DNA of 64,000 nt, taken from Candidatus Fermentibacterota bacterium (GTDB lineage: Bacteria; Fermentibacterota; Fermentibacteria; Fermentibacterales; JCC-6). The position numbers were made by a program, and so were the translations under genes. Under the pieces are notes generated by a model. That model worked only from the letters and a program-made list of their open reading frames with translations. It was not told the DNA's origin and did not search any database. The DNA lies in the NCBI GenBank assembly GCA_030609965.1, contig JAUWSQ010000004.1, forward strand, positions 217 to 64,216. The letters are read 5' to 3'. Numbering within the stretch: position 1 is the stretch's first letter; each line of letters starts with the position of its first letter. Of the stretch, positions 1-64,000 are shown piece after piece.

Positions 1-742
1 ACAAACCCCAGTTTTCACACTTACTGTCTGTCATGAACTGTGCCAGCTCCGCAATTTCAGGGAAGTGTTTCTCAAGCAGTGGAAGGAAGTCATTCCGTAA
101 ATTATACGGAAAAGGCTTACCCTCATGCCATACTGCTGACGAGGGTGAATAATGCTTAATCATAGTGTTGTTTGTCAAGGATGTACTCATATCCCTGTCC
201 CAGGCGCTGTACGCCCATGGAGTGGATACCCTGACATTCGGGTGAATAAGAACAGCATGGAAAAGAATAAGAGGGATTTCGGATAACCGGAAGCCCCGAC
301 CCTCTATCAAAGCAGCACCGCCTTTGATGAAAAATGGTACGTCACTTCCCAGGGTTTCCGCTATTTTAATGAGATCTATGTTCGAAGTACCGGTAAGCAG
401 ACTGAGCCCTTTCAGTACTGCTGCGGCATCACTGCTTCCCCCCCCAAGACCCGCGCAGGATGGGATATTCTTCTCAAGCTCGATTGTCACATCCAGTAGT
501 TTTGCAGTTCTGTTCATGAACGCATCGGCAGCCTTCCATGCAAGGTTCGATGAATCGGATGGAATATCCGCTGTGGAGCATGATAACGATATCGTGCCGT
601 TTCCAGGCTTTTTGGAGATTCGTAGATTGTCGCATAGTGAAATTTCGTGAAAAGCGCTTCGTATGTCGTGAAAGCCATCAGGCCTCCTGCCCAGGATTCT
701 CAATCCAAGGTTGATCTTCGCCCTGGCCTTGAGTGTAACCAT
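1..742 (-). CDS. ispE: 4-diphosphocytidyl-2-C-methyl-D-erythritol kinase (runs off the window's left edge; absent from ORF track)
   Basis: Manual translation from ATG 742: MVTLKARAKINLGLRILGRRPDGFHDI..., later KNIPSCAGLGGGSSDAAA and LGSDVPFF GHMP-kinase motifs. Confidence 0.93.
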   Translation of the reverse strand, partial: MVTLKARAKINLGLRILGRRPDGFHDIRSAFHEISLCDNLRISKKPGNGTISLSCSTADIPSDSSNLAWKAADAFMNRTAKLLDVTIELEKNIPSCAGLGGGSSDAAAVLKGLSLLTGTSNIDLIKIAETLGSDVPFFIKGGAALIEGRGFRLSEIPLILFHAVLIHPNVRVSTPWAYSAWDRDMSTSLTNNTMIKHYSPSSAVWHEGKPFPYNLRNDFLPLLEKHFPEIAELAQFMTDSKCENWGL

Positions 743-747
743 CACGA

Positions 748-1659
748 CTACAGAGTTGCTGTACCTGGATACAGTGTCAGAGCAGCGGCTACCGTAACAA
801 CCCACAGCAGGATATTGATAAGGAGAGGTTTGTCCTGCAGAAGCAGCTTGTCAGGGCTTCCGCCATGACCCTTTATATGGATAAGATAAAGGTATCTGAA
901 GACTCCATAAGTTACAAATGGAATGGTCAGCCAGAGTCTGGTGGAAACCAGCTCTAAAGTTCTTTCGCTGACAGTGTAGATGGAGTAGCCGATGATACTT
1001 GCCGCTGTAGCTATTCCCATCATTTCATCGAGCAGTGGGATGCTGTACTCCTCCAGGCTCTTCCTGTGGCTGGCTGCATCCTCACCAAGTGAGATGACCT
1101 CTGAGCGTCGTTTAGCGAAGGCCAGAAAAACAGCAAGAAAGAAGGTACATACGATAAGCCAGTAAGATATAGATACCTCGGTGTATCCAGCATCTATTGC
1201 GAGTGTTACCCCTGCTATTGCCCTTAGAACGAATCCAGCGGCTATTATAAGAACATCGAGAATAACGATGTGCTTCAGTTTTAAGGAATAACATAGCTGC
1301 ATCACAAAATAGATAGTGAGAATTACTGCGTAAGTCGGTGCCAGTATGTATGATCCTAGAAGTACACCCGCTGCGAGCAGAGCAGCTGCGATAGCAGCTG
1401 CAGGAACCGGGAGTGCTCCGGATGCTATTGGACGATCCTTCTTCTCGGGATGGCTGATGTCATTTTTCCGGTCAATAATATCGTTTAAAAGATATACCGA
1501 ACTTGAGAGCAGACAAAATCCCAACGCCCCAAGAGCGGTTATACCCACCGCTTCCGGATCGTTCCAGAGATTTGCGAAAAGAATCCCTGCAAAGACAAAG
1601 AGATTCTTCGTCCAGGATCTTATTCTAAGACTGCGCAGGAGAGCTGAAAACCTGTTCAT
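748..1659 (-). CDS. UbiA-family decaprenyl-phosphate phosphoribosyltransferase
   Basis: WTKNLFVF, YLLNDIIDRKNDISHPEKKDRPIASG, LAFAKRRSE motifs; multiple TM helices. Confidence 0.85.
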   Translation of the reverse strand: MNRFSALLRSLRIRSWTKNLFVFAGILFANLWNDPEAVGITALGALGFCLLSSSVYLLNDIIDRKNDISHPEKKDRPIASGALPVPAAAIAAALLAAGVLLGSYILAPTYAVILTIYFVMQLCYSLKLKHIVILDVLIIAAGFVLRAIAGVTLAIDAGYTEVSISYWLIVCTFFLAVFLAFAKRRSEVISLGEDAASHRKSLEEYSIPLLDEMMGIATAASIIGYSIYTVSERTLELVSTRLWLTIPFVTYGVFRYLYLIHIKGHGGSPDKLLLQDKPLLINILLWVVTVAAALTLYPGTATL

Positions 1660-1883
1660 AATCAGTATAATAACTCATGGGGCTATGATCAAACAGCCGA
1701 TCCGGTTGATACTCGGGGATTTGTTCTTTCGATAACTTACTCCCGGTAATTTTAGTATATTATCATCGTCATAGTTGCTCTGATTTATAGTTATTCAATT
1801 TAGATGTCCCCGGGACTGTTCAGTCCGGTTTACCAGACACACGATTTCTCAGCAAGTATTCTGTCTGAAACTGAAAGGCTGCT

Positions 1884-3944
1884 ATGCGAACAGTGCTGAT
1901 TCTGCTGATATCCATCTTCTCTTTGCTTGCGGCGGAGCAGTATACAATTCAGGAATTCGGTAATTCTCAGAATGGGAAAATAGAAACCCTTCTTGAACAG
2001 CCTCTCCTGATCCGAGTAACTGACTCCCGCAGCCAGCCCGTTGCTGGAGTAGCAGTGGAGTTCGGAATTAATTCAGATGAAGGCACACTTGCGTTTCCTT
2101 TTGAAGGTGAAAACCCTTTTATACTGGAAGGCGATACAGTATCGGGAGCCTTTTCAGCAGTGCTTGTCCATACGGATTCTGATGGGTATGCAGCTATTTC
2201 ACTGATGCTGGGCAGCACCACCAGCAATAATAAAGTTGAAGCACATGTATTTCTTCCAGATGGTTCGGAGGAGAGGGTTCATTTCTCTGCGCTGGCTGTT
2301 GATTTGCAGAGTATCATCTTCCAGATTCTTGGCGGTCTGGCAATTTTCCTGCTCGGTATGAAGATGATGTCAGAATCCCTTCAGACCGTAGCTGGAAACA
2401 GGATGAGGAGCATACTCAAAAGGGTAACCAGCAACAGAATGCTGGGACTGATGGCTGGTGCTCTTATGACAGCAGTCATTCAAAGCTCCAGTGCCACTTC
2501 AGTTATAGCAGTGAGTTTTGTGAATTCCGGTCTGATAGTTCTAAGGCAGGCCGTTGGTGTAATTATCGGTGCAAATATAGGTACAACCATCACAGGCCAG
2601 CTGATAGCCTTCAAGTTAACGCACTACGCCCTGCCCATAGTCGCAATCGGTTTCGCCATGTACGCCTTCGCTAAAACTCAGCGTATTCAGTTCTGGGGTA
2701 AGGTTATAGTCGGTCTGGGTCTTATTTTCCTCGGTATGACACTTATGAAGGATGTTCTTAACCCTCTTAAGACCAGTCTGGCTGTGCAGAACTTTTTCAT
2801 GAATTTCAGTACAAACCCTCTGCTGGCGATACTGGCCGGAACAGTTCTGACATCTATTATTCAGAGTTCAAGTGCTACGGTTGGATTAACCATGACGCTT
2901 GCCGGAGCCGGACTGATTAATCTGCAGGGGGCTTTCTACCTGGTTCTTGGTGATAATATTGGTACAACCGTCACCGCCCAGCTCTCCGCCATTGGCGCAA
3001 GTAGAGCAGCTAAGCAGACGGCCATGGCGCATACGCTTTTCAATGTAATTGGTGCTGTATACATGGGCTTGCTTATATCCAACAGCAGCGGTTTCGTTCT
3101 TAATTTCGTCAGATCTACTTCGGGTGATTCCCTGAGACAGGTGGCCAACGCTCATAGCATGTTCAATATTTTCAATGCGCTTCTCTTTTTGCCACTTGTC
3201 CCATTCCTGGCGAGATTGTGTCGATTCCTTATTCCAGACAGGGAGGAAGATAAGACCGACGAAGTTGAACTTATACTTGATGATAATCTTCTGGATTCTC
3301 CCGCCCTTGCAATTGATAACCTTGAACGTGAGATGGTCAAAATGTCCAGTTACGCTGAAGCCACAGTCAAAGGGGCTATATCCTGCTTTTTCAAAGGTCA
3401 TCCAAAATCGAACAGGATAATGTCCATGGAGGATAGAGTAGACTACATGCAGCGGGACCTCACCATCTATGCCTCAAAACTGTTCCAGCGCAATCTTGAT
3501 CAGAAACAGTCATTGAAACTGCCTGTTATCATTCATACGATAAATGACCTAGAAAGAGTATCGGACCATGCAGTTAATATCGTTGAAGCCCGGAACAGGA
3601 TATCCGGAACCTTCAAAATGGAACAGGGAGAACTGCCCAGGGCAGCTGAAACTGCAGCGAAGATCATAATCAAAATGCTTGCCTCCACAAGATTATCTCT
3701 TGAATCTCATGACAGAGAATCCGCCCATGCAGTCCTTACTCTTGAGTCAAGGCTCAACAGGCTCGAGGACGATGCCCGAAGAAGCTATACCGACTGCCTT
3801 ACCAGTAATGGGGAGGACGGGTTGAAGAGGCTTGCGCTGCTTGATTTTATAGAATATTGTGAACGTATTGGTGATCACCTCACAAACATAGCTCAATCCC
3901 TTGTTGGTGGAGGGGTATGGCATGGGACCGACGACATTCATTAA
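1884..3944 (+). CDS. Na/Pi cotransporter with C-terminal PhoU-like domains and an N-terminal signal peptide plus Ig-like domain
   Basis: Two QSSSAT repeats, GANIGTT/GDNIGTT, DLERVSDHAVNI and ERIGDHLTNIA PhoU motifs. Confidence 0.9.
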   Translation: MRTVLILLISIFSLLAAEQYTIQEFGNSQNGKIETLLEQPLLIRVTDSRSQPVAGVAVEFGINSDEGTLAFPFEGENPFILEGDTVSGAFSAVLVHTDSDGYAAISLMLGSTTSNNKVEAHVFLPDGSEERVHFSALAVDLQSIIFQILGGLAIFLLGMKMMSESLQTVAGNRMRSILKRVTSNRMLGLMAGALMTAVIQSSSATSVIAVSFVNSGLIVLRQAVGVIIGANIGTTITGQLIAFKLTHYALPIVAIGFAMYAFAKTQRIQFWGKVIVGLGLIFLGMTLMKDVLNPLKTSLAVQNFFMNFSTNPLLAILAGTVLTSIIQSSSATVGLTMTLAGAGLINLQGAFYLVLGDNIGTTVTAQLSAIGASRAAKQTAMAHTLFNVIGAVYMGLLISNSSGFVLNFVRSTSGDSLRQVANAHSMFNIFNALLFLPLVPFLARLCRFLIPDREEDKTDEVELILDDNLLDSPALAIDNLEREMVKMSSYAEATVKGAISCFFKGHPKSNRIMSMEDRVDYMQRDLTIYASKLFQRNLDQKQSLKLPVIIHTINDLERVSDHAVNIVEARNRISGTFKMEQGELPRAAETAAKIIIKMLASTRLSLESHDRESAHAVLTLESRLNRLEDDARRSYTDCLTSNGEDGLKRLALLDFIEYCERIGDHLTNIAQSLVGGGVWHGTDDIH

Positions 3945-4015
3945 ATTCGTCTACCGGCCAATGCACCATTGAGTTGACAATGACGTTCAATGTTGCGAGA
4001 TTTGTCTTGTTATAC

Positions 4016-4123
4016 CCGGTCAGAAATTGACCGGAGTTTTTGCAGATGGGAGAGGCCGAACCGCAATAGCGGTTCGCTGTTGCTTTCCCGCAAGCAGTCA
4101 TCCTCTTGCGGAAAGGACGACAG
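4016..4123 (+). promoter_or_regulatory. Structured 5' leader with RBS-sequestering hairpin and an alternative pairing
   Basis: Hairpins 4016-4034, 4057-4076 and 4083-4115 (last overlaps the GAAAGGA RBS); GGGAGAG 4048-4054 can pair instead with CTTTCCC 4083-4089. Confidence 0.45.
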
Positions 4124-5449
4124 ATGAGCAAGATCAGAACCTTGATCCTTGGCGCCGCCGGGCGTGATTTTCACAATTTCAACGTAGTCTACCGGGACAA
4201 TCCGGATTTCGATGTGGTAGCATTTACCGCAACACAGATACCGGATATTGATGGTAGGAAATATCCTGCGGAGCTTGCAGGTGATCTTTATCCCGATGGG
4301 ATTCCCATACTCGCTGAAGACGAACTTGAAAATATACTCATCGAGAAAGACATAGAACTCTGTGTCCTGTCATACAGTGATCTATCGGACAATACAGTTA
4401 TGGAACTCTGTTCAAGGGTCAATGCTGCAGGTGTTGATTTTACAATGCTTGGGGCAGAAAAAACCATGATTAAAAGTTCCAGGCCTCTCATCGCTGTCTG
4501 CGCGGTACGTACCGGATGCGGGAAAAGCCAGACAACCAGACGTGTGATAGATATTCTACATGCAGCTGGTAAGAAGGTAGTCGCCATCAGACACCCGATG
4601 CCATACGGAGACCTCGTTGCACAGAAGGTTCAGAGGTTTGCAACCCTTGAGGACCTGAAGAAACACAACTGCACCATCGAGGAAATGGAGGAGTACGAGC
4701 CTCATATAAGATGTGGAAATGTCATATATGCGGGAGTAGATTATGAGGCAATACTACGCGAGGCGGAAAAAGAGGCTGATATAATCCTCTGGGATGGTGG
4801 AAACAACGATACATCTTTCTATAAACCCGATATGACCATCACGGTGGTTGATCCTCACAGACCTGGACATGAGATATCCTACTATCCCGGACAGACTAAT
4901 CTCAGGCTTGCTGATGCTGTTGTTATAAACAAGATAGACAGCGCCTACCCAGAGGATGTTGATGAGGTCAGAGCCAATATCAGGGCTGTTAACCCTGATG
5001 CATTGATCATCGATGCTGCAAGCCCCGTGACGGTAGATAATCCCTCTCTCATAACCGGAGCTACTGTCCTTGTGGTTGAAGACGGACCAACGCTTACCCA
5101 CGGTGATATGGAGTACGGTGCGGGATTCGTCGCAGCCGAGAAATTCGGCGCGGCTGATTACGTTGATCCCAGACCATTTGCGGTGGGTTCCATAATCGAT
5201 ACATTCGAAAAGTACTACGCAGACAGGGAAGAAGCAGTTATTCTTCCTGCTATGGGCTATGGTGAGGACCAGATGAAGGATCTTCAACAGACTATAAACG
5301 CATCGGATTGTGATGCTGTTGTAATAGCAACTCCAATAGACCTTACCCGGATAATCAAGATCAATAAACCAGTTGTAAGAGTGGGATACGAACTCCAGGA
5401 GATCGGCAAACCTGATCTTCCTGAGATTCTCAAATCATTCATGGATTAG
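4124..5449 (+). CDS. arcE: COG2403 P-loop enzyme (annotated GTPase/cDPG synthetase-like); probable arginine synthetase
   Basis: GAAGRDFHNFN N-terminus, RTGCGKS P-loop, RHPMPYG, EEMEEYEPH, WDGGNND, EDGPT motifs; ATG 4124 follows RBS. Confidence 0.7.
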   Translation: MSKIRTLILGAAGRDFHNFNVVYRDNPDFDVVAFTATQIPDIDGRKYPAELAGDLYPDGIPILAEDELENILIEKDIELCVLSYSDLSDNTVMELCSRVNAAGVDFTMLGAEKTMIKSSRPLIAVCAVRTGCGKSQTTRRVIDILHAAGKKVVAIRHPMPYGDLVAQKVQRFATLEDLKKHNCTIEEMEEYEPHIRCGNVIYAGVDYEAILREAEKEADIILWDGGNNDTSFYKPDMTITVVDPHRPGHEISYYPGQTNLRLADAVVINKIDSAYPEDVDEVRANIRAVNPDALIIDAASPVTVDNPSLITGATVLVVEDGPTLTHGDMEYGAGFVAAEKFGAADYVDPRPFAVGSIIDTFEKYYADREEAVILPAMGYGEDQMKDLQQTINASDCDAVVIATPIDLTRIIKINKPVVRVGYELQEIGKPDLPEILKSFMD

Positions 5450-5473
5450 CTGGAGCAGAATAATGTTCATAAT

Positions 5474-5506
5474 GCAGAGGGCAGGATATTTTTCCTGCCT
5501 TTCTGC
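5474..5506 (+). terminator. Stem-loop after arcE (weak U-tract)
   Basis: GCAGAGGGCAGGA...TCCTGCCTTTCTGC inverted repeat. Confidence 0.45.
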
Positions 5507-5553
5507 GCAATCATCTGTCTATCTGTGCGATAGATAAGGGAGGTTCATGTTCA

Positions 5554-5925
5554 ATGGCTAAGAAATCCTCGTCTTCTAAAAAAACCTCCACCGGCAAGAA
5601 GAACGGCGGCAAGGTTGAGGAGGACAAGAAAACACCGAAGGGAAAACTCCGACCCGACCCCGATTCCTTCGTGCATGTTTTCCCGGAGTGGTGCAAAGGC
5701 TGCGGTATATGTGTTGAGTTCTGTCCCACTGGTGTTCTGCAAATGAAGGATCAGAAAGCCGTTGTTGCTTACCCGGAGAAGTGTGTCAGGTGTTATCTCT
5801 GTGCCAGAAGATGTCCCGATTTCGCGATAGGTATCAAGAACAGAGAGGGACGAGTCAACGATACTCAGGATAAAACGCAACATTTACCGGCAACGAAGGT
5901 AAAGGGAGAAGGTGATTCCAGGTGA
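5554..5925 (+). CDS. korD: 2-oxoacid:ferredoxin oxidoreductase delta subunit, 2x[4Fe-4S]
   Basis: CKGCGICVEFCP and CVRCYLCARRCP; first gene of overlapping kor operon. Confidence 0.88.
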   Translation: MAKKSSSSKKTSTGKKNGGKVEEDKKTPKGKLRPDPDSFVHVFPEWCKGCGICVEFCPTGVLQMKDQKAVVAYPEKCVRCYLCARRCPDFAIGIKNREGRVNDTQDKTQHLPATKVKGEGDSR

Positions 5926-7064
5926 TTGTGCCTTGGGGTGAAACCAGACTTGTACAGGGAAATGAAGCTGTTGCCCTCGGGGCAATTGCTGCAGGTATAG
6001 ATTTTTTCGCCGGTTATCCCATAACTCCCTCAACTGAGATAGCGGAGCTGCTTGCACAATACATGCCTCTGCTTGATAAAAAGTGGATCCAGATGGAGGA
6101 TGAAATTGCAAGCGTCAGCGCTCTGATAGGGGGAAGGCTCGCAGGCTCAAAGTCCATGACAGCCACCAGTGGCCCCGGATTCAGCCTTATGCAGGAAGGA
6201 CTTGGATACGCCTGCATGACGGAGGTTCCAATCGTGGTTGTAAATGTCATGCGGGGAGGACCCTCCACCGGCTTGCCCACACAGGCTGCACAGGGGGATG
6301 TCATGCAGGCAAGGTGGGGAACCCACGGAGACCACCCTGTGATAGCGCTCGCACCCTGCGATGTAAGGGAATGCTTCGAGCTGACCGTCAGGGCTTTCAA
6401 CCTCTCGGAGATATTCAGAACTCCCGTTATTCTTCTCCCGGATGAGATCATCGGCCATATGCGTGAAAGAGTTGTCTTTCCCCGGAAGGAAGATGTCCAT
6501 GTTGTGCCCATGTCAGTTCCTGACGTTCCCGTTGAATGGTATGAACATTACCATGAATCAACATCGAACGTTTCTCCCATGGCCAGTTTCGGCAGCGGGT
6601 ACAGATATCATGTTACGGGCCTCATGCATGATGTACATGGTTTTCCCACAAGAAAAAAGGACGAAGTACAAGCCAAGATGGACAGGCTCAAGCACAAGAT
6701 CACAAGAAGACTTGATGAACTTGAGGATGTTCGGATGCATGAAGTGGAGGAGAGTTCTGTAGTTATCTTTGCCTACGGTTCTGTTTACCGGTCAGCGCTT
6801 GCAGCACAGGCGATTCTGAAGAAGAAGAGGAAAACTGTCGGTATCTTCCGCCCTGTGACCCTTTGGCCATTTCCCGACAGAACGGTAAAGGAAATGCTGG
6901 ATTCCAAGGATGTTGTACTTGTACCGGAGCTGAATCAGGGACAGTTAATACACGAAGTTGAAAGAATGACCAGAGATTCTGTCAGAGTGGTCCCTCTTCA
7001 CCGGATAGACGGGTATGCGATTACACCTGAAGAGATCGTTGACGCCGTTTTGGAGGTGATCTGA
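5922..7064 (+). CDS. korA: 2-oxoacid:ferredoxin oxidoreductase alpha subunit
   Basis: GNEA, YPITPSTE, QMEDE, TATSGPGFSLMQE, RGGPSTG. Confidence 0.95.
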   Translation: MIVPWGETRLVQGNEAVALGAIAAGIDFFAGYPITPSTEIAELLAQYMPLLDKKWIQMEDEIASVSALIGGRLAGSKSMTATSGPGFSLMQEGLGYACMTEVPIVVVNVMRGGPSTGLPTQAAQGDVMQARWGTHGDHPVIALAPCDVRECFELTVRAFNLSEIFRTPVILLPDEIIGHMRERVVFPRKEDVHVVPMSVPDVPVEWYEHYHESTSNVSPMASFGSGYRYHVTGLMHDVHGFPTRKKDEVQAKMDRLKHKITRRLDELEDVRMHEVEESSVVIFAYGSVYRSALAAQAILKKKRKTVGIFRPVTLWPFPDRTVKEMLDSKDVVLVPELNQGQLIHEVERMTRDSVRVVPLHRIDGYAITPEEIVDAVLEVI

Positions 7065-7906
7065 TGTCTGCCACAATTCCTTACGAGTATAAGTATCTCA
7101 GAGCCAAGAAACGGTTTCCCCATGTATGGTGCCCCGGATGCGGTATAGGCATAGTTATGGGCTCCATAATCAGGGCTGTAGACGCCATGGGATGGGAAAA
7201 AGACGATATCGTAATGGTCTCCGGGATCGGATGCACTTCCAGAATGCCGGTATACGTTGATTTCAATACACTTCATGCAACTCACGGCCGTGGACTAGCG
7301 TTCGGAACCGGTGTAAAAATGGCAAATCCGGATCTGAATGTAATGGCTGTTTTGGGTGACGGTGACTCCCTGGCGATTGGTGGTAATCACATCATCCATG
7401 CCGCCAGGCGCAATATCGATATTACGGCAGTTATCGTTAATAACAATAATTACGGAATGACCGGAGGCCAGTTTTCTCCTACCACACCTCTCGGAGCCAG
7501 AACATCCACCACCCCTTACGGGATGATAGAACCCGGTTTTGATGTCTGCAGACTCATGGACGGAGCGGGTGCGTCGTTTGTCGCCAGGGGTACGGTTTAT
7601 CATGTGACTGAACTCGATAACATGATTCTGAAGGCATTCAAGAAAAAGGGTTTCAGTGTTGTTGAGGCTCTCGCTCCATGCCCGACTAATTTCGGCAGGG
7701 CGAACCGCCTGGGAGGCCCGGTTGAGATGATGAAGCTTCTCAAGGACAACACGATAAATTTAAGTCAGCTGAAAGCCATGAAACCCGATCAGACAGAGGG
7801 TAAGATCGTCCGTGGCATCTTTGTCGACAATGATTCCATCTCATATGGTGACAAATACGCGGCACTCTGCGAAAATGCCAGGAAGGCAGCGGAGGCAGGG
7901 AAATGA
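7064..7906 (+). CDS. korB: 2-oxoacid:ferredoxin oxidoreductase beta subunit (TPP-binding)
   Basis: WCPGCG, SGIGC, HGR, GDGD...GGNH, YGMTGGQFSPT. Confidence 0.95.
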   Translation: MSATIPYEYKYLRAKKRFPHVWCPGCGIGIVMGSIIRAVDAMGWEKDDIVMVSGIGCTSRMPVYVDFNTLHATHGRGLAFGTGVKMANPDLNVMAVLGDGDSLAIGGNHIIHAARRNIDITAVIVNNNNYGMTGGQFSPTTPLGARTSTTPYGMIEPGFDVCRLMDGAGASFVARGTVYHVTELDNMILKAFKKKGFSVVEALAPCPTNFGRANRLGGPVEMMKLLKDNTINLSQLKAMKPDQTEGKIVRGIFVDNDSISYGDKYAALCENARKAAEAGK

Positions 7907-8514
7907 AGAAATACTATGAGATAAGACTCTCAGGCGCGGGCGGTCAGGGACTGGGTCTCGCAGGTAGAGTATTCTCCGAGGCAGCTATTGATTCGGATTA
8001 CAATGTGTGCCAGACTCAGAGCTATGGTCCGGAAGCAAGAGGAGGAGCAAGCAGAACGGATATAATTATTTCGAAAAAAGAAATTCTGTATCCGAACTGT
8101 AGAAATCTCGACATACTTCTGGCAATGAACCAGGAAAGTGCCGACAAATTTGGTAAATCAGTTAAGGATGATGGGATTATTCTGGTGGACACAACCTTTG
8201 TGAACCAGATTCCCGAGGGCAGAGTGTACGAATACAGCCTTACCAGTATAAGCATCGAGGAGTTCAATACTCCCATGACGGCGAATATTATTGCCGTTGG
8301 CATGCTTGCTTCAATCACAAGGTTGTTTACACTGGATGCCTGGGTCAGAGCCTTGAAGGAGAGGGTTCCTCGGCGGTTCATTAAGATGAACCTTAAGGCC
8401 TTCGAGCTCGGACATAAAGAGGGCCGCGAGATCCTTCATGTGGAGGAGGGAAGGATCCCCGTTGCTTACGATAGAAAGCAGCCGGTACCGGATTGTCTTA
8501 AGAACGATATCTGA
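7903..8514 (+). CDS. korC: 2-oxoacid:ferredoxin oxidoreductase gamma subunit
   Basis: GAGGQG, SYGPEARGG. Confidence 0.93.
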   Translation: MKKYYEIRLSGAGGQGLGLAGRVFSEAAIDSDYNVCQTQSYGPEARGGASRTDIIISKKEILYPNCRNLDILLAMNQESADKFGKSVKDDGIILVDTTFVNQIPEGRVYEYSLTSISIEEFNTPMTANIIAVGMLASITRLFTLDAWVRALKERVPRRFIKMNLKAFELGHKEGREILHVEEGRIPVAYDRKQPVPDCLKNDI

Positions 8515-8532
8515 TTGGTGAGCAGGATATAA

Positions 8533-8566
8533 AAACCGGTGGCAATCGAAAGAATGCCACCGGTTT
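8533..8566. terminator. Bidirectional intrinsic terminator
   Basis: AAACCGGTGGCA...TGCCACCGGTTT between convergent genes. Confidence 0.8.
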
Positions 8567-8572
8567 CTGTAT

Positions 8573-8962
8573 TTAGAGTTTCTCTATGTGATCAATAAAT
8601 TCGTGTACAACGAAAGCTCTTATAGTATTGCTATCCGGATCGCATGGTGTCATGAAGAACCCTATTTTGTTGGGATTGTAGCCCATCCCCACTCCTACCA
8701 TTTTCTCACCATCGCTGAAATGGACTCGAAGTTTTGCACCGTAGACCTGCTGAGAATCATCGAAATCGGAGGCTTCACGGTAGTTTGGATTCCCATCGAA
8801 TTCCTTTACTATAAAAACTGCCTTCAGCCTGTTAACGTAAACGACCTCAGTCTTCTGATCACTTTTATGTGTAAGATGAAACATTGCCCGGTTAGGTGAG
8901 AAGTCACTTGTAAAACCCTTTTGAATTCCGCCATCAGCGTATCGAACGACAATCTTGTTCAT
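8573..8962 (-). CDS. Conserved hypothetical protein (DUF6982-like)
   Basis: KIVVRY.DG..KG.T.DF.P, LKAVF.VK.F.G, GFF.TP.DP.SN pattern. Confidence 0.6.
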   Translation of the reverse strand: MNKIVVRYADGGIQKGFTSDFSPNRAMFHLTHKSDQKTEVVYVNRLKAVFIVKEFDGNPNYREASDFDDSQQVYGAKLRVHFSDGEKMVGVGMGYNPNKIGFFMTPCDPDSNTIRAFVVHEFIDHIEKL

Positions 8963-9043
8963 TCACCACTCCCTGTCAGCATTAAGTCATATTGTATTTG
9001 CGAATATAGTGCAGCCCACTCCTGTCAACGAGGGTCTCTGCGG

Positions 9044-10834
9044 TCAGATATCCAGAGCCCTGCTCCAGTTTTCCTCCATACATTTATTCCGAAAGAGAAC
9101 CTGATGCAGCGCTGGTACCTCGGACGACAGTTCAGCCAGATTCCAGTCATTCCCGGACAGCCTAACAGAAACCCCGGCCTCCCACAGTTCTCTGCTTAAT
9201 TCTGCGGGAGAATCTGCATCTATCACCACTGTGCAGATGGCTGCGGCGGATACTATCCAGTCTATATGGAAACGATCAGAACCTTCCATCAGAACAGAAA
9301 CCCTCAAGTTGCCCTGCCTGCCCAGTGCCCTGGCCGTTCTGCCGGAGTAGTCTACAGGGTTGTCCAGCTTTCTTACTATATCCACAAGATCCAGCGGAAA
9401 TTCCTTTTCCGGACATAGAATAACATCGAGAACACAGAAAGGATCAGCCTGCAATCTTGTTCTGATAAAATCAAGCGCCAGGCATCTATTCGCCCATAGA
9501 TCATGGGATGTTATCCTTATTGTTCCATGTCTGAAGGATGGCATAGGTCTGCTAAGATCAGTATCTACGTCAAGATCTATAAGTTCCGTGCCCGGCCAGC
9601 CCTCAAATAGAAGGGGTCTTTCCGCAAGATCAAGGTCGTATCCGACGATATCCGCAATCTCCTCTCTTGCTTCGGCAAAACCGCACATGCTGTCATTGAA
9701 AGATCTGTAATACGGTGGACGGGGCATATGCCTCCTCCTGAACTGCTGTCTCATCACGGTCCCCGGCAGAATAGAGAGGTAGAATGCCTGCACATGCTGA
9801 TGAAGCTCCCTGTCCCTGATCATGAGCGCTGTTCTTACAGCATCCGAAGGAGTGTCACCCGGCAGATCGAGTATGAGGTCAATAACAGGTGATACACCTG
9901 CGTTTTTCAGATTGACGGCTCCATCAAGCACCAATTCAGGGTCAACCGGGCGCCCCGCCCTTGCAAGAGTATTCCTGTTTACTGTCTGAAGTCCGATTTC
10001 GACGTTCTTGAAACCGGCATCAGCAATGCGGGATGCTGTATCCGGTGAAATAAGATCACCCAGCATTTCTCCAAAGAATTCCGCATCAAGCGCTTCCATA
10101 CTTTTTAGAAGCTGAACAAGATCAGCTCTGCTGTTGAAGGAAGGATCCAGGAAAACGATTTCTCCTGCCCCGGCATCGACGAGTCTTCGAAGAAGTCGCT
10201 CAGCATTTTCCGCATCAAGTACCCTTGGTGACGGATGGGTTCTTCTGTACGAGCAGTACGTGCACGCGCCGGCACATCCTCTTATGGTTTCAACATGTAT
10301 GGATGCTCCTCCTGAAGGATCCAGATAACCTGTAAGCCAGGGATTCGGATACATTCCCGGAGTAAAACACATTCCGCCTGCGTCCAGAAAGTTTCCATTG
10401 TTCCTGATGATGTTTCCCGCGGAAACCGGATTCAGAATGCTGCCCGCAAGCTCTTCTCCCTCGCCGGCGACCATCAGGTCGAAACCACCGGAGGAGAGCA
10501 GCCACTCATTATCCCTGGTTACTTCGGGACCTCCAGCGACAGTGATAACACCTGGCAATTCCCTTTTAAGCATATTGGCAAGCCAGAGACTTCGCTCAGC
10601 ATTCCACATGTAAAGGGTGAATGCAACAAGCGCAGGCGACCGGTTCACGATCATCTGTAGAAGAGAGCGGTCTCCTGCAGTGTCAACCGCATTCTGATCA
10701 ATGACTGTTTCAGGAGGAAGGGATGCGGCAGCCGCCAGTGAAGCTCCAGCGAGGGGGACGTTCCCTGTAATTTCAAGGGGGGCCGAGGGGTTCAACGGAA
10801 GTTGGAGTATCAGGGATTTGTTCAGTCTACCCAA
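9044..10834 (-). CDS. Cobalamin-binding radical SAM protein
   Basis: FTLYMWN and GGPEV B12 domain, GEGE, RGCAGACTYC (CxxxCxxC), EIGLQT. Confidence 0.85.
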   Translation of the reverse strand: MGRLNKSLILQLPLNPSAPLEITGNVPLAGASLAAAASLPPETVIDQNAVDTAGDRSLLQMIVNRSPALVAFTLYMWNAERSLWLANMLKRELPGVITVAGGPEVTRDNEWLLSSGGFDLMVAGEGEELAGSILNPVSAGNIIRNNGNFLDAGGMCFTPGMYPNPWLTGYLDPSGGASIHVETIRGCAGACTYCSYRRTHPSPRVLDAENAERLLRRLVDAGAGEIVFLDPSFNSRADLVQLLKSMEALDAEFFGEMLGDLISPDTASRIADAGFKNVEIGLQTVNRNTLARAGRPVDPELVLDGAVNLKNAGVSPVIDLILDLPGDTPSDAVRTALMIRDRELHQHVQAFYLSILPGTVMRQQFRRRHMPRPPYYRSFNDSMCGFAEAREEIADIVGYDLDLAERPLLFEGWPGTELIDLDVDTDLSRPMPSFRHGTIRITSHDLWANRCLALDFIRTRLQADPFCVLDVILCPEKEFPLDLVDIVRKLDNPVDYSGRTARALGRQGNLRVSVLMEGSDRFHIDWIVSAAAICTVVIDADSPAELSRELWEAGVSVRLSGNDWNLAELSSEVPALHQVLFRNKCMEENWSRALDI

Positions 10835-11669
10835 TCCAGCTGCTGCTTAATGATGAAAGATCCGCCAGAAGCCAGATTATGTTGAAGAACCATGCTGCAG
10901 CCACAAAGAATACGGCCGTTGGATGATATAGTTTCAGCCGGCTTTTGAAGAGAGATGTTGCAACCAGAAGAAAAAGCACCAGCACTATCTGCAGGATAGC
11001 TGTGCCAGCCGGGTATCCGTAATTGATGATAAGAAAGGTAAACATGAGTAGAGTTGCCAGGGCACTGTTTGCTGTTATTCTGGTCAGTCTTCTTATCCAG
11101 TATTCCGAATATGCCAATGAGGGCATAAAATAGTAGAACCCGCTTCCTTCCCTTGCCAGCAGGCGCAGAAAGAAGGTTCCGGTGAATGACATTGTGACTG
11201 AAAGCAGAAACAGTACTGTAAATGACATCAGCGACACAATCCAGCCTGCTTCATGAGTTGCAATCTGAATGCTAGCACCAGGAGTTATGCCGCTTATCAG
11301 GAGCATTACCAGAAGAAGAACCTGAATGACGACAGCAGCACCAAGGACTGCCCACTGGTTTATTACTTTTCTATGCAGAATCCTTGTTACCTGGATTAAA
11401 AGCACGAGACCTGCCAGCTGACCGGAGGCGGTGTATATAACCTTAATTCCCGACAGGGCGGCGATAATCGAGAATAGAAAAGCTAACACAATAAGCTGCG
11501 ATACACGCATCAAGGTAAGAAGCCTTGTTATCCTGCCCGTTCCCTTCTGCTCGACCTGTTCAACGGAATCGCCGGCGAGGTCGACATTCATGAATGACGA
11601 ACCACGGTTGAGCCTGTGAAGGATCTCCTCAATAATCAGAAGGAAGAAAAGGATGAGTACAGTTATCAT
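10827..11669 (-). CDS. Polytopic membrane protein, possibly a degenerate CcsA/YpjD-like fold
   Basis: About 8 hydrophobic segments; FYYFMPSLAYSEYW resembles the LPSL..LD loop of CcsA-like proteins; overlaps both neighbours. Confidence 0.45.
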   Translation of the reverse strand: MITVLILFFLLIIEEILHRLNRGSSFMNVDLAGDSVEQVEQKGTGRITRLLTLMRVSQLIVLAFLFSIIAALSGIKVIYTASGQLAGLVLLIQVTRILHRKVINQWAVLGAAVVIQVLLLVMLLISGITPGASIQIATHEAGWIVSLMSFTVLFLLSVTMSFTGTFFLRLLAREGSGFYYFMPSLAYSEYWIRRLTRITANSALATLLMFTFLIINYGYPAGTAILQIVLVLFLLVATSLFKSRLKLYHPTAVFFVAAAWFFNIIWLLADLSSLSSSWIG

Positions 11670-12958
11670 TCAGCGTTCTCCGGATTTCTGACAGTTTTCA
11701 GAACAAGGCCTCCCAATATGAAAAGTATCAGCAGTGAGAGTATGGACAGCCTTGAACTTCCAGTAAGATCGTTAATAAGAGCGAACATCAACGGTCCGAA
11801 TATACTTGTAAATCTCTGTGAAATCGAAAAGAAACCGAAATATTCCGCATTCATTCCTTCAGGTATCAATCTTGAGAAGAACCCCCGGCTGACCGCTTGA
11901 AGCCCGCCCATGAATAGACCGACCATACAGGCGAGGATCCAGAAATCAATTGTTTTCTTCATCCAGAATGCATAGAAGATTATGACTATATAGCCAGCGA
12001 TTCCCGCATAGAGCATTCTCTTTGAACCGAATCTTTTCGCCAAATGGCCGTATATCAGGCTTGCGGGAACTCCAATTGCCTGGGTCAGGAGAAGGGCCCC
12101 GATAAGATGGCCGGAATCGAGACCAAGTTCCGCTTTGCCGTAGATAGTAGCCATCATAATGACCGTCTGTACACCGTTGTTGTACAGAAGGAATGCAAGA
12201 AGGAATCTGAAGATATTCTTCCTCGTTCTTAAATGCCGGAATGTTGAGATGAATGCTGAAAATCCCCGGGCGAAGGACCCGCCAAGTGTCTTTTCACCTC
12301 CGCTTGAACCTTCCGGAACCCGCAGGAAGAGGGGGATTGAGAAAAGGGTCCACCAGGCGGCGACAGACAGAAAAACGAATTTCAGGGCAGTTGCGGTATC
12401 AGCGAATCCGAATAAGGAAGGCTTCCGGATCATAAGGAGGTTCACAGCCAGGAGAATTCCGCCTCCCAGATATCCGAAGGCAAAGCCCCTGGATGAAATA
12501 AGTTCCCTTCTTGCGGGAATCACTGTTGAAACAAGAAGTGAGTTGTAAAATACGTTAGCTCCCGCGAATCCGATCTGTCCGACAATAAGAAGCCCGAGAA
12601 CCGGCCAGATATCTCCAGGCCCCGTAAGTGAAAGAAGTGCCGCTGCCAGCACACCTACTGTCGTCGCAACCCCGAGGAATTGTTTTCTTCTTCCGCCTGC
12701 ATCGGCCACTGCCCCGAGAACCGGAGCGCTCAGAGCTACCAGCAATGCAGCAGCAGCCATTGCGTATCCCCACAATGATGTGGCATTGCTTGAAACACTT
12801 ATTCCGAGAAACGACCAGTTTACCGTGCTGCCTGCGCATATGGTTTCGGCGAAATACACAGGCAGTACCGCCGCCACAATGGTTGTGACGAAAGCCGAAT
12901 TGCCCCAGTCGTAAAGGCACCATGCGTTTTCGGGAGAGAGCCTGAGAAATTTTTTCAG
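11666..12958 (-). CDS. MFS transporter, UMF1/ATG22-like; probable CTG start at 12958
   Basis: Conserved AWCLYDWGNSAF lies upstream of the track start; GAVADAGG, GFAFGYLGG; AAAGGGGA RBS 5 nt before CTG. Confidence 0.88.
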   Translation of the reverse strand: MKKFLRLSPENAWCLYDWGNSAFVTTIVAAVLPVYFAETICAGSTVNWSFLGISVSSNATSLWGYAMAAAALLVALSAPVLGAVADAGGRRKQFLGVATTVGVLAAALLSLTGPGDIWPVLGLLIVGQIGFAGANVFYNSLLVSTVIPARRELISSRGFAFGYLGGGILLAVNLLMIRKPSLFGFADTATALKFVFLSVAAWWTLFSIPLFLRVPEGSSGGEKTLGGSFARGFSAFISTFRHLRTRKNIFRFLLAFLLYNNGVQTVIMMATIYGKAELGLDSGHLIGALLLTQAIGVPASLIYGHLAKRFGSKRMLYAGIAGYIVIIFYAFWMKKTIDFWILACMVGLFMGGLQAVSRGFFSRLIPEGMNAEYFGFFSISQRFTSIFGPLMFALINDLTGSSRLSILSLLILFILGGLVLKTVRNPENAE

Positions 12959-13094
12959 AATATTCCCCTTTCACCGAATGAACATAAACGTTTTAAGACT
13001 TCGATGAAAGACAGTGGTTGCTTTGACAGTCATGGAGTATTTTACTGAACCTGAGAAATTGCGTTGAAGTAATACAACTCACGAAAGGATTAGT

Positions 13095-14747
13095 ATGACA
13101 CTACAAAAGAGAATTGAAGAAGCTGTTAATTCAAGGGATAATGTAAGTAGAAATATTCCCCGTAGTGATATGATACGCAAAGCGGTAGACCGGCGTGAGG
13201 CTGTTGTCAGTGCCTGCGGGTGTCTCTCCACCTGGACTCCTCCGGAATCGACAGGCAGGAGCCCCAAGGACACGCTTATCGTAAAAAGACAGTCAAGCCA
13301 GGACACTATCGACTGGACCAGCCCCAATAACATCCCTGTCGATGAAGAGACATTTAATATGGTCTTTGAAGATGCTCTTGAAAGGCTCAGGGAGGTTCCG
13401 GAGCTGTTCACGACAGACAGGCTGGTGGGCGCCGATCCCACTTACGCATTGCCTGTACATACGATTTCCGACAGGGCACTTCCCGCTCTGTTCACCGATA
13501 ACATGTTCCGCCCGTGGGACAGTGATATCGCTGAGAGTACGTGTTTCAAAGACAGACACTTCACGCTGCTTGTACTTCCTTACCACAAGCTTGATCCCGA
13601 GAAGTACAAGGGGCGTTTGAGGATTGACCCCAGGCTGGGGCATACTTCCACCATGGTGGTAGGAATGGATCTGGACCGATCCATCGGAATCGTTTACGGA
13701 TCAGCGTACGGTGGAAGCGTCAAGAAGCTCATATTCACGGTTATGAACTACATTCTGCCCGGGGAAGGAATTCTCCCGCTTCATTGCAGCGCAAACGAAG
13801 GTGATGACGGTCGAAGCGCTCTTCTTCTTGGTCTTTCGGGAACCGGCAAAACGACGCTTTCAGCGGATGCCTCAAGAGCGCTTCTCGGAGATGATGAGCA
13901 TGGCTGGGGGGATAACGGTATCGCTAATTTCGAGAACGGCTGCTACGCAAAACTAATCGACCTGAACGCTGGTAAAGAACCCGAGATATACAATGCCTGT
14001 TTCCATGAGGATGACTGGCTTGATCACGGTTCGATAATTGAAAATACGATGATGTATCCGGATGGGCATTTTGATCTTTTCGACGCCAGATTGACACCGA
14101 ACTCAAGAGGATCGTATCCGCTGCGTTACCTTTCCAACATCAAGGAATCTTCCGTCGCTGGGCATCCTTCCACCATCCTTTTCCTGACTGCAGACGCTAA
14201 CGGTGTAATCCCTCCTGTATCTAAGTTGACCAAGGCTCAGGCTATGCTCTGGTTCCTTATGGGGTATACCAGCAAGCTTGCCGGAACTGAAACGGGAATC
14301 ACCGAGCCGGTGACTGTATTCTCAAGATTTTTCGGTGAACCTTTCATGCCCCGGAATCCCGATGTTTACGCCTCGATGCTCGGAGACAGGTTAGAAAAGC
14401 ATGATACGGAAGTCTATCTCATTAATACGGGATGGAGCGGTGGACCGTACGGAGTAGGCTCCAGAATGGATCTCCCGCTAACCAGGATCATGGTAAACGC
14501 TGCCCTTTCGGGAGAACTCAGGGATATCAGCTGCCATTGCGATACTGTCTTTCGGGTGATGGTGCCGGATTCATGTCCCGGATTGCAGGATAACTCTATT
14601 CTGAACCCTGTTAATACGTGGGATGATAAGGAAGCTTACAGGGCAAGGGCTCTTAAACTCGCGGGTGAATTCAAGGCACATTTCGATAAAGCCTACGGGA
14701 ATCAGGGTATTTCCGAAGAAATCGCAGGTGAATGCCCCAGAAATTAG
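13095..14747 (+). CDS. pckA: Phosphoenolpyruvate carboxykinase (ATP)
   Basis: TGRSPKD, HCSAN, GLSGTGKTTLS, GDDEHGW, GCYAK, NTGW. Confidence 0.96.
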   Translation: MTLQKRIEEAVNSRDNVSRNIPRSDMIRKAVDRREAVVSACGCLSTWTPPESTGRSPKDTLIVKRQSSQDTIDWTSPNNIPVDEETFNMVFEDALERLREVPELFTTDRLVGADPTYALPVHTISDRALPALFTDNMFRPWDSDIAESTCFKDRHFTLLVLPYHKLDPEKYKGRLRIDPRLGHTSTMVVGMDLDRSIGIVYGSAYGGSVKKLIFTVMNYILPGEGILPLHCSANEGDDGRSALLLGLSGTGKTTLSADASRALLGDDEHGWGDNGIANFENGCYAKLIDLNAGKEPEIYNACFHEDDWLDHGSIIENTMMYPDGHFDLFDARLTPNSRGSYPLRYLSNIKESSVAGHPSTILFLTADANGVIPPVSKLTKAQAMLWFLMGYTSKLAGTETGITEPVTVFSRFFGEPFMPRNPDVYASMLGDRLEKHDTEVYLINTGWSGGPYGVGSRMDLPLTRIMVNAALSGELRDISCHCDTVFRVMVPDSCPGLQDNSILNPVNTWDDKEAYRARALKLAGEFKAHFDKAYGNQGISEEIAGECPRN

Positions 14748-14750
14748 CAT

Positions 14751-14814
14751 AAGGGGTCAGGCACCAAAACTTAACATTCTTAGTGAAAGGGGTCAGGCTA
14801 AATAGTCTGACCCC
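14751..14814. repeat. REP-like GGGGTCAG repeat and hairpin between convergent genes
   Basis: AAGGGGTCAGGC at 14751 and 14787; hairpin GGGGTCAGGCTA-AA-TAGTCTGACCCC 14789-14814. Confidence 0.65.
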
Positions 14815-14823
14815 GATGTTTTC

Positions 14824-15417
14824 TCAATCCTCTCTGAGCAGGAATGGTAGGGGGCCACCGATTACTCCACCGCAGTTAAAATCCCTCCAGCGGGTCAGCG
14901 GATCTCCACAGGCTTCTGCTGCCTCATCTGTCCATTCACCCCTCAGGTAGAAAAGGTATGTAAGAATTCGTTCCCATATCATATTGTCGTAGATGTAGCT
15001 GTACGTCAGTCCCCGCAGGGTTCCATCGTCCCTGAACCATTCACTTTCATCATTGGAGCGGCGCCACCAGAAGGATTCCTCGTGAAGCGAAGCTCTTGAA
15101 TTTGCGTAGGACATATATGCCGAATGATCCTCAACAAAAGCTGAGAGGTATTCAGGAGCATCCGAAAGATCTGCTTCGATCGCATCTGCAAGGATTGCCA
15201 GCTCTGCCTCCATGGCCTCTCTGTAAACTGTTATTGCTGTTTTCATTCCGTACGTGGTTTCAGCATCCTGCCCCAGGTCTTCAATGTATTCCCTGCCCGT
15301 GCAGCTGTAGATATCAGGAATGTAAAAAACCTCTTCACTTCCCGCAGTGGAAGTCAAAATAAGTAATGTTGAAAGCACTGCGACGAAAGTTTTTACAGGA
15401 GCAGTTCTGTTACTCAT
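14824..15417 (-). CDS. Secreted hypothetical protein (weak LprI-like helical pattern)
   Basis: Signal peptide; TTYGM...EAEL...SAYMSY pattern. Confidence 0.55.
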   Translation of the reverse strand: MSNRTAPVKTFVAVLSTLLILTSTAGSEEVFYIPDIYSCTGREYIEDLGQDAETTYGMKTAITVYREAMEAELAILADAIEADLSDAPEYLSAFVEDHSAYMSYANSRASLHEESFWWRRSNDESEWFRDDGTLRGLTYSYIYDNMIWERILTYLFYLRGEWTDEAAEACGDPLTRWRDFNCGGVIGGPLPFLLRED

Positions 15418-15631
15418 GCAATTCCCCCTTACGTGAATATTTTATTATACGGATTGACACCTGATTCCGAAAGGGTCGCAGAATTTCTTCCAGAGATGCT
15501 GATGTCGCCTTATCGGGTGCTTGCGATTATTGTCATATCGACTATATTCGATAAGCGATATGTAAATATCAAGTGAAAATATACGAGTATGACTAACGAT
15601 TTATGCAGAATGATAAGAAAGAAGGTTGCAT

Positions 15632-16963
15632 ATGTCAGTTCAGGCAAAATCGATTCTGGCTAAATGCGAAGAACATAATGTTCATTTTCTTCGGCTTCAG
15701 TTCACAGATATCGACGGAATCATCAAGAATGTTGAAGTACCTGAAAGCCAGTTTGAGAAAGCACTTGACGGACGGGTGATGTTCGATGGTTCTTCAATCG
15801 AGGGTTTCACGAGAATCGAAGAGTCGGATATGGTTCTGATTCCCGATCTCGAGACATTTGCGGTGTTTCCATGGGTTACCGAACACGGAAGGGTCGGCCG
15901 ATTGGTGTGTGACGTGGTTAACCCTGACGGCAGTCCTTTTCCCGGTTGCCCGCGGACACTGCTGAAAAGACAGCTTGAACGGGCAAAGAAAATGGGTTAC
16001 AATGTTATGGCTGGTCCTGAAGCGGAATTTTTCCTGTTTCAGGTTGACGCCTCCGGTAATCCTGTCACCGAAACACACGATAAGGGGAGTTATTTTGATC
16101 TCTCACCTGTGGACAGGGGAGAGGAAGCAAGGCGGGACGTTGCCCTGGTGCTCGAATCCATGGGATACGAAGTTGAAGCAGCACATCACGAGGTTGCTCC
16201 CGGGCAGCACGAAATCGATTTCAAGTACACGGATGCTGTAAAAACGGCTGACAATATCGTTACTTTCAGATTCGTGGTTAAGAAGGTTGCCCTTTCGCAC
16301 GGGCTTCACGCAACATTCATGCCCAAACCGCTTTCAGACGTAAACGGATCGGGAATGCACATGAACATGTCCCTGTTCACACTCTCGGGAGAAAATGCCT
16401 TTGATGACCCGGAAGGAGAGGGTGGGCTGTCGCCGTGTGCAAGAGGTTTCATTGCCGGTCTTCTTCAGCATGCAAGGGCGTTTGTGGCTGTTACCAATCC
16501 CCTTGTCAATTCGTACAAAAGGCTGGTTCCGGGTTACGAGGCTCCGATAAACGTTGCCTGGTCGGAGAAGAACCGATCTCCACTGATACGTGTACCGGCG
16601 AGAAAAGGACTTGAAGCAAGGTGTGAAGTAAGGGTGCCGGATCCGTCATGTAATCCGTACCTGGCACTTGCGGTGCTTCTGGCTGCGGGTCTGGACGGAA
16701 TAGAAAATGGACTGGACTGCGGCAGACCTGTTAATGAGAATATTTTCAAGATGAGTAAACGGGAGAAGAACAGGAGAAAAATTTCTCATTTGCCTTCCAG
16801 CCTTTTTGAAGCTCTTAATTACCTAGAAAAGGATAAGGTGATAATTGAGGCTCTGGGGGAGCACATTTTCGAGCATTTCATGTTCAACAAGAGAAGAGAA
16901 TGGGAAGATTACATCAAGGTAATCCATCATTGGGAGATCGAAAGGTATCTTGAGAGATACTAA
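15632..16963 (+). CDS. glnA: Glutamine synthetase type I
   Basis: FDGSSIEGF, HHEVAPGQHEIDF, ATFMPKP..NGSGMH, NSYKRLVPGYEAP, NPYLA; ATG 15632 after GAAGG. Confidence 0.97.
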   Translation: MSVQAKSILAKCEEHNVHFLRLQFTDIDGIIKNVEVPESQFEKALDGRVMFDGSSIEGFTRIEESDMVLIPDLETFAVFPWVTEHGRVGRLVCDVVNPDGSPFPGCPRTLLKRQLERAKKMGYNVMAGPEAEFFLFQVDASGNPVTETHDKGSYFDLSPVDRGEEARRDVALVLESMGYEVEAAHHEVAPGQHEIDFKYTDAVKTADNIVTFRFVVKKVALSHGLHATFMPKPLSDVNGSGMHMNMSLFTLSGENAFDDPEGEGGLSPCARGFIAGLLQHARAFVAVTNPLVNSYKRLVPGYEAPINVAWSEKNRSPLIRVPARKGLEARCEVRVPDPSCNPYLALAVLLAAGLDGIENGLDCGRPVNENIFKMSKREKNRRKISHLPSSLFEALNYLEKDKVIIEALGEHIFEHFMFNKRREWEDYIKVIHHWEIERYLERY

Positions 16964-18033
16964 ACAGAATTCAGGGGTGATTCCAGAAGCCTTATCTCTT
17001 CCCCTGCTCTGAGCTCAGATGTGCTTTCGTAAGCTGTTTTCAGATCAAGAGCCAGGAATGCTTTCTCTGCAGGCTCCGAACCATAGCTGGTTGCCAGAAT
17101 GATCTGCTGCCCTCCGTAGTCTCCGACATTGTCTCGAATCAGCTCTTCAGGCAGATACCGAAGCGGTGTGTGGCCGGACACGACAAGGATCGAATCGTTC
17201 ATTCTCGTAAGAAAGGTCGAGAGATCGCTGGTATCGTATCCGTCCTTTCTTACTTCCACCGGTCTGCTCCACAGGATCTCATCAATAACTGTTTCGTTCA
17301 GATTGATAATATCCTTCGGATAACTCAATGATCTCGAAGGCCCCGCATGAATGCCTACTATGCCGTTTTCCGTTATTACCGCCACCGGCAATTCCTTAAG
17401 ATACTGATACCTGTCATCGTTCATTCTGCTTACGAAATTGAACTGCTGATAGTACGATCCGCGATCACCGCTGAACAGGTTTTTCACAACCTCCTGCTGA
17501 TTTAATGGTGTCATCGCCTCTTCTGTTATCAGTTTCTCATAAATGCTGACGCATCTGTTCTCATGGTTACCCTGAATGTACAGGAATCGATCACCCTGTT
17601 CATCCAGGCTATTCTGTATCTCACGAATTCGTTCGATGATTCTTGTATCACCGTCATCTTCAGCGTAGATGTCTCCCGGTTTCCTGTCCACTACATCACC
17701 AACGATGAGACCGTAGACATCATCTCCATTCCTCAGTCTTTCAACAATACGGGTACGTTCAAGCCACATCTCAAAATCAGCATACCTGGTATGGAAATCC
17801 GATGCCACGAACAGTTTACCGTGACCTGGCAGAAACACAAGTCCACCATTTCGATGGATCTGCCCTGAACAGTCCTGTTTCGAGAGAATGGTTTCAAGAG
17901 ATGATGCGAATCCTGAGCCATTCCAGTTCAGAAGCAGAAGACCACCGATTGAGGCAGCCTTCCCGAGGAATTCTCTTCTTGTTACCTGTTTGTCCAGATG
18001 CGAAGTACGATCTTGTTGAATACTGTTTTTCAT
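16960..18033 (-). CDS. Tat-exported calcineurin-like metallophosphoesterase
   Basis: TRREFLG Tat motif; SDFH, GDVVD, GNHE, HAG, GHT motifs; ATG 18033 avoids overlap with upstream gene. Confidence 0.85.
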   Translation of the reverse strand: MKNSIQQDRTSHLDKQVTRREFLGKAASIGGLLLLNWNGSGFASSLETILSKQDCSGQIHRNGGLVFLPGHGKLFVASDFHTRYADFEMWLERTRIVERLRNGDDVYGLIVGDVVDRKPGDIYAEDDGDTRIIERIREIQNSLDEQGDRFLYIQGNHENRCVSIYEKLITEEAMTPLNQQEVVKNLFSGDRGSYYQQFNFVSRMNDDRYQYLKELPVAVITENGIVGIHAGPSRSLSYPKDIINLNETVIDEILWSRPVEVRKDGYDTSDLSTFLTRMNDSILVVSGHTPLRYLPEELIRDNVGDYGGQQIILATSYGSEPAEKAFLALDLKTAYESTSELRAGEEIRLLESPLNSV

Positions 18034-18037
18034 GAGG

Positions 18038-21000
18038 TTAGATAATCTGAAGAATCGCGCTGTTTCGCTTAACGGGGATACCCATTTCCTTTTCAAGCTC
18101 ATGTGCTTTCGCCAATCTGCTCTTCCGCTTTTTCGCATCTACTGAAGATACATTCTTCTTCAGGTCCAGCATGTTGCAGTATGATACCAATGTATCCGCC
18201 AGAGCTGGTTTCATACCGTATCGCTCAAAGATACCAATAGCCTTGTCGAATTCGATATCCCCCTTTTCGAACTCCCCAAGGGAGAAAAACAGTCTTCCGC
18301 GGAGCTGATGGATTTTAGCTCTGCCGGCAGTCATACCCATTTCTTCGACAAGATCATTCGCTTCTTCGATCATTTCCCTGATTCCATCAGATCTGCCGTT
18401 TTTCAAACGAAGGTCCGACAGGGTGATAAGGACCTCCAGCAGCAGGCTTTTTGAATGTACCTTCCTCGCCAGTATTTCCGCTTTTCTCAGTTCATCTTCA
18501 GCTGCTGCCTCATCCTCTTCCTCAATTGAAACCAGACCTAGAATAGCATGAGAACATGCTTCCTCGCGTTCAAATGATGATTTTACTGATAGCTCCATAG
18601 CTGTTACTGAAAGTTCTCTCGCTTTTCCAGTTCCAGCCATTGCGAGATGGAGCAGGCCGAGCTGGTGATACGCTAACAGCATATCATGAACGGCGGGAAG
18701 CTCCTCAGCCTGGAGTCTGTATTTCTCTACGAATTCAAGTGCTTTGTCGAACAGTCCGGTAGAGCTGTAAATTTTGGATATATCTCCATAGGAAGACATG
18801 ATTATCAGTTTGTCACCGATCTCTTTTGAGACGGTTAGCTGTTTATTCAGGGAGTCAATCGCCTCGGTGAACTCACCCAGTTTACAGGAAACCAGGCCTA
18901 TATTGCCATAGGTGACAGCGATCTCCCTTTTTAAATGGTGTTTCAGAGCTATTTCAAGGGCTTTCAAATAAAACTCCCTTGCCTCCGAATAATCCCCGTT
19001 GGCCCAGTGAACAGTGGCGATAGTATTGTATGAGAAGCCACGCTGACGGGTACACACAGTATCTTCGTAATCGCACAGATTTGCAGCAAGATCCACTGCC
19101 TTCAGAGCTTTTTGCATGGCGAGTTCGTTATTGCCCATGACGCAGTAAACCCATGCTCTGAAGCATTCTATCCGAACGAAAAGAACATCATGCTTTCCAG
19201 GATTCTGAAGAAGCATTTCCTCGATATTGTCAAGTAATTCAATGGATCTGTCAACTTCCCCACGGGTGTAGTGTATATCAGCGATGGACAATGAGACATC
19301 ACCTGTCAGTTCAATATCAGTGGATGTCTCCATGGCTTTCTTGTAATCCTTTAAAGCCTCATCATAATTACCCATTCTATCGTGGATCTTACCCATGTAT
19401 CTGCAGCATTCTGCCAGCTTTTCCGAAGTGCTGTTCTGGTGGTTTTCGATGATATCGACAGCATCCTGAAAATGCTGTACAGCATTCAGGTTCCTGTATT
19501 CCGCCCATGCTCGATCACCTGCCATATAGCTGTATTTCAAAGCTTTCTCAAATTCTTCCGCTATTCTGAAATGATTGGCGAGCGAGGAACAGAGAGCTTC
19601 AAGCCTGTCCGGGTACATTTCCTCCAGTATTGAACCTATATCTCCATGGATTTCCTTCCTCCGTTTCCTCAGAATGGAATCGTAGGACACATCTTTAATC
19701 AGTGTATGGGAGAAAACAAACTCCATATCTTTCAGTTTAGACCGATATGTAAGACCGGCTTCGGTACAGTCCATGAGGTTATCATGAACATTCCTCATCA
19801 GGACTCTTCTGACGATTTCCTCATCAAATTTGAAACCGGCAACACTCCCAATCCTCAGGCATTCCTTCGCCTGCTTTTCCAGCCTGTCTATCCTTGCCAT
19901 TATCATCGAGAAGACGTTACCAGGCAGTTTTTCATCGCTGTACAGTGCAGTCCTTTCCCAGAGGCCTTCTTTACAGCTGATGAGTTCCTCCTCAACAAGG
20001 TATAGCAGGAACTGTGTAAGGTAGAATGGATTTCCGTTGGCTTTTTCCCTGATGATTGTTTCGATACCATTCTCAAGAGGTGTTCCGTTGAGTATTTCGA
20101 GCATGAGCTCATTGGATGCTGAATTTACAAGGCCTTCCAGAAGTATGCTGCGAATGGGGACGTCACCGCAACTGAAGAGTGTACGTTCATCAGGTCTTTT
20201 TGAAAGAACAAAGGATATGTTCACAGTTGAATATTCAAGCAGATACCTTGTAATATATTCCACTGCAAGAATATCCATATCTGTAGAATAATGAATATCT
20301 TCAAGAATTACACATAATGGATCCTTGTATGATCTGATCATTTCGCAGATACCATCCAGAAGGTTTTCCCTTCTCAATTTCGGAGGCAGAGCATCGTAAT
20401 GCGAACCTGGATAGCTCAGAGAGAAAAGCATTCTACCCAGGAAAGCCTCCCGTTTTAGAAGTCTTCCTTCCGGATCATCCAGATCTTCGATCAGATTTCG
20501 AAGTTTGTTCTTCCTGGTATCGTGCGAGTCACTCTCCAGCATTCCGGATATACTTCCTATCAGTGAAGCAAAAAGGTCGTTTGTTTCGCTGTTTTCCGGT
20601 GAAGATCCATAAAGTACGCTGTAATCCTTTTCTCTTAGAAGCTCGGCAAGTTTTTTCAGTAAACTTGTTTTACCTATACCGGCACTTCCTTCAATAACGA
20701 TAACCGAGTTTTCTCTTGCAATTGTCGATAGTATCCGGGAAATCTCTTCTTCTCTTCCGACAAAGTGATATCTGTCACCTGGATCGATTCTCCTTTCAAT
20801 CGGTGAAAAGCGTTTGATGGGGCTTTCCTTGCCCTTCAGCATGATGCTTTCCATATCCAGGTATCTGTAATTGCTCCTGGACATTCTGAATACGTTATCA
20901 GAAACGGCTATTGAACCTGATTCCGCAGAGTCTGCTAGTCTTGCAGCTGTATTCACGACATCTCCTATTACAGTGTACTTTCTGCTCCGCGAATCTCCTA

Positions 21001-21901
21001 TCGCACCTGCGAAGGCAAAACCGTCATCTATCCCCGTTCTGATACTGAAAACACTCTGATCCGAGATATACTGGCGAATTTCCAGGCTTGCCTGCACAGC
21101 ATGAAGGAGATCGTAACCGTACGAACGGGGAGCACCAAAGAGAAGGAAGAACCTGCTGCCTCCTGCAAGGTTATTATCAACCATCTGAACGATACCGCTG
21201 TTCCTCTGCGCGATGTCTGAAATGCCAAGGTAGAGTTCCTGTATCTGCCTGTGAGGCGGTACTTTTGCATCGTACCCTTTGAAATTGACGAATACCGCGG
21301 TAATTGAACGATGCTCTCCCTGAAGATTTTCTGTGCCCGGAATAATGAATGAGCTGTCCGGTACGTCAGGTGAAGTGTATTCATCGAGGATAACAGTCTC
21401 CTCTGACCGTACCGACACTGTTTCTCCCCTTGATGCTGCATCCTCCGCTACTGCCATCTTTTCAATGATATCACCTGCAAGGAATACGTGAGCGCCTTTC
21501 TCATCCCCTATGATGAACTCTGTCCATGAACCGTATCCCAGGATAATCTTTATACCAAGCCTGCAGATACCGGCATCCGTTTCCAGATTTTCGAAATGTA
21601 CCATCTCAGTCATCATCTGCTCAGCACAGGCCGAGGGATCAGAGTTTTCGGGAAAGCGTACAAGCATTGAATCTCCGGCGGAGGATATATTGATGCCCCC
21701 GTGTTCACGAACTATTTCGTACATTGCCCGAAAGTAGCGGTTGAGTATCTCAGTGAGCTCTTCAGTGCCTTTCTTACCATGAAGAGCGAGCTTCTCGGTC
21801 AGTTCAGTGAAACCGGATATATCCGCAAACAACAGGGATCCTTTATACAGGTGTTTTCCCTGCTTTATGAGATTTACGTCACCTGGAATAAAAGGGTTCA
21901 A
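18038..21901 (-). CDS. Tandem class III nucleotidyl cyclase + STAND ATPase + TPR (sAC-like architecture)
   Basis: FADISGFT, AGDS, YTVIGDVVNTAARL, GSAGIGKT, EDIH, GNPFY, TPR array. Confidence 0.92.
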   Translation of the reverse strand: MNPFIPGDVNLIKQGKHLYKGSLLFADISGFTELTEKLALHGKKGTEELTEILNRYFRAMYEIVREHGGINISSAGDSMLVRFPENSDPSACAEQMMTEMVHFENLETDAGICRLGIKIILGYGSWTEFIIGDEKGAHVFLAGDIIEKMAVAEDAASRGETVSVRSEETVILDEYTSPDVPDSSFIIPGTENLQGEHRSITAVFVNFKGYDAKVPPHRQIQELYLGISDIAQRNSGIVQMVDNNLAGGSRFFLLFGAPRSYGYDLLHAVQASLEIRQYISDQSVFSIRTGIDDGFAFAGAIGDSRSRKYTVIGDVVNTAARLADSAESGSIAVSDNVFRMSRSNYRYLDMESIMLKGKESPIKRFSPIERRIDPGDRYHFVGREEEISRILSTIARENSVIVIEGSAGIGKTSLLKKLAELLREKDYSVLYGSSPENSETNDLFASLIGSISGMLESDSHDTRKNKLRNLIEDLDDPEGRLLKREAFLGRMLFSLSYPGSHYDALPPKLRRENLLDGICEMIRSYKDPLCVILEDIHYSTDMDILAVEYITRYLLEYSTVNISFVLSKRPDERTLFSCGDVPIRSILLEGLVNSASNELMLEILNGTPLENGIETIIREKANGNPFYLTQFLLYLVEEELISCKEGLWERTALYSDEKLPGNVFSMIMARIDRLEKQAKECLRIGSVAGFKFDEEIVRRVLMRNVHDNLMDCTEAGLTYRSKLKDMEFVFSHTLIKDVSYDSILRKRRKEIHGDIGSILEEMYPDRLEALCSSLANHFRIAEEFEKALKYSYMAGDRAWAEYRNLNAVQHFQDAVDIIENHQNSTSEKLAECCRYMGKIHDRMGNYDEALKDYKKAMETSTDIELTGDVSLSIADIHYTRGEVDRSIELLDNIEEMLLQNPGKHDVLFVRIECFRAWVYCVMGNNELAMQKALKAVDLAANLCDYEDTVCTRQRGFSYNTIATVHWANGDYSEAREFYLKALEIALKHHLKREIAVTYGNIGLVSCKLGEFTEAIDSLNKQLTVSKEIGDKLIIMSSYGDISKIYSSTGLFDKALEFVEKYRLQAEELPAVHDMLLAYHQLGLLHLAMAGTGKARELSVTAMELSVKSSFEREEACSHAILGLVSIEEEDEAAAEDELRKAEILARKVHSKSLLLEVLITLSDLRLKNGRSDGIREMIEEANDLVEEMGMTAGRAKIHQLRGRLFFSLGEFEKGDIEFDKAIGIFERYGMKPALADTLVSYCNMLDLKKNVSSVDAKKRKSRLAKAHELEKEMGIPVKRNSAILQII

Positions 21902-22110
21902 TCTGCTTGTCCTCTTTCAGCTTCTGGCAGCTTGTTTTGCGTACTGCAGAGCACTTCCATTCACTACCATTGTCAGTACGAATATACATACTCTGGAACT
22001 GCAGGAGAAAAGTGAAATACTATCTATGAAGTATGAAAGACCGACACACCACGCGTTGTGAACTACTTTACACATGGGTTAACCTTTATATCTTTACACG
22101 GGAGGGAGAA

Positions 22111-22635
22111 ATGAAAGGAAAATTTCAACTTTACACTGGAAACGGTAAAGGTAAGACCACCGCTGCCCTTGGCCTGGCAGTAAGAGGCGCATGCGCGGGC
22201 TTGAAAGTTTACATCGGGCAGTTCATGAAAGGACAGGATTACTCTGAGCTATGCCTGCCCGATCATTTCCCTGGAGCTATCGCCATGGAACAGTACGGTA
22301 CTCCCAGACTTATATGCAAAGGAGAAAAACCCTCGGAGGATGATTTGCGATCCGCTTCGACTGGCCTTGACAGGATTAGAACCGTGATGGTCACGGGGAG
22401 TTACGATCTGGTTATTGCGGACGAATTGAACGTTACTGTTCATATGGGGCTTCTCAGCGAGAATGAGGTGATGGATTTCATCAGTCAGCGACCGGATGAT
22501 GTAGAGCTTGTGCTGACAGGGCGTTATGCTCCGGAGAGCTTTATTGAGGCTGCTGACCTTGTTACGGAAATGAGGGAAATCAAACACTACTACGCTACTG
22601 AGAATCTGCTGGCCCGAAAAGGCATCGAATCGTAG
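22111..22635 (+). CDS. cobO: Cob(I)yrinic acid a,c-diamide adenosyltransferase
   Basis: YTGNGKGKTTAALG, QFMKG, DE, LTGR, ADLVTEM; ATG 22111 after GGAGGG. Confidence 0.93.
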   Translation: MKGKFQLYTGNGKGKTTAALGLAVRGACAGLKVYIGQFMKGQDYSELCLPDHFPGAIAMEQYGTPRLICKGEKPSEDDLRSASTGLDRIRTVMVTGSYDLVIADELNVTVHMGLLSENEVMDFISQRPDDVELVLTGRYAPESFIEAADLVTEMREIKHYYATENLLARKGIES

Positions 22636-22703
22636 GGTCGGGTCTTTACACTTAACATTATGTATACTTTATTCATCTCTATCAGTTCAGTAAGGAGAGT
22701 ATT

Positions 22704-23267
22704 ATGAAAACCGCCATCATGTTTCTGGTTCTGCTGACAGCGCTGGCTGTATCATCGGAAAGAAGCGATCTTGAAGTTTCAATCGGCGGGGGAGTCTGGA
22801 TGCCATCCCTTTTCGATTCAGATGCAGGGCTTTCGCCCGGACCTGCAATAGTAGTCTCGCTGCAGATTCCTCCATCACTTGGAAACTGTTTCATTATTGA
22901 GGCTTCCTACCTCAGCGCAGGGACTGACAGCGATAGCTGGGGTTCTGTAACCGGCATACCACTGACAGTGGGCTACAGGATGTACCCCTTCTACCGAAGA
23001 TACGCGGGTCCCCGTGGAATTGAACCGCTGCTTGGAATATATGGCGGAGGAATGCTACTCTGGGACAGCCCGGAGGGTAACCAGGATAAAACCAGTACCG
23101 GAGCCGGCATTATCGGTGCTGAACTTGGTGCACGGATAAATCTGGGAGAGTCGACCTCCATTGATATCGTCGTTACACCTGAATGGGTAAGTGCGGGTTC
23201 GGCGCTGGGCGGGGAAACAGGAAAGGACCTGTCAGGTCTTCAGATAACTGCGTCAGTTGCATTTTAA
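22704..23267 (+). CDS. Small outer-membrane beta-barrel protein
   Basis: Signal peptide, alternating beta-strand pattern, terminal Phe (ITASVAF). Confidence 0.65.
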   Translation: MKTAIMFLVLLTALAVSSERSDLEVSIGGGVWMPSLFDSDAGLSPGPAIVVSLQIPPSLGNCFIIEASYLSAGTDSDSWGSVTGIPLTVGYRMYPFYRRYAGPRGIEPLLGIYGGGMLLWDSPEGNQDKTSTGAGIIGAELGARINLGESTSIDIVVTPEWVSAGSALGGETGKDLSGLQITASVAF

Positions 23268-23280
23268 CGGGAACGAGGGA

Positions 23281-24348
23281 TCAGTTTAAGGAAGTGCTTC
23301 GTCCAGAAGGTCCAAGCTGACCACAGGCTGCAGCAATGTCACTTCCCCTGGAGCGTCTCAGGATAACGGCCTGACATCTCGGATAAAGGTGTTGCATGAA
23401 TCTGTTTACCGATTCACTGTCCGGTCTTCTGTATGGAGCGCCTTCTACAGGATTGTAAATCAGAAGGTTTATCTTGCACTCAATATCACCGGCGAACTCC
23501 GCAAGGGCGGAGGCCTCTTCAAGAGTATCGTTAATACCTGCGATGAGACAGTATTCCAGGGTTATCCTTCTTCCCTTGCGATTGACATAGTTCATCATGT
23601 CCCTTTTAAGCTCCCGAAGAGGCAGGGCCTTTGATACCGGCACCAGCTTCAGCCTTGTACTTTCAACAGCGCTATGAAGCGAGACAGCCAGTCCGTACTG
23701 GCCATCCAGCTGCGTAAGTTTCTCTATGCCTCCCGGAATACCAACGGTCGATACGGTTATTTTCCTTGCTCCTATACATATCCCTCTGTCATCGCTTATT
23801 ATGGAAAGAGCATCACTGAGAGCAGGGAAATTATCCATGGGTTCCCCCATGCCCATGAAGACCACATTGCTTATCCGATCATCGGTACTGTTCTGCAGGC
23901 CGTAGAGCTGAGCCACGATTTCATCGGTTCGAAGGTTTCGCCGGAAGCCTCCCCTTCCAGTCTGGCAGAATGTACAGCCGCATCTGCAACCCGCCTGTGT
24001 TGATAGACATGCGGTCAGCCTCGGAGGGTCAGGGATAAGCACTGATTCGATTACCTCACCATCCTCCAGCCTGAAGGAATACTTCACAGTTCCGTCATCT
24101 GCAGCGATGGTATTGCATATTTCAAAGGCAGTTATTTCGCAGGCCAGGTCAAGCTGATTTCTTGCAGATAGTGAAATATCGGTCATCTGGTGAAACGAAT
24201 GTACTCTCTTCAGGTGTATCCATGAGAAAAGCTGCTGTGCTCTGAAAGGTTTCATTCCCAGTTCTGAAGTAACCCATTCTTTCAGCCGCGGGAAGGTTAA
24301 CCCGGATATTTTCACCTTCTGCTCCTTTGCACCGCTATCCATCTGCAT
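23281..24348 (-). CDS. rlmN: 23S rRNA (A2503-C2) methyltransferase
   Basis: CLSTQAGCRCGCTFC, MGMGEP, SLH, DIAAACGQL; start probably 24348 or 24342. Confidence 0.95.
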   Translation of the reverse strand: MQMDSGAKEQKVKISGLTFPRLKEWVTSELGMKPFRAQQLFSWIHLKRVHSFHQMTDISLSARNQLDLACEITAFEICNTIAADDGTVKYSFRLEDGEVIESVLIPDPPRLTACLSTQAGCRCGCTFCQTGRGGFRRNLRTDEIVAQLYGLQNSTDDRISNVVFMGMGEPMDNFPALSDALSIISDDRGICIGARKITVSTVGIPGGIEKLTQLDGQYGLAVSLHSAVESTRLKLVPVSKALPLRELKRDMMNYVNRKGRRITLEYCLIAGINDTLEEASALAEFAGDIECKINLLIYNPVEGAPYRRPDSESVNRFMQHLYPRCQAVILRRSRGSDIAAACGQLGPSGRSTSLN

Positions 24349-24430
24349 GCAGTATTTCCCTTCGACCATTGATGAGTGAGTATATATATAACACATGTAC
24401 TTTAGCAGTTTACCCAATGAGGAGATAACA

Positions 24431-25297
24431 ATGAAAAATCGCATCGGAATAATCGGGGGATCCGGAGTTTACTCCTTTGAAGGTGTCCGAATTGAGCAGG
24501 AGTTGAATACCGAGACGCCGTTCGGAAAACCTTCCGCTCCTCTTATCCTTGCGGATTACAATGATATACCCCTGGTCTTTCTGCCACGTCACGGAGAGGG
24601 GCATACTCTGCAGCCTTCCGAGGTCCCGTATGCAGCTAATATTTATGCACTGAAGAATGCAGGAGTTCGCCAGCTGATTTCTGTTTCTGCGGTTGGCAGC
24701 CTTCAGGAAAAATATCATCCCAGACATTTCGTTATCCCTGATCAGATCTACGACCGGACCAAGGGAATCCGAAGATCCACGTATTTCGGTGGAGGAATGG
24801 TCGGGCATATCGGATTTGGTGACCCATTCTGCAGTGATCTTTCAAAGATACTCGTTAAAGCGGCCGAAGAAGCCGATGCAACGGTCCACAATGGTGGTAC
24901 ACTTGTATGTATGGAGGGCCCCGCGTTTTCGACTCGGGGCGAAAGCAGAGTATACCGCAGCCAGGGCCATGCTGTGATCGGGATGACTGCTATCCCTGAA
25001 GCAAAACTTGCAAGGGAAGCAGGTATATGCTACGCTACTTTGTGCATGATCACCGATTACGATGTATGGCATGAAACGGAGGAGGATGTTTCCGTAGAGG
25101 GAGTATTGGCTAATCTCAGGATGAATACCGTCAGGGCCAGGAGAACGATTGAAAACGCACTTAATAAGATTGACATTAACAAGACTGATTGCACCTGCCA
25201 TGGCGGGAAGAGTGCAATCGAGGGAGCCATCATGACAGCTCCGGAACACCGAGGCTACCTTGCGAAGGAGCATCTGAAGGTTATCCTGGAAAGATAG
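24431..25297 (+). CDS. mtnP: S-methyl-5'-thioadenosine phosphorylase
   Basis: IGIIGGSG, TPFGKPS, RHG..H, EGPAFSTRGES, GMT..PEAKLARE, TDYD; ATG 24431 after GAGGAG. Confidence 0.93.
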   Translation: MKNRIGIIGGSGVYSFEGVRIEQELNTETPFGKPSAPLILADYNDIPLVFLPRHGEGHTLQPSEVPYAANIYALKNAGVRQLISVSAVGSLQEKYHPRHFVIPDQIYDRTKGIRRSTYFGGGMVGHIGFGDPFCSDLSKILVKAAEEADATVHNGGTLVCMEGPAFSTRGESRVYRSQGHAVIGMTAIPEAKLAREAGICYATLCMITDYDVWHETEEDVSVEGVLANLRMNTVRARRTIENALNKIDINKTDCTCHGGKSAIEGAIMTAPEHRGYLAKEHLKVILER

Positions 25298-25304
25298 TAC
25301 TTCT

Positions 25305-26267
25305 GTGAACAAGAAAATTTCCGACCTGGGGGAGAGGGGGCTGATACGCACGCTCCGGGATAAATTCCCCTCTCTTTCCTCTATAGGAGATGATTGCGCT
25401 GTATTGCCGGGAATTCAATGTCCTGTTGTTACCACTGACAGTTTCTTCGAAGGCACTCATTTCCATAGATGGTGGGCTCCTCCGAGAATTCTTGGAAGGC
25501 GTCTGCTGGAAGCCTCTCTCTCGGATATTGCGGCAATGGGTGCAAGGGCTCAGTGGGTTTTTGCGGCCCTATCCATTAATCCGGGTATCGGAGTGGGCTG
25601 GATAGAGGGTTTCTATCAGGGATTGACCGAACGGGAGGATGTGATCCTCGCGGGTGGTGAAACAGTACGGGGAGAACGTCTGGGAATCACACTCACCATC
25701 ATAGGAGAGGGGCAGGACAGGGATACGATTCTTAGAAGATCATCCCTTCATCCGGGTGATCATCTCTGGATAAGCGGTCTTCTTGGTCGAGCTCTGAGTG
25801 CTCCTGAAAAACTTGAAAAAGTGGGCGGGTTGTTCGGGAAGGAACTCAAATCACGTTCAGGACTGCTCTCCGGTGAAGAGCTTGTGCAGTTGAGAGCCTT
25901 TCTGCAGCCCCGAGCGGAGCTTGAGCTTGGAATTGAACTAAGAAAGATGGGTGTTCGTTGCGCGATAGATGTTTCAGATGGGCTTTTCTCTGAAGCTGCA
26001 CACCTGTCCCAGGAAAGCTCCGTTAGTGTGGTACTTGAGATCGATGAAACCCTGTTCTTTGATTCAGTGAAGGATGAACCCCTGGCCGCATCCGCAGCGG
26101 GGGAGGATTATGTTCTGCTGTTCGGGGCGTCTGGTGAACTCGACCTTTCATCGCTTGGGTGTACGAAAATTGGACGCGCTGAGACTGGAAATGGAAAAAT
26201 AACTATATTTCTTGGCGGAGAGAGAGTAAATATTGGTGCGAAAGGATATGATCATTTGGAGGTTTGA
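25305..26267 (+). CDS. thiL: Thiamine-phosphate kinase
   Basis: GERGLI, IGDDCA, TTD, SDIAAMG, IDVSDGL, GEDY, GYDH. Confidence 0.92.
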   Translation: MNKKISDLGERGLIRTLRDKFPSLSSIGDDCAVLPGIQCPVVTTDSFFEGTHFHRWWAPPRILGRRLLEASLSDIAAMGARAQWVFAALSINPGIGVGWIEGFYQGLTEREDVILAGGETVRGERLGITLTIIGEGQDRDTILRRSSLHPGDHLWISGLLGRALSAPEKLEKVGGLFGKELKSRSGLLSGEELVQLRAFLQPRAELELGIELRKMGVRCAIDVSDGLFSEAAHLSQESSVSVVLEIDETLFFDSVKDEPLAASAAGEDYVLLFGASGELDLSSLGCTKIGRAETGNGKITIFLGGERVNIGAKGYDHLEV

Positions 26268-26533
26268 TAATGACCGATTCAACTGAATCAAAAGAAAATG
26301 AATTCAAGGTTTCCGGAAGCGAGCTTCTTAAAAAGATAAAGGAACTCTTTCACCAGGGAAACATAAGACACATAATAATCAGAAATGAATCCGGTAAGAC
26401 ACTGATCGAGCTTCCACTAACAATGGGGATCCTTGGAGTTGCCCTCATTCCCGTGTATGCTGCAGTTGCTGCAATTGCGGCACTTGCTGTGAAATGCAGT
26501 ATTGAAGTAAAAACCACACAGAACCCGGACTGA
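26264..26533 (+). CDS. DUF4342-like small protein
   Basis: KIKEL.HQGNIRHI.I...G.TLIELPLT.G, C.IEV. Confidence 0.75.
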   Translation: MIMTDSTESKENEFKVSGSELLKKIKELFHQGNIRHIIIRNESGKTLIELPLTMGILGVALIPVYAAVAAIAALAVKCSIEVKTTQNPD

Positions 26534-26536
26534 AAG

Positions 26537-27451
26537 TCAGTACGAAAGAATTCCCAGATAGAACCTGGAGTATACAACATCATGATATTCATTCGTACTC
26601 AGACTGATTGTTGTCATCCGCTCAATGGTGTGATCCGGAAGGGGAAACACCAGGAGCGTATCACCGCTCCATGAACCATCGAATATCCAGCCTTCCCAGG
26701 TGTCCCACATTGAAACCAGCTCCTCTGATTTCATAGTTCCCCCGGCCCAGTCACAGAGTATTTCCGGATAGATGTTCTGCGGACCGGTTGCGGTTATTAC
26801 ACCCTGCAATGGGTCATCTCCCATGATCCGATCCAGGATTACCGTTTCTCCTTCTTTTACGAACCACATTGCGCAACCTCTGTAATCAGGATCGAGAACT
26901 GCACCGTTATCCGAAAGCAGGACCGGATAGAATTCATCCTCAGAGGAGGGTTGCAGTGCACACTCGTAGTAAATGAATTTCTCCCGCGATCCATCGTTGA
27001 AATCAAGAACATAAGAAGGGGGTTCTCTCCAGATTTCAAGCATATCTGATGACACACACGAGTATTCTCCGACTAAATACTCCTGATTCAGTGTTGTTTC
27101 CAATATCTCCCAGACCGCATTGTAGGACTGCTGCGGAGGCATCGGTGATGTGCTTACGAGGTTATCCGGGAATGGCACTGTTTCTATGAAATGCCCTGAA
27201 TGTACACTTACGGTGAATTTGCCGCTGAACTCTGCACCGTAGAAGTAAACAATGGGAACTCTTGCAACAGGTTCCTCCCACTGGTACGGAGGAATGAAAT
27301 CGGAGTTTGGATCAATAAAGGGGTTCGCTCCGAAAACCACGTTTTCTTCTGTGAATGTAACCGCCCCCCACTCATGGACATAGACCGTCCCGTAATCCAC
27401 TGGAGCGATAACTGTATCCATGAGGGCTGCCGCAAAAATAAGTTCCAGCAT
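26537..27451 (-). CDS. Conserved hypothetical protein, probably exported
   Basis: Long acidic ORF with VHEWG and P.VYFY motifs; AGGAG RBS before ATG 27451. Confidence 0.65.
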   Translation of the reverse strand: MLELIFAAALMDTVIAPVDYGTVYVHEWGAVTFTEENVVFGANPFIDPNSDFIPPYQWEEPVARVPIVYFYGAEFSGKFTVSVHSGHFIETVPFPDNLVSTSPMPPQQSYNAVWEILETTLNQEYLVGEYSCVSSDMLEIWREPPSYVLDFNDGSREKFIYYECALQPSSEDEFYPVLLSDNGAVLDPDYRGCAMWFVKEGETVILDRIMGDDPLQGVITATGPQNIYPEILCDWAGGTMKSEELVSMWDTWEGWIFDGSWSGDTLLVFPLPDHTIERMTTISLSTNEYHDVVYSRFYLGILSY

Positions 27452-27634
27452 AGTCATCTCCTGTCTTATAATAAAACGCTTTCTGATGCACATCTGTAGT
27501 ACAGCTTCAATGAAACAATATTCCAGGTTACTGATGATGTACAGTACACGGACGAAGCGCTTCCCCGCTATTTCATTCCCTGATTGTTTCGGTTATTGTA
27601 CAGACATCAATTCAAGGAATCAGGGAGGTACTTC

Positions 27635-29140
27635 TTGAGCGGCGAGATGATCGTACATGGCATACAGGCCGTAGTTCTTGGCCTTTCGGTTGGTCTTATT
27701 CTGCTTGTTATCCGGAAGCATGCCCCCGGCAGCCGGCTCCGAATGTGGGTTCTTTTTGCAGGGATCGCAGGTGCAACATATCTTGTCATGAAAATGTTCG
27801 GGGTTCCCGGGGAATCAACATTTTCAAAGATAGCCCTTGCAGCCACAATCATGCTCTCCTCGAACATACTTCTCCGAATTCTGAATCTGCTCTTCTGGGA
27901 TTACCTTCTTAAAAAACAGGTCGATGTACATATGCCGCGTCTCGTCATCGACATTATCAATTTCATACTACTTGCTATAGTTGCAGTTGCCATTCTTAAC
28001 GGAGTATTCGGCGTAAGACTTACAGGGTTTCTTGTAACATCCACTGTGCTTTCCGCCGTAATCGGTCTTTCCCTTCAGGATATCCTCGGTAACCTGTTTG
28101 CCGGACTTGCTCTTCAGATGGAAAGGCCCTACAAACTTGGTGAATGGATAAATGTCGGTGAGGAGGAGGGGGTCGTTGTCCAGATGAACTGGAGAACACT
28201 CACTGTAAGGACAAGGAACGGAGATCACGTTTCAATTCCCAATGCGATGGTTTCCAAGGATATTGTCACGAACTACTCCCGTCCAAACAGGAATCACATG
28301 TGCCGGGTCAAGGTTGGGATGGCCTATGACCATCAGCCTGGAATTGTCAAACGTGTGATTACATCAACCCTAGAGAGAATGGATGGAATTCTTGAGACCC
28401 CTCCACCAGCTGTATTCCTCGATGAATTTGACGAATATTCCGTGAATTATGATGCAAGGTTCTGGATAAGTGAATACCACAGGAAGCCTGAGCTAGAGAA
28501 CGCCGTAAGAACAAGGATCTGGTACATCCTCAGGCGCAGAGGCCTGACCATCCCATTCCCGATCAGGGATGTCACTGTCAAAGAGGTATCTTCTGAACAC
28601 GAGGGCATAATCAGGGATAATATCAAGCAGGAAGTCATCGGCGGGCTAAGAAATGTTGAGCTCTTCCGCCCCCTCTCCTTCGATCAGATAGAGGAACTGG
28701 CCTCAAGCTCATCCAAACTTCTATTCTCCAAGGGAGAGATCCTGGTTCAGCAGGGAGATTCAGGCGATTCCCTCTTCATTATTACAAACGGAAAGGTGGA
28801 TGTGTCCGTTTCCAATGGTGCTGGACGTAAAACCCACCTTGCGGACCTTCAGGCAGGAGACTATTTCGGTGAGATGAGCCTGCTTACAGGCGAGCCCCGT
28901 TCGGCTTCTGTTGTAGCTCTTGCGGAAACGGAAGTCATAGTTGTAGAAAAGAGGGGAATGGCTGGGCTTCTGGAGCAGGAATCATCAATTATCGAACCGC
29001 TATCAACTATGCTGAATAAGAGACTGGAAGACCTTTCCGGAAGGATTACGGACCAGACAGCTAAGGAAGATAAGTCGGATCAGATCGAGAGAAAGGATCA
29101 TCTGCTCGGCCGCATAAGAGATTTCTTCGGCATTAGATAG
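27635..29140 (+). CDS. MscS-family channel with C-terminal cyclic-nucleotide-binding domain
   Basis: GLSLQDILGNLFAG, W.TL..R, IPFP; GDYFGEMSLLTGEPRSASV; TTG 27635 after GGGAGG. Confidence 0.92.
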   Translation: MSGEMIVHGIQAVVLGLSVGLILLVIRKHAPGSRLRMWVLFAGIAGATYLVMKMFGVPGESTFSKIALAATIMLSSNILLRILNLLFWDYLLKKQVDVHMPRLVIDIINFILLAIVAVAILNGVFGVRLTGFLVTSTVLSAVIGLSLQDILGNLFAGLALQMERPYKLGEWINVGEEEGVVVQMNWRTLTVRTRNGDHVSIPNAMVSKDIVTNYSRPNRNHMCRVKVGMAYDHQPGIVKRVITSTLERMDGILETPPPAVFLDEFDEYSVNYDARFWISEYHRKPELENAVRTRIWYILRRRGLTIPFPIRDVTVKEVSSEHEGIIRDNIKQEVIGGLRNVELFRPLSFDQIEELASSSSKLLFSKGEILVQQGDSGDSLFIITNGKVDVSVSNGAGRKTHLADLQAGDYFGEMSLLTGEPRSASVVALAETEVIVVEKRGMAGLLEQESSIIEPLSTMLNKRLEDLSGRITDQTAKEDKSDQIERKDHLLGRIRDFFGIR

Positions 29141-29146
29141 TAATTG

Positions 29147-29209
29147 GGGACGGAGTTGGGGACGGAGGTAATTAATAAATCTAATTACCACCGTCCCCAA
29201 CTCCGTCCC
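29147..29209. repeat. Long palindrome built from tandem GGGGACGGAG units (REP-like, probable bidirectional terminator)
   Basis: 28-bp arms 29147-29174 and 29182-29209, 27/28 complementary. Confidence 0.8.
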
Positions 29210-29212
29210 TAT

Positions 29213-29698
29213 TTAAAAAATAACTTGACTCAGGGCGTAATAAATTGCCATCAGGGAAGAAAACACCGCACTTGAAAAGAATCTCCATTTCAGAGGAACT
29301 CTGTTCTGAATCACATAATTTGCTGCAAATACTACAGGTACATTCACTATGAACGCGTAAAACCCAAGCCTTAGAAGGCTCCAGTTTACGCTGCTCCAGT
29401 TTCCCTGCAGAATCTGAATGAAAAGGAGATGCCGTGCAATCCACAGTGGATTGAAATAGAGAATGGCCAGCCCTGCTCTTGAAAATGAACCCTTAAGACC
29501 ATTTATCCCTGTTGTTTTTGCGTCTATCCATCTGAACCAGTTGGGGATTTCAAAGGCATAGACGGTCCCGCCGATGAGCATCATACCCAGCATCCGTTCA
29601 AGTGAAAAATCCGAAAGAATAATGGATGCGATTGTATCACCGATGGAGTATATGAGTACTCCCCGTAAAACGTCAGAGGGTTTATACCTGAGTTTCAA
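29213..29698 (-). CDS. Mpv17/PMP22-like membrane protein
   Basis: GDTIAS, ER, WFRWID, YFNP, NYVIQNRVPLKWR, YYALS follow the Mpv17 pattern; 4 TM. Confidence 0.65.
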   Translation of the reverse strand: MKLRYKPSDVLRGVLIYSIGDTIASIILSDFSLERMLGMMLIGGTVYAFEIPNWFRWIDAKTTGINGLKGSFSRAGLAILYFNPLWIARHLLFIQILQGNWSSVNWSLLRLGFYAFIVNVPVVFAANYVIQNRVPLKWRFFSSAVFSSLMAIYYALSQVIF

Positions 29699-29709
29699 TA
29701 TCGGCTGTT

Positions 29710-31971
29710 TTACCGCTTCTTCTGCAGAAGCAGGAGTATCTTTTCATTTGTCAGAGGGGCGCAATAAACCGGAGGGATTTCCGGATCGCACGCCCGAATC
29801 GCATCAAGAATCGCGAAATAGGTTCCGATTCCGTACATGAACGGTGGTTCACCCACGGCCTTGGAATTGTAAACCCCCGCGTTCTCCGAATGACATTCCA
29901 GGAATTCTATATCCACTTCTCCCGGAGTAGAGTACATATCCGGTATCTTGTAAGTTGCAAGGGAATCCGACAGAAGAGCATTTGTCTCAGGATGATATTT
30001 CAGTTCTTCAAGAGTGACCCATCCGATCCCCTGAAGAAGCCCTCCCTCGATCTGTCCTCTGTCAACAAGAGGATTGATGCTCTCTCCGCAATCGTGAACT
30101 ATCTGTACGGCATCCACCGAGAAAACACCCCTCAGCCTGTCCAGAGTGATCTCCGTAACAGCTGTTCCAGCCACATGATAGGAAAAAGGTCTGCCTTTCT
30201 CGGAAGATTTGTTGAAATGCAGTCCCGGTGTTGCATAATGGGCCTGGGATGAAAGGTTCACTCTCGCAAGATATGCAAGGCCAATAAGCTTGTTCCACTC
30301 GAGGTGGGTCTTTTCCCCGTTGATCATTACTTTTTCATGTATAAGATCGATTTGGCTGTCTGGAGCTGCATCGAGGTGTTTTCCTGCAAAAATCAGAAGG
30401 CGCTTGAGGATGTTGCTGCAGGCAATTCTTACTGCGTTTCCATTCATGTCAGCAGCTGAGCTCGCCGCAGTGGGTGAAGTATTGGCTGACCTTGTTGTGT
30501 TGGTTGATTCCACCTTGATCCGGAAGAGATCGATCCCGAAGGTTCTTGCCGCAACCTGAGCCATTTTCGTATTGACTCCCTGTCCCATTTCAACGGCTCC
30601 GGTGCTGATCCCGATGCTTCCATCGGTATACACATGAACAAGAGCATTGGCCTGGTTCATAGATAGATGGGTGAAGGAAATGCCGAAGCAGACAGGCATG
30701 AATGAAATACCTTTCTTGAACATAGCATTGCTGCTGTTGAAATCCCTGACCCTTCTTTCGACATTTCCAGCCTGGTGAATTTCGTGTGCTTTCTTCCAGG
30801 ATCGCCTTATCTCGTTTCCCTCGTAAGGCATACCGAAGGGGAATATGTCATCTTTCTTCAGTAGATTCTTTTCCTGTATCTCAAGGGGAGTGACCCCCAG
30901 TTTATGAGAGGCGCTGTGAATAGCTGATTCGAGGACATACATTGCCTGCGGTGCCCCGAAGCCACGAAAAGCCGTGTTGGGCGGAAGATTGGTTCTACAG
31001 GAAATACCTGTAGCCTTTACATTGGGAATGAAATATGCATTTGTTGAATGAAACAGTGTCCGTTCAAGGATAACTGTTGAAAGGTCGGATACCGCCCCTC
31101 CGTTCTGATAGTAAGTAACCTCCCATGCTATCATTGTCCCGTCGTTTGCAAGGCCCAGTTTGAAATCGGAACTGTAGGGGTGCCTCTTGCCTGTCCAGGT
31201 CATGTCTTCATTCCTGTTAAGCACGAGTTTTACCGGTTTGCCTGTAAGCTGCACTCCAAGTGCCGACAATACCGCCCAGGGTGTTGCCTGGTCCTCCTTG
31301 CCTCCGAAAGCGCCTCCAAGCCTTCCCACATCAACTTCTATTTTGTTCATCGGCAGATTAAGAACTCTTGCAGCAACCCTCTGTACAAAGGTAGGTCCCT
31401 GGGTTCCGGAGGTTATCCTTATACAGCCATCTTCCATCGGGATTGCGAAAGCACCCTGTGTTTCGAGGTACAGGTGCTCCTGTCCCCCTGAATCGGCGCG
31501 TCCTGCAACTATGCAGTCGCATTTATCCCATGCCTCTGAAGTGTTCCCCATGGAAAAAGTTCTCGGGGGGGCTATGAGCATTCCCTTTTCGAATGCTTCT
31601 CTCGGATCCACGACCGATGGTAACTCAGTAATTTCCATATTGATTGCTTTTACTGCCGCTCTGGCATTTTCCGGTGTGTCTGCCAGTACTACTGCCACAG
31701 GTTGTCCGATAAAAAGCAGTTCCTTTTCTGCAAGAAGCAGTTCGTCCTTTATTATGCTGCCTATCTGATTCTTTCCCGGGATGTCTTCCGCTGTAATGAC
31801 CGCTTCAACACCCGGTATCGATAATGCTTCACCTGCTTCCAGCGTCTCTATCTCACCATGTGAAACGGGAGAAACAAGCACTGCAGCATGAAGGAGATTT
31901 CGTGGAAGTTTGAAATCGTCAACGAACAGGGAGCGTCCTCTTACATGCAGCAGGGCATCCTGATGTTTCAC
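29710..31971 (-). CDS. xdhB: Xanthine dehydrogenase molybdopterin-binding subunit
   Basis: QEHLYLET, GGAFGGKE, AFRGFG, EMGQG, SPTAAS, GQIEGG, SKAVGEPP. Confidence 0.95.
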   Translation of the reverse strand: MKHQDALLHVRGRSLFVDDFKLPRNLLHAAVLVSPVSHGEIETLEAGEALSIPGVEAVITAEDIPGKNQIGSIIKDELLLAEKELLFIGQPVAVVLADTPENARAAVKAINMEITELPSVVDPREAFEKGMLIAPPRTFSMGNTSEAWDKCDCIVAGRADSGGQEHLYLETQGAFAIPMEDGCIRITSGTQGPTFVQRVAARVLNLPMNKIEVDVGRLGGAFGGKEDQATPWAVLSALGVQLTGKPVKLVLNRNEDMTWTGKRHPYSSDFKLGLANDGTMIAWEVTYYQNGGAVSDLSTVILERTLFHSTNAYFIPNVKATGISCRTNLPPNTAFRGFGAPQAMYVLESAIHSASHKLGVTPLEIQEKNLLKKDDIFPFGMPYEGNEIRRSWKKAHEIHQAGNVERRVRDFNSSNAMFKKGISFMPVCFGISFTHLSMNQANALVHVYTDGSIGISTGAVEMGQGVNTKMAQVAARTFGIDLFRIKVESTNTTRSANTSPTAASSAADMNGNAVRIACSNILKRLLIFAGKHLDAAPDSQIDLIHEKVMINGEKTHLEWNKLIGLAYLARVNLSSQAHYATPGLHFNKSSEKGRPFSYHVAGTAVTEITLDRLRGVFSVDAVQIVHDCGESINPLVDRGQIEGGLLQGIGWVTLEELKYHPETNALLSDSLATYKIPDMYSTPGEVDIEFLECHSENAGVYNSKAVGEPPFMYGIGTYFAILDAIRACDPEIPPVYCAPLTNEKILLLLQKKR

Positions 31972-33398
31972 AGCAGATCCTCCAAATCAATCTGGTGCGG
32001 GAAGAGTTCAATAAAGTGGGATAAAATGAGTCGTCTCAAAAGGAGCTTTTTATATACTGCTGAACCTCTTATGTCATCTATTGGACTGATTTCATCACAG
32101 GCGGTATCTGCCGCAAGCCGGGCTGTACCTGTTGAAATGATGTTGCCTGTCAGGATATCGCATGTCTTTTCAAGATAGAGGGGAATCGGCGCGACACCTC
32201 CCGCTGAGATATCAGCCTTTTTGATTCTGTTGTATTTCACTATGAAAGAGGCAGCTGAATTAACGGATGCAATATCAAGATGTTTCCTCATGGCGACTTT
32301 TTCGAAATTTATAAAGGTATCGAAATCGGGTGCAGTGTACTCGAGCCCTTCGAGTAATTCATCGGGGGAGAGGTCAAGTACTTTGTAATCACTGAAGAAA
32401 TCCTTCAGCTGTACTTCTCTGTAATCCGAACCCTTTGATATCCTCAGCTTCGCATCCAGTGCAAGGAAGATAATGGTGAGGTCACCTATTGGAGACGCGT
32501 TTACAATGTTACCTCCCACTGTGGCTCTATTGCGGACCCCGGCAGAGGCGATAAGCTGAAGGGATGGTTCAAGATTGCCCAAGTTATAAAATACTTCTGA
32601 ATCTAAGATATCCCTGACGGTTGCCCCTGCTCCGATAAGAACCCTGTTCTCCTGAGTGGTTATTCCGTTCATTTCCGTTTCCCGGGAGAGAAATCTCAGA
32701 TCAGTATTCGTGAGCTCTTCAGCTTCGAGCGCGAAAAGGTCGGTTCCACCTGCTACCGTTACGGTTTTTCCCGAAGCGCTCGATTCGGAAGCGTCCGGTT
32801 CTGCGGCATCCATGGTCTTCAGCATATTTTCAATTCCGAGGAAATAGGGGGGCAGTATCTCTTTTTCTACAAGCCATTCAAGATGTTTGCTGGAGGAGCA
32901 GCATTCAGCAGGAGAATATCCGATTTTCAAGGATACTGCTTTCCCTGCTTTCCTTATGGAAACGTAACCGGTGCATCTGCAGATGTTTCCTGCGAGGGCA
33001 TCTGCAGCCCCGATATCGTCAGGATCGACTGTTCCTAGAAGGTAACCTGTAAGGGACATGATAAGCCCCGGCGTGCAGAAGCCGCATTGGGAGGCACCTT
33101 CCTCCACGAAAATCTGCTGAATCGGGGAGAGTTCTTTTTCAAGGTTTACACCTTCGATGGTTACAAGATGCCTGCCGCTGAGTTCACCAACCGGAAGAAT
33201 GCAGGAATTCACGGCCATGTACTTTATACCCTGCGCAAGCGGTGTTCCGAGCAGTACTGTACAGGCACCGCAGTCACCTTCTCTGCAACCTTCCTTGGTT
33301 CCGCTCAGCCCTGCTTCCCCACGAAGCAGATCAAGCGTAACTGCTCCTGCTGGAAGCTCAGTGGAGTATTCCCGATCATTCAGAATAAAAGATATCAT
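31968..33398 (-). CDS. xdhA: Xanthine dehydrogenase small subunit (2x[2Fe-2S] + FAD)
   Basis: GTKEGCREGDCGACTV, QCGFCTPG, GNICRCTGY, AGGTD, RNRATVGGN..NASPIGD. Confidence 0.95.
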   Translation of the reverse strand: MISFILNDREYSTELPAGAVTLDLLRGEAGLSGTKEGCREGDCGACTVLLGTPLAQGIKYMAVNSCILPVGELSGRHLVTIEGVNLEKELSPIQQIFVEEGASQCGFCTPGLIMSLTGYLLGTVDPDDIGAADALAGNICRCTGYVSIRKAGKAVSLKIGYSPAECCSSSKHLEWLVEKEILPPYFLGIENMLKTMDAAEPDASESSASGKTVTVAGGTDLFALEAEELTNTDLRFLSRETEMNGITTQENRVLIGAGATVRDILDSEVFYNLGNLEPSLQLIASAGVRNRATVGGNIVNASPIGDLTIIFLALDAKLRISKGSDYREVQLKDFFSDYKVLDLSPDELLEGLEYTAPDFDTFINFEKVAMRKHLDIASVNSAASFIVKYNRIKKADISAGGVAPIPLYLEKTCDILTGNIISTGTARLAADTACDEISPIDDIRGSAVYKKLLLRRLILSHFIELFPHQIDLEDLL

Positions 33399-33437
33399 TT
33401 TCCCCCGCTTCATTGTATTTAACAAAGTATAACATCA

Positions 33438-34340
33438 TTAAGGGGAGAGCGGTATTTCCGGATAATACTCTTTCAATTTTTCTTCCAGTTCCGTGCAGGA
33501 AGTTTCGGCACTTGCGAAGATCTCCTCAACCCTGTGAAACTCAAGCATGCCGATATTCCGGATATCAGGCTTTATGTAAATATCAGGCTGACTGATGTCC
33601 AGTTTTGTCTCTACGATCGACCTCTGCATTATGTCGAACATCTCGAGAACCGCTTTAACCGCTCCGGGGGGTTTACCGGACTCGGATTCCGCATATCCCA
33701 GAACATCAACAGCAACTATCAGATCGCAGTCGTCCAGAATATCAAAGGGCACCGGATTCACACCCCCGCCGTCAATAAGAATACGCTCTCCGTATTTTAC
33801 TGGAGTGAACAGCCCCGGCAGCCCCATACTCGCCTTGACTGCATTCAGAAGATTCCCTGAGGACAGCACTGCCTGTTCGGACGCCCAGAAGTCGGTTGAA
33901 ACTACCTTCAGGGGTATTTCAAGATCCTCGAAGTTATCTGTATGGATTGCATCGTAGAAATACCTCATTACAGAATCGCCCTTGAAGATCCCCGGTCCCA
34001 GGAAATCGATATCCATGAATTGAACAAGCCTTTTGATGTCTTTGAGCAGTTCTCCCGGGGAAGCGTTCTTCCTGATGATAGTCTCCTGCACCAGACTGCG
34101 AATCTCGGAGCCCTTCACTCCGGACGCGTACATGGCTCCCAGTACGGCACCTATACTGGTTCCCGCGATACAGCAGGGTCTGATTTTCAGGTTATCAAGT
34201 ACCTCAAGAAGCGGAACATGGGCAAGTCCTCTCGCCCCGCCCCCCCCAAGAGCAAGACCCAGCCTGATACCCTCGTCTTTAACGTCCGGCTTCTTCCTCC
34301 AGAGTATGTTCCTGATTCTGTCTATCAGATGAACGCTCAT
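33438..34340 (-). CDS. Patatin-like phospholipase (RssA/NTE type)
   Basis: LGGGGARG, GTSIG, DGG. Confidence 0.93.
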   Translation of the reverse strand: MSVHLIDRIRNILWRKKPDVKDEGIRLGLALGGGGARGLAHVPLLEVLDNLKIRPCCIAGTSIGAVLGAMYASGVKGSEIRSLVQETIIRKNASPGELLKDIKRLVQFMDIDFLGPGIFKGDSVMRYFYDAIHTDNFEDLEIPLKVVSTDFWASEQAVLSSGNLLNAVKASMGLPGLFTPVKYGERILIDGGGVNPVPFDILDDCDLIVAVDVLGYAESESGKPPGAVKAVLEMFDIMQRSIVETKLDISQPDIYIKPDIRNIGMLEFHRVEEIFASAETSCTELEEKLKEYYPEIPLSP

Positions 34341-34713
34341 TCATTTCTCCATCCGGATAGGCATGATGATCTTCAGGTTGACCACCATCATGCCATGCCA
34401 TGTAATTTGCATTCCAGTCCAGCGTGCTTTCGAGTTTTTTTACTGTAATGTTCAGTGTATCAGCACATAATTCTATTAACTTATCTCTCGGTAGGATCTT
34501 TCCAAACTTCTTCTTCGCATGATTTACAGCAGCACAGCATAACCATGAGCTAGGAGATTTTTCGTGGTGCCAGTAATTTGATGGGCTGTTAAGATATTCT
34601 AAGTCCTCCTCGGAGAAACTGCATTCCTGACCTTCATGTTCAATTGATGCTTCCCTGTTGTAGAAAGACAGATACATCTTTGATTGTTCTTTATCCCACG
34701 AAGGCATAGTCAT
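34279..34713 (-). CDS. Hypothetical protein
   Basis: Fills the gap between co-oriented genes; start ATG 34713 or 34707; no motif recognised. Confidence 0.5.
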   Translation of the reverse strand: MTMPSWDKEQSKMYLSFYNREASIEHEGQECSFSEEDLEYLNSPSNYWHHEKSPSSWLCCAAVNHAKKKFGKILPRDKLIELCADTLNITVKKLESTLDWNANYMAWHDGGQPEDHHAYPDGEMNERSSDRQNQEHTLEEEAGR

Positions 34714-34742
34714 ATCCCAATCTCTGCACACCCAAATGCAGG

Positions 34743-35290
34743 TTAAGCACCTGCAGGCGGATAATAGCCCACCGGACCATCTGAGTAACCGACCTCGTCC
34801 AGCCACCACTGCGGGTAACCCACCTCCACCGCCACATTGTCGGGGGAGTTTACATAACCGTCATCGTATCTGGCGATAAGCATATCCGCCAGGGACCACC
34901 AACGGTTCACAACAGATTCTGCGTTCTCAATCGACCACTGCGTGATATAGATCCTGGCGCCGCATTCGTCCTCCTCCATGATCTCCATGGCGGCTGCGTC
35001 CACCAGTGCGACATCGGCAAGCTCGGTGTTCTCCACGCTGTCCTGAACTGCTTTGATGTCCCGTATCATATAGGAGTACTTCAGCTCAGCCCAGTTGGAA
35101 ACGAAGTTGAAAGCCCACCAGGCGCTTTCCCGGCTGAATATTCTGGTATCTCCGCTCTGGTAGCTCCAGGGCAGATCGTTCATCCCACAGTAGCCCCTGC
35201 TGTCACCAGGGTGGTCGTACATGCGTCAGCATAGTTCGAGAGAAAGATGAATGATAAGGTTGCAAGCAGAATCGCCATGAGTCGTCCCAT
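34743..35290 (-). pseudogene. C69-family dipeptidase with large internal deletion and frameshift
   Basis: Signal peptide + catalytic CTT (ADA-CTTTLVTAGATV) joined out of frame to C-terminal YCGMNDLP...SAWWAFNFVSNWAELKY. Confidence 0.8.
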
Positions 35291-35497
35291 CAGAACCTCC
35301 ATACGGTTGCGTAACAATCGGGAGCTTGAAATATCTAATTTATCTGATCGTATTGTTTGCCCGAAATGACAATACCGCTGGTTATCCTGCCGCGTCAATG
35401 TCATGCAAGACTGAAGAGTACTCTTGGGGGCTTCCCATCCTTGAGAGCTGACGTATTTTTTACTATTGTTCTTCTGTAACTATTGAAAGGAGATAGA

Positions 35498-36364
35498 ATG
35501 ATCTGTTCCTTTCGGCTCAGAGCTTCAGAATTTCTGTTATTGATTGTTTCTTTGTTCTTTTCCCTGCCTGTCTGTTCCGATGATTTCGCCGCGTATATTT
35601 ATGAATGGGAAACAAGAAGTAATGGATTGGAATATTTCAGTGTACTTGGTTTTCCTTCCGAAATGCTTCCGGATGGAATAGACAACCTGGATTTGCTGAT
35701 TCTGGGCGATGATCTTATCAATGGCTCAGATCTTGCGGTTATCGGCTATGGGCGCGATACTCTTTGCTTCGGTACTGTAGCGTTTGACATGTTTCTGAAT
35801 CCAGCCAAGTCATTTGCTTCTTTCAGAAGTGAAGACAGTTTGATAATTCTTTCTTCCGAATATCCCAGTAGAACCACAACGTGCAATATGTCCTTCGCAT
35901 GGGATAAAGACGCACAGATTTTCATTCCAGTCGAATCCTGGATAAGCGACTGGTCCGCTGACCTTCTGACGGCTGCGGACTCCCTTCTTGAAATCGGTGA
36001 GATCCGGCAGGCTGCGGACAGTATAAGCATGATGTTTTACGGCTGGGCATACTACGATGCAAGCGAACTCAGCTGCCGGTTCCTGAGGGCTGCCATTACC
36101 GCTTCAAAGGAAGCCCCGGATGAGGAAGCCCTGGATTATTACGATGCGGCTATTTACGCCTTCGATATTATCCAGTACGATAATACCTGGTTCATTTCCT
36201 TTGATTCACTGGAAGATTTCTTGATGAGTGATTACGCCGAGTACATTGAGGCGGATGAACTTGCCGATATACTTCGCGATTATGCGAACATTTTCAGAAA
36301 GAACGACTTCGCTGTAGAAGCAGTCTTCGATAACGTTGCAGACATACTTGAAGGAAACGAGTAA
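35498..36364 (+). CDS. Secreted acidic hypothetical protein
   Basis: Signal-like N-terminus; AAAGGAG RBS before ATG 35498. Confidence 0.65.
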   Translation: MICSFRLRASEFLLLIVSLFFSLPVCSDDFAAYIYEWETRSNGLEYFSVLGFPSEMLPDGIDNLDLLILGDDLINGSDLAVIGYGRDTLCFGTVAFDMFLNPAKSFASFRSEDSLIILSSEYPSRTTTCNMSFAWDKDAQIFIPVESWISDWSADLLTAADSLLEIGEIRQAADSISMMFYGWAYYDASELSCRFLRAAITASKEAPDEEALDYYDAAIYAFDIIQYDNTWFISFDSLEDFLMSDYAEYIEADELADILRDYANIFRKNDFAVEAVFDNVADILEGNE

Positions 36365-36367
36365 GTG

Positions 36368-36639
36368 TCAGCTCTGACTATCAGCTGATTTGTTGCTGTG
36401 ATAGATGTGCCTGAAGGTCAGTAAGGCAGTGATCAGAGCGAAGAGCGCAACACCACCCAGAATGATGGCCATTCTGAGCCAGGGAGTTTCTGCCGCCTTG
36501 CGGACCATTTTTTCCGAATCAGGAGCAGGAGGGGGAGAGCAAGACAAAGGTATTTCAGGATAGCGTCTCCAGCGCGGCCGTAATGCGCTCCCGCCAGAAG
36601 AAGTGCGAGAATGGTCATTACAATGCGAAGAGCATTCAT
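36368..36639 (-). pseudogene. Small membrane protein with probable internal deletion and frameshift
   Basis: MNALRIV..AHYGRAG..RKKWSAR then, in another frame, AAETPWLRMAIILGGVALFALITALLTF...*; a middle helix appears missing. Confidence 0.6.
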
Positions 36640-36657
36640 GATGACCTCCATAACTGA

Positions 36658-37254
36658 TTATTCAAAAAGGATATTCTTTCCAGCATATTCCGATAGCACA
36701 GGTGCAAAACCGTTAAGGCGAGTTACAATTTCACTTCTTTCGGGCAGAAGATCCTCTGAATAGGCGAATTCAGTGGCTACAGAATCAAACTGGTTCAGCA
36801 GGTCTTCCTGCATATCGTATCCAGCTATCTGATCGTAGAGCCATACCAGCCCGGATGTTTTTGTGTAGATGTCCGCTGTACTGAGATCAGGTGACATATC
36901 CAGCATCTCCACATCGGGAAGATGAACGATAATGCTGTTTACGTTCTGTTCCAGGGAATCCTCGGTTAGTTTTTCCAGATCCAATCCATAGATGTACGTA
37001 ACCTTCATTATAAGCAGACCTTCTCTGTTCCCGAGAAGCAAACTGTTCTCATCAATATCAGTATATATGTAAGTTGTTATCCTGTCAGTTGCAAGGAAGA
37101 AAAGACTTTCGGATTTGAGAACCTGCAGGATGGAAGTGGTCGATCTGGAGAAGCCGAAGAGATTGTTCAAGTCCAGGATATTCAAGGCTGACAGGAACAA
37201 TGCTAGTGTTATCAGAACGAAAAGGACAACAACTGACCTCCGAAGTGTTTTCAC
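36658..37254 (-). CDS. DUF4230-like protein
   Basis: N-terminal TM; YGLDLEKL...IIVHLP motif. Confidence 0.7.
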   Translation of the reverse strand: MKTLRRSVVVLFVLITLALFLSALNILDLNNLFGFSRSTTSILQVLKSESLFFLATDRITTYIYTDIDENSLLLGNREGLLIMKVTYIYGLDLEKLTEDSLEQNVNSIIVHLPDVEMLDMSPDLSTADIYTKTSGLVWLYDQIAGYDMQEDLLNQFDSVATEFAYSEDLLPERSEIVTRLNGFAPVLSEYAGKNILFE

Positions 37255-37263
37255 AGCAGGGTC

Positions 37264-37335
37264 TCAGCACTGAGCAAAACGAAGTATCAGAACTACCGAA
37301 GCTATAGCTATAATCGCGAATATTATTTTTTTCAT
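37264..37335 (-). CDS. 23-aa hydrophobic ORF in frame with the DUF4230 gene
   Basis: AAAGG RBS, MKKIIFAIIAIASVVLILRFAQC, TGA 37264-37266. Confidence 0.4.
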   Translation of the reverse strand: MKKIIFAIIAIASVVLILRFAQC

Positions 37336-37667
37336 AAAACCTTTCTTTGGTATTGTACTCAGTGTTTGAGTATCGAATCATAATGATATTATGTCAAGAT
37401 CAATCTTCCCCGGACTTCCCCATACTTTCAACTTACAGGTGTGAGTAGATGACGTCATCCTTGCTGAAAAGGTGTTTTTAAGTGCCTTTCGCCTTGACTA
37501 TTCTGATTCCATCGGTTAAATATTGAACGGATGCTATCTTGTTGTACTTGATGCCTGTGGTCTCCAAGCAGCCGAGAGATGTTTGAGGTTGAATTAAGAT
37601 AGTCATAAGATAGGGGTTGTACCGATGACTGATCCACCTGTACACAAACAGACTGCAGGAGAGCGAA

Positions 37668-40600
37668 CTGCTTAATGTAATACCACGCCATATTCAGAAG
37701 CTCTTTCTGGAGGGCAGGACAGAGGACTGTACAGCTAACTGCATTCTTCTACTTGATATCACCGGATTTACATCAATGACCGAGAAACTCATGACCCATG
37801 GAAAGGCTGGTGCTGAGGTTCTCTCGAGTATCCTCGGGAGAATATTTTCCAGAGCCGTGAAGGAAATCTACAGCAGGGGAGGCATGATAGCTCAGTTCGA
37901 AGGGGATGCGGTAGTAGCAGTATTCCCGATAGATCGGCCTCAGGATGCACTGGATGCGGCCCAATCACTGGACCTGTACTTCAGGAAGAACCTTCATCGC
38001 AAAACAAGGTTTGGTAATTGGGAGGTTTCCGCAAGGCTTGCTCTTGCCGCAGGACCCATTGAGTGGGGGATTATCGGGAAGAAAAAGTTGATCCATTACG
38101 TAAAGGGCGACCCTATTACACGAGCCGCCTCACTTCTATCAACTGCAAGCACTGTCAGTCTGCATATCGATGAGAGTTTTCATATCATTGAAGAAAGTCG
38201 CATCAAGGCTTCAATTGAGCATTCAGAAGATACCTGCAGAGGAACCTTCGATAACACCTGCAGGATAAGGAAGAGTGTAGCGGAACATTTCGTACCTGAT
38301 CTCATACTCTCCAGCAGTCTCACGGGTGAGTTCCGCGATATAACCACTGTTTTCGCAGCGCTGCGCCGATTACCACCTGAGAAGACGCAAGGTTCTATCC
38401 AAAGCATTCTTGAAAAAGCAGCCTATTATGGGGGATATGTAAGCGGGCTTTACTTCACATCCTCAAAACCGCTTATCACAATCCTGTTCGGCGCGCCTGT
38501 ATCATGGGAGAACAACGAGTCCAGAGCTTGCAGATTCGCATGCGACCTGAAGAAATCAATCGGTGAACAGATGAGGTGCGGAATTGTCTCTGGTACGGTT
38601 TATGCAGGGATGACCGGTAATTCCAGGAGATGCACTTACACTGTATACGGTGACACCATCAACACGTCCGCAAGGCTTGTATTCAAGGCTGGATGGGGGG
38701 ATGTGCTGGTATCAGAAGAAACATCGGCCAGAACTGAGAAGGATTTCACCTGGGGCGACAGAACCAGTTGTGCATTGAGAGGAAAGAGGGAGGACACCGT
38801 TATCCTAAGCCTTCTTCACAGTCAGGATTCGAGCATCGGTCGGATATATCAGGGAGAAATGCTGGGACGTTCGTCCGAGCTGCGTTCTATTCGAAGGCGT
38901 CTGTATACTCTGAAACACGGAGCTTTCGCCGGTATTACCACCGTATACGGTGAGGCGGGTGTCGGTAAATCCAGGCTTATTTTCGAAGCTGCACGGGAGC
39001 ACGAAGGATCAGCTCTGGCATTTGTTCTGCGATGTGATGATATACTCAGAGCCAGCCTTAATCCTTTCGAATACTTCTTCAGGGATTACTTCAGGCAATC
39101 GAGTTCCAGCTCCTCAGAGGAGAATAGAACAGCGTTCAAAGAGCGTCTGGAATCTCTGGCGGTCAGGCTTGAATCCTGCGGATCCAAATCTGCGTTTTAC
39201 CTTGCGGAAAAGCTTCGTGTTTCTCAATCGGTGATAGGTTCTGTACTGGGACACTTCCGGGAGGGCTCGAATTTTGAACAGCTTGATCCTGCGGAGAAGT
39301 TCGAAAATATAGCAGTTGCCACAGGGACTTTGATAGGAGCGCTGTCGTCTATACAGCCGTTTATCCTCATAATAGAGGATCTTCAGTGGATGGATGATGA
39401 TTCGAAGAGGCTGCTTGGAATCATCTCTGGTGAGCTTGCGAAGTATCCGCTTGCAATGCTCATTTCCAGCAGATACATGGATGACGGCTCAAAACCGGAG
39501 ACCGGAATAGAACACATAGTGGATTATACATACATCGATCTTGAACCCGTCGATGAAGAAGCTGCCAGATCCATAGTATCCGCGCATTTCCCTGATAAAC
39601 CCGAATCTGACCTCACAACGTTCATTCAGGAAAGGACACTGGGAAACCCCTTCTATATCGATCAGTTCTGCGTTTACCTCAAGAATGCAGGATTTGTGGA
39701 GCGCAGGAGAAAGGGCTGGAGGCTTGTAGCGCGTAACCAGGAAGTTCCATCGGGCATTCTGTCAATACTGGTTGCCAGAATGGACAGGCTCCCCGGCAGG
39801 CTTAAGAAGCTGGTACAGACGGCTTCGGTCCTGAGTCAGGAATTCGACCTGAATGTCCTCTCTGAAATCTCCGATGACAGGAACACGGATTCTTTGCTGT
39901 GGCAGGGCGTCAGCGAACAGCTCTGGACAAGAACGAAGGAAACCACATACGCATTCAACCATGCACTTTACAGAGATGCGGCGTACGGCATGCTGCTGGA
40001 GCGGGAGCTGAAAAAACTTCACACAAAAGCAGCAGATGTGATACTTAGCATGAATGCCGATGACCCTGATAAAGTTGCTGGGAAGATAGCATTTCACATG
40101 GAAAACTCCGGAAAACTCTCTGAAGCCTCCGAATGGGGATGGAAAGCACTGCGTCAGGCGGATGATAACAGCAGGCTTCATGAGGCCCTGCAGTGGACCG
40201 AAAAACTTCAGTCCATGCTTACAAAGAACAGTACAGAGGGCAGCAGACCCCAACTGCTGTGTGATGTTCTGTTCAGTAGGAATAAGGTACTTTCCAAACT
40301 TGTCAGACATGAGGAACAGGGTAATAACCTTGAACTGCTCATGAAAATGTGCAATGTTGAAGACTGGGAAGATAGAGCCACTGATCTTCTTACCATACAG
40401 GCACATTACTACAACAGCATCGGAAGGATTGATGAAGCCTTCTCCCTCTACGAGAAAGCCCTGGAAGCTGCCGAACTGGAGAAGAATCTTGAAAGACAGG
40501 CGATGATACTGGGTAATATTGGGATCCTGCACAGGGGCTCCGGACACATCGACAAGGCAAGAAAATATTACGAAAGGGCACTTAGAATATTCAGAGAATT

Positions 40601-41315
40601 AGATGACAGGAAGAGTGAGGGAAATATTCTTGGTAATCTGGCTATTCTGCTGCGGCATCAGGGGCTCACCGCAGAGGCAGAGAAACATTACATGCAGGCT
40701 CTCAGGATACACCGTGAATTGGGTGACAGAAGGGCGGAAGGCTATATCCTCAACGGTCTGGGGAACCTCTCGGAAGATAAAGATACTGCTCTGGAATGGT
40801 TCAGGATGTCTCTTACCATAAACAGGGAGGTCGGGGACAGGAAAGCCGTCGCTATTGCCCTTGGGAACATTGGTCAGATTGATTCCGGCAGGGGGCATTT
40901 CGAGACAGCAGCTCAGAATCTGTACAGAGCCCTTGATATCTTCAGAGATATAGGCAATCTTCCTCTTCAGGCCGGGACACTCAACTATATAGGAGAGATG
41001 TACATGTCACAGGGAGATCTGGATGCAGCATACTCGAATATCCAGGAATCCATTGATATATCCAGGAGGAGCAAACGAAGACGTACCGAGGTTACTGCAA
41101 CAATCCTTCTGGGAAGGATAACAGCACAGAAGGGTGATACTGAGAGTGCCCTCGAACTGTATACACGGAGTTACGATCAGATAATAAAATACGGATTCTC
41201 ATTCGAGATCGACGAAAACTTCACCCAGCTTCGCAAGCTTCTTATTGATAAAGGAACCGACCCTTCCGTTCTCCCATGGCCGCCGGAATGGGAAGCCCAT
41301 GACGATTCAAACTGA
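37668..41315 (+). CDS. Tandem class III cyclase + STAND ATPase + TPR; probable CTG start at 37668
   Basis: LLDITGFT lies upstream of the track ATG; FEGDA, YTVYGDTINTSARL, GEAGVGKS, EDLQW, GNPFY, TPRs. Confidence 0.9.
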   Translation: MLNVIPRHIQKLFLEGRTEDCTANCILLLDITGFTSMTEKLMTHGKAGAEVLSSILGRIFSRAVKEIYSRGGMIAQFEGDAVVAVFPIDRPQDALDAAQSLDLYFRKNLHRKTRFGNWEVSARLALAAGPIEWGIIGKKKLIHYVKGDPITRAASLLSTASTVSLHIDESFHIIEESRIKASIEHSEDTCRGTFDNTCRIRKSVAEHFVPDLILSSSLTGEFRDITTVFAALRRLPPEKTQGSIQSILEKAAYYGGYVSGLYFTSSKPLITILFGAPVSWENNESRACRFACDLKKSIGEQMRCGIVSGTVYAGMTGNSRRCTYTVYGDTINTSARLVFKAGWGDVLVSEETSARTEKDFTWGDRTSCALRGKREDTVILSLLHSQDSSIGRIYQGEMLGRSSELRSIRRRLYTLKHGAFAGITTVYGEAGVGKSRLIFEAAREHEGSALAFVLRCDDILRASLNPFEYFFRDYFRQSSSSSSEENRTAFKERLESLAVRLESCGSKSAFYLAEKLRVSQSVIGSVLGHFREGSNFEQLDPAEKFENIAVATGTLIGALSSIQPFILIIEDLQWMDDDSKRLLGIISGELAKYPLAMLISSRYMDDGSKPETGIEHIVDYTYIDLEPVDEEAARSIVSAHFPDKPESDLTTFIQERTLGNPFYIDQFCVYLKNAGFVERRRKGWRLVARNQEVPSGILSILVARMDRLPGRLKKLVQTASVLSQEFDLNVLSEISDDRNTDSLLWQGVSEQLWTRTKETTYAFNHALYRDAAYGMLLERELKKLHTKAADVILSMNADDPDKVAGKIAFHMENSGKLSEASEWGWKALRQADDNSRLHEALQWTEKLQSMLTKNSTEGSRPQLLCDVLFSRNKVLSKLVRHEEQGNNLELLMKMCNVEDWEDRATDLLTIQAHYYNSIGRIDEAFSLYEKALEAAELEKNLERQAMILGNIGILHRGSGHIDKARKYYERALRIFRELDDRKSEGNILGNLAILLRHQGLTAEAEKHYMQALRIHRELGDRRAEGYILNGLGNLSEDKDTALEWFRMSLTINREVGDRKAVAIALGNIGQIDSGRGHFETAAQNLYRALDIFRDIGNLPLQAGTLNYIGEMYMSQGDLDAAYSNIQESIDISRRSKRRRTEVTATILLGRITAQKGDTESALELYTRSYDQIIKYGFSFEIDENFTQLRKLLIDKGTDPSVLPWPPEWEAHDDSN

Positions 41316-41345
41316 CAGGTTATTCCTTTTAAGGAGGTTGGACAG

Positions 41346-44132
41346 ATGATTTCAGGAGCCATTTGCGCGGTAATCATAGGTTCTGGTTTCCCCGGCCTCG
41401 AAAGCAGGGCAGATTACCTGATGGATGTGCGGCTTGAACCTGATTCGAGCATGATCTTCGGACATTCTGAGATACTGTTTACAAATGGTGTCGATTTTCC
41501 TGTTGATACTCTCTGGCTCCACCTTTATCCAAATGCCTACAGGGATATCTCAACTGCCTTCGGTCAGGATCTAGAAGCTGTTGGACGTTATCATTTCAGG
41601 GCATCTCCCGAATCCGAGAAGGGCTGGATAGACCTTTGCGGCTGGAGCCTGAACGGGAACCCGGTCGATATTTCCGTAGACGGATGTCTTGGTTTCATAA
41701 ACCTTGATTCCCCCCTTGGTCCCGGAGAAACCGCGCTGCTTCAGGGTGACTTTATCGTAAAGGTGCCCAGCTTCTGGAGCAGGATGGGGCACCTGGGAGA
41801 TACGTACCAGATCACACAATGGTATCCCAAGATGTGTGTTCTTGATGAGAATGGATGGCACAGAGGAAGGTATCACTGGAGGGGAGAGTTCTATAGCGAT
41901 TTTGGCGATTACTCGATAATTCTGGATATCCCGGAGAACTTCATTACCGCCGCTACCGGATCTGTCGAAAGCGTTTCATTTTCTGAAGACTCTCTGAGGA
42001 GAATCGAAACATGGAAAGCGGACAATGTTCATGATTTCGCCTGGTCCTCAAGCCCGGATTATACGGTAAGGGAGTATACCTACGTTTATCCTGAACGTCT
42101 GGGTGCAGATTCGATAAATGTGCACCTTGTTCTTCTGGACGATAATGAGGAACACTGGTCGGATGTACCTGCTGTTATCGATTCCACACTGCTTTACTAC
42201 GGGGAGTGGTATGTACCTTATCCCTACGATGACCTTTGGGTTGTTGAACCGGTACTTCTGATGGCCGGTGGTATGGAGTACCCCCAGTTTGTGTTTTCCG
42301 CTGTAGAGGTGCCGATGACAAGAGCCCTTGAGATGGTCACATCGCATGAAATAGGACACCAGTGGTTCTATGGTATGCTGGGAAACGATGAAGTTGATGA
42401 AGCCTGGCTTGACGAAGGGATGAATACCTTCAGCGAACTTCGCTACATGCAGAGGAGACACGGTTTTCCCGGGAATATGTCCACAACCCCCGACTGGATC
42501 ATGGAGATAAGCGATCAGGATATCAGCCTCATGACGTACGTCACCGGTACAGCTGTAGAAAAAGTTCCCGTGCTCAGCGACGCAACATCAGCCGGAGACG
42601 GCAGCCATCCCACCGGGTTCACCTACTATTCAAAACCGGCCTTTTTTCTCAGGATGCTTCAGCGTCAGGTTGGAGATGAGGATTTTGACAGGATAATGTT
42701 CATATACTTCGACCGTTTCATGTTCCACCATCCCCATACAGATGATTTTCAGGCTGTTGTGGAGGAAGTTACCGTTCGATCATGGGAGGTGGAATTCGAT
42801 TTCTGGCTCAGGGGAACCGGGAATGCTGACGTGCGGGTTGAGCGCTTGGAAGAATCGGATAGTTCAACGATGGCGGTAGTAGCAGGTGATGTGCCACATG
42901 AAGTGAAACTTGACCTGCTTTTTCTTTCAGGAAACGATTCCCTTCTTACCGAATTCACACTTGCACCTGGAACCGCTGATACAGTAACCGTACCCGGCAG
43001 CTGGAATTCGGTTATTGCTGACCCGTTCCTCTGCATGCCCGACAGGGCTCCATGGAACAATGCTCTGCCGCCATTGAGCCAGATAAAACCGATGCTGCTT
43101 CCGTTTCCCAGACCCACCCATCACAGCCTGTGGGTTCTGCCTTTCCCGTCGTATGCTGCAGGTTCCTGGAGAGCGGAGATCCTGTGCATGTCCGCTGCTG
43201 TTCCTTCATATATGGGCGGCCCATACACATGGTCGGCCTTCGCATCCGTCCCCTTCGAAAGCGGGAATTTTTCTTCATGGGGAGCCGCTTTCCATGCTCC
43301 GCTTTTCAGGGAATACCGCAGGAGCGTGTACCTCTCCACCGGGATCTCCAGGGGATACGGAACAGGCAGTGCCAGCCTGGGTGCGGACTGTTTCATGGGA
43401 GGACGAGTGCCAACGGATACTAAATTCAATATTGCTTGTAACCTCGAGCTTTTCAGCGTGGAGGACACCACGGTTTACGGAGGCTGCAATGTTGAGGAAG
43501 GAAGCGGGTTTGAATTCTCAGCAGGATTTTCAGCCGCTGATCGAAACTACGGTGTATCATGGAAAAACAGTTTGAACGCACTGGCTTCCCCCGGATGGAA
43601 TGACGGTCCATACGCACGGATGGATGGTGAACTCAATATCACGCAAAGGATTACCGGCAGTTACCTCACACGAATCAGGATTTACGCAGGCAGAATTGCA
43701 GGAGATGCTCCCGCTCACGTTTTCCTCAGACCGGGAGGAGGGCTTTTCGCAGGCGGCATAACCGGAGCGTTTCTGCCGCCGGATGGTTTACTGTCCCCAC
43801 AGGAACACTACTACGTGCGATCCGGTCCTGCCCTGCCCGGCTACTTGAACAGTCCCGTCCGGGGAAGAGCGGCTGTATCGATCGAGCAGAGGCTGCCGAT
43901 TCCGTTTCTTTTTCTTCCCGTTGAAGTATTCGGGGGTGCAGGCTGGATTGCGGATGGTTTCAGTGATTTTTCCGAGGACACTTTTCTTGCGAACGGAGGA
44001 TTTGCTGTAAGGATCGCTATGCTGGAAGCATTGTTTCCGATCTGGGTATCGGATCCCGTTGATGGCGAGAACAACTGGGAATTCCGGTGGCGGATAGGAT
44101 TGTCACCGGCAGGCTTCCCTGATCTGTACTGA
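41346..44132 (+). CDS. M1-family zinc aminopeptidase with long C-terminal extension
   Basis: AGGMEYP, HEIGHQWF...WLDEG, YYSK. Confidence 0.9.
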   Translation: MISGAICAVIIGSGFPGLESRADYLMDVRLEPDSSMIFGHSEILFTNGVDFPVDTLWLHLYPNAYRDISTAFGQDLEAVGRYHFRASPESEKGWIDLCGWSLNGNPVDISVDGCLGFINLDSPLGPGETALLQGDFIVKVPSFWSRMGHLGDTYQITQWYPKMCVLDENGWHRGRYHWRGEFYSDFGDYSIILDIPENFITAATGSVESVSFSEDSLRRIETWKADNVHDFAWSSSPDYTVREYTYVYPERLGADSINVHLVLLDDNEEHWSDVPAVIDSTLLYYGEWYVPYPYDDLWVVEPVLLMAGGMEYPQFVFSAVEVPMTRALEMVTSHEIGHQWFYGMLGNDEVDEAWLDEGMNTFSELRYMQRRHGFPGNMSTTPDWIMEISDQDISLMTYVTGTAVEKVPVLSDATSAGDGSHPTGFTYYSKPAFFLRMLQRQVGDEDFDRIMFIYFDRFMFHHPHTDDFQAVVEEVTVRSWEVEFDFWLRGTGNADVRVERLEESDSSTMAVVAGDVPHEVKLDLLFLSGNDSLLTEFTLAPGTADTVTVPGSWNSVIADPFLCMPDRAPWNNALPPLSQIKPMLLPFPRPTHHSLWVLPFPSYAAGSWRAEILCMSAAVPSYMGGPYTWSAFASVPFESGNFSSWGAAFHAPLFREYRRSVYLSTGISRGYGTGSASLGADCFMGGRVPTDTKFNIACNLELFSVEDTTVYGGCNVEEGSGFEFSAGFSAADRNYGVSWKNSLNALASPGWNDGPYARMDGELNITQRITGSYLTRIRIYAGRIAGDAPAHVFLRPGGGLFAGGITGAFLPPDGLLSPQEHYYVRSGPALPGYLNSPVRGRAAVSIEQRLPIPFLFLPVEVFGGAGWIADGFSDFSEDTFLANGGFAVRIAMLEALFPIWVSDPVDGENNWEFRWRIGLSPAGFPDLY

Positions 44133-44148
44133 AAGGTTAAGGGGGATA

Positions 44149-44400
44149 GTGAAAACTGTTCTGTTAATCGTTTTGTTTCTGGTCTGTTCAGCTTTTGCTG
44201 AAGGAGAGGACTCTCTCTCAAAGAGTGACAGCACGGATGCCGGTCTGTTCGAGCTGATCATGGAATTAACCGGCAGTACCGGACGTTTCTGGGCTAAACC
44301 GATTGAATGTGTGGATATGGACCGAATTCTGGAACTTATGGAGAGTGGTTTCCTTTCTTTCCATAAAGCCGACTGGTATGCGGTAGTGGATGATGAGTAA
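44149..44400 (+). CDS. Signal-peptide ORF, probably the detached N-terminus of amrS
   Basis: MKTVLLIVLFLVCSAFA; ends HKADWYAVVDDE, like the start of AmrS proteins. Confidence 0.6.
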   Translation: MKTVLLIVLFLVCSAFAEGEDSLSKSDSTDAGLFELIMELTGSTGRFWAKPIECVDMDRILELMESGFLSFHKADWYAVVDDE

Positions 44401-45385
44401 TTCGGTTCAGTGTGTTTTATGCCCGCATCTGTGCATCCTTTCTCCTGGTGAGCGCGGAAGGTGCAGTGTCAGGCTCAATTTGGGCGGTGAACTGATCAGC
44501 CTTGTGTACGGCCGGCCCGTTGCCGTCCACATCGATCCTGTGGAGAAGAAACCTCTATTTCATTTCATACCTGGAATTGATGTGTTCTCAATTGCGACGG
44601 CAGGCTGTAATCTGAAGTGCGAATTCTGCCAGAACTGGGAGATATCCCAGGCTGCTCCTGAGGATTTAACACCATATGACATGCCTCCTGAAGTGGTTGT
44701 AGAAAATGCTCTGGCCCATGGCTGTGAAGCGATCGCGTATACCTACACTGAACCGGTAGTGTACTTCGAATACACAAGGGACTGTGCCAGGCTGGCCCGT
44801 GAAGCGGGAATCAAGAACATCCTTGTTACCGCAGGTTACATTAACAGAGGCCCTCTATCCGAGCTGCTGGAATATGTGGATGCTGCAAACGTGGACCTCA
44901 AATCAATGTCCGATACTTATTACAGGAATGTCTGTGGAGGAACTTTGCAGCCTGTGCTTGATACGATTATTCAAATGAAGGAATCGGGCACCTGGATTGA
45001 AATCACGAATCTTATCGTACCAATGTTGAACGATGATCCTGATGAAATTGACTCTCTTGCCCGGTGGGTGTTAGAATACACCGGCTGCGATACACCGCTT
45101 CATTTTTCGAGGTTCTTTCCCATGTACAGGCTCACGGACCTGCCCCCAACACCTCTTGATATTCTCCAGGGAGCGAGAGAAAGAGCCAGTGATATCGGCC
45201 TCAATTACGTTTATGTGGGGAATGCTGTTACTTCCGAAGGTACACTGACAAAGTGTCCCGAATGCGGTGAGATACTCGTAGTAAGACATGGTTACATGAT
45301 AATGGAGAATAATATTCTGAATGGAAACTGCAGGAATTGTTCAGCCCCGATAGCAGGGGTCTGGGATGGAATGGAGGAGCAGTGA
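44390..45385 (+). CDS. amrS: AmmeMemoRadiSam system radical SAM enzyme
   Basis: C.LCP..C, G.C.VR, DPVEKKPLFHF, GCNLKCEFCQNWEISQ, YTYTEP, HFSRFFP, CPECG. Confidence 0.93.
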   Translation: MMSNSVQCVLCPHLCILSPGERGRCSVRLNLGGELISLVYGRPVAVHIDPVEKKPLFHFIPGIDVFSIATAGCNLKCEFCQNWEISQAAPEDLTPYDMPPEVVVENALAHGCEAIAYTYTEPVVYFEYTRDCARLAREAGIKNILVTAGYINRGPLSELLEYVDAANVDLKSMSDTYYRNVCGGTLQPVLDTIIQMKESGTWIEITNLIVPMLNDDPDEIDSLARWVLEYTGCDTPLHFSRFFPMYRLTDLPPTPLDILQGARERASDIGLNYVYVGNAVTSEGTLTKCPECGEILVVRHGYMIMENNILNGNCRNCSAPIAGVWDGMEEQ

Positions 45386-45555
45386 AGAAGAAAATAACCA
45401 GGCGAAGGTTTCTGTCAGGCGTGTTAATGCTGTTTTTTTCGGCAGTCGCTACAGCTTGCAGCTCTGAATTAAGCTGCAAGAACAGCACTGACAAGCCCGT
45501 GATTGGAAGAACCTCCAGGAAAAAGGCTGATTACGCAAGGGAGCTTGCAGGATGA
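45382..45555 (+). CDS. 57-aa Tat-signal lipoprotein-like peptide
   Basis: GGAGG RBS; GTGA and ATGA overlaps with both neighbours; TRRRFL, ATA-C. Confidence 0.7.
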   Translation: MKKKITRRRFLSGVLMLFFSAVATACSSELSCKNSTDKPVIGRTSRKKADYARELAG

Positions 45556-47030
45556 GAATACTTGCACTTACATCCGTTTTTCTGATTGCATGTGGAGGTA
45601 ATTCCCCTGCACAGGAAGGAACCGCGGATAGCGGCGGCATGTTGAGACCGCCGGCAGTGGCGGGAAGATTCTATCCTGGAGATTCAGCTACATTAGGGAC
45701 TATGGTTGACAGCCTGCTTGACATCTCTCTGATGCAGCACCCTGCTGCAGGTGTGATAGCGGGAGTAGTTCCCCATGCGGGATACGTGTTCAGTGGTGCT
45801 ACCGCTGCCGACTTTTACAGCTCCATTGAAGGCGTTGATTACGATGTCGTTGTACTTATCGGACCTTCTCACAGGGTCTCATTCAACGGATTCTCCGTTT
45901 TCGAGGGAAACGGGTACCTTACTCCACTTGGCGATGTTTCAGTGGCGACTGAAATCGCGCAGCGGCTAAGGGAATCGCATCCTTCAGTCAGCTTCGTTCC
46001 CGAGGCTCACGAATCCGAACACTGCCTTGAAGTGCAGCTTCCCTTTCTTCAGAAAGTGCTTCCGTCCGGTTTCAGAATTGTGCCGATCGTGGTGGGCAAT
46101 ACCGGGCCCGATGAACTTAGATACATGGCGGAACTGATACTTGCGGAGTCCTTCGATAAGCGGATTCTTGTAATCGCAAGCAGCGACCTCTCCCATTTCC
46201 CGACAAGAGAATTGGCGGAAGAGGTGGATCTACTTACAGTTGAGGCCATACTGGATGGAGATATGGACAGTTTTCTTGAAACCACTTCAGCTGACCTGAC
46301 ACCCCGTGGACTTGATACATTTGCCTGCGGAAGATTTCCCATCGCACTTGTCATGTCCTATTCAGCACTCTATCCGGATGTGACTCCGGAGCTGCTTTCC
46401 ATGACTACCAGCGCGGAATTTTCTGGCGACGATTCGGAGGTGGTGGGATATGCTTCAATTTTATTTGAAACACCTGCATTCGAACCCTCCGAATGGAATA
46501 TTTCCCCCGAAGCCATTGATATTCTTCTGGAGATTGCAGCCTCATCCGTCCGTTGTGCAGTTGAAGGCGAGAATTACAGCCTGCCCGATTCACTCCCCGG
46601 TGAACTTGAGGTTCCAAGAGGAGCATTCGTTACGCTTACAAGTAACGGACATCTCAGAGGGTGTATAGGGTCGATGCGTCCGATCAGTCCCCTTGCGGAA
46701 ACGGTAATGTTTATGGCCCGTTCCGCAGCACTTGAGGATCCCCGCTTCATACCTGTGACAGCGTCGGAGCTGCAGGATCTGGAGTACGAAATATCGGTGC
46801 TTACTCCGCTGCAGATCCTTGATGACTGGCGGAATGTTGTGGTGGGCACCGATGGCCTGCTGATCTCGGATCCGAGAGGAAGGTCCGGTGTACTGCTGCC
46901 TCAGGTTCCCCTGGAGCAGGATTGGAACAGAGTGGAGTTCATGGAAGGTGTTTGCCTGAAGGCGGGAATGGACCGGAATGCATACCTGGGGAATGTAACC
47001 CTTTACCGTTTTCAGGCTCAGGTTTTCTGA
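45552..47030 (+). CDS. amrB: AmmeMemoRadiSam protein B (Memo) - protein A (AMMECR1) fusion with lipoprotein signal
   Basis: LIAC lipobox; RPPAVAGRFYP, PHAGY, GPSH, EHCLEVQ, SSDLSH; RGAFVTL, LRGCIG, DPRF, LLPQV. Confidence 0.93.
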   Translation: MRILALTSVFLIACGGNSPAQEGTADSGGMLRPPAVAGRFYPGDSATLGTMVDSLLDISLMQHPAAGVIAGVVPHAGYVFSGATAADFYSSIEGVDYDVVVLIGPSHRVSFNGFSVFEGNGYLTPLGDVSVATEIAQRLRESHPSVSFVPEAHESEHCLEVQLPFLQKVLPSGFRIVPIVVGNTGPDELRYMAELILAESFDKRILVIASSDLSHFPTRELAEEVDLLTVEAILDGDMDSFLETTSADLTPRGLDTFACGRFPIALVMSYSALYPDVTPELLSMTTSAEFSGDDSEVVGYASILFETPAFEPSEWNISPEAIDILLEIAASSVRCAVEGENYSLPDSLPGELEVPRGAFVTLTSNGHLRGCIGSMRPISPLAETVMFMARSAALEDPRFIPVTASELQDLEYEISVLTPLQILDDWRNVVVGTDGLLISDPRGRSGVLLPQVPLEQDWNRVEFMEGVCLKAGMDRNAYLGNVTLYRFQAQVF

Positions 47031-47034
47031 GAAG

Positions 47035-49074
47035 ATGGAAACACCTTCTCGAAGCGAAAAAACATCTCTTTCCAGCCTTTCCATTTTCGCTGGAGGACTC
47101 CTTTCCATCCTGGTTCAGGCGATCGTACTCAGGGAATCACTTTTCGGCCGCCACCAGGCGGAACTCACTACTGGAATAGTTCTTGCCGCATGGATAATCG
47201 GATCAGGCCTCGGTGCTGCAGCGGGTGGCAGAACTTCAAGGCACCGATTGTTCTGGATAGCCGGAATAGTCATTCTACCGATTCTGGGGTTTCTTCAGAT
47301 TGCGGCATCAAGGACAGGTATACTGCCTCTGGCATTAACAGTGCTTCCTGCCGGATTCACTGCCGGTGTTGTGTTCATACAGCCCTTTGCCTTTGACAGG
47401 CCGGGCAGAGTCTATGCTCTTGAAGCGCTGGGGGCTGCAGCAGGTGGGGGAATTTTTGTCCTTTTTTCACCTTATCTTCTTGCAGGTGAACTGCTGGGGA
47501 TATCAATTCTCTTCTCAATCATCGGTCTTCTGGCGTGCAGGAGTATTGTTCCCGGTCTGATACTTACTGTTATTCTGTTTGTATCTCAGCTATTATCCAT
47601 TCCGGAGGATTTCAGCAGACATCTTGGATCGATGGCTTTTTGCAACTACGAAAATGTACAGATTTATCCCTCTCCCTACGGAGAAGTGGTTACAGCTTCC
47701 AGAAGAGGCCAGCATGTTGTATTCAGGAGCGGACTGCTTTCCGCAACATGGCCTTCTCTTGAATCAGCGGAGCAAACCGTAATTGTTCCACTTGCTGCTT
47801 CTCTCCCCTGCGCAGTACTGTATATCGGTTCATCTCCTGAAGAAGCGGGAATAATAACCAGCTGGCCCGGGGTTGACCGCTGTGTTACGGTTGTTCCCGA
47901 GAGGACACTGACTGAAGTGATTGAATATCCGGGTGAGATAGGAATAGGTGACGGTCGGCAGTACCTGGCAGATGATACTCTTTTGTACGATCTCATTATC
48001 GTTTCTGCAGGCCAGCCCCTTACGCTTCTATCAAATCGTTTTTATACCGCTGAGTTTATGAAACTCCTTGCCGGAAGGCTTACCCCCGAAGGCATAGCCT
48101 GCATACACCTTTGGGGTGGAACAAACAGGCTGCATCCCCTTGAGGCGGAACTGGCCCGTTCCGTTGCGCTGGCTTCAGAAAACTGTTTCCAATGGAACAG
48201 GATCATTCCCATTTCAGGCCTTTTGCTTATGGTTGGGAACGGCTCGGAACCATCCTTTGAAGGAGGATTACTGGCCGGAAGATTGGACTCCCTGGGAGTT
48301 GCGGGACTGTACGTTAATTCAGGTACTCTTCCATACGATCTTTCAGAATTCCGAACAGCTGCCTTCGATGAGCAGATTGTCGCTTCAGATGCGGAAACCA
48401 ACACGGATCTACACCCTGAGGGCTTCAGAATAGCGCATGAGTTGTGGGATTTCAGAATGAACGAAGAGGGAAAAACTGATCTGACCATCCCCGCTGTCGG
48501 CCTGTTCTTGCTGATAATGGTAGCTGCTGCATTGCTTTCAGGTAAGCCGTTAACTTCTCTGGGGGTTGCGGCTGCCGGGTTTACAGGACTTTCCGTTGAA
48601 GTGATTACCCTGGTATCGATTCAGGCGGCAACCGGTTATTCATGGGTGCTTGTAGGGGCAGTTACGGGAATATTCATGACGGGCTGCGCTCTTGGCGCCT
48701 TCTGGACAGATAAGGGATTAATGAGAAATCCGGCCAGGATCATTGCCCTGTCTGGAATGGCAGCCTTCTTCAGCGCAGTCGTCCTCCAACTTTACAGTAT
48801 CGGTTTTTGTGGCGGGTTCTTTCTAGCACTATGTCTTCTTTTTGGAACGTTTGTTTGTGGAGTTTCAAGTGGCGGGATATTCCCAAACGCCGCAAGAGTT
48901 CTGGGAGCCGGCAGTACTGGAAAAATTGGTCTCCTGGACCTAGCAGAGCATGGAGGAAGTGCAGCCGCTTCGCTTCTTATGCCTCTTGTTCTGTTCCCCC
49001 TGCTTGGTGCTGTGAATGTTCTGTTGATAGCCACCGCATGGATTGCGATCTGGATAATTGTTCATCCGCGTTAG
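47035..49074 (+). CDS. Membrane-bound spermidine-synthase-like protein (TM-SAM fold-TM), degenerate
   Basis: Q..LRE, YALEALG, SPYG, GDGRQYL, NRFYT.EF, NTD..P pattern. Confidence 0.75.
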   Translation: METPSRSEKTSLSSLSIFAGGLLSILVQAIVLRESLFGRHQAELTTGIVLAAWIIGSGLGAAAGGRTSRHRLFWIAGIVILPILGFLQIAASRTGILPLALTVLPAGFTAGVVFIQPFAFDRPGRVYALEALGAAAGGGIFVLFSPYLLAGELLGISILFSIIGLLACRSIVPGLILTVILFVSQLLSIPEDFSRHLGSMAFCNYENVQIYPSPYGEVVTASRRGQHVVFRSGLLSATWPSLESAEQTVIVPLAASLPCAVLYIGSSPEEAGIITSWPGVDRCVTVVPERTLTEVIEYPGEIGIGDGRQYLADDTLLYDLIIVSAGQPLTLLSNRFYTAEFMKLLAGRLTPEGIACIHLWGGTNRLHPLEAELARSVALASENCFQWNRIIPISGLLLMVGNGSEPSFEGGLLAGRLDSLGVAGLYVNSGTLPYDLSEFRTAAFDEQIVASDAETNTDLHPEGFRIAHELWDFRMNEEGKTDLTIPAVGLFLLIMVAAALLSGKPLTSLGVAAAGFTGLSVEVITLVSIQAATGYSWVLVGAVTGIFMTGCALGAFWTDKGLMRNPARIIALSGMAAFFSAVVLQLYSIGFCGGFFLALCLLFGTFVCGVSSGGIFPNAARVLGAGSTGKIGLLDLAEHGGSAAASLLMPLVLFPLLGAVNVLLIATAWIAIWIIVHPR

Positions 49075-49077
49075 AAA

Positions 49078-49101
49078 GGGCGGGTTCCGAAGAACCCGCC
49101 C
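49078..49101. terminator. GC-rich hairpin between convergent genes
   Basis: GGGCGGGTTC-CGAA-GAACCCGCCC. Confidence 0.75.
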
Positions 49102-49124
49102 AACTTGCTATGTCCGAACCACGC

Positions 49125-51056
49125 CTAGTTGGCGATGCTTAGTACCACAAATTCCACGCGACGGTTGAGTGCCTTGTTGGCTTCGGAAGTGTTGGGAGCT
49201 GCCGGCCTATTCTCTCCATAACCAATTGTGGAAAGACTTGATGCACTCACACCGTGGTCGACAAGGTAGTCGAAAACAGCTTTTGCTCTGTTTTCACTGA
49301 GGGTCTGGTTGTACTCCTCGGTGTAATCATCGTCAGCGTATCCGCCTATCTGCACATTCAGACCGTTGGCGATAATATTCTCAGCAATAGCTTCCAGGAT
49401 GGATGTGTACTCTGACTGGATGTTGTACTGGTTGACGATGAAGTAGATCGGCTCGAGTGCGGCGGACTGAAGCTGGAAGTCCAGGGCGACAAGGTCACCG
49501 CTGAGGACATCCACGGTCTCGGAGGCACCGAGGTAACCGGCAGCCGCAGCAGAGACGGTCCAGCTGCCTTCGTCGACATTAATTTCATAAAGACCATCTG
49601 TGCCGGTGCGGTCACTGGCAGCAGGGTCATCAGTTGCTGTGACGGTTGCACTGGAAATAGCGATACCTGTCTCTATATCGGTAACGCTACCCATTACAGT
49701 ACCAGGCTCGGGCTGCAGGGCAAAGTTCCTGCTGAAATCCGCGCCACCCTCTACCTGCACTGTTTCGCTTGCACCGATGTAGCCGGGTGCGTTTACGGCA
49801 ACTGATACGTTACCTTCGGGAAGTTCGGCAGAGTAGAAGCCCGTTCCAGGATCTGAAGCTGCTGATTCCGTAGCGGTACCGGGGAATGCCACAGTACCTT
49901 CAAGTGCTTCACCGGTGAGGGCGTCGGTAACTGTTCCTGACATGATCGCTTCACCTGGAGCGGCTGCGATGCTGCCGGAATACATAAGGTTCACACCAAC
50001 GCCCCAGGAGGGATAGTAACCCTCGGGGAAGGGTGCGAAGTCTGCTCTGGTTTCGTTAGTGGGAGTTCCACCATTCTGGTATATATGATGTCCCAGATCG
50101 CTCCACTCCGGATCAAATGTATCTAATCCAAATGCTCCCACTACATCGCATGAGAACGCTGAAGTGATAGGGAATCTAAGCCCCGGCTGAATGATGATCA
50201 TGTCATCGTATCTCTCACCGTTACCATCTTCGTAGTCGCGATCAAGGAAGTGACGCCATTCAGCTTCTGCGAACAGTGTCAATCCGTCCATGGGATATTC
50301 GATTCCCATGGCTACATGGAGGACCGGATCCTCAACATCCATGTCGACATCTACAGAATCGCCTGTTCCATACCTGACATCGGTGAACTGGAAGTTCTGC
50401 TTGAAGTAATGGTATCCAAGATTTGCATGTAATACAACCGGGTGCAAATCCAAGGATGCAAGAAGGTCTGCACCTGCTGAGAAATTCGAACCTATCATCG
50501 GACGGCGCATTTCGAACATTGGCTGTTCCGGATACCAGACACCATCGAACTGGTTGTAGTTTGTTACGTAGGGACTATCGCCACCTTCGTAAATACCGAA
50601 ACCAACCCATGGCATTATTCCGATAACAAAGTCGCTTTCAGGATTGAAAGAGTACTTCAGGAAGAAATTGGCTTCGCTGAAGCCGTCATCGTTTTCGTTC
50701 TGACCACCAACAAGATCCTGTCGGCCTTCGACTTCATCGCGGGAGAGACAGTTCCATACATAGGAAACTCTTCCCGCAATTTCGATTTTTTCACTGAGTC
50801 CTACACCTGCTGTGATGTACCATGTACCGTTATACTCGGTATCGGTGACATCCTGGGCTCCTCCTGAAAGCTGAGCGGTTCTCGTATCGTTGCTCACTCC
50901 GAGAAAGGAGAAAAGTGCGATTGAGAATTCACCCGATCCTATTGGCTTAGCATCAACTGTGCGGTTGAGACCTCGAAGGCCCGAATAGGATGGCAGTGCA
51001 AGAACAGTGCCTGATATCAGAAGAAGAGCAGCAAAAATAAGCATCCCTTTTCTCAT
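49125..51056 (-). CDS. OmpA-family protein: beta-barrel-like region, two carboxypeptidase-regulatory-like domains, OmpA C-domain
   Basis: MRKGMLIF signal; two G.VTD..TG repeats; YNQTLSENRA, GYGE, NRRVEF. Confidence 0.9.
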   Translation of the reverse strand: MRKGMLIFAALLLISGTVLALPSYSGLRGLNRTVDAKPIGSGEFSIALFSFLGVSNDTRTAQLSGGAQDVTDTEYNGTWYITAGVGLSEKIEIAGRVSYVWNCLSRDEVEGRQDLVGGQNENDDGFSEANFFLKYSFNPESDFVIGIMPWVGFGIYEGGDSPYVTNYNQFDGVWYPEQPMFEMRRPMIGSNFSAGADLLASLDLHPVVLHANLGYHYFKQNFQFTDVRYGTGDSVDVDMDVEDPVLHVAMGIEYPMDGLTLFAEAEWRHFLDRDYEDGNGERYDDMIIIQPGLRFPITSAFSCDVVGAFGLDTFDPEWSDLGHHIYQNGGTPTNETRADFAPFPEGYYPSWGVGVNLMYSGSIAAAPGEAIMSGTVTDALTGEALEGTVAFPGTATESAASDPGTGFYSAELPEGNVSVAVNAPGYIGASETVQVEGGADFSRNFALQPEPGTVMGSVTDIETGIAISSATVTATDDPAASDRTGTDGLYEINVDEGSWTVSAAAAGYLGASETVDVLSGDLVALDFQLQSAALEPIYFIVNQYNIQSEYTSILEAIAENIIANGLNVQIGGYADDDYTEEYNQTLSENRAKAVFDYLVDHGVSASSLSTIGYGENRPAAPNTSEANKALNRRVEFVVLSIAN

Positions 51057-51344
51057 AGTAACATTCCCTTTCTGTGTGAGTTCGATGAACGAGGAAATAT
51101 GTAAATCCATACTGCATATGTCAATATAGATATTATACACATTAGTATATATAATAAATAATAATTCATACATATTTTCGCTTTTGACAGATGCAGATAT
51201 GCAGCCACAGCTGAATTGCTTGTCATTTGTCACTGTTTTCACAACCCTGGATGTTCGTTTGATTCACAATCTGAATTCCTTATATTGACACCTGGCAGTT
51301 CAGATGTGTCCGGCTTCTTCAAGATCGAATTTTGGGAGAACTGA

Positions 51345-54300
51345 ATGTCACATGATTTTGGATCCATCCTGAGAGACAGACTTACCCGGTATAGAGGGGC
51401 ATCGGACCCTGTAGCTGAAGAGAGAGGAGAGCTGAAGCCGGGTGAGCGGCGGGACATAGCCGTTCTTTTTCTGGACCTTGAAGGGTTCACTTCCCTGTCA
51501 GAGAAACTGGATCATGAAGCAGTTCACGATATCACCCTTGGAATCATGGATGCCCTGGTTGATGTTACACAGCGATTCGGTGGATACGTTGACAAGATCG
51601 AAGGTGACAGGATAATGGTTCTCTTCGGCGCCAGACAGGCAGGGGAGAATGACAGTACAAGGGCGGTTTCATCCGGGTTCATGATGCTCGATACAATTCT
51701 GGCGGCAAATGAGATCCTTTCCGATAACGGTATCTCCATCACTGCCAGGATAGGGATCAACAGCGGTCCGGTAACTGTAGCTCCCGATGCCATCGGTCAT
51801 CTTACCGCTATGGGGAGAACGGTTAACCTTGCTTCCCGTATGGAGGGGGCTGCCCGGGCCAACACCATTCTGGTACCGGATACGTTTTATGAGAAGTGCA
51901 GGGATCAATTCAGCTGGAAAAACTTGGGAGATATCAAACTGAAAGGTATCAGCAATCCTGTCAGTGCATGGCGTCCCACTGGTTCCATATCCACAAGCAG
52001 GCCTCGCTGGGAACGAGTATCCACTATTTGCAGCTCAGGGTTCGTTGGAAGGACAGCTGAACTGATCAGACTGAAGAAGAAACTGCTTGATCAGAAATCC
52101 CTGAGCACAGGCGAAAGTCGTCTTGGTGGAGTAAAGCACATCGTCCTGGGCATTAAGGGTGAGGCTGGAATTGGAAAATCCCGCCTTATTCATGAATTCA
52201 TTCAGCAGCATTGTGGTGATGATGAGAATCTTACTGTTTTAAAAGGTCAGGCTCTTTCATTTGCTCAGCCTGCTTACTCCCTCTGGACAGGTCTTCTTCG
52301 CAATCTGCTTGATATTGAAAAGGATTGCAGATTGGATTACGATGAATTCAGGAAGAAGATCCTCATTCTCAGTGATGAGAAGGAATTGAGGGATTCAGTA
52401 CCTTTCCTGGCTGAACTCCTGTCTATCAGATCCGGTGATAGAAGGCTGGCTGAACTGGACAGCAAAGCTATAGCCCTTGAAACCAGAATAGCCTTCAGGA
52501 ATCTTCTCAAGGCTATGGCCGGCAAAAAACATCTTATTGTTGTCCTTGATGATCTTCATTGGATTAATCCTTCATGCCGCAATGTACTGGAATTCATCAT
52601 CGGCAACTGTACTACAGAAAGACCGATTGTTTTTCTTCTGATCTACAGGCCCGAGAGGGATGATGGCAGGATGGTGGAGTTCGATATTATGCTCATCTAC
52701 GCTGAGTTGGATGAAATAGCCCTCTCCAGTATCGACGAACAGGCCAGCCGTGACATAATCATGAGGATGCTTTCGTGCATTAGTTCCAGTGGAACCGGGA
52801 AAACCTCCCCGAAAGTAGAAGAGTTTTTCATGAAGCATTCCCGAGGTAATCCATTCTTCCTTGAGGAGCTCATCCTCGATCTCTTTGAATCGGATCTGCT
52901 GAATGAAAGCAAAGGACAATGGGTGTTCAACAGCCCGATCAGTGAGATTTACATACCTTCATCGCTGACAGGACTGCTTCAGTCGAGAGTTGACCGCCTG
53001 TCCGATGAATTGAAAGGCGTCCTTCAAAAATCCTCAGTACTGGGAGTCGAATTCCAGGTGAAACTGTACAGTCGGCTTGCTTTAGAACTTTCGCTGGATG
53101 AAAACAGCAGATCCATTTTTGGCAACCTGGAGCGCAGGCAGTTCCTTATTGGCAGAGGAACAGCATTCGAGCAGAAGTACGCGTTCCGGCACATTCTTAT
53201 ACGTGACACTGCATACAGCAGTATACTGGAGAGCAACAGGAAGATTCTTCACAGGATCACAGCTGGTCTGATCGAGGAGATGTACCCCGACGACGAGCAG
53301 GAAATCGCTGATATTCTTGCACACCACTGGGAAAGAGCCGATAAACGGGATAAAGCGATTCAATGGGGTATTATCAGCTTGATGTACACTGTGCAGACTT
53401 ACCAGCATGAAAAGGTTCTGGAATTGACCGAAAAGCTTGAATCCTGGATATTGCAGGAGACTCTGGACGAAGAAAGCAGCCAGAAACTGCTTCAGGTAAT
53501 GATGTTCAGAGTTGAAACTCTCGATATTCTTGGCAGGAGAAAAGAGCAGGAGCAGTTGCTCCTGAGAATGGTCGAAATCGCTGATACTTATGAAGTATAT
53601 ACCTGGCAGGGAAAAATACAGACCTTTCTGGGAAGCGTATTCAGAATCACAGGCCGTATGGATGAAGCTGGAAAGTGTTACTTTAAGGCACTTAAGAGCC
53701 ATCAAAGTTTGGGCAATCGTCAACAGGAAAGTATGGTTTTCTGCAATCTGGCTATTCTCGGCAGAATACAGGGCAGAATGGATGAAGCCCGCGAGCATTT
53801 TGAGAAAGCGCTGCACCTTAACCGCGAAGAGGGTGACCGCAAAGTGGAAGGTGTTCTGCTTGGAAATCTCGGGAACCTCTACTTCGATCAGGGCCGGATT
53901 GATAAAGCCATTGAGTGCTACGAAAAAGTTCTGGAGATAACCAGGGAGACGGGGGACAGAAGGAGTGAGGGAATCGCCCTTGGAAATCTCGGAAATCCAT
54001 ATATGTCAGGGGATGATACTGAACAGGCGCTGATTTACTACAATCAGGCGCTAGAACTGCATAGAGAAATAGGCAACCGCACAAGTGAAGGAATAACACT
54101 TGGAAACCTTGGAGAACTCTATTCCCGGATTGATCAATTACAGCAATCCGGGGAATGTCACAGAAATGCTCTTGAGATACACCTTGAAGTTGGTAACCGC
54201 AGGCTTGAAGCCTTTACTCGTTATTCTTTAGCATCACTTGGAATGAAGCAGGATGATCATGCCGGAGCACTGAAGTATTATAAGGACGCTCTCTCTATTA

Positions 54301-54422
54301 TTGAAGAACTTGAACTCACGATTACTGTATATGACGGTATGGCTGAACTTCGAAACAGCCTGCTTTCCTGTGGCTTTTCTGAAATTGAAGTTGCCTGGCC
54401 CCGGCATTGGGCAAACCCTTAG
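51345..54422 (+). CDS. Single class III cyclase + STAND ATPase + TPR
   Basis: FLDLEGFT, DKIEGD, TAMGRTVNLASRME, GEAGIGKS, DDLHW, GNPFF, TPRs. Confidence 0.92.
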   Translation: MSHDFGSILRDRLTRYRGASDPVAEERGELKPGERRDIAVLFLDLEGFTSLSEKLDHEAVHDITLGIMDALVDVTQRFGGYVDKIEGDRIMVLFGARQAGENDSTRAVSSGFMMLDTILAANEILSDNGISITARIGINSGPVTVAPDAIGHLTAMGRTVNLASRMEGAARANTILVPDTFYEKCRDQFSWKNLGDIKLKGISNPVSAWRPTGSISTSRPRWERVSTICSSGFVGRTAELIRLKKKLLDQKSLSTGESRLGGVKHIVLGIKGEAGIGKSRLIHEFIQQHCGDDENLTVLKGQALSFAQPAYSLWTGLLRNLLDIEKDCRLDYDEFRKKILILSDEKELRDSVPFLAELLSIRSGDRRLAELDSKAIALETRIAFRNLLKAMAGKKHLIVVLDDLHWINPSCRNVLEFIIGNCTTERPIVFLLIYRPERDDGRMVEFDIMLIYAELDEIALSSIDEQASRDIIMRMLSCISSSGTGKTSPKVEEFFMKHSRGNPFFLEELILDLFESDLLNESKGQWVFNSPISEIYIPSSLTGLLQSRVDRLSDELKGVLQKSSVLGVEFQVKLYSRLALELSLDENSRSIFGNLERRQFLIGRGTAFEQKYAFRHILIRDTAYSSILESNRKILHRITAGLIEEMYPDDEQEIADILAHHWERADKRDKAIQWGIISLMYTVQTYQHEKVLELTEKLESWILQETLDEESSQKLLQVMMFRVETLDILGRRKEQEQLLLRMVEIADTYEVYTWQGKIQTFLGSVFRITGRMDEAGKCYFKALKSHQSLGNRQQESMVFCNLAILGRIQGRMDEAREHFEKALHLNREEGDRKVEGVLLGNLGNLYFDQGRIDKAIECYEKVLEITRETGDRRSEGIALGNLGNPYMSGDDTEQALIYYNQALELHREIGNRTSEGITLGNLGELYSRIDQLQQSGECHRNALEIHLEVGNRRLEAFTRYSLASLGMKQDDHAGALKYYKDALSIIEELELTITVYDGMAELRNSLLSCGFSEIEVAWPRHWANP

Positions 54423-54468
54423 TGGGATATAGATCTCGGCCTCCGAACATCTGTTGAAAGGAAGTATA

Positions 54469-54909
54469 ATGAAATACTTTATCCTGTGCGGTTCAATATC
54501 AATTCTATTGCTTGTTTCGGTTGCAGCATGCGGTGATTCATCACCTGCAGATCCTGTTGTTTCAGACGGAAGCTGGGCTGGAACTCTATCAATAGAAGGG
54601 GAATCAGTAACCTTCACAGTAGATGGGAATCAGGTCAGGGATCTCCATGTCACTTTCGTTTACTGGGGCTTATCTCTGCCGGCGGACACTGTGACATGGA
54701 CTCCCGGTGATGCGTCGATTTCAAGCAACGAGTTTCATATGACCGATACTCTGAGCAGCGGACACTTCAGCTATACAATGAGTATTGATGGTACATTCGA
54801 TCCTCCGTCCAGCGTTTCAGGGATGTTCGGAACGATAGGAGAATATGACAGCCTTGGCACTCATCATATAACCAGTGATTCCTGCTCATGGTCCGGCAGT
54901 CATGAATGA
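54469..54909 (+). CDS. Lipoprotein
   Basis: VAAC lipobox; ATG 54469 after AAAGGA. Confidence 0.7.
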   Translation: MKYFILCGSISILLLVSVAACGDSSPADPVVSDGSWAGTLSIEGESVTFTVDGNQVRDLHVTFVYWGLSLPADTVTWTPGDASISSNEFHMTDTLSSGHFSYTMSIDGTFDPPSSVSGMFGTIGEYDSLGTHHITSDSCSWSGSHE

Positions 54910-54977
54910 GGATTGATTTAACACTTTACATAAGATCCGGTTTGCGATGAAAACACGGATTCCGTGAGAGCTGTACG

Positions 54978-55859
54978 ATGACAACCGGGCTCAAATCGTT
55001 TCTCTACAATGAGCAAAAAGCAGTAAAGCATCTGAAGATAGCAAGTGTTGCGATTTCATGTGATCGTGATCCGGCAGTCAATCGTTCGAAAATTGTCAGT
55101 ACGGTAGATGAAATAAAGAAAAATCATCCGGATACTGAGCTTGTGGTATTCGGTGAAATGATCCTCGGATGGTACAATCCTGGCAGTATGCCTGAATATC
55201 ATCGCAATATTGCTGAGCGCATTACGCAGAAGACCATGCAGGATCTTGCTTCCCTATCGCTACGGCATGGAATATACCTTTGTTTTGGAATGTCCGAGAT
55301 CGATGATGGAATTCTGTACAACGCTCAGGTATTGATAAATCCCGAGGGAGAAATCCAGGCTGTCCATCGCAAAAGTAACCTTAAGTCCGGTGAGAAAACT
55401 GCGAACTACAAATCAGGATCAGTACCTGTTACGATTACTGACATTAAAGGAGTAAGAACCGGTATCGTGATTTGCTCTGATGCAGCGAGTCCGAGTACAA
55501 TGCGGAAGATTATGAGAAGTCATCCCGATTTGATCCTGCTAAGCCTGGCGGATGACAGTGATGAAAAATCCTTCATGGCCAGATGTAACGCCCGTATGTA
55601 TGACGCATGGATTGTTACGGCAAACCGTTATGGTGATGAGAATGGTCGCATATGGGATGGGCATATGGTGATCTCCGACCCCCTCGGCAGATTGCGTGCT
55701 ATGGGGCAGAACCAGGAGCAGTACCTGGTATATGAACTTAAATTCGCGGATGAAAAGTCCTGGGTGAAAAAAGTAGTAAGAAATATTCTGGTAAAATTGC
55801 CTCTGCCAGTTTACATCCTGAAGAACTGGAGAATAGTCAGATCTTATTATCGGGCCTGA
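54978..55859 (+). CDS. Carbon-nitrogen hydrolase (nitrilase superfamily)
   Basis: E-K-C triad: FGEM, HRK, ICSD; ANR. Confidence 0.88.
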   Translation: MTTGLKSFLYNEQKAVKHLKIASVAISCDRDPAVNRSKIVSTVDEIKKNHPDTELVVFGEMILGWYNPGSMPEYHRNIAERITQKTMQDLASLSLRHGIYLCFGMSEIDDGILYNAQVLINPEGEIQAVHRKSNLKSGEKTANYKSGSVPVTITDIKGVRTGIVICSDAASPSTMRKIMRSHPDLILLSLADDSDEKSFMARCNARMYDAWIVTANRYGDENGRIWDGHMVISDPLGRLRAMGQNQEQYLVYELKFADEKSWVKKVVRNILVKLPLPVYILKNWRIVRSYYRA

Positions 55860-56010
55860 AGCTTCCAGCGTTCATTTATAGTTTTGACAATCCAGGGCAG
55901 TTCTGAATAGTATTGTTTCAAGTCGAGAATACCGGATTGACAGGCATAGGGGTATTCTTCCAGAGGTTATACTGAAGATGTGAATGTAATCGAATACAAA
56001 GGAGCTAAAA

Positions 56011-56439
56011 GTGAGATCAAGCAAGATAATTCGACGTAATTCATTATCCGCTGCGGTACTGACAGTTATCATGCTGGCAAGTTGTGGCGGAGGAGAGAGC
56101 GCTGGAGAAGAAGCTGCCAGTGTAATAGAGAAGAACGGAGCGATAGAATCCAGCGATACCTGTGATCCGAATCACAATGATCTTGCCTACGACGCATACG
56201 AATTCGAAGCAGAAACGTTTGATCAAGTGTGCGTTGAAGTGACCACTGAAGAATTCTCGCCTCTTCTGAAGCTTGTGGAGGTTTCAACAGGAGCAGTAAT
56301 CGCGGAATGGGATCCGGAGTACGGGACAGGTGATGCCCTGACCTACACGATCGCCGGGTCGGGAAGCTATGAAGCTCGTGTCTATGCAATGGAAGATGGT
56401 ACCGGGGACTACACGCTGACCATCACGGTTACACCATAG
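56011..56439 (+). CDS. Lipoprotein with PPC-like domain
   Basis: LASC lipobox; YDAYEF, GSYE, GDYTLTI. Confidence 0.7.
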   Translation: MRSSKIIRRNSLSAAVLTVIMLASCGGGESAGEEAASVIEKNGAIESSDTCDPNHNDLAYDAYEFEAETFDQVCVEVTTEEFSPLLKLVEVSTGAVIAEWDPEYGTGDALTYTIAGSGSYEARVYAMEDGTGDYTLTITVTP

Positions 56440-56546
56440 ATTTTCTTCCTGGCATAGAGTTCCCAAAGAAACATGGATTGGACATTATCATCTTTATTCT
56501 GCAGAATTAGTGCTGAAAGATTTTTCTTAACAACAAGGAGTATCTC

Positions 56547-57218
56547 ATGAAAAAGTTAACTATATCAACTGCATTCATCCTTCTCATCTTATCCTGCGGA
56601 ACCAGTGACCCTACAGGATCAACACCCTCTTCCGACGCGGAATTCTATCCTATGACGGTGGGCAACCAGTGGGTTTACGGACGTACAGGTACAATGATTG
56701 ATGGCGTAGCGCTTACCGGTACGATAACGGGAAGCTGCACTCTGGAGATCACGGGAACGGAGACCCATTCGGAAGGTTTCGACGTATTCGTGCAGGAGAA
56801 CGCTGTTACCGATACACTGGTAATGGGTTCACTGGTTATGATAACAGACACGACCTATACGGATTATATACGTATCACGGACACTGGATTATATGGTTAC
56901 CCTCACTTAACAGATACCGATTCTTCCTACACTATACCTTTCCCTATCGTGAACGGTGCTGTATGGGACTTCTCAGAGGAACCTCCCATGACGGGCACGA
57001 TCCTCTCCACCAGCGTGGATGTCACCGTTGGCGCCGGAACGTTCGAAGACTGTATTGAGTTCCAGCTGACCTGGATCCAGGGGGGTAATACAGTCAGTAA
57101 TACTACCGACTCTGCAAGGAACGTTGGGAAAGTAAGGAACGTGTTTATACAGAGTGCGGGTACGATGGTAATAACTATCACTGAGGAACTGGAATCGTAT
57201 ACGGTCAGTGTTTATTAG
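56547..57218 (+). CDS. Lipoprotein
   Basis: ILSC lipobox; YPMTVGNQWVY, VTVGAGTFEDC. Confidence 0.75.
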   Translation: MKKLTISTAFILLILSCGTSDPTGSTPSSDAEFYPMTVGNQWVYGRTGTMIDGVALTGTITGSCTLEITGTETHSEGFDVFVQENAVTDTLVMGSLVMITDTTYTDYIRITDTGLYGYPHLTDTDSSYTIPFPIVNGAVWDFSEEPPMTGTILSTSVDVTVGAGTFEDCIEFQLTWIQGGNTVSNTTDSARNVGKVRNVFIQSAGTMVITITEELESYTVSVY

Positions 57219-57289
57219 GATCCGTGAGTTAGTACTTGGATTACGTTGTAGAAACGATTTAAAGCCTAGCCTGTTCGTGGGGAGGTCAG

Positions 57290-58075
57290 ATGGGTAACTG
57301 GACTTTGACTCAGCTAATAGTCTTCTTTGCTCCCTTTGCGATAATTTTCATTGGACTTCTCATCTGGCTGCTGATGCGCAGAAGCATAAGAACCAGATTC
57401 CGAATGGATCAGCAACTCAAGAAAGACCCGGACATAAGCGAATGGCTGGTTGTGTTCGGATGGACCAGGAAGATCATCTACTTCCCTGTAGTTCTGGTGT
57501 CGCTGGTCTTCTTTGTCTTGTCGCTGCTTCTAAAAGAACCATCGGGAACGATGGGTGCTATATGGCTGGGTTTCTTTCTGGTTAACTTCATGGTAGAAGA
57601 GTACGATGCGGGTATTAAGGAGCTTCTTCTCCTTGTACTGGGTCTCGGCGGCATGGTCCTCTGGTTGAGCTACCTGAACTGGCTGAATGACCTCTGGTCA
57701 TTCCTTGGTGGAATAAGCGCTGATATGAACGGTGTTGCTTACCTCCTGTTTGCTCTGATCTTCCTCGTTGCAATTGGTGTATCATGGATCAGGGGTCTGT
57801 TCTTTTACGTTGCTTTCACACCTAACTACATTAACATCCAGAAAGGACCAACCGAGAGCGGTCAGCAGATAGGCAGGGAAGAAATAACTACAATTGTCGA
57901 TACGGAGGATCTCCTTGAGAGGATGCTTGGTTTCGGCCGCATTCTAGTGAGTTTCCGTGATGCCCGTCGTGAGGACATCCATCTCCTGGTATGGGGCATA
58001 GGTAAGAAATCAAGAAAACTGGAAAGTATAAGGGGCGCTATCGTGATTGAAAGGCATTCGACAGAACCGATCTGA
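57290..58075 (+). CDS. Membrane protein with PH-like C-terminus
   Basis: About 5 TM; LLERMLGFGRI motif; GGAGG RBS. Confidence 0.65.
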   Translation: MGNWTLTQLIVFFAPFAIIFIGLLIWLLMRRSIRTRFRMDQQLKKDPDISEWLVVFGWTRKIIYFPVVLVSLVFFVLSLLLKEPSGTMGAIWLGFFLVNFMVEEYDAGIKELLLLVLGLGGMVLWLSYLNWLNDLWSFLGGISADMNGVAYLLFALIFLVAIGVSWIRGLFFYVAFTPNYINIQKGPTESGQQIGREEITTIVDTEDLLERMLGFGRILVSFRDARREDIHLLVWGIGKKSRKLESIRGAIVIERHSTEPI

Positions 58076-58098
58076 AACCCGGTTCCCGAGAACAATCC

Positions 58099-58335
58099 TT
58101 ATTCCGAATTGTGCCGGAATAGTTCCTCGCTCATCGGTTTCATTGCTGTAATGGAGAAGATGAATTCAATCGGGAAACCGAAGTATTCACTTATCCGGAA
58201 AGCAAGGTCGAGGCTGGGATTGTATTCCTGTCTTTCCATGTAGCCTACGGTCTGGAAATTGACTCCTATCTGCTCTGCAAGCTCTTTTCTGGAAATACCC
58301 CTCTCCAGCCTGAGGGCAGCTATCCAATTTTACAC
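58099..58335 (-). pseudogene. XRE-family HTH regulator with stop at codon 2
   Basis: GTG TAA then NWIAALRLERGISRKELAEQIGVNFQTVGYMERQEYNPSLDLAFRISEYFGFPIEFIF. Confidence 0.8.
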
Positions 58336-58336
58336 T

Positions 58337-59248
58337 CTAAGCTCCCCTGAATACTCCGGTGGAAAGGTATCTGTCACCGCGGTCTGCCACAAGCACTACC
58401 AGTGTTTCGCCGGGGCTCATGTGGCTGGCCACCTCCACAGCTGCACTTACTGCAGCACCACCGCTCATTCCCACAAACAGCCCCTCTTTCAGAGCCAGCT
58501 CTCTTGTCATTGAGAAAGCATATGAATCGGATTTACTGATGATGCGGTCAAGACGATTCTCATCATAGATTCCCGGTATTGCTGATTCTTTCATATTCTT
58601 CAAACCCTGAATGCTGTGACCTATCTCCGGTTCTACTCCGATTATCTGAATATCTTCTGAGAACTCCTTCAATCTGCGACTGACTCCCATTAGCGTTCCC
58701 CCGGTACCCATTCCGGCGACAAAAGCGTTTACTTTACCGGAAGTCTGCCGGATGATCTCCGGAGCAGTGGATTCGTAATGACTCAACCAGTTAGCAATAT
58801 TACTATATTGATCCGGCATGTAGAACTTATCCGGATCCTCAGTCAGCATCTGTTCTGCAAGAGTAATTGCTCCGTCTGTTCCCCGCTCTCCTGGCGTTAG
58901 AATCAACTCAGCTCCGAAAGCCTTAAGAATGTCTCTTCGTTCCACACTGACACTTTCGGGAAGCACAAGTCTGATCTTGTAGCCCATTGCTGCCCCAATC
59001 ATTGCCAGACCAATACCAGTGTTCCCTGATGTAGCTTCCAGTATTGTTTTCCCTCTGTAAAGAAGTCCTCTCACCTCAGCATGCTTTACCATCCACAGGG
59101 CCGATCTGTCCTTTACTGAACCACCCGGGTTTGAGCCCTCCAGTTTCACAAGTATTCTGGCGCTCCCCTCCGGGGCTAGGTGTTTGAGCTGTACAAGTGG
59201 TGTATTTCCGATTGAGCTCAAGATCCCTTCAGCATAATTACCCAACAT
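58337..59248 (-). CDS. cysM: Cysteine synthase (CysM/CysK family)
   Basis: IGNTPLV, NPGGSVKDR, EATSGNTG, GTGGT, HSIQG, DRGDRYLS; ATG 59248 after GGAG. Confidence 0.92.
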   Translation of the reverse strand: MLGNYAEGILSSIGNTPLVQLKHLAPEGSARILVKLEGSNPGGSVKDRSALWMVKHAEVRGLLYRGKTILEATSGNTGIGLAMIGAAMGYKIRLVLPESVSVERRDILKAFGAELILTPGERGTDGAITLAEQMLTEDPDKFYMPDQYSNIANWLSHYESTAPEIIRQTSGKVNAFVAGMGTGGTLMGVSRRLKEFSEDIQIIGVEPEIGHSIQGLKNMKESAIPGIYDENRLDRIISKSDSYAFSMTRELALKEGLFVGMSGGAAVSAAVEVASHMSPGETLVVLVADRGDRYLSTGVFRGA

Positions 59249-59266
59249 GTTACTTTCTCCAAACGC

Positions 59267-59295
59267 AAAAAATCCCACGACCTTCCGGCCATGGG
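59267..59295 (-). terminator. Attenuator terminator upstream of cysteine synthase
   Basis: CCCAUGGCC-GGAA-GGUCGUGGG-AUUUUUU. Confidence 0.85.
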
Positions 59296-59323
59296 CAACT
59301 GTAATCGAATGTTTTAAACTAAT

Positions 59324-59407
59324 TTACATTACAAACGCCTCCGCCGATGCAGGAATGTCGGCGGCGCAACAAAAGAATACTTCGTTGTGGTTTGTATTTC
59401 TCATCAT
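59324..59407 (-). CDS. Cys-Cys leader peptide (27 aa)
   Basis: MMRNTNHNEVFFCCAADIPASAEAFVM*; TGT TGC at 59371-59366. Confidence 0.8.
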   Translation of the reverse strand: MMRNTNHNEVFFCCAADIPASAEAFVM

Positions 59408-59414
59408 GGAAGCA

Positions 59415-59443
59415 ATTCTAGATAACTGGACCATGTTTGTCAA
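59415..59443 (-). promoter_or_regulatory. Sigma70-type promoter of the cys leader
   Basis: TTGACA-17-TAGAAT, 7 nt before the leader ATG. Confidence 0.85.
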
Positions 59444-59448
59444 AAAGA

Positions 59449-59507
59449 GACCTTTCTATCAAAAAGCTCGAACTTTTTCATTAAGTGGTTAAAGAATGTC
59501 GCTGCAG
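59449..59507 (+). repeat. 59-bp direct repeat, copy 1 (att-like)
   Basis: 55/59 identical to 63527-63585. Confidence 0.9.
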
Positions 59508-59550
59508 AAGTGGTATATCCCTAACGGTGTATTATGCTGAAATAGAGTGA

Positions 59551-59625
59551 AAAAGCGTGAAAACATATTATATTTCCACTACAATTTACTGTATTGTTGT
59601 CAAAAGCGTGAAAATATGTTAAATT
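59551..59625 (+). promoter_or_regulatory. fic promoter with direct-repeat operator
   Basis: AAAAGCGTGAAAA at 59551 and 59602; TTGTCA-17-TAAATT 59597-59625. Confidence 0.55.
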
Positions 59626-59631
59626 CAAGTT

Positions 59632-60534
59632 ATGGGAAAAGTGATGAGTGTCTATAAAAAAATCGATTCATTGAGAGAGCGGTATTATCAATCTGCTCGC
59701 AACAAGGATTCTTTGCTTAAACTTATCAGTGAAGTAGAGGTTGCAGAACAGGTCTATAATTCAAATGCTATTGAAAACAGTACCCTTAGTTTGGAGGAAA
59801 CTGAGAAAATACTCCTTCATCTCGATTTAGACCGCTATGTCTCCGAACGCGAAATATTCGAAGCCAAGAACTTGGCGCGAGTAGTTACATACATAGACAC
59901 AAAAGCTAAGCAGCAGGAACTGAACCTGGAAATGATTCTGCTTTTGCATAGAATGTTGATAACGAATATTCACGATGATATAGCAGGTCGGTTCAGGAAA
60001 AATGATGAATGGGTAAGAGTTGCAAACCATATCGCTTGTGATCCTGAAAACATTATATGTAAACTTGAAGATATGTTCATCAAATGCAATTCTTCGGTGA
60101 ATGAGAGTATTATAAGGAGAATTGCTGTCTTCCACCTCAGTTTTGAACACATCCATCCGTTTGTCGATGGTAATGGGAGAATAGGAAGGGTGCTTAACAA
60201 TTATTTATTGATCCGCGAAGGTTATGTACCAATAAACATTAAATACATCGACCGTACGTTGTACTATGATGCTTTTGAAGAATTTGATAGAAATATCAGT
60301 AGTTCGATTATGGAAGAAATAGTTGGGAAAGCAATTACCAACAGTTATCATAAACGATTAGCCTATCTGGATGGAATGGATATCATTACTCTTAATGAAT
60401 ACGCAAAGCAGAATAATCTTTCGCATTCGAATTTAATCAATAAAGCCAAACGGCAAACCATTGAAGCTTTCCTGGAAAAAGGAGTATGGAAAATAGGTAA
60501 TCCAAGCGATTTCGCCATATCTATGCTGAACTGA
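59632..60534 (+). CDS. Fic-family protein (class II)
   Basis: HPFVDGNGRIGR; inhibitory SNAIEN motif; AT-rich. Confidence 0.93.
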   Translation: MGKVMSVYKKIDSLRERYYQSARNKDSLLKLISEVEVAEQVYNSNAIENSTLSLEETEKILLHLDLDRYVSEREIFEAKNLARVVTYIDTKAKQQELNLEMILLLHRMLITNIHDDIAGRFRKNDEWVRVANHIACDPENIICKLEDMFIKCNSSVNESIIRRIAVFHLSFEHIHPFVDGNGRIGRVLNNYLLIREGYVPINIKYIDRTLYYDAFEEFDRNISSSIMEEIVGKAITNSYHKRLAYLDGMDIITLNEYAKQNNLSHSNLINKAKRQTIEAFLEKGVWKIGNPSDFAISMLN

Positions 60535-60687
60535 TCTATTCGGTTCTCTGTTCCCAGATTTCTGGATACGTATTACAAGGAATTCAATACGTGTGTCCAG
60601 CGACATTCTCGTCTGTCGATAGACAATATGGCTAGACGTTGATCACTCCCGTTCCATTGATAGACGGCTGATGAAAGTACAAGAATC

Positions 60688-60954
60688 CTATGTGAGATTT
60701 CTATAAACATCCTTGCGATGACCAACCTTAACGATAAGAATAATCAATCTTACTGTATGTATCTCATAGATAATACGATAATCTCCAGAGCGAATTCTAT
60801 GAAAAGAATTCTTCCCTTTCATTTTGGTTGTTTTCGGGTCAGGTAGATTGTTACTAAGCTCCTCAATTCTCTTCTTGATTCGAACTAAGTCACGTTTTGG
60901 AAACCGTTTAAGGTTTTTCAGAGCAGCAGGTCTGAATTCAATGGAATACGCCAT
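60688..60954 (-). CDS. relE: RelE/ParE-family toxin
   Basis: YSIEF, KMKG, RIRSGDYRIIY, VGHRKDVY. Confidence 0.9.
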   Translation of the reverse strand: MAYSIEFRPAALKNLKRFPKRDLVRIKKRIEELSNNLPDPKTTKMKGKNSFHRIRSGDYRIIYEIHTVRLIILIVKVGHRKDVYRNLT

Positions 60955-60957
60955 TGA

Positions 60958-61209
60958 TCAGAGACCTAGAGATTTCCACACTTCATCAGCTGATATATTT
61001 TCTCCAGGCTCAGCTAAAGCTGCTATGGCATCTTCAATATCCAGATGTTCTTCGATTCTTTGAAGCAGTTCAAGTTCAGTAATGGATACGATTGCAGCGA
61101 TGCTCTTGCCTCTACGAGTCAATACGATAGGTTCATTACCGTAAGCAACCTTGTTTATTATATCTGAAAAATTCATTCTTGCATCGGCAGTCGAAATAGT
61201 CTCAGGCAT
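60958..61209 (-). CDS. Phd/YefM-family antitoxin
   Basis: ISTADARMNFSDII, LTRRGK..AAIVS; directly upstream of toxin. Confidence 0.9.
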   Translation of the reverse strand: MPETISTADARMNFSDIINKVAYGNEPIVLTRRGKSIAAIVSITELELLQRIEEHLDIEDAIAALAEPGENISADEVWKSLGL

Positions 61210-61230
61210 TTATCCCTTCCTTTCTTCATC

Positions 61231-61266
61231 TGTACGTAATGTACATTATGTACAAAACATTGTCAA
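61231..61266 (-). promoter_or_regulatory. TA promoter with TGTAC operator repeats
   Basis: TTGACA-17-TACATT overlapping TGTACG/TGTACA/TGTACA at 61231, 61240, 61249. Confidence 0.7.
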
Positions 61267-61344
61267 GTATCGTGGTTTGTTACTCTATAACTTCAAGAGA
61301 TTAGTTTCCGTGAATAAATGCAAGTGTCGCAAGTGATGTCTGAC

Positions 61345-61593
61345 CTCACAAACGGCACTTAAACAGAAACAACCCCCGAGGGACTGCAACTAATTTTATG
61401 GCGACCCAACGGGAATTCCTTCGACTCGTCATACGACTCGCTCAGGGTAAACTCACCCTACAGGTTCTCACTTGTGAATGGCATTTAAAACAGAAACAGC
61501 CCACGAAGGGCTGTATCAGTTTTAATGGCGACCCCAACGGGCAAAACTTCAAACCCCTTTTGGAAATGGCTGCTGAAATTGAGTAAGCTGTAA
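61345..61593. repeat. Tandem tRNA-3'-end/terminator units with a REP-like insert (att-like scar cluster)
   Basis: TGGCGACCC(C)AACGGG at 61399 and 61526 is the reverse complement of a tRNA-Glu-like 3' end; terminator 61496-61514; 61438-61534 repeats at 63435-63531 (92/97). Confidence 0.8.
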
Positions 61594-62017
61594 AAATATC
61601 ATATATTATAATCTGCGAACTATTGAGGACTACATTTCCTGTTGTTTGCTTGTCGTCTCCTGATTAGGATTATATAGACTCTTTATCCGCATTCATTCAA
61701 TTGACTTGCACTTGAGATTATAATATTTATATGAACAGGATCAATCTGAACCTGTCGGGGTCCGGTTTAGAGGCTTACCTATCACCATTCGTACCATAAT
61801 CAAGGCATATTCCTTCCGGACTCTGTGAGTCTGGAGGTAAAAAGTTGTGTACTCAGTAATTGTCATCCATTTTTCCCTGTAATACACGAACCGCTTTTAA
61901 ACCTATGCAGGTACTGCAACACAGAGTGACTAGTGTGGGGATGGAATCTGGGTGTTTCTTGACACAAGTAGCACGATAACTTAATTTGACAAAGATATTG
62001 ATAGGGAGTGATCGTAA

Positions 62018-63391
62018 ATGAAATCCTTAACGATGGTAGTATTGTACTGCACTCTGTTATCTGCTGTGGTATCAGCAGATGAGTGGCATATAGAAGTTGT
62101 TGATGAGAGTTGTGACAATATATCAGTTACATCTCTCGCGCTTGATGCTTTGGATCAGGCACATATTTCGTATGGTGAGTATTCTACAGGGAGTTATTCC
62201 GCTCTGAAGTATGCGTGGTTGAACGGCTCTTCATGGAATATATCGACAATAGAAAGTAGTTCCTCAGGAAACGAACTGGCTGGCTACACTTCTATCGCTT
62301 TAGATAGCGGGGATAATCCAAGAATTTCATATGAAGACGGTAATAATGAGGAGCTCAATTATGCGAGCTGGAACGGCTCCTCCTGGGATATTGCTGTAGT
62401 TGATGCTGGTGATTCATATGTTGCTGTCTCTTCTTCTCTTTGCCTGGACAGCGCGAATAGTCCCACAATCGCATATTCATACGGTTGGCTTACCTGGGCA
62501 AATCTCATGTACGCTCGTTACGTATCTGGCTGGTTAATTTCAACGGTTGATGCTACCGATGGTATGGGTTGGTGGGTATCGATGGCTTTAAATAGCGATG
62601 ATAAGCCGAATATATCCTACCATGATAGTAATAATAGAGATCTAATGTATGCTATTCTTGGACCTGAGTTCTGGACAATCACCACCGTCGACGTCTCCGG
62701 TGAGGTGGGAAGCAACAATTCCATTGCTGTTGACAGCAACGATAGACCGCATATCTCATATAGTGGTGTTATCGGCTCAGAACCCGCTCTGAAGTATGCC
62801 TTCTATAATGGATCATCATGGGTGACTTTGGTTGTTGACAACAACGGAATATGTGGCATGGCTTTGACTTCTATTGCTCTTGACAGCAATGATAATCCTC
62901 ATATTTCATACTACAATGCCACTACTGAGTCCCTTAGGTACGCCCACTATAATGGTTCAGCCTGGGAAATTTCCACAGTTGATACTGGTGATGGTGCAGG
63001 TAGATGCTCGTCCATTGCCCTTGACAGCAACGATCAACCACACATTTCATATAAAAAGGGTGATTTAAACTCTGTCGACCTGATGTATGCATACTACGGA
63101 CCTGTAGGTATTGAAGAGGGTGAAGGCGGGTCTGTTGAGTATACTCTTGGCAATGTTATTCCAAATCCGAGCGCAGGAAGTGCGAATATAAGCTTCACCT
63201 TGCCCGTATCATGTGATGTCGACCTGGATATATTCGATATTACAGGCCGCAAAGTAGCTGTACTGGCAGAGGGTGTATTCTCGTCAGGCATACACGAAAC
63301 CGAGGTCAGTGGATTGACCAGCGGCATTTACTTCTGCACACTGAGGAGCGGAGATTTCGTGGATACAAAGACTTTAGTAGTTATCGAATAG
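62018..63391 (+). CDS. Secreted 7-bladed beta-propeller with T9SS-type/FlgD-like C-terminal domain
   Basis: Seven SIALDS.D.PHISY...L.YA repeats; PNPS...IFDITGRKV...SGIYF. Confidence 0.85.
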   Translation: MKSLTMVVLYCTLLSAVVSADEWHIEVVDESCDNISVTSLALDALDQAHISYGEYSTGSYSALKYAWLNGSSWNISTIESSSSGNELAGYTSIALDSGDNPRISYEDGNNEELNYASWNGSSWDIAVVDAGDSYVAVSSSLCLDSANSPTIAYSYGWLTWANLMYARYVSGWLISTVDATDGMGWWVSMALNSDDKPNISYHDSNNRDLMYAILGPEFWTITTVDVSGEVGSNNSIAVDSNDRPHISYSGVIGSEPALKYAFYNGSSWVTLVVDNNGICGMALTSIALDSNDNPHISYYNATTESLRYAHYNGSAWEISTVDTGDGAGRCSSIALDSNDQPHISYKKGDLNSVDLMYAYYGPVGIEEGEGGSVEYTLGNVIPNPSAGSANISFTLPVSCDVDLDIFDITGRKVAVLAEGVFSSGIHETEVSGLTSGIYFCTLRSGDFVDTKTLVVIE

Positions 63392-63414
63392 CCTAAATGT
63401 AAATCTGATCTACG

Positions 63415-63585
63415 ATCCCTCCGACTCACTTTGTTCGCTCAGGGTAAACTCACCCTTTGGGTTCTCACTTGTGAATGGCATTTAAAACAGAAACAGCCCA
63501 CGAAGGGCTGTATCATTTTTTATGGCGACCCTTCTATCAAAAAGTTCGAACTTTTTCATTGAGTGGTTAAAGAACGTCGCTGCAG
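63415..63585. repeat. Composite repeat: REP-like + terminator + TGGCGACCC core + 59-bp repeat copy 2
   Basis: Left part matches 61438-61534; right part matches 59449-59507. Confidence 0.88.
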
Positions 63586-63718
63586 TCGGTGGATTAGACA
63601 AATGATGCTATAGCGTTGATTTCAGCAGTTTATGGCAATCATCGTGATCAGAACCATCTCAACCCCTATCTATGTTCTAACTATGCGGATTGTATCGAAG
63701 AGATGAAGCTTCTTTCGA

Positions 63719-64000
63719 TCACAAAGGAGCAAACTCAACAGACATTTCCAAAGTCAGCCCACTGTACATCACATCATTCAAGGGAAGTGCTTCAATTACC
63801 TCAGAAACACTTACTGCGAATTCGCTACTGTCGGTAAAATTCTGCAAAACAGCAACTTCTGGTTCTCCCGCTCCTGAGGGGAATGAAATGCGCAGGATCA
63901 GCATTCCGTCTACTTCAGTACAATAATGGGAGTAAACTTCCGCAGCGCTATCCATTATCTGAGTTACAAGTTCACTCACTTCTTCTTCATTCAGAACCTG
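63719..64000 (-). CDS. Hypothetical protein (5' end outside window)
   Basis: Frame is open to the window edge. Confidence 0.5.
   Translation of the reverse strand, partial: QVLNEEEVSELVTQIMDSAAEVYSHYCTEVDGMLILRISFPSGAGEPEVAVLQNFTDSSEFAVSVSEVIEALPLNDVMYSGLTLEMSVEFAPL

Follow-up and report, generated by a model that had tools for sequence, protein, structure and literature searches.

Upstream of a cysteine synthase gene in a 64,000-nt stretch of DNA from an uncultured Candidatus Fermentibacterota bacterium (the window), a consensus promoter is followed by a short upstream open reading frame (uORF) with two adjacent Cys codons and by a terminator, and the locus raises the question of whether these parts together make transcription of the gene depend on the supply of charged tRNA-Cys. 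Leader-peptide attenuation is textbook for Trp, His, Leu, Thr, Ile/Val and Phe. From sequence comparison and RNA folding we put the probability at about 0.78 that the locus carries a ribosome-mediated transcription attenuator that senses charged tRNA-Cys and controls the cysteine synthase gene (Table 1). If the attenuator is complete, the classical design extends to cysteine, and works with a leaderless uORF in an otherwise Shine-Dalgarno-using organism.

Table 1. Positions of the leader and gene features in the window
Feature	Position	Strand	Basis
-35 box TTGACA	59438..59443	-	minus-strand reading and consensus scan
-10 box TAGAAT	59415..59420	-	17-nt spacer to -35 box; consensus scan agrees
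uORF AUG, predicted transcription start (leaderless)	59405..59407	-	7 nt past -10 box
Leader peptide uORF, 27 codons and TAA, MMRNTNHNEVFFCCAADIPASAEAFVM	59324..59407	-	ORF translation
Regulatory Cys codons UGU UGC, codons 13-14	59366..59371	-	sequence and translation
Segment 1, CCGCCGA	59358..59364	-	starts 2 nt past Cys codons; folds and alignment
Segment 2, UCGGCGG AGGCG UUUGUAAU	59328..59347	-	pairs with segment 1 or, as predicted, with segment 3
Segment 3, AUUACAG U UGCC CAUG GCCGG	59285..59305	-	nascent-RNA fold, segment 1 masked
Intrinsic terminator, 9-bp stem, GGAA loop, AUUUUUU	59267..59295	-	scan, folds, alignment
Shine-Dalgarno GGAGAAAG of cysteine synthase gene	59253..59260	-	sequence reading
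Cysteine synthase gene (CysK/CysM subfamily), 303 aa, P0001	58337..59248	-	NCBIfam cysKM

A first-pass annotation of this DNA had listed the parts, and each was located on the minus strand as described. The TTGACA-17-TAGAAT promoter with an ATG 7 nt beyond it was recovered independently by a consensus scan, as the top of nine promoter-like sites in a 3-kb stretch (11 of 12 consensus matches), and the gap to the ATG reads TGCTTCC, with pyrimidines ahead of the start codon. The uORF has the 27 codons attributed to it, with UGU UGC at 59371-59366, and its stop codon marks the 3' end of segment 2. CCGCCGA (59364-59358) is complementary to UCGGCGG (59347-59341), giving the 7-bp 1:2 hairpin, and segment 3 overlaps the 5' arm and loop of the terminator stem-loop, CCCAUGGCC-GGAA-GGUCGUGGG at 59295-59274, which is followed by AUUUUUU. 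This nine-pair terminator, with the U-run that had been claimed for it, was detected by independent scan as one of two terminator-like sites in the 3-kb stretch. The ribosome binding site is likewise present ahead of the cysteine synthase ATG at 59248, and the product of the gene scores 375 bits against NCBIfam cysKM (TIGR01136), above the cut-off of 344.

The predicted operation of these parts is as follows. RNA would start from the sigma-70-type promoter at the uORF AUG or one base before it, and the 27-codon uORF would be translated as a leaderless message. Given ample Cys-tRNA the ribosome would reach the UAA and cover segment 2, and where a ribosome failed to load, segments 1 and 2 would form their hairpin; with segment 2 covered or held in 1:2, the terminator 5' arm would be free, and the 9-bp hairpin and U-run would stop transcription before cysK. 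When Cys-tRNA is scarce, a ribosome stalled at UGU UGC would cover segment 1, which begins 2 nt downstream, leaving segment 2 free to pair with segment 3 as this emerges. The 2:3 pairing would sequester the terminator's 5'-arm bases CCC and GCCGG while the 3' arm is still to be transcribed, allowing readthrough into cysK. Placing the stalled ribosome over segment 1 assumes that a ribosome covers about 12 nt beyond the A site on the 3' side, and the position of the 1:2 helix suits such masking. This is the logic proposed in the first-pass annotation, readthrough on Cys stalling and termination on arrival at the stop codon, and the conserved Cys pair, the fixed gap between -10 box and ATG, the stems and the folds of masked nascent RNA described below support it.

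The arrangement recurs beyond the window. Of 70 phylum genomes, 12 carry an orthologue of the gene (62-84% identity), at 13 loci in all, and the leader precedes it at 13/13, in a genome sample selected via the protein and not the leader. A metagenome scan anchored on segment 2 and the terminator, with the uORF not used, gave 12 loci, seven of them family members, with an in-frame Cys pair in 7/7 of these. Phylum genomes and metagenomes together provide 19 distinct leaders, which are kin, such that the counts overstate their independence; that the whole layout recurs in 19 distinct sequences nevertheless makes the window arrangement more than chance.

Comparison of these relatives bears out the Cys codons as a conserved feature. 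The pair is in frame, as CC or CCC, in all 19 distinct leaders, and in the leader alignment (A1) TGTTG does not vary and only T or C occupies the sixth position, a synonymous change. The distance from ATG to Cys codons is 30, 33, 36 or 42 nt, in every case a multiple of 3, and the pair lies a constant 1-2 nt from segment 1 across the 19 leaders (2 nt in the window), being the sole invariant amino-acid feature upstream of the hairpin. A conserved short ORF with an invariant Cys-Cys could also be read as encoding a functional 27-residue product, for instance a small Cys-containing peptide co-expressed with cysK, and we consider this extremely improbable: the N-terminal half of the peptide is weakly conserved and variable in length, the C-terminal frame of L148 and L154 differs from that of L152 and L146 with the RNA motifs intact, and conservation tracks the RNA helices. 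The conserved peptide part (A-D-I ... S-A-x-G) largely overlaps both strands of the 1:2 hairpin, and because of this coincidence its conservation can be explained by RNA constraints alone. A second Cys pair, near the end of the G048- and G063-type leaders, was considered separately as a conserved coding feature and rejected, because in L148 and L154 one-base indels shift its frame without disturbing the RNA motif.

The spacing at the 5' end is equally constrained, with the -10 box, 6-7 pyrimidine-rich nt and then the ATG found in 19/19 distinct leaders. The absence of a ribosome binding site at the uORF, as the first-pass annotation had it, thus holds throughout the family, since a gap of only 6-7 nt leaves no space for one. 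The ATG is without variation in A1, and the -10 box is TAGAAT, TAGCAT, TAGGAT or TAGATT in 19/19 leaders, a tally for which the search expression itself demanded TAGNWT; TTGACA is intact in 11/19 distinct leaders, the others matching at 3-4 of 6 positions. From this geometry we infer the transcription start, and the uORF would be translated as a leaderless message. A search for RNA sequencing runs listed none containing this stretch, and three metatranscriptome runs share next to none of its sequence words. In a genome-wide count Shine-Dalgarno-type motifs are most frequent 4-8 nt ahead of ATGs, and a crude count over 1462 long ORFs of the window's genome showed no enrichment in -10-like hexamers at 6-7 nt ahead of ATGs. 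The host genome is therefore a Shine-Dalgarno user, in which leaderless initiation would be an exception.

Covariation of helices 1:2 and 3:4 is established. The RNAalifold consensus of 17 leaders consists of the 1:2 hairpin and the terminator, with no other helix. L108 and L137, which have a long spacer of about 90 extra unalignable bases, were excluded from A1 and the pair counts and included in the per-sequence folds, while L133, which contains a run of N, is in A1 and out of the folds. Pairing in the two helices reaches 95.9% of cells and falls to 28-46% with the partners slid; three pairs change on both sides, and the covariation score is 0.267 compared with 0.195 when shuffled, none of 500 shuffles scoring as high. 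The 1:2 hairpin has 94.9% paired cells and one compensatory pair (CG in 10 leaders, UA in 6), the spacing from Cys codons to hairpin is gap-free in A1, and the one-sided changes within its lower four pairs sit on the segment 1 strand. The terminator contributes two compensatory pairs, GC:11/AU:6 and GC:12/AU:5.

Conserved helices of this kind might instead belong to a translation-independent RNA switch, in which a metabolite, protein or tRNA decides whether 2:3 or 3:4 forms, the short ORF being incidental. T-box and S-box (SAM) leaders control Firmicutes cysteine and methionine genes by premature termination, the T-box reading tRNA charging, and they bind tRNA or SAM directly without translation; the window leader would resemble them in the premature-termination control of a sulfur amino-acid gene, and differs in having no Rfam match. 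With E values up to 10 admitted, a cmscan of 58800-59900 yielded two chance snoRNA matches (E > 5, far under gathering scores) and no T-box, S-box or other Rfam family match. Such a switch would be compatible with the overlap of the conserved peptide part and the 1:2 strands, where RNA constraints suffice, with a uORF translation that is itself predicted and with the rarity of leaderless starts in the genome. It would not account for an ATG fixed 6-7 nt from the -10 box in every leader, for ATG-to-Cys-Cys length changes that are all multiples of 3 and Cys codons that change only synonymously, or for the unrelated leader of a paralogue (below), which has only Cys codons and a terminator in common with this one. 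Two simple hairpins aside, there is also no conserved structure for a ligand pocket, and we regard a translation-independent switch as unlikely.

In the attenuator reading the decision between readthrough and termination would fall to helix 2:3. With segment 1 masked, the 2:3 pairing proposed in the first-pass annotation is exactly the minimum-energy fold of the window's nascent RNA, and with the ribosome at the last Cys codon and the RNA cut after the terminator loop, the three-part 2:3 helix is the minimum-energy fold in 11/11 leaders. Computed over the ensemble, freeing the 5' arm of the terminator costs 7.7-18.4 kcal/mol (mean 11.8) with the ribosome stalled at Cys, compared with 0.7-7.9 (mean 3.7) with the ribosome at the stop codon and 0.7-6.8 (mean 3.8) with segment 2 locked in 1:2; the Cys-stalled state is the costliest in 18/18 leaders, the window values being 9.8, 4.3 and 6.7 kcal/mol, respectively. 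The pattern of conservation also fits a switch, as far as alignment can indicate one. UCGG of segment 2 and CCC and GCCG of segment 3 are invariant in A1, and the bases with double duty (UCGG; CCC and GCC of the 5' arm) never vary, whereas their partners in segment 1 and the 3' arm do; the three middle bases of the 5' arm would fall within an internal loop of helix 2:3, and covariation with the 3' arm is seen at two of the three.

The compensatory changes that mark 1:2 and the terminator do not extend to 2:3, for which the leader alignment holds no covariation, its outer helix being invariant. Since subgroups differ in register, only 58% of cells are paired in the middle and inner helices when the window's register is applied. 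When the upstream part was dinucleotide-shuffled, 24 of 200 shuffles folded as stably as the window leader itself, just 10/18 leaders exceed 95% of their own shuffles in fold stability, and the pairing probability of the 5' arm is indistinguishable from shuffles in 17/18, as the G-rich segment 2 pairs with the C-rich arm by composition alone. The 2:3 antiterminator is therefore plausible and its layout conserved, though covariation and shuffling do not establish the predicted helix, which stands as the nascent fold and not as a structure clearly above shuffled sequence. A similar division applies to the masked folds: nascent RNA folds as the model requires, but at equilibrium the full-length leader with segment 1 masked retains the terminator in 10/10. 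A purely thermodynamic switch was rejected on this ground, and because the terminator is favoured at equilibrium, readthrough would have to depend on the order of folding, that is, on kinetics. In the trp system, the terminator is thermodynamically stronger than the antiterminator.

A terminator favoured at equilibrium in every state is also what would be seen if the leader were a general sensor of coupling or translation capacity, or a constitutive partial terminator fixing low expression, with no specificity for cysteine. The Cys codons number just two, and in a distant homologue, G042 (model E 0.006, with 53% identity in the gene), C-S takes the place of the pair, leaving one Cys codon. Against this, the Cys pair comprises the only residues invariant upstream of the hairpin in 19/19 leaders and keeps its 1-2 nt distance from segment 1, the product of the downstream gene makes cysteine, and elsewhere in the lineage the paralogue's leaders are Cys-rich and a trpE leader is Trp-rich. 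A role unrelated to cysteine is, in our estimate, a shade less probable still than a ligand-operated switch, and the attenuator would on this evidence respond to cysteine.

In logic and anatomy the window leader matches E. coli trpL, Salmonella hisL and their relatives, with two regulatory codons just before segment 1, a stop codon closing segment 2 and, further on, a biosynthetic gene. It differs from them in its amino acid, cysteine, in bearing no sequence or Rfam relation to them, in controlling a single gene and in its lineage, an uncultured phylum; its uORF, 6-7 nt past the -10 box and without a Shine-Dalgarno, would in addition be leaderless. The polycysteine leaderless sORFs of mycobacteria (Ms5788A and others) sense Cys-tRNA by ribosome stalling, and their Cys tract pairs with the Shine-Dalgarno of the next gene, making control translational (Canestrari et al., 10.1101/834739). 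They share with the window a leaderless uORF, consecutive Cys codons and a position before cysteine-biosynthesis genes, whereas the window has a conserved intrinsic terminator between uORF and gene and its Cys codons are in mid-ORF; the two have no sequence relation.

Translational control of the mycobacterial kind would have a ribosome on the uORF expose or hide the cysK ribosome binding site, the hairpin serving as an RNA-stability or processing element. The experimentally tested Cys uORFs in the literature searched act in this way (10.1101/834739), and the U-run is able to pair weakly with the purine-rich Shine-Dalgarno in the window's fold. The hairpin, however, has the form of a canonical intrinsic terminator (9-bp GC-rich stem, GNAA loop, U-run) conserved with covariation, and the Shine-Dalgarno lies outside all conserved helices. 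The Cys codons have no complementarity to the Shine-Dalgarno region and are never paired with it (59260-59253) in the window folds, and members differ in the spacer between terminator and gene, which can be as short as about 20 nt or reach several hundred nt. We therefore hold translational control to be very unlikely at this locus.

Two further precedents are predictions. In Deinococcus deserti a leaderless 10-residue peptide with two Cys precedes cysS, with the transcription start mapped and attenuation predicted (de Groot et al. 2014, PMC4007540); the likeness to the window extends to the leaderless 5'-AUG uORF, the two Cys codons and the predicted transcription attenuation. That leader precedes a tRNA synthetase gene rather than a cysteine synthase gene, in a different phylum and with no sequence relation, and the available text of the account describes no terminator, alternative helices or conservation analysis. 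The candidate Cys leaders of Actinobacteria, short ORFs with Cys-codon runs before cys operons or cbs, are described by Seliverstov et al. (2005, PMC1262725) as 'without obvious terminators' and suggested to be Rho-dependent, in contrast to the canonical, covarying terminator of the window. The novelty claimed in the first-pass annotation agrees with this: within the literature searched, so far as its text was accessible, the closest precedents are the mycobacterial translational uORFs and the predicted D. deserti cysS leader, and a terminator-type leader-peptide attenuator for cysteine has most likely not been described in this form. It would, if true, fill the 'missing' cysteine entry among classical attenuators of the terminator type.

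The leader appears to be bound to its gene. The unit that runs from the -35 box to the gene has constant boundaries in at least four different upstream neighbourhoods, and similarity among loci of differing neighbourhoods starts at the -35 box. Searching the 70 genomes with a covariance model (R1) turned up no second leader copy, which makes the leader specific to its gene and not a regulon marker; it is present in 1 of 25 genomes of the window's genus, with a decayed remnant in one more. The matches listed in a protein scan include one close relative (L019, 74%) and at least 79 loci of other phyla at 55-61% identity. An equivalent uORF is absent at those 79 loci among the matches listed; 14 of them have a short ORF with C-x0-1-C, and among the five of these inspected only the archaeal L086 appears meaningful. 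When the window's own genome was scanned for leaders combining a leaderless uORF and a terminator, there were four matches, with only the Cys leader convincing.

A second kind of leader (class B, the window type being class A) precedes a paralogous PLP enzyme in 8/8 phylum loci. Its short uORF, which contains 2-4 Cys codons and is followed by a terminator, ends in a stop codon directly next to a copy of the 3' arm of that terminator. Class B has nothing in common with the class A leader beyond Cys codons and a terminator, and lends independent support to Cys sensing. We tentatively suggest, at slightly worse than even odds, that Cys stalling is the general and perhaps the only control of cysteine synthesis in the phylum, that it has two unrelated designs there and that class A is a travelling cassette. 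If so, class A would be a self-contained promoter-attenuator-cysK cassette moving with its gene, which would explain its patchy distribution.

There are consequences for annotation and use. The 27-codon ORF and the class B uORFs would be better annotated as regulatory leaders than as hypothetical proteins, and the presence of a leader may mark those PLP enzymes truly biosynthetic for cysteine in these uncultured fermenters, although serine acetyltransferase was looked for and not found. At about 200 nt, consensus promoter included, the element is compact, and if functional could serve as a reporter of cysteine or of tRNA-Cys charging. In a relative, trpE is preceded by a Trp-codon leader (WYWWY) and a terminator, indicating that control of this type is in use in the lineage.

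The promoter, ATG, short upstream open reading frame (uORF), hairpin, terminator and gene start that the first-pass annotation had read ahead of the cysteine synthase gene were all confirmed in every detail on the minus strand (table below). Mechanical scans independent of that reading ranked the promoter, with 11 of 12 positions matched, top of nine sites in 3 kb, and detected the terminator with nine pairs; Rfam recognised no family at the leader. If the ribosome is assumed to shield roughly 12 nt on the 3' side and 18 nt on the 5' side of the first A-site base, placing either Cys codon in the A-site would put it over segment 1 (leader nt 44-50), while a ribosome at the UAA (nt 82-84) would cover segment 2 almost completely (nt 61-80) and leave segment 3 (from nt 103) free. 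This layout of ribosome positions against segments is the same as in leaders of the E. coli trp type.

Coordinates of the cysteine synthase leader, its neighbours and related loci
Feature	Location	Strand	Basis or remark
-35 box TTGACA	window 59443-59438	minus	sequence reading, consensus scan
-10 box TAGAAT, 17 nt after TTGACA	window 59420-59415	minus	sequence reading, consensus scan
uORF ATG, 7 pyrimidine-rich nt past -10 box	window 59407	minus	sequence reading
uORF MMRNTNHNEVFFCCAADIPASAEAFVM, 27 codons; TAA at 59326-59324	window 59407-59324	minus	translation
UGU UGC codons of uORF	window 59371-59366	minus	sequence reading
1:2 hairpin CCGCCGA / UCGGCGG	window 59364-59358 / 59347-59341	minus	complementarity
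Terminator CCCAUGGCC-GGAA-GGUCGUGGG, then AUUUUUU	window 59295-59274	minus	sequence reading, scan
GGAGAAAG ahead of cysteine synthase ATG (59248)	window 59260-59253	minus	sequence reading
Fic/DOC gene, divergent	window 59632-60534	plus	
ParE-type toxin and Phd-YefM antitoxin pair	window 60688-60954 and 60958-61209	minus	
Orthologue genomes	G059, G060, G051, G053, G056, G052, G049, G064 (two loci), G063, G061, G048		
Leader remnant L106	G021:C189 about 1625-1824		3' part of segment 2/3 kept
Class B leaders (other Cys-codon type)	L141, L007, L008, L009, L010, L143, L142, L145 (e.g. L145 about 2400-2700, minus)		
Candidate Trp attenuator, L195 of G047	uORF 1385-1546; terminator about 1571-1600; gene 1625-3013		

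The upstream 600 nt of every orthologue were taken blind to the leader, and 13 of 13 orthologue loci have an identical arrangement of its parts. A metagenome pattern that fixed segment 2 and the terminator but left the uORF, Cys codons and segment 1 free returned 12 loci, seven family members and five unrelated terminators, and the combined set comprises 22 loci with 19 distinct sequences. Conservation of the Cys codons in relatives, a check that the first-pass annotation had proposed, is borne out by an in-frame Cys pair or triplet in all 19, and the distance from ATG to the aligned pair (30, 33, 36 or 42 nt) is a multiple of three every time. A TAGNWT box followed after 6-7 nt by ATG is likewise present in 19/19, a spacing demanded by the search expression, which zero orthologue loci failed. 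Invariant in an alignment of 17 leaders are the ATG, TGTTG, UCGG, UGUA at the stop and CCC..GCCG.AA.G..GGG, with only T or C at base six of the Cys pair. The rest of the peptide is weakly conserved, and its conserved C-terminal residues map onto both strands of the 1:2 hairpin. The peptide itself as the selected product was rejected, since in some members a one-base indel shifts the frame past the hairpin with the RNA motifs unchanged; together with the poor peptide conservation this indicates selection on the start, the frame, the two Cys codons and the RNA helices. Similarity between loci starts at the -35 box and the upstream neighbours differ (in the window a divergently oriented Fic gene, at seven loci a recurrent gene end, others in L129/L130 and L132/L133), which indicates a unit spanning promoter to gene.

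A covariance model of the leader gave 16 hits in 15 of 70 phylum genomes, i.e. the 13 orthologue loci, a remnant in G021, a homologue in G042 and a trp leader in G047; it is single copy per genome, and in these 70 genomes no copy precedes any other gene apart from the G047 trp leader. In G042 the homologue, whose gene is 53% identical (model E 0.006), reads MTRTSHRTARSCSRADIADPAGMSIT, with a single Cys, a 1:2 hairpin of other sequence (AGCCGGG/CCCGGCT) and a poorer terminator. G025 has ..CTCSRA.. inside a long uORF and no evident terminator, no uORF precedes the third cysK-like gene, found in G044 (44%), and among the matches listed none of 79 loci of other phyla has an equivalent leader. One Methanosarcinales MAG locus (L086, about 2850-3000) carries a 25-codon uORF, MKRNREINKKNITKKLVSYSCFCCC, that stops 28 nt before the ATG of a cysK homologue (57% identity), a single case, possibly an archaeal poly-Cys uORF. 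The spacer from terminator to cysK in G061 and G063 (L137, L108) extends to about 140-400 nt and is T-poor and A/G/C-rich, containing repeats of the form ..GCAAACCCGCGGUAAGCAAG.CAGGAG..

The uORF had been called probably leaderless. In 19/19 leaders no purine-rich stretch precedes its AUG, pyrimidines stand before the A, and the spacing from the -10 box is 6-7 nt, for which transcription starting at or adjacent to the AUG would be the only simple reading. Such a message would be unusual for the organism: in a crude count over 1462 long ORFs of the window genome, Shine-Dalgarno-type motifs are sharply concentrated 4-8 nt upstream of the ATG, and -10-like hexamers show no enrichment at 6-7 nt.

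RNAalifold applied to the alignment returns the 1:2 hairpin and the terminator and no other helix. Their noted pairs are formed in 95.9% of cells, compared with 28-46% after sliding the partners by 1-3 columns, and the covariation score of 0.267 (0.195 +/- 0.015 in shuffles) was reached by 0/500, figures that overstate independence because the sequences are kin. Three pairs change on both sides, CG:10/UA:6 in 1:2 and GC:11/AU:6 and GC:12/AU:5 in 3:4, and these compensatory pairs are real despite kinship. Both stems are thus conserved and covary in relatives, as the first-pass annotation had suggested checking.

The weakest link on the sequence side is the predicted 2:3 antiterminator. For window nascent RNA ending after the terminator loop, and a ribosome positioned on the final Cys codon, the minimum-energy fold is the 2:3 structure originally drawn, and a three-part helix (outer UCGGC/GCCGR, middle G-run/CCC, variable inner helix) forms in 11/11 leaders folded likewise. 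Releasing the terminator 5' arm has an ensemble cost of 7.7-18.4 kcal/mol (mean 11.8) with the ribosome stalled at Cys, 0.7-7.9 (mean 3.7) with it at the stop codon and 0.7-6.8 (mean 3.8) with segment 2 locked in 1:2; the stalled state is costliest in 18/18 leaders (window 9.8, 4.3 and 6.7, respectively). Bases with two partners are invariant (UCGG in segment 2, CCC and GCC in the terminator 5' arm), single-duty partners in segment 1 and the 3' arm do vary, and the central three bases of that arm's partner strand, the 5' arm, fall in the predicted 2:3 internal loop, two of them covarying with the 3' arm, a pattern that fits a switch. Against this, the outer 2:3 helix is invariant and so uninformative on covariation, and the middle and inner helices are paired in only 58% of cells in the window register. 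Dinucleotide shuffles of the upstream part equal the window's stability in 24/200, only 10/18 leaders beat 95% of their own shuffles in fold stability, and arm pairing probability exceeds 95% of shuffles in 1/18. In the masked folding also proposed at the outset, the full-length RNA at equilibrium with segment 1 masked keeps the terminator in the best fold in 10/10 leaders. The switch must therefore be kinetic, with 2:3 forming ahead of 3'-arm synthesis; in the E. coli trp leader the switch is likewise kinetic and the terminator favoured at equilibrium. The 2:3 antiterminator is accordingly plausible from these folds, its architecture consistent, not proven.

The phylum also has a further group of PLP enzymes resembling CysK (PALP domain, 33-38% identity to P0001, the window's cysteine synthase), present in eight genomes at at least 47% identity to the L145 protein and in G025 at 43%. 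At 8/8 of these class B loci a short uORF with 2-4 Cys codons (peptides include MTSDCCGDAM, MLYSCCERMD, MAICCCGRTG, MMIASAFCCCRESTVTG and MINCLCCYCVKGGTAGA) is followed by a ..CCCGCC-loop-GGCGGG-U-run terminator, and in most a copy of the terminator 3' arm begins at or beside the stop codon. In five of the six parsed, release of the terminator arm costs 8.6-13.8 kcal/mol for a ribosome on the last Cys codon versus 0.2-2.5 for one at the stop; the exception, L007, gives 3.1 versus 6.2. Class B and window-type leaders share only the Cys codons and the terminator, which points to the Cys codons as the sensor. The interval from the class B terminator to the PLP gene contains a further small ORF (e.g. 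L145 2273-2518, minus) with C-T-C, T-C-T-C or CxCxCxC motifs (examples MFYGTEEYTCTCTGKN.., ..QAFTCTCPPPADP.. and ..SEPCACPCACGGGG..); this ORF may represent a second leader, a small protein or a chance occurrence. In G047, of the window's family, the covariance model match precedes trpE: a uORF with WYWWY ending ..DSGWYWWYHISAAGGEGPPD, a GC hairpin with U-run as terminator, and a gene for anthranilate synthase component I (Pfam Chorismate_bind and Anth_synt_I_N), a candidate Trp attenuator indicating that leader-peptide attenuation is in use within the lineage.

The proposed trp/his attenuation logic is supported by conservation of the leader in 19/19 and covariation of helices 1:2 and 3:4, and the comparative data support a real trp-type attenuator specific to cysteine, whose uORF is probably leaderless and which is conserved together with its gene across an uncultured phylum. 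The mechanism itself is textbook; what is new is the combination of cysteine specificity, predicted leaderless start and canonical terminator, and the presence of two unrelated Cys leader designs inside one phylum. The first-pass annotation knew of no intrinsic-terminator precedent, and the accessible portions of the literature collection searched likewise yielded no Cys leader of the terminator type ahead of a cysteine synthase gene. In the parts available, Canestrari et al. (10.1101/834739) state uORF-mediated cysteine attenuation to be previously undescribed, Seliverstov et al. (PMC1262725) describe Cys leader peptides 'without obvious terminators', PMC13236596 cites mycobacterial Cys uORFs as translational attenuation only, and no mention of a Cys leader was found in Naville and Gautheret (PMC2965389). 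De Groot et al. (PMC4007540) mapped, ahead of Deinococcus deserti cysS, a leaderless peptide of 10 residues including two Cys, and predicted transcription attenuation; no terminator or structure analysis of that leader was found in the portion available.

The product of the window gene belongs to the CysK/CysM subfamily of cysteine synthases (375 bits to TIGR01136, cut-off 344) and scores under the equivalog cut-offs of CysK and CysM alike; the gene lies in a genome of 2.6 Mb (81 contigs, 80.7% complete). Orthologues (62-84% identity) occur in 11 of the 70 genomes besides the window's own. The one close named relative of the protein among the matches listed is L019 of Candidatus Fermentibacteraceae (74%), which shares an identical leader with G052, a genome in the window's family. 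Within the window's genus the gene is present in 1/25 genomes, and G021 retains a remnant only, comprising the leader 3' part, terminator, RBS and a nine-codon ORF, with uORF and cysK both absent. The orthologue in G048 (71% complete, 6% contamination) matches in two pieces in separate frames (residues 64-138 and 141-303; L139/L146, G048:C21) and looks frameshifted with its leader intact. No serine acetyltransferase (TIGR01172) scored above cut-off in the window genome or in 5/5 relatives bearing cysK-type genes (G051, G052, G049, G061, G044; best 44 bits, cut-off 211), so these enzymes may use O-phosphoserine or another donor.

An HTH_3 (XRE-type) frame lies 7 nt past the cysK stop (58102-58329, minus; Pfam 51.6 bits); no ATG, GTG or TTG is found between the in-frame TAA (58332-58330) and the domain, implying a rare start (ATA or CTG), a damaged gene or a sequence error. 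On the other side, the Fic/DOC and ParE/Phd-YefM neighbours (59632-61209), with the gene's rarity in the genus, suggest that the region is mobile or recently acquired.
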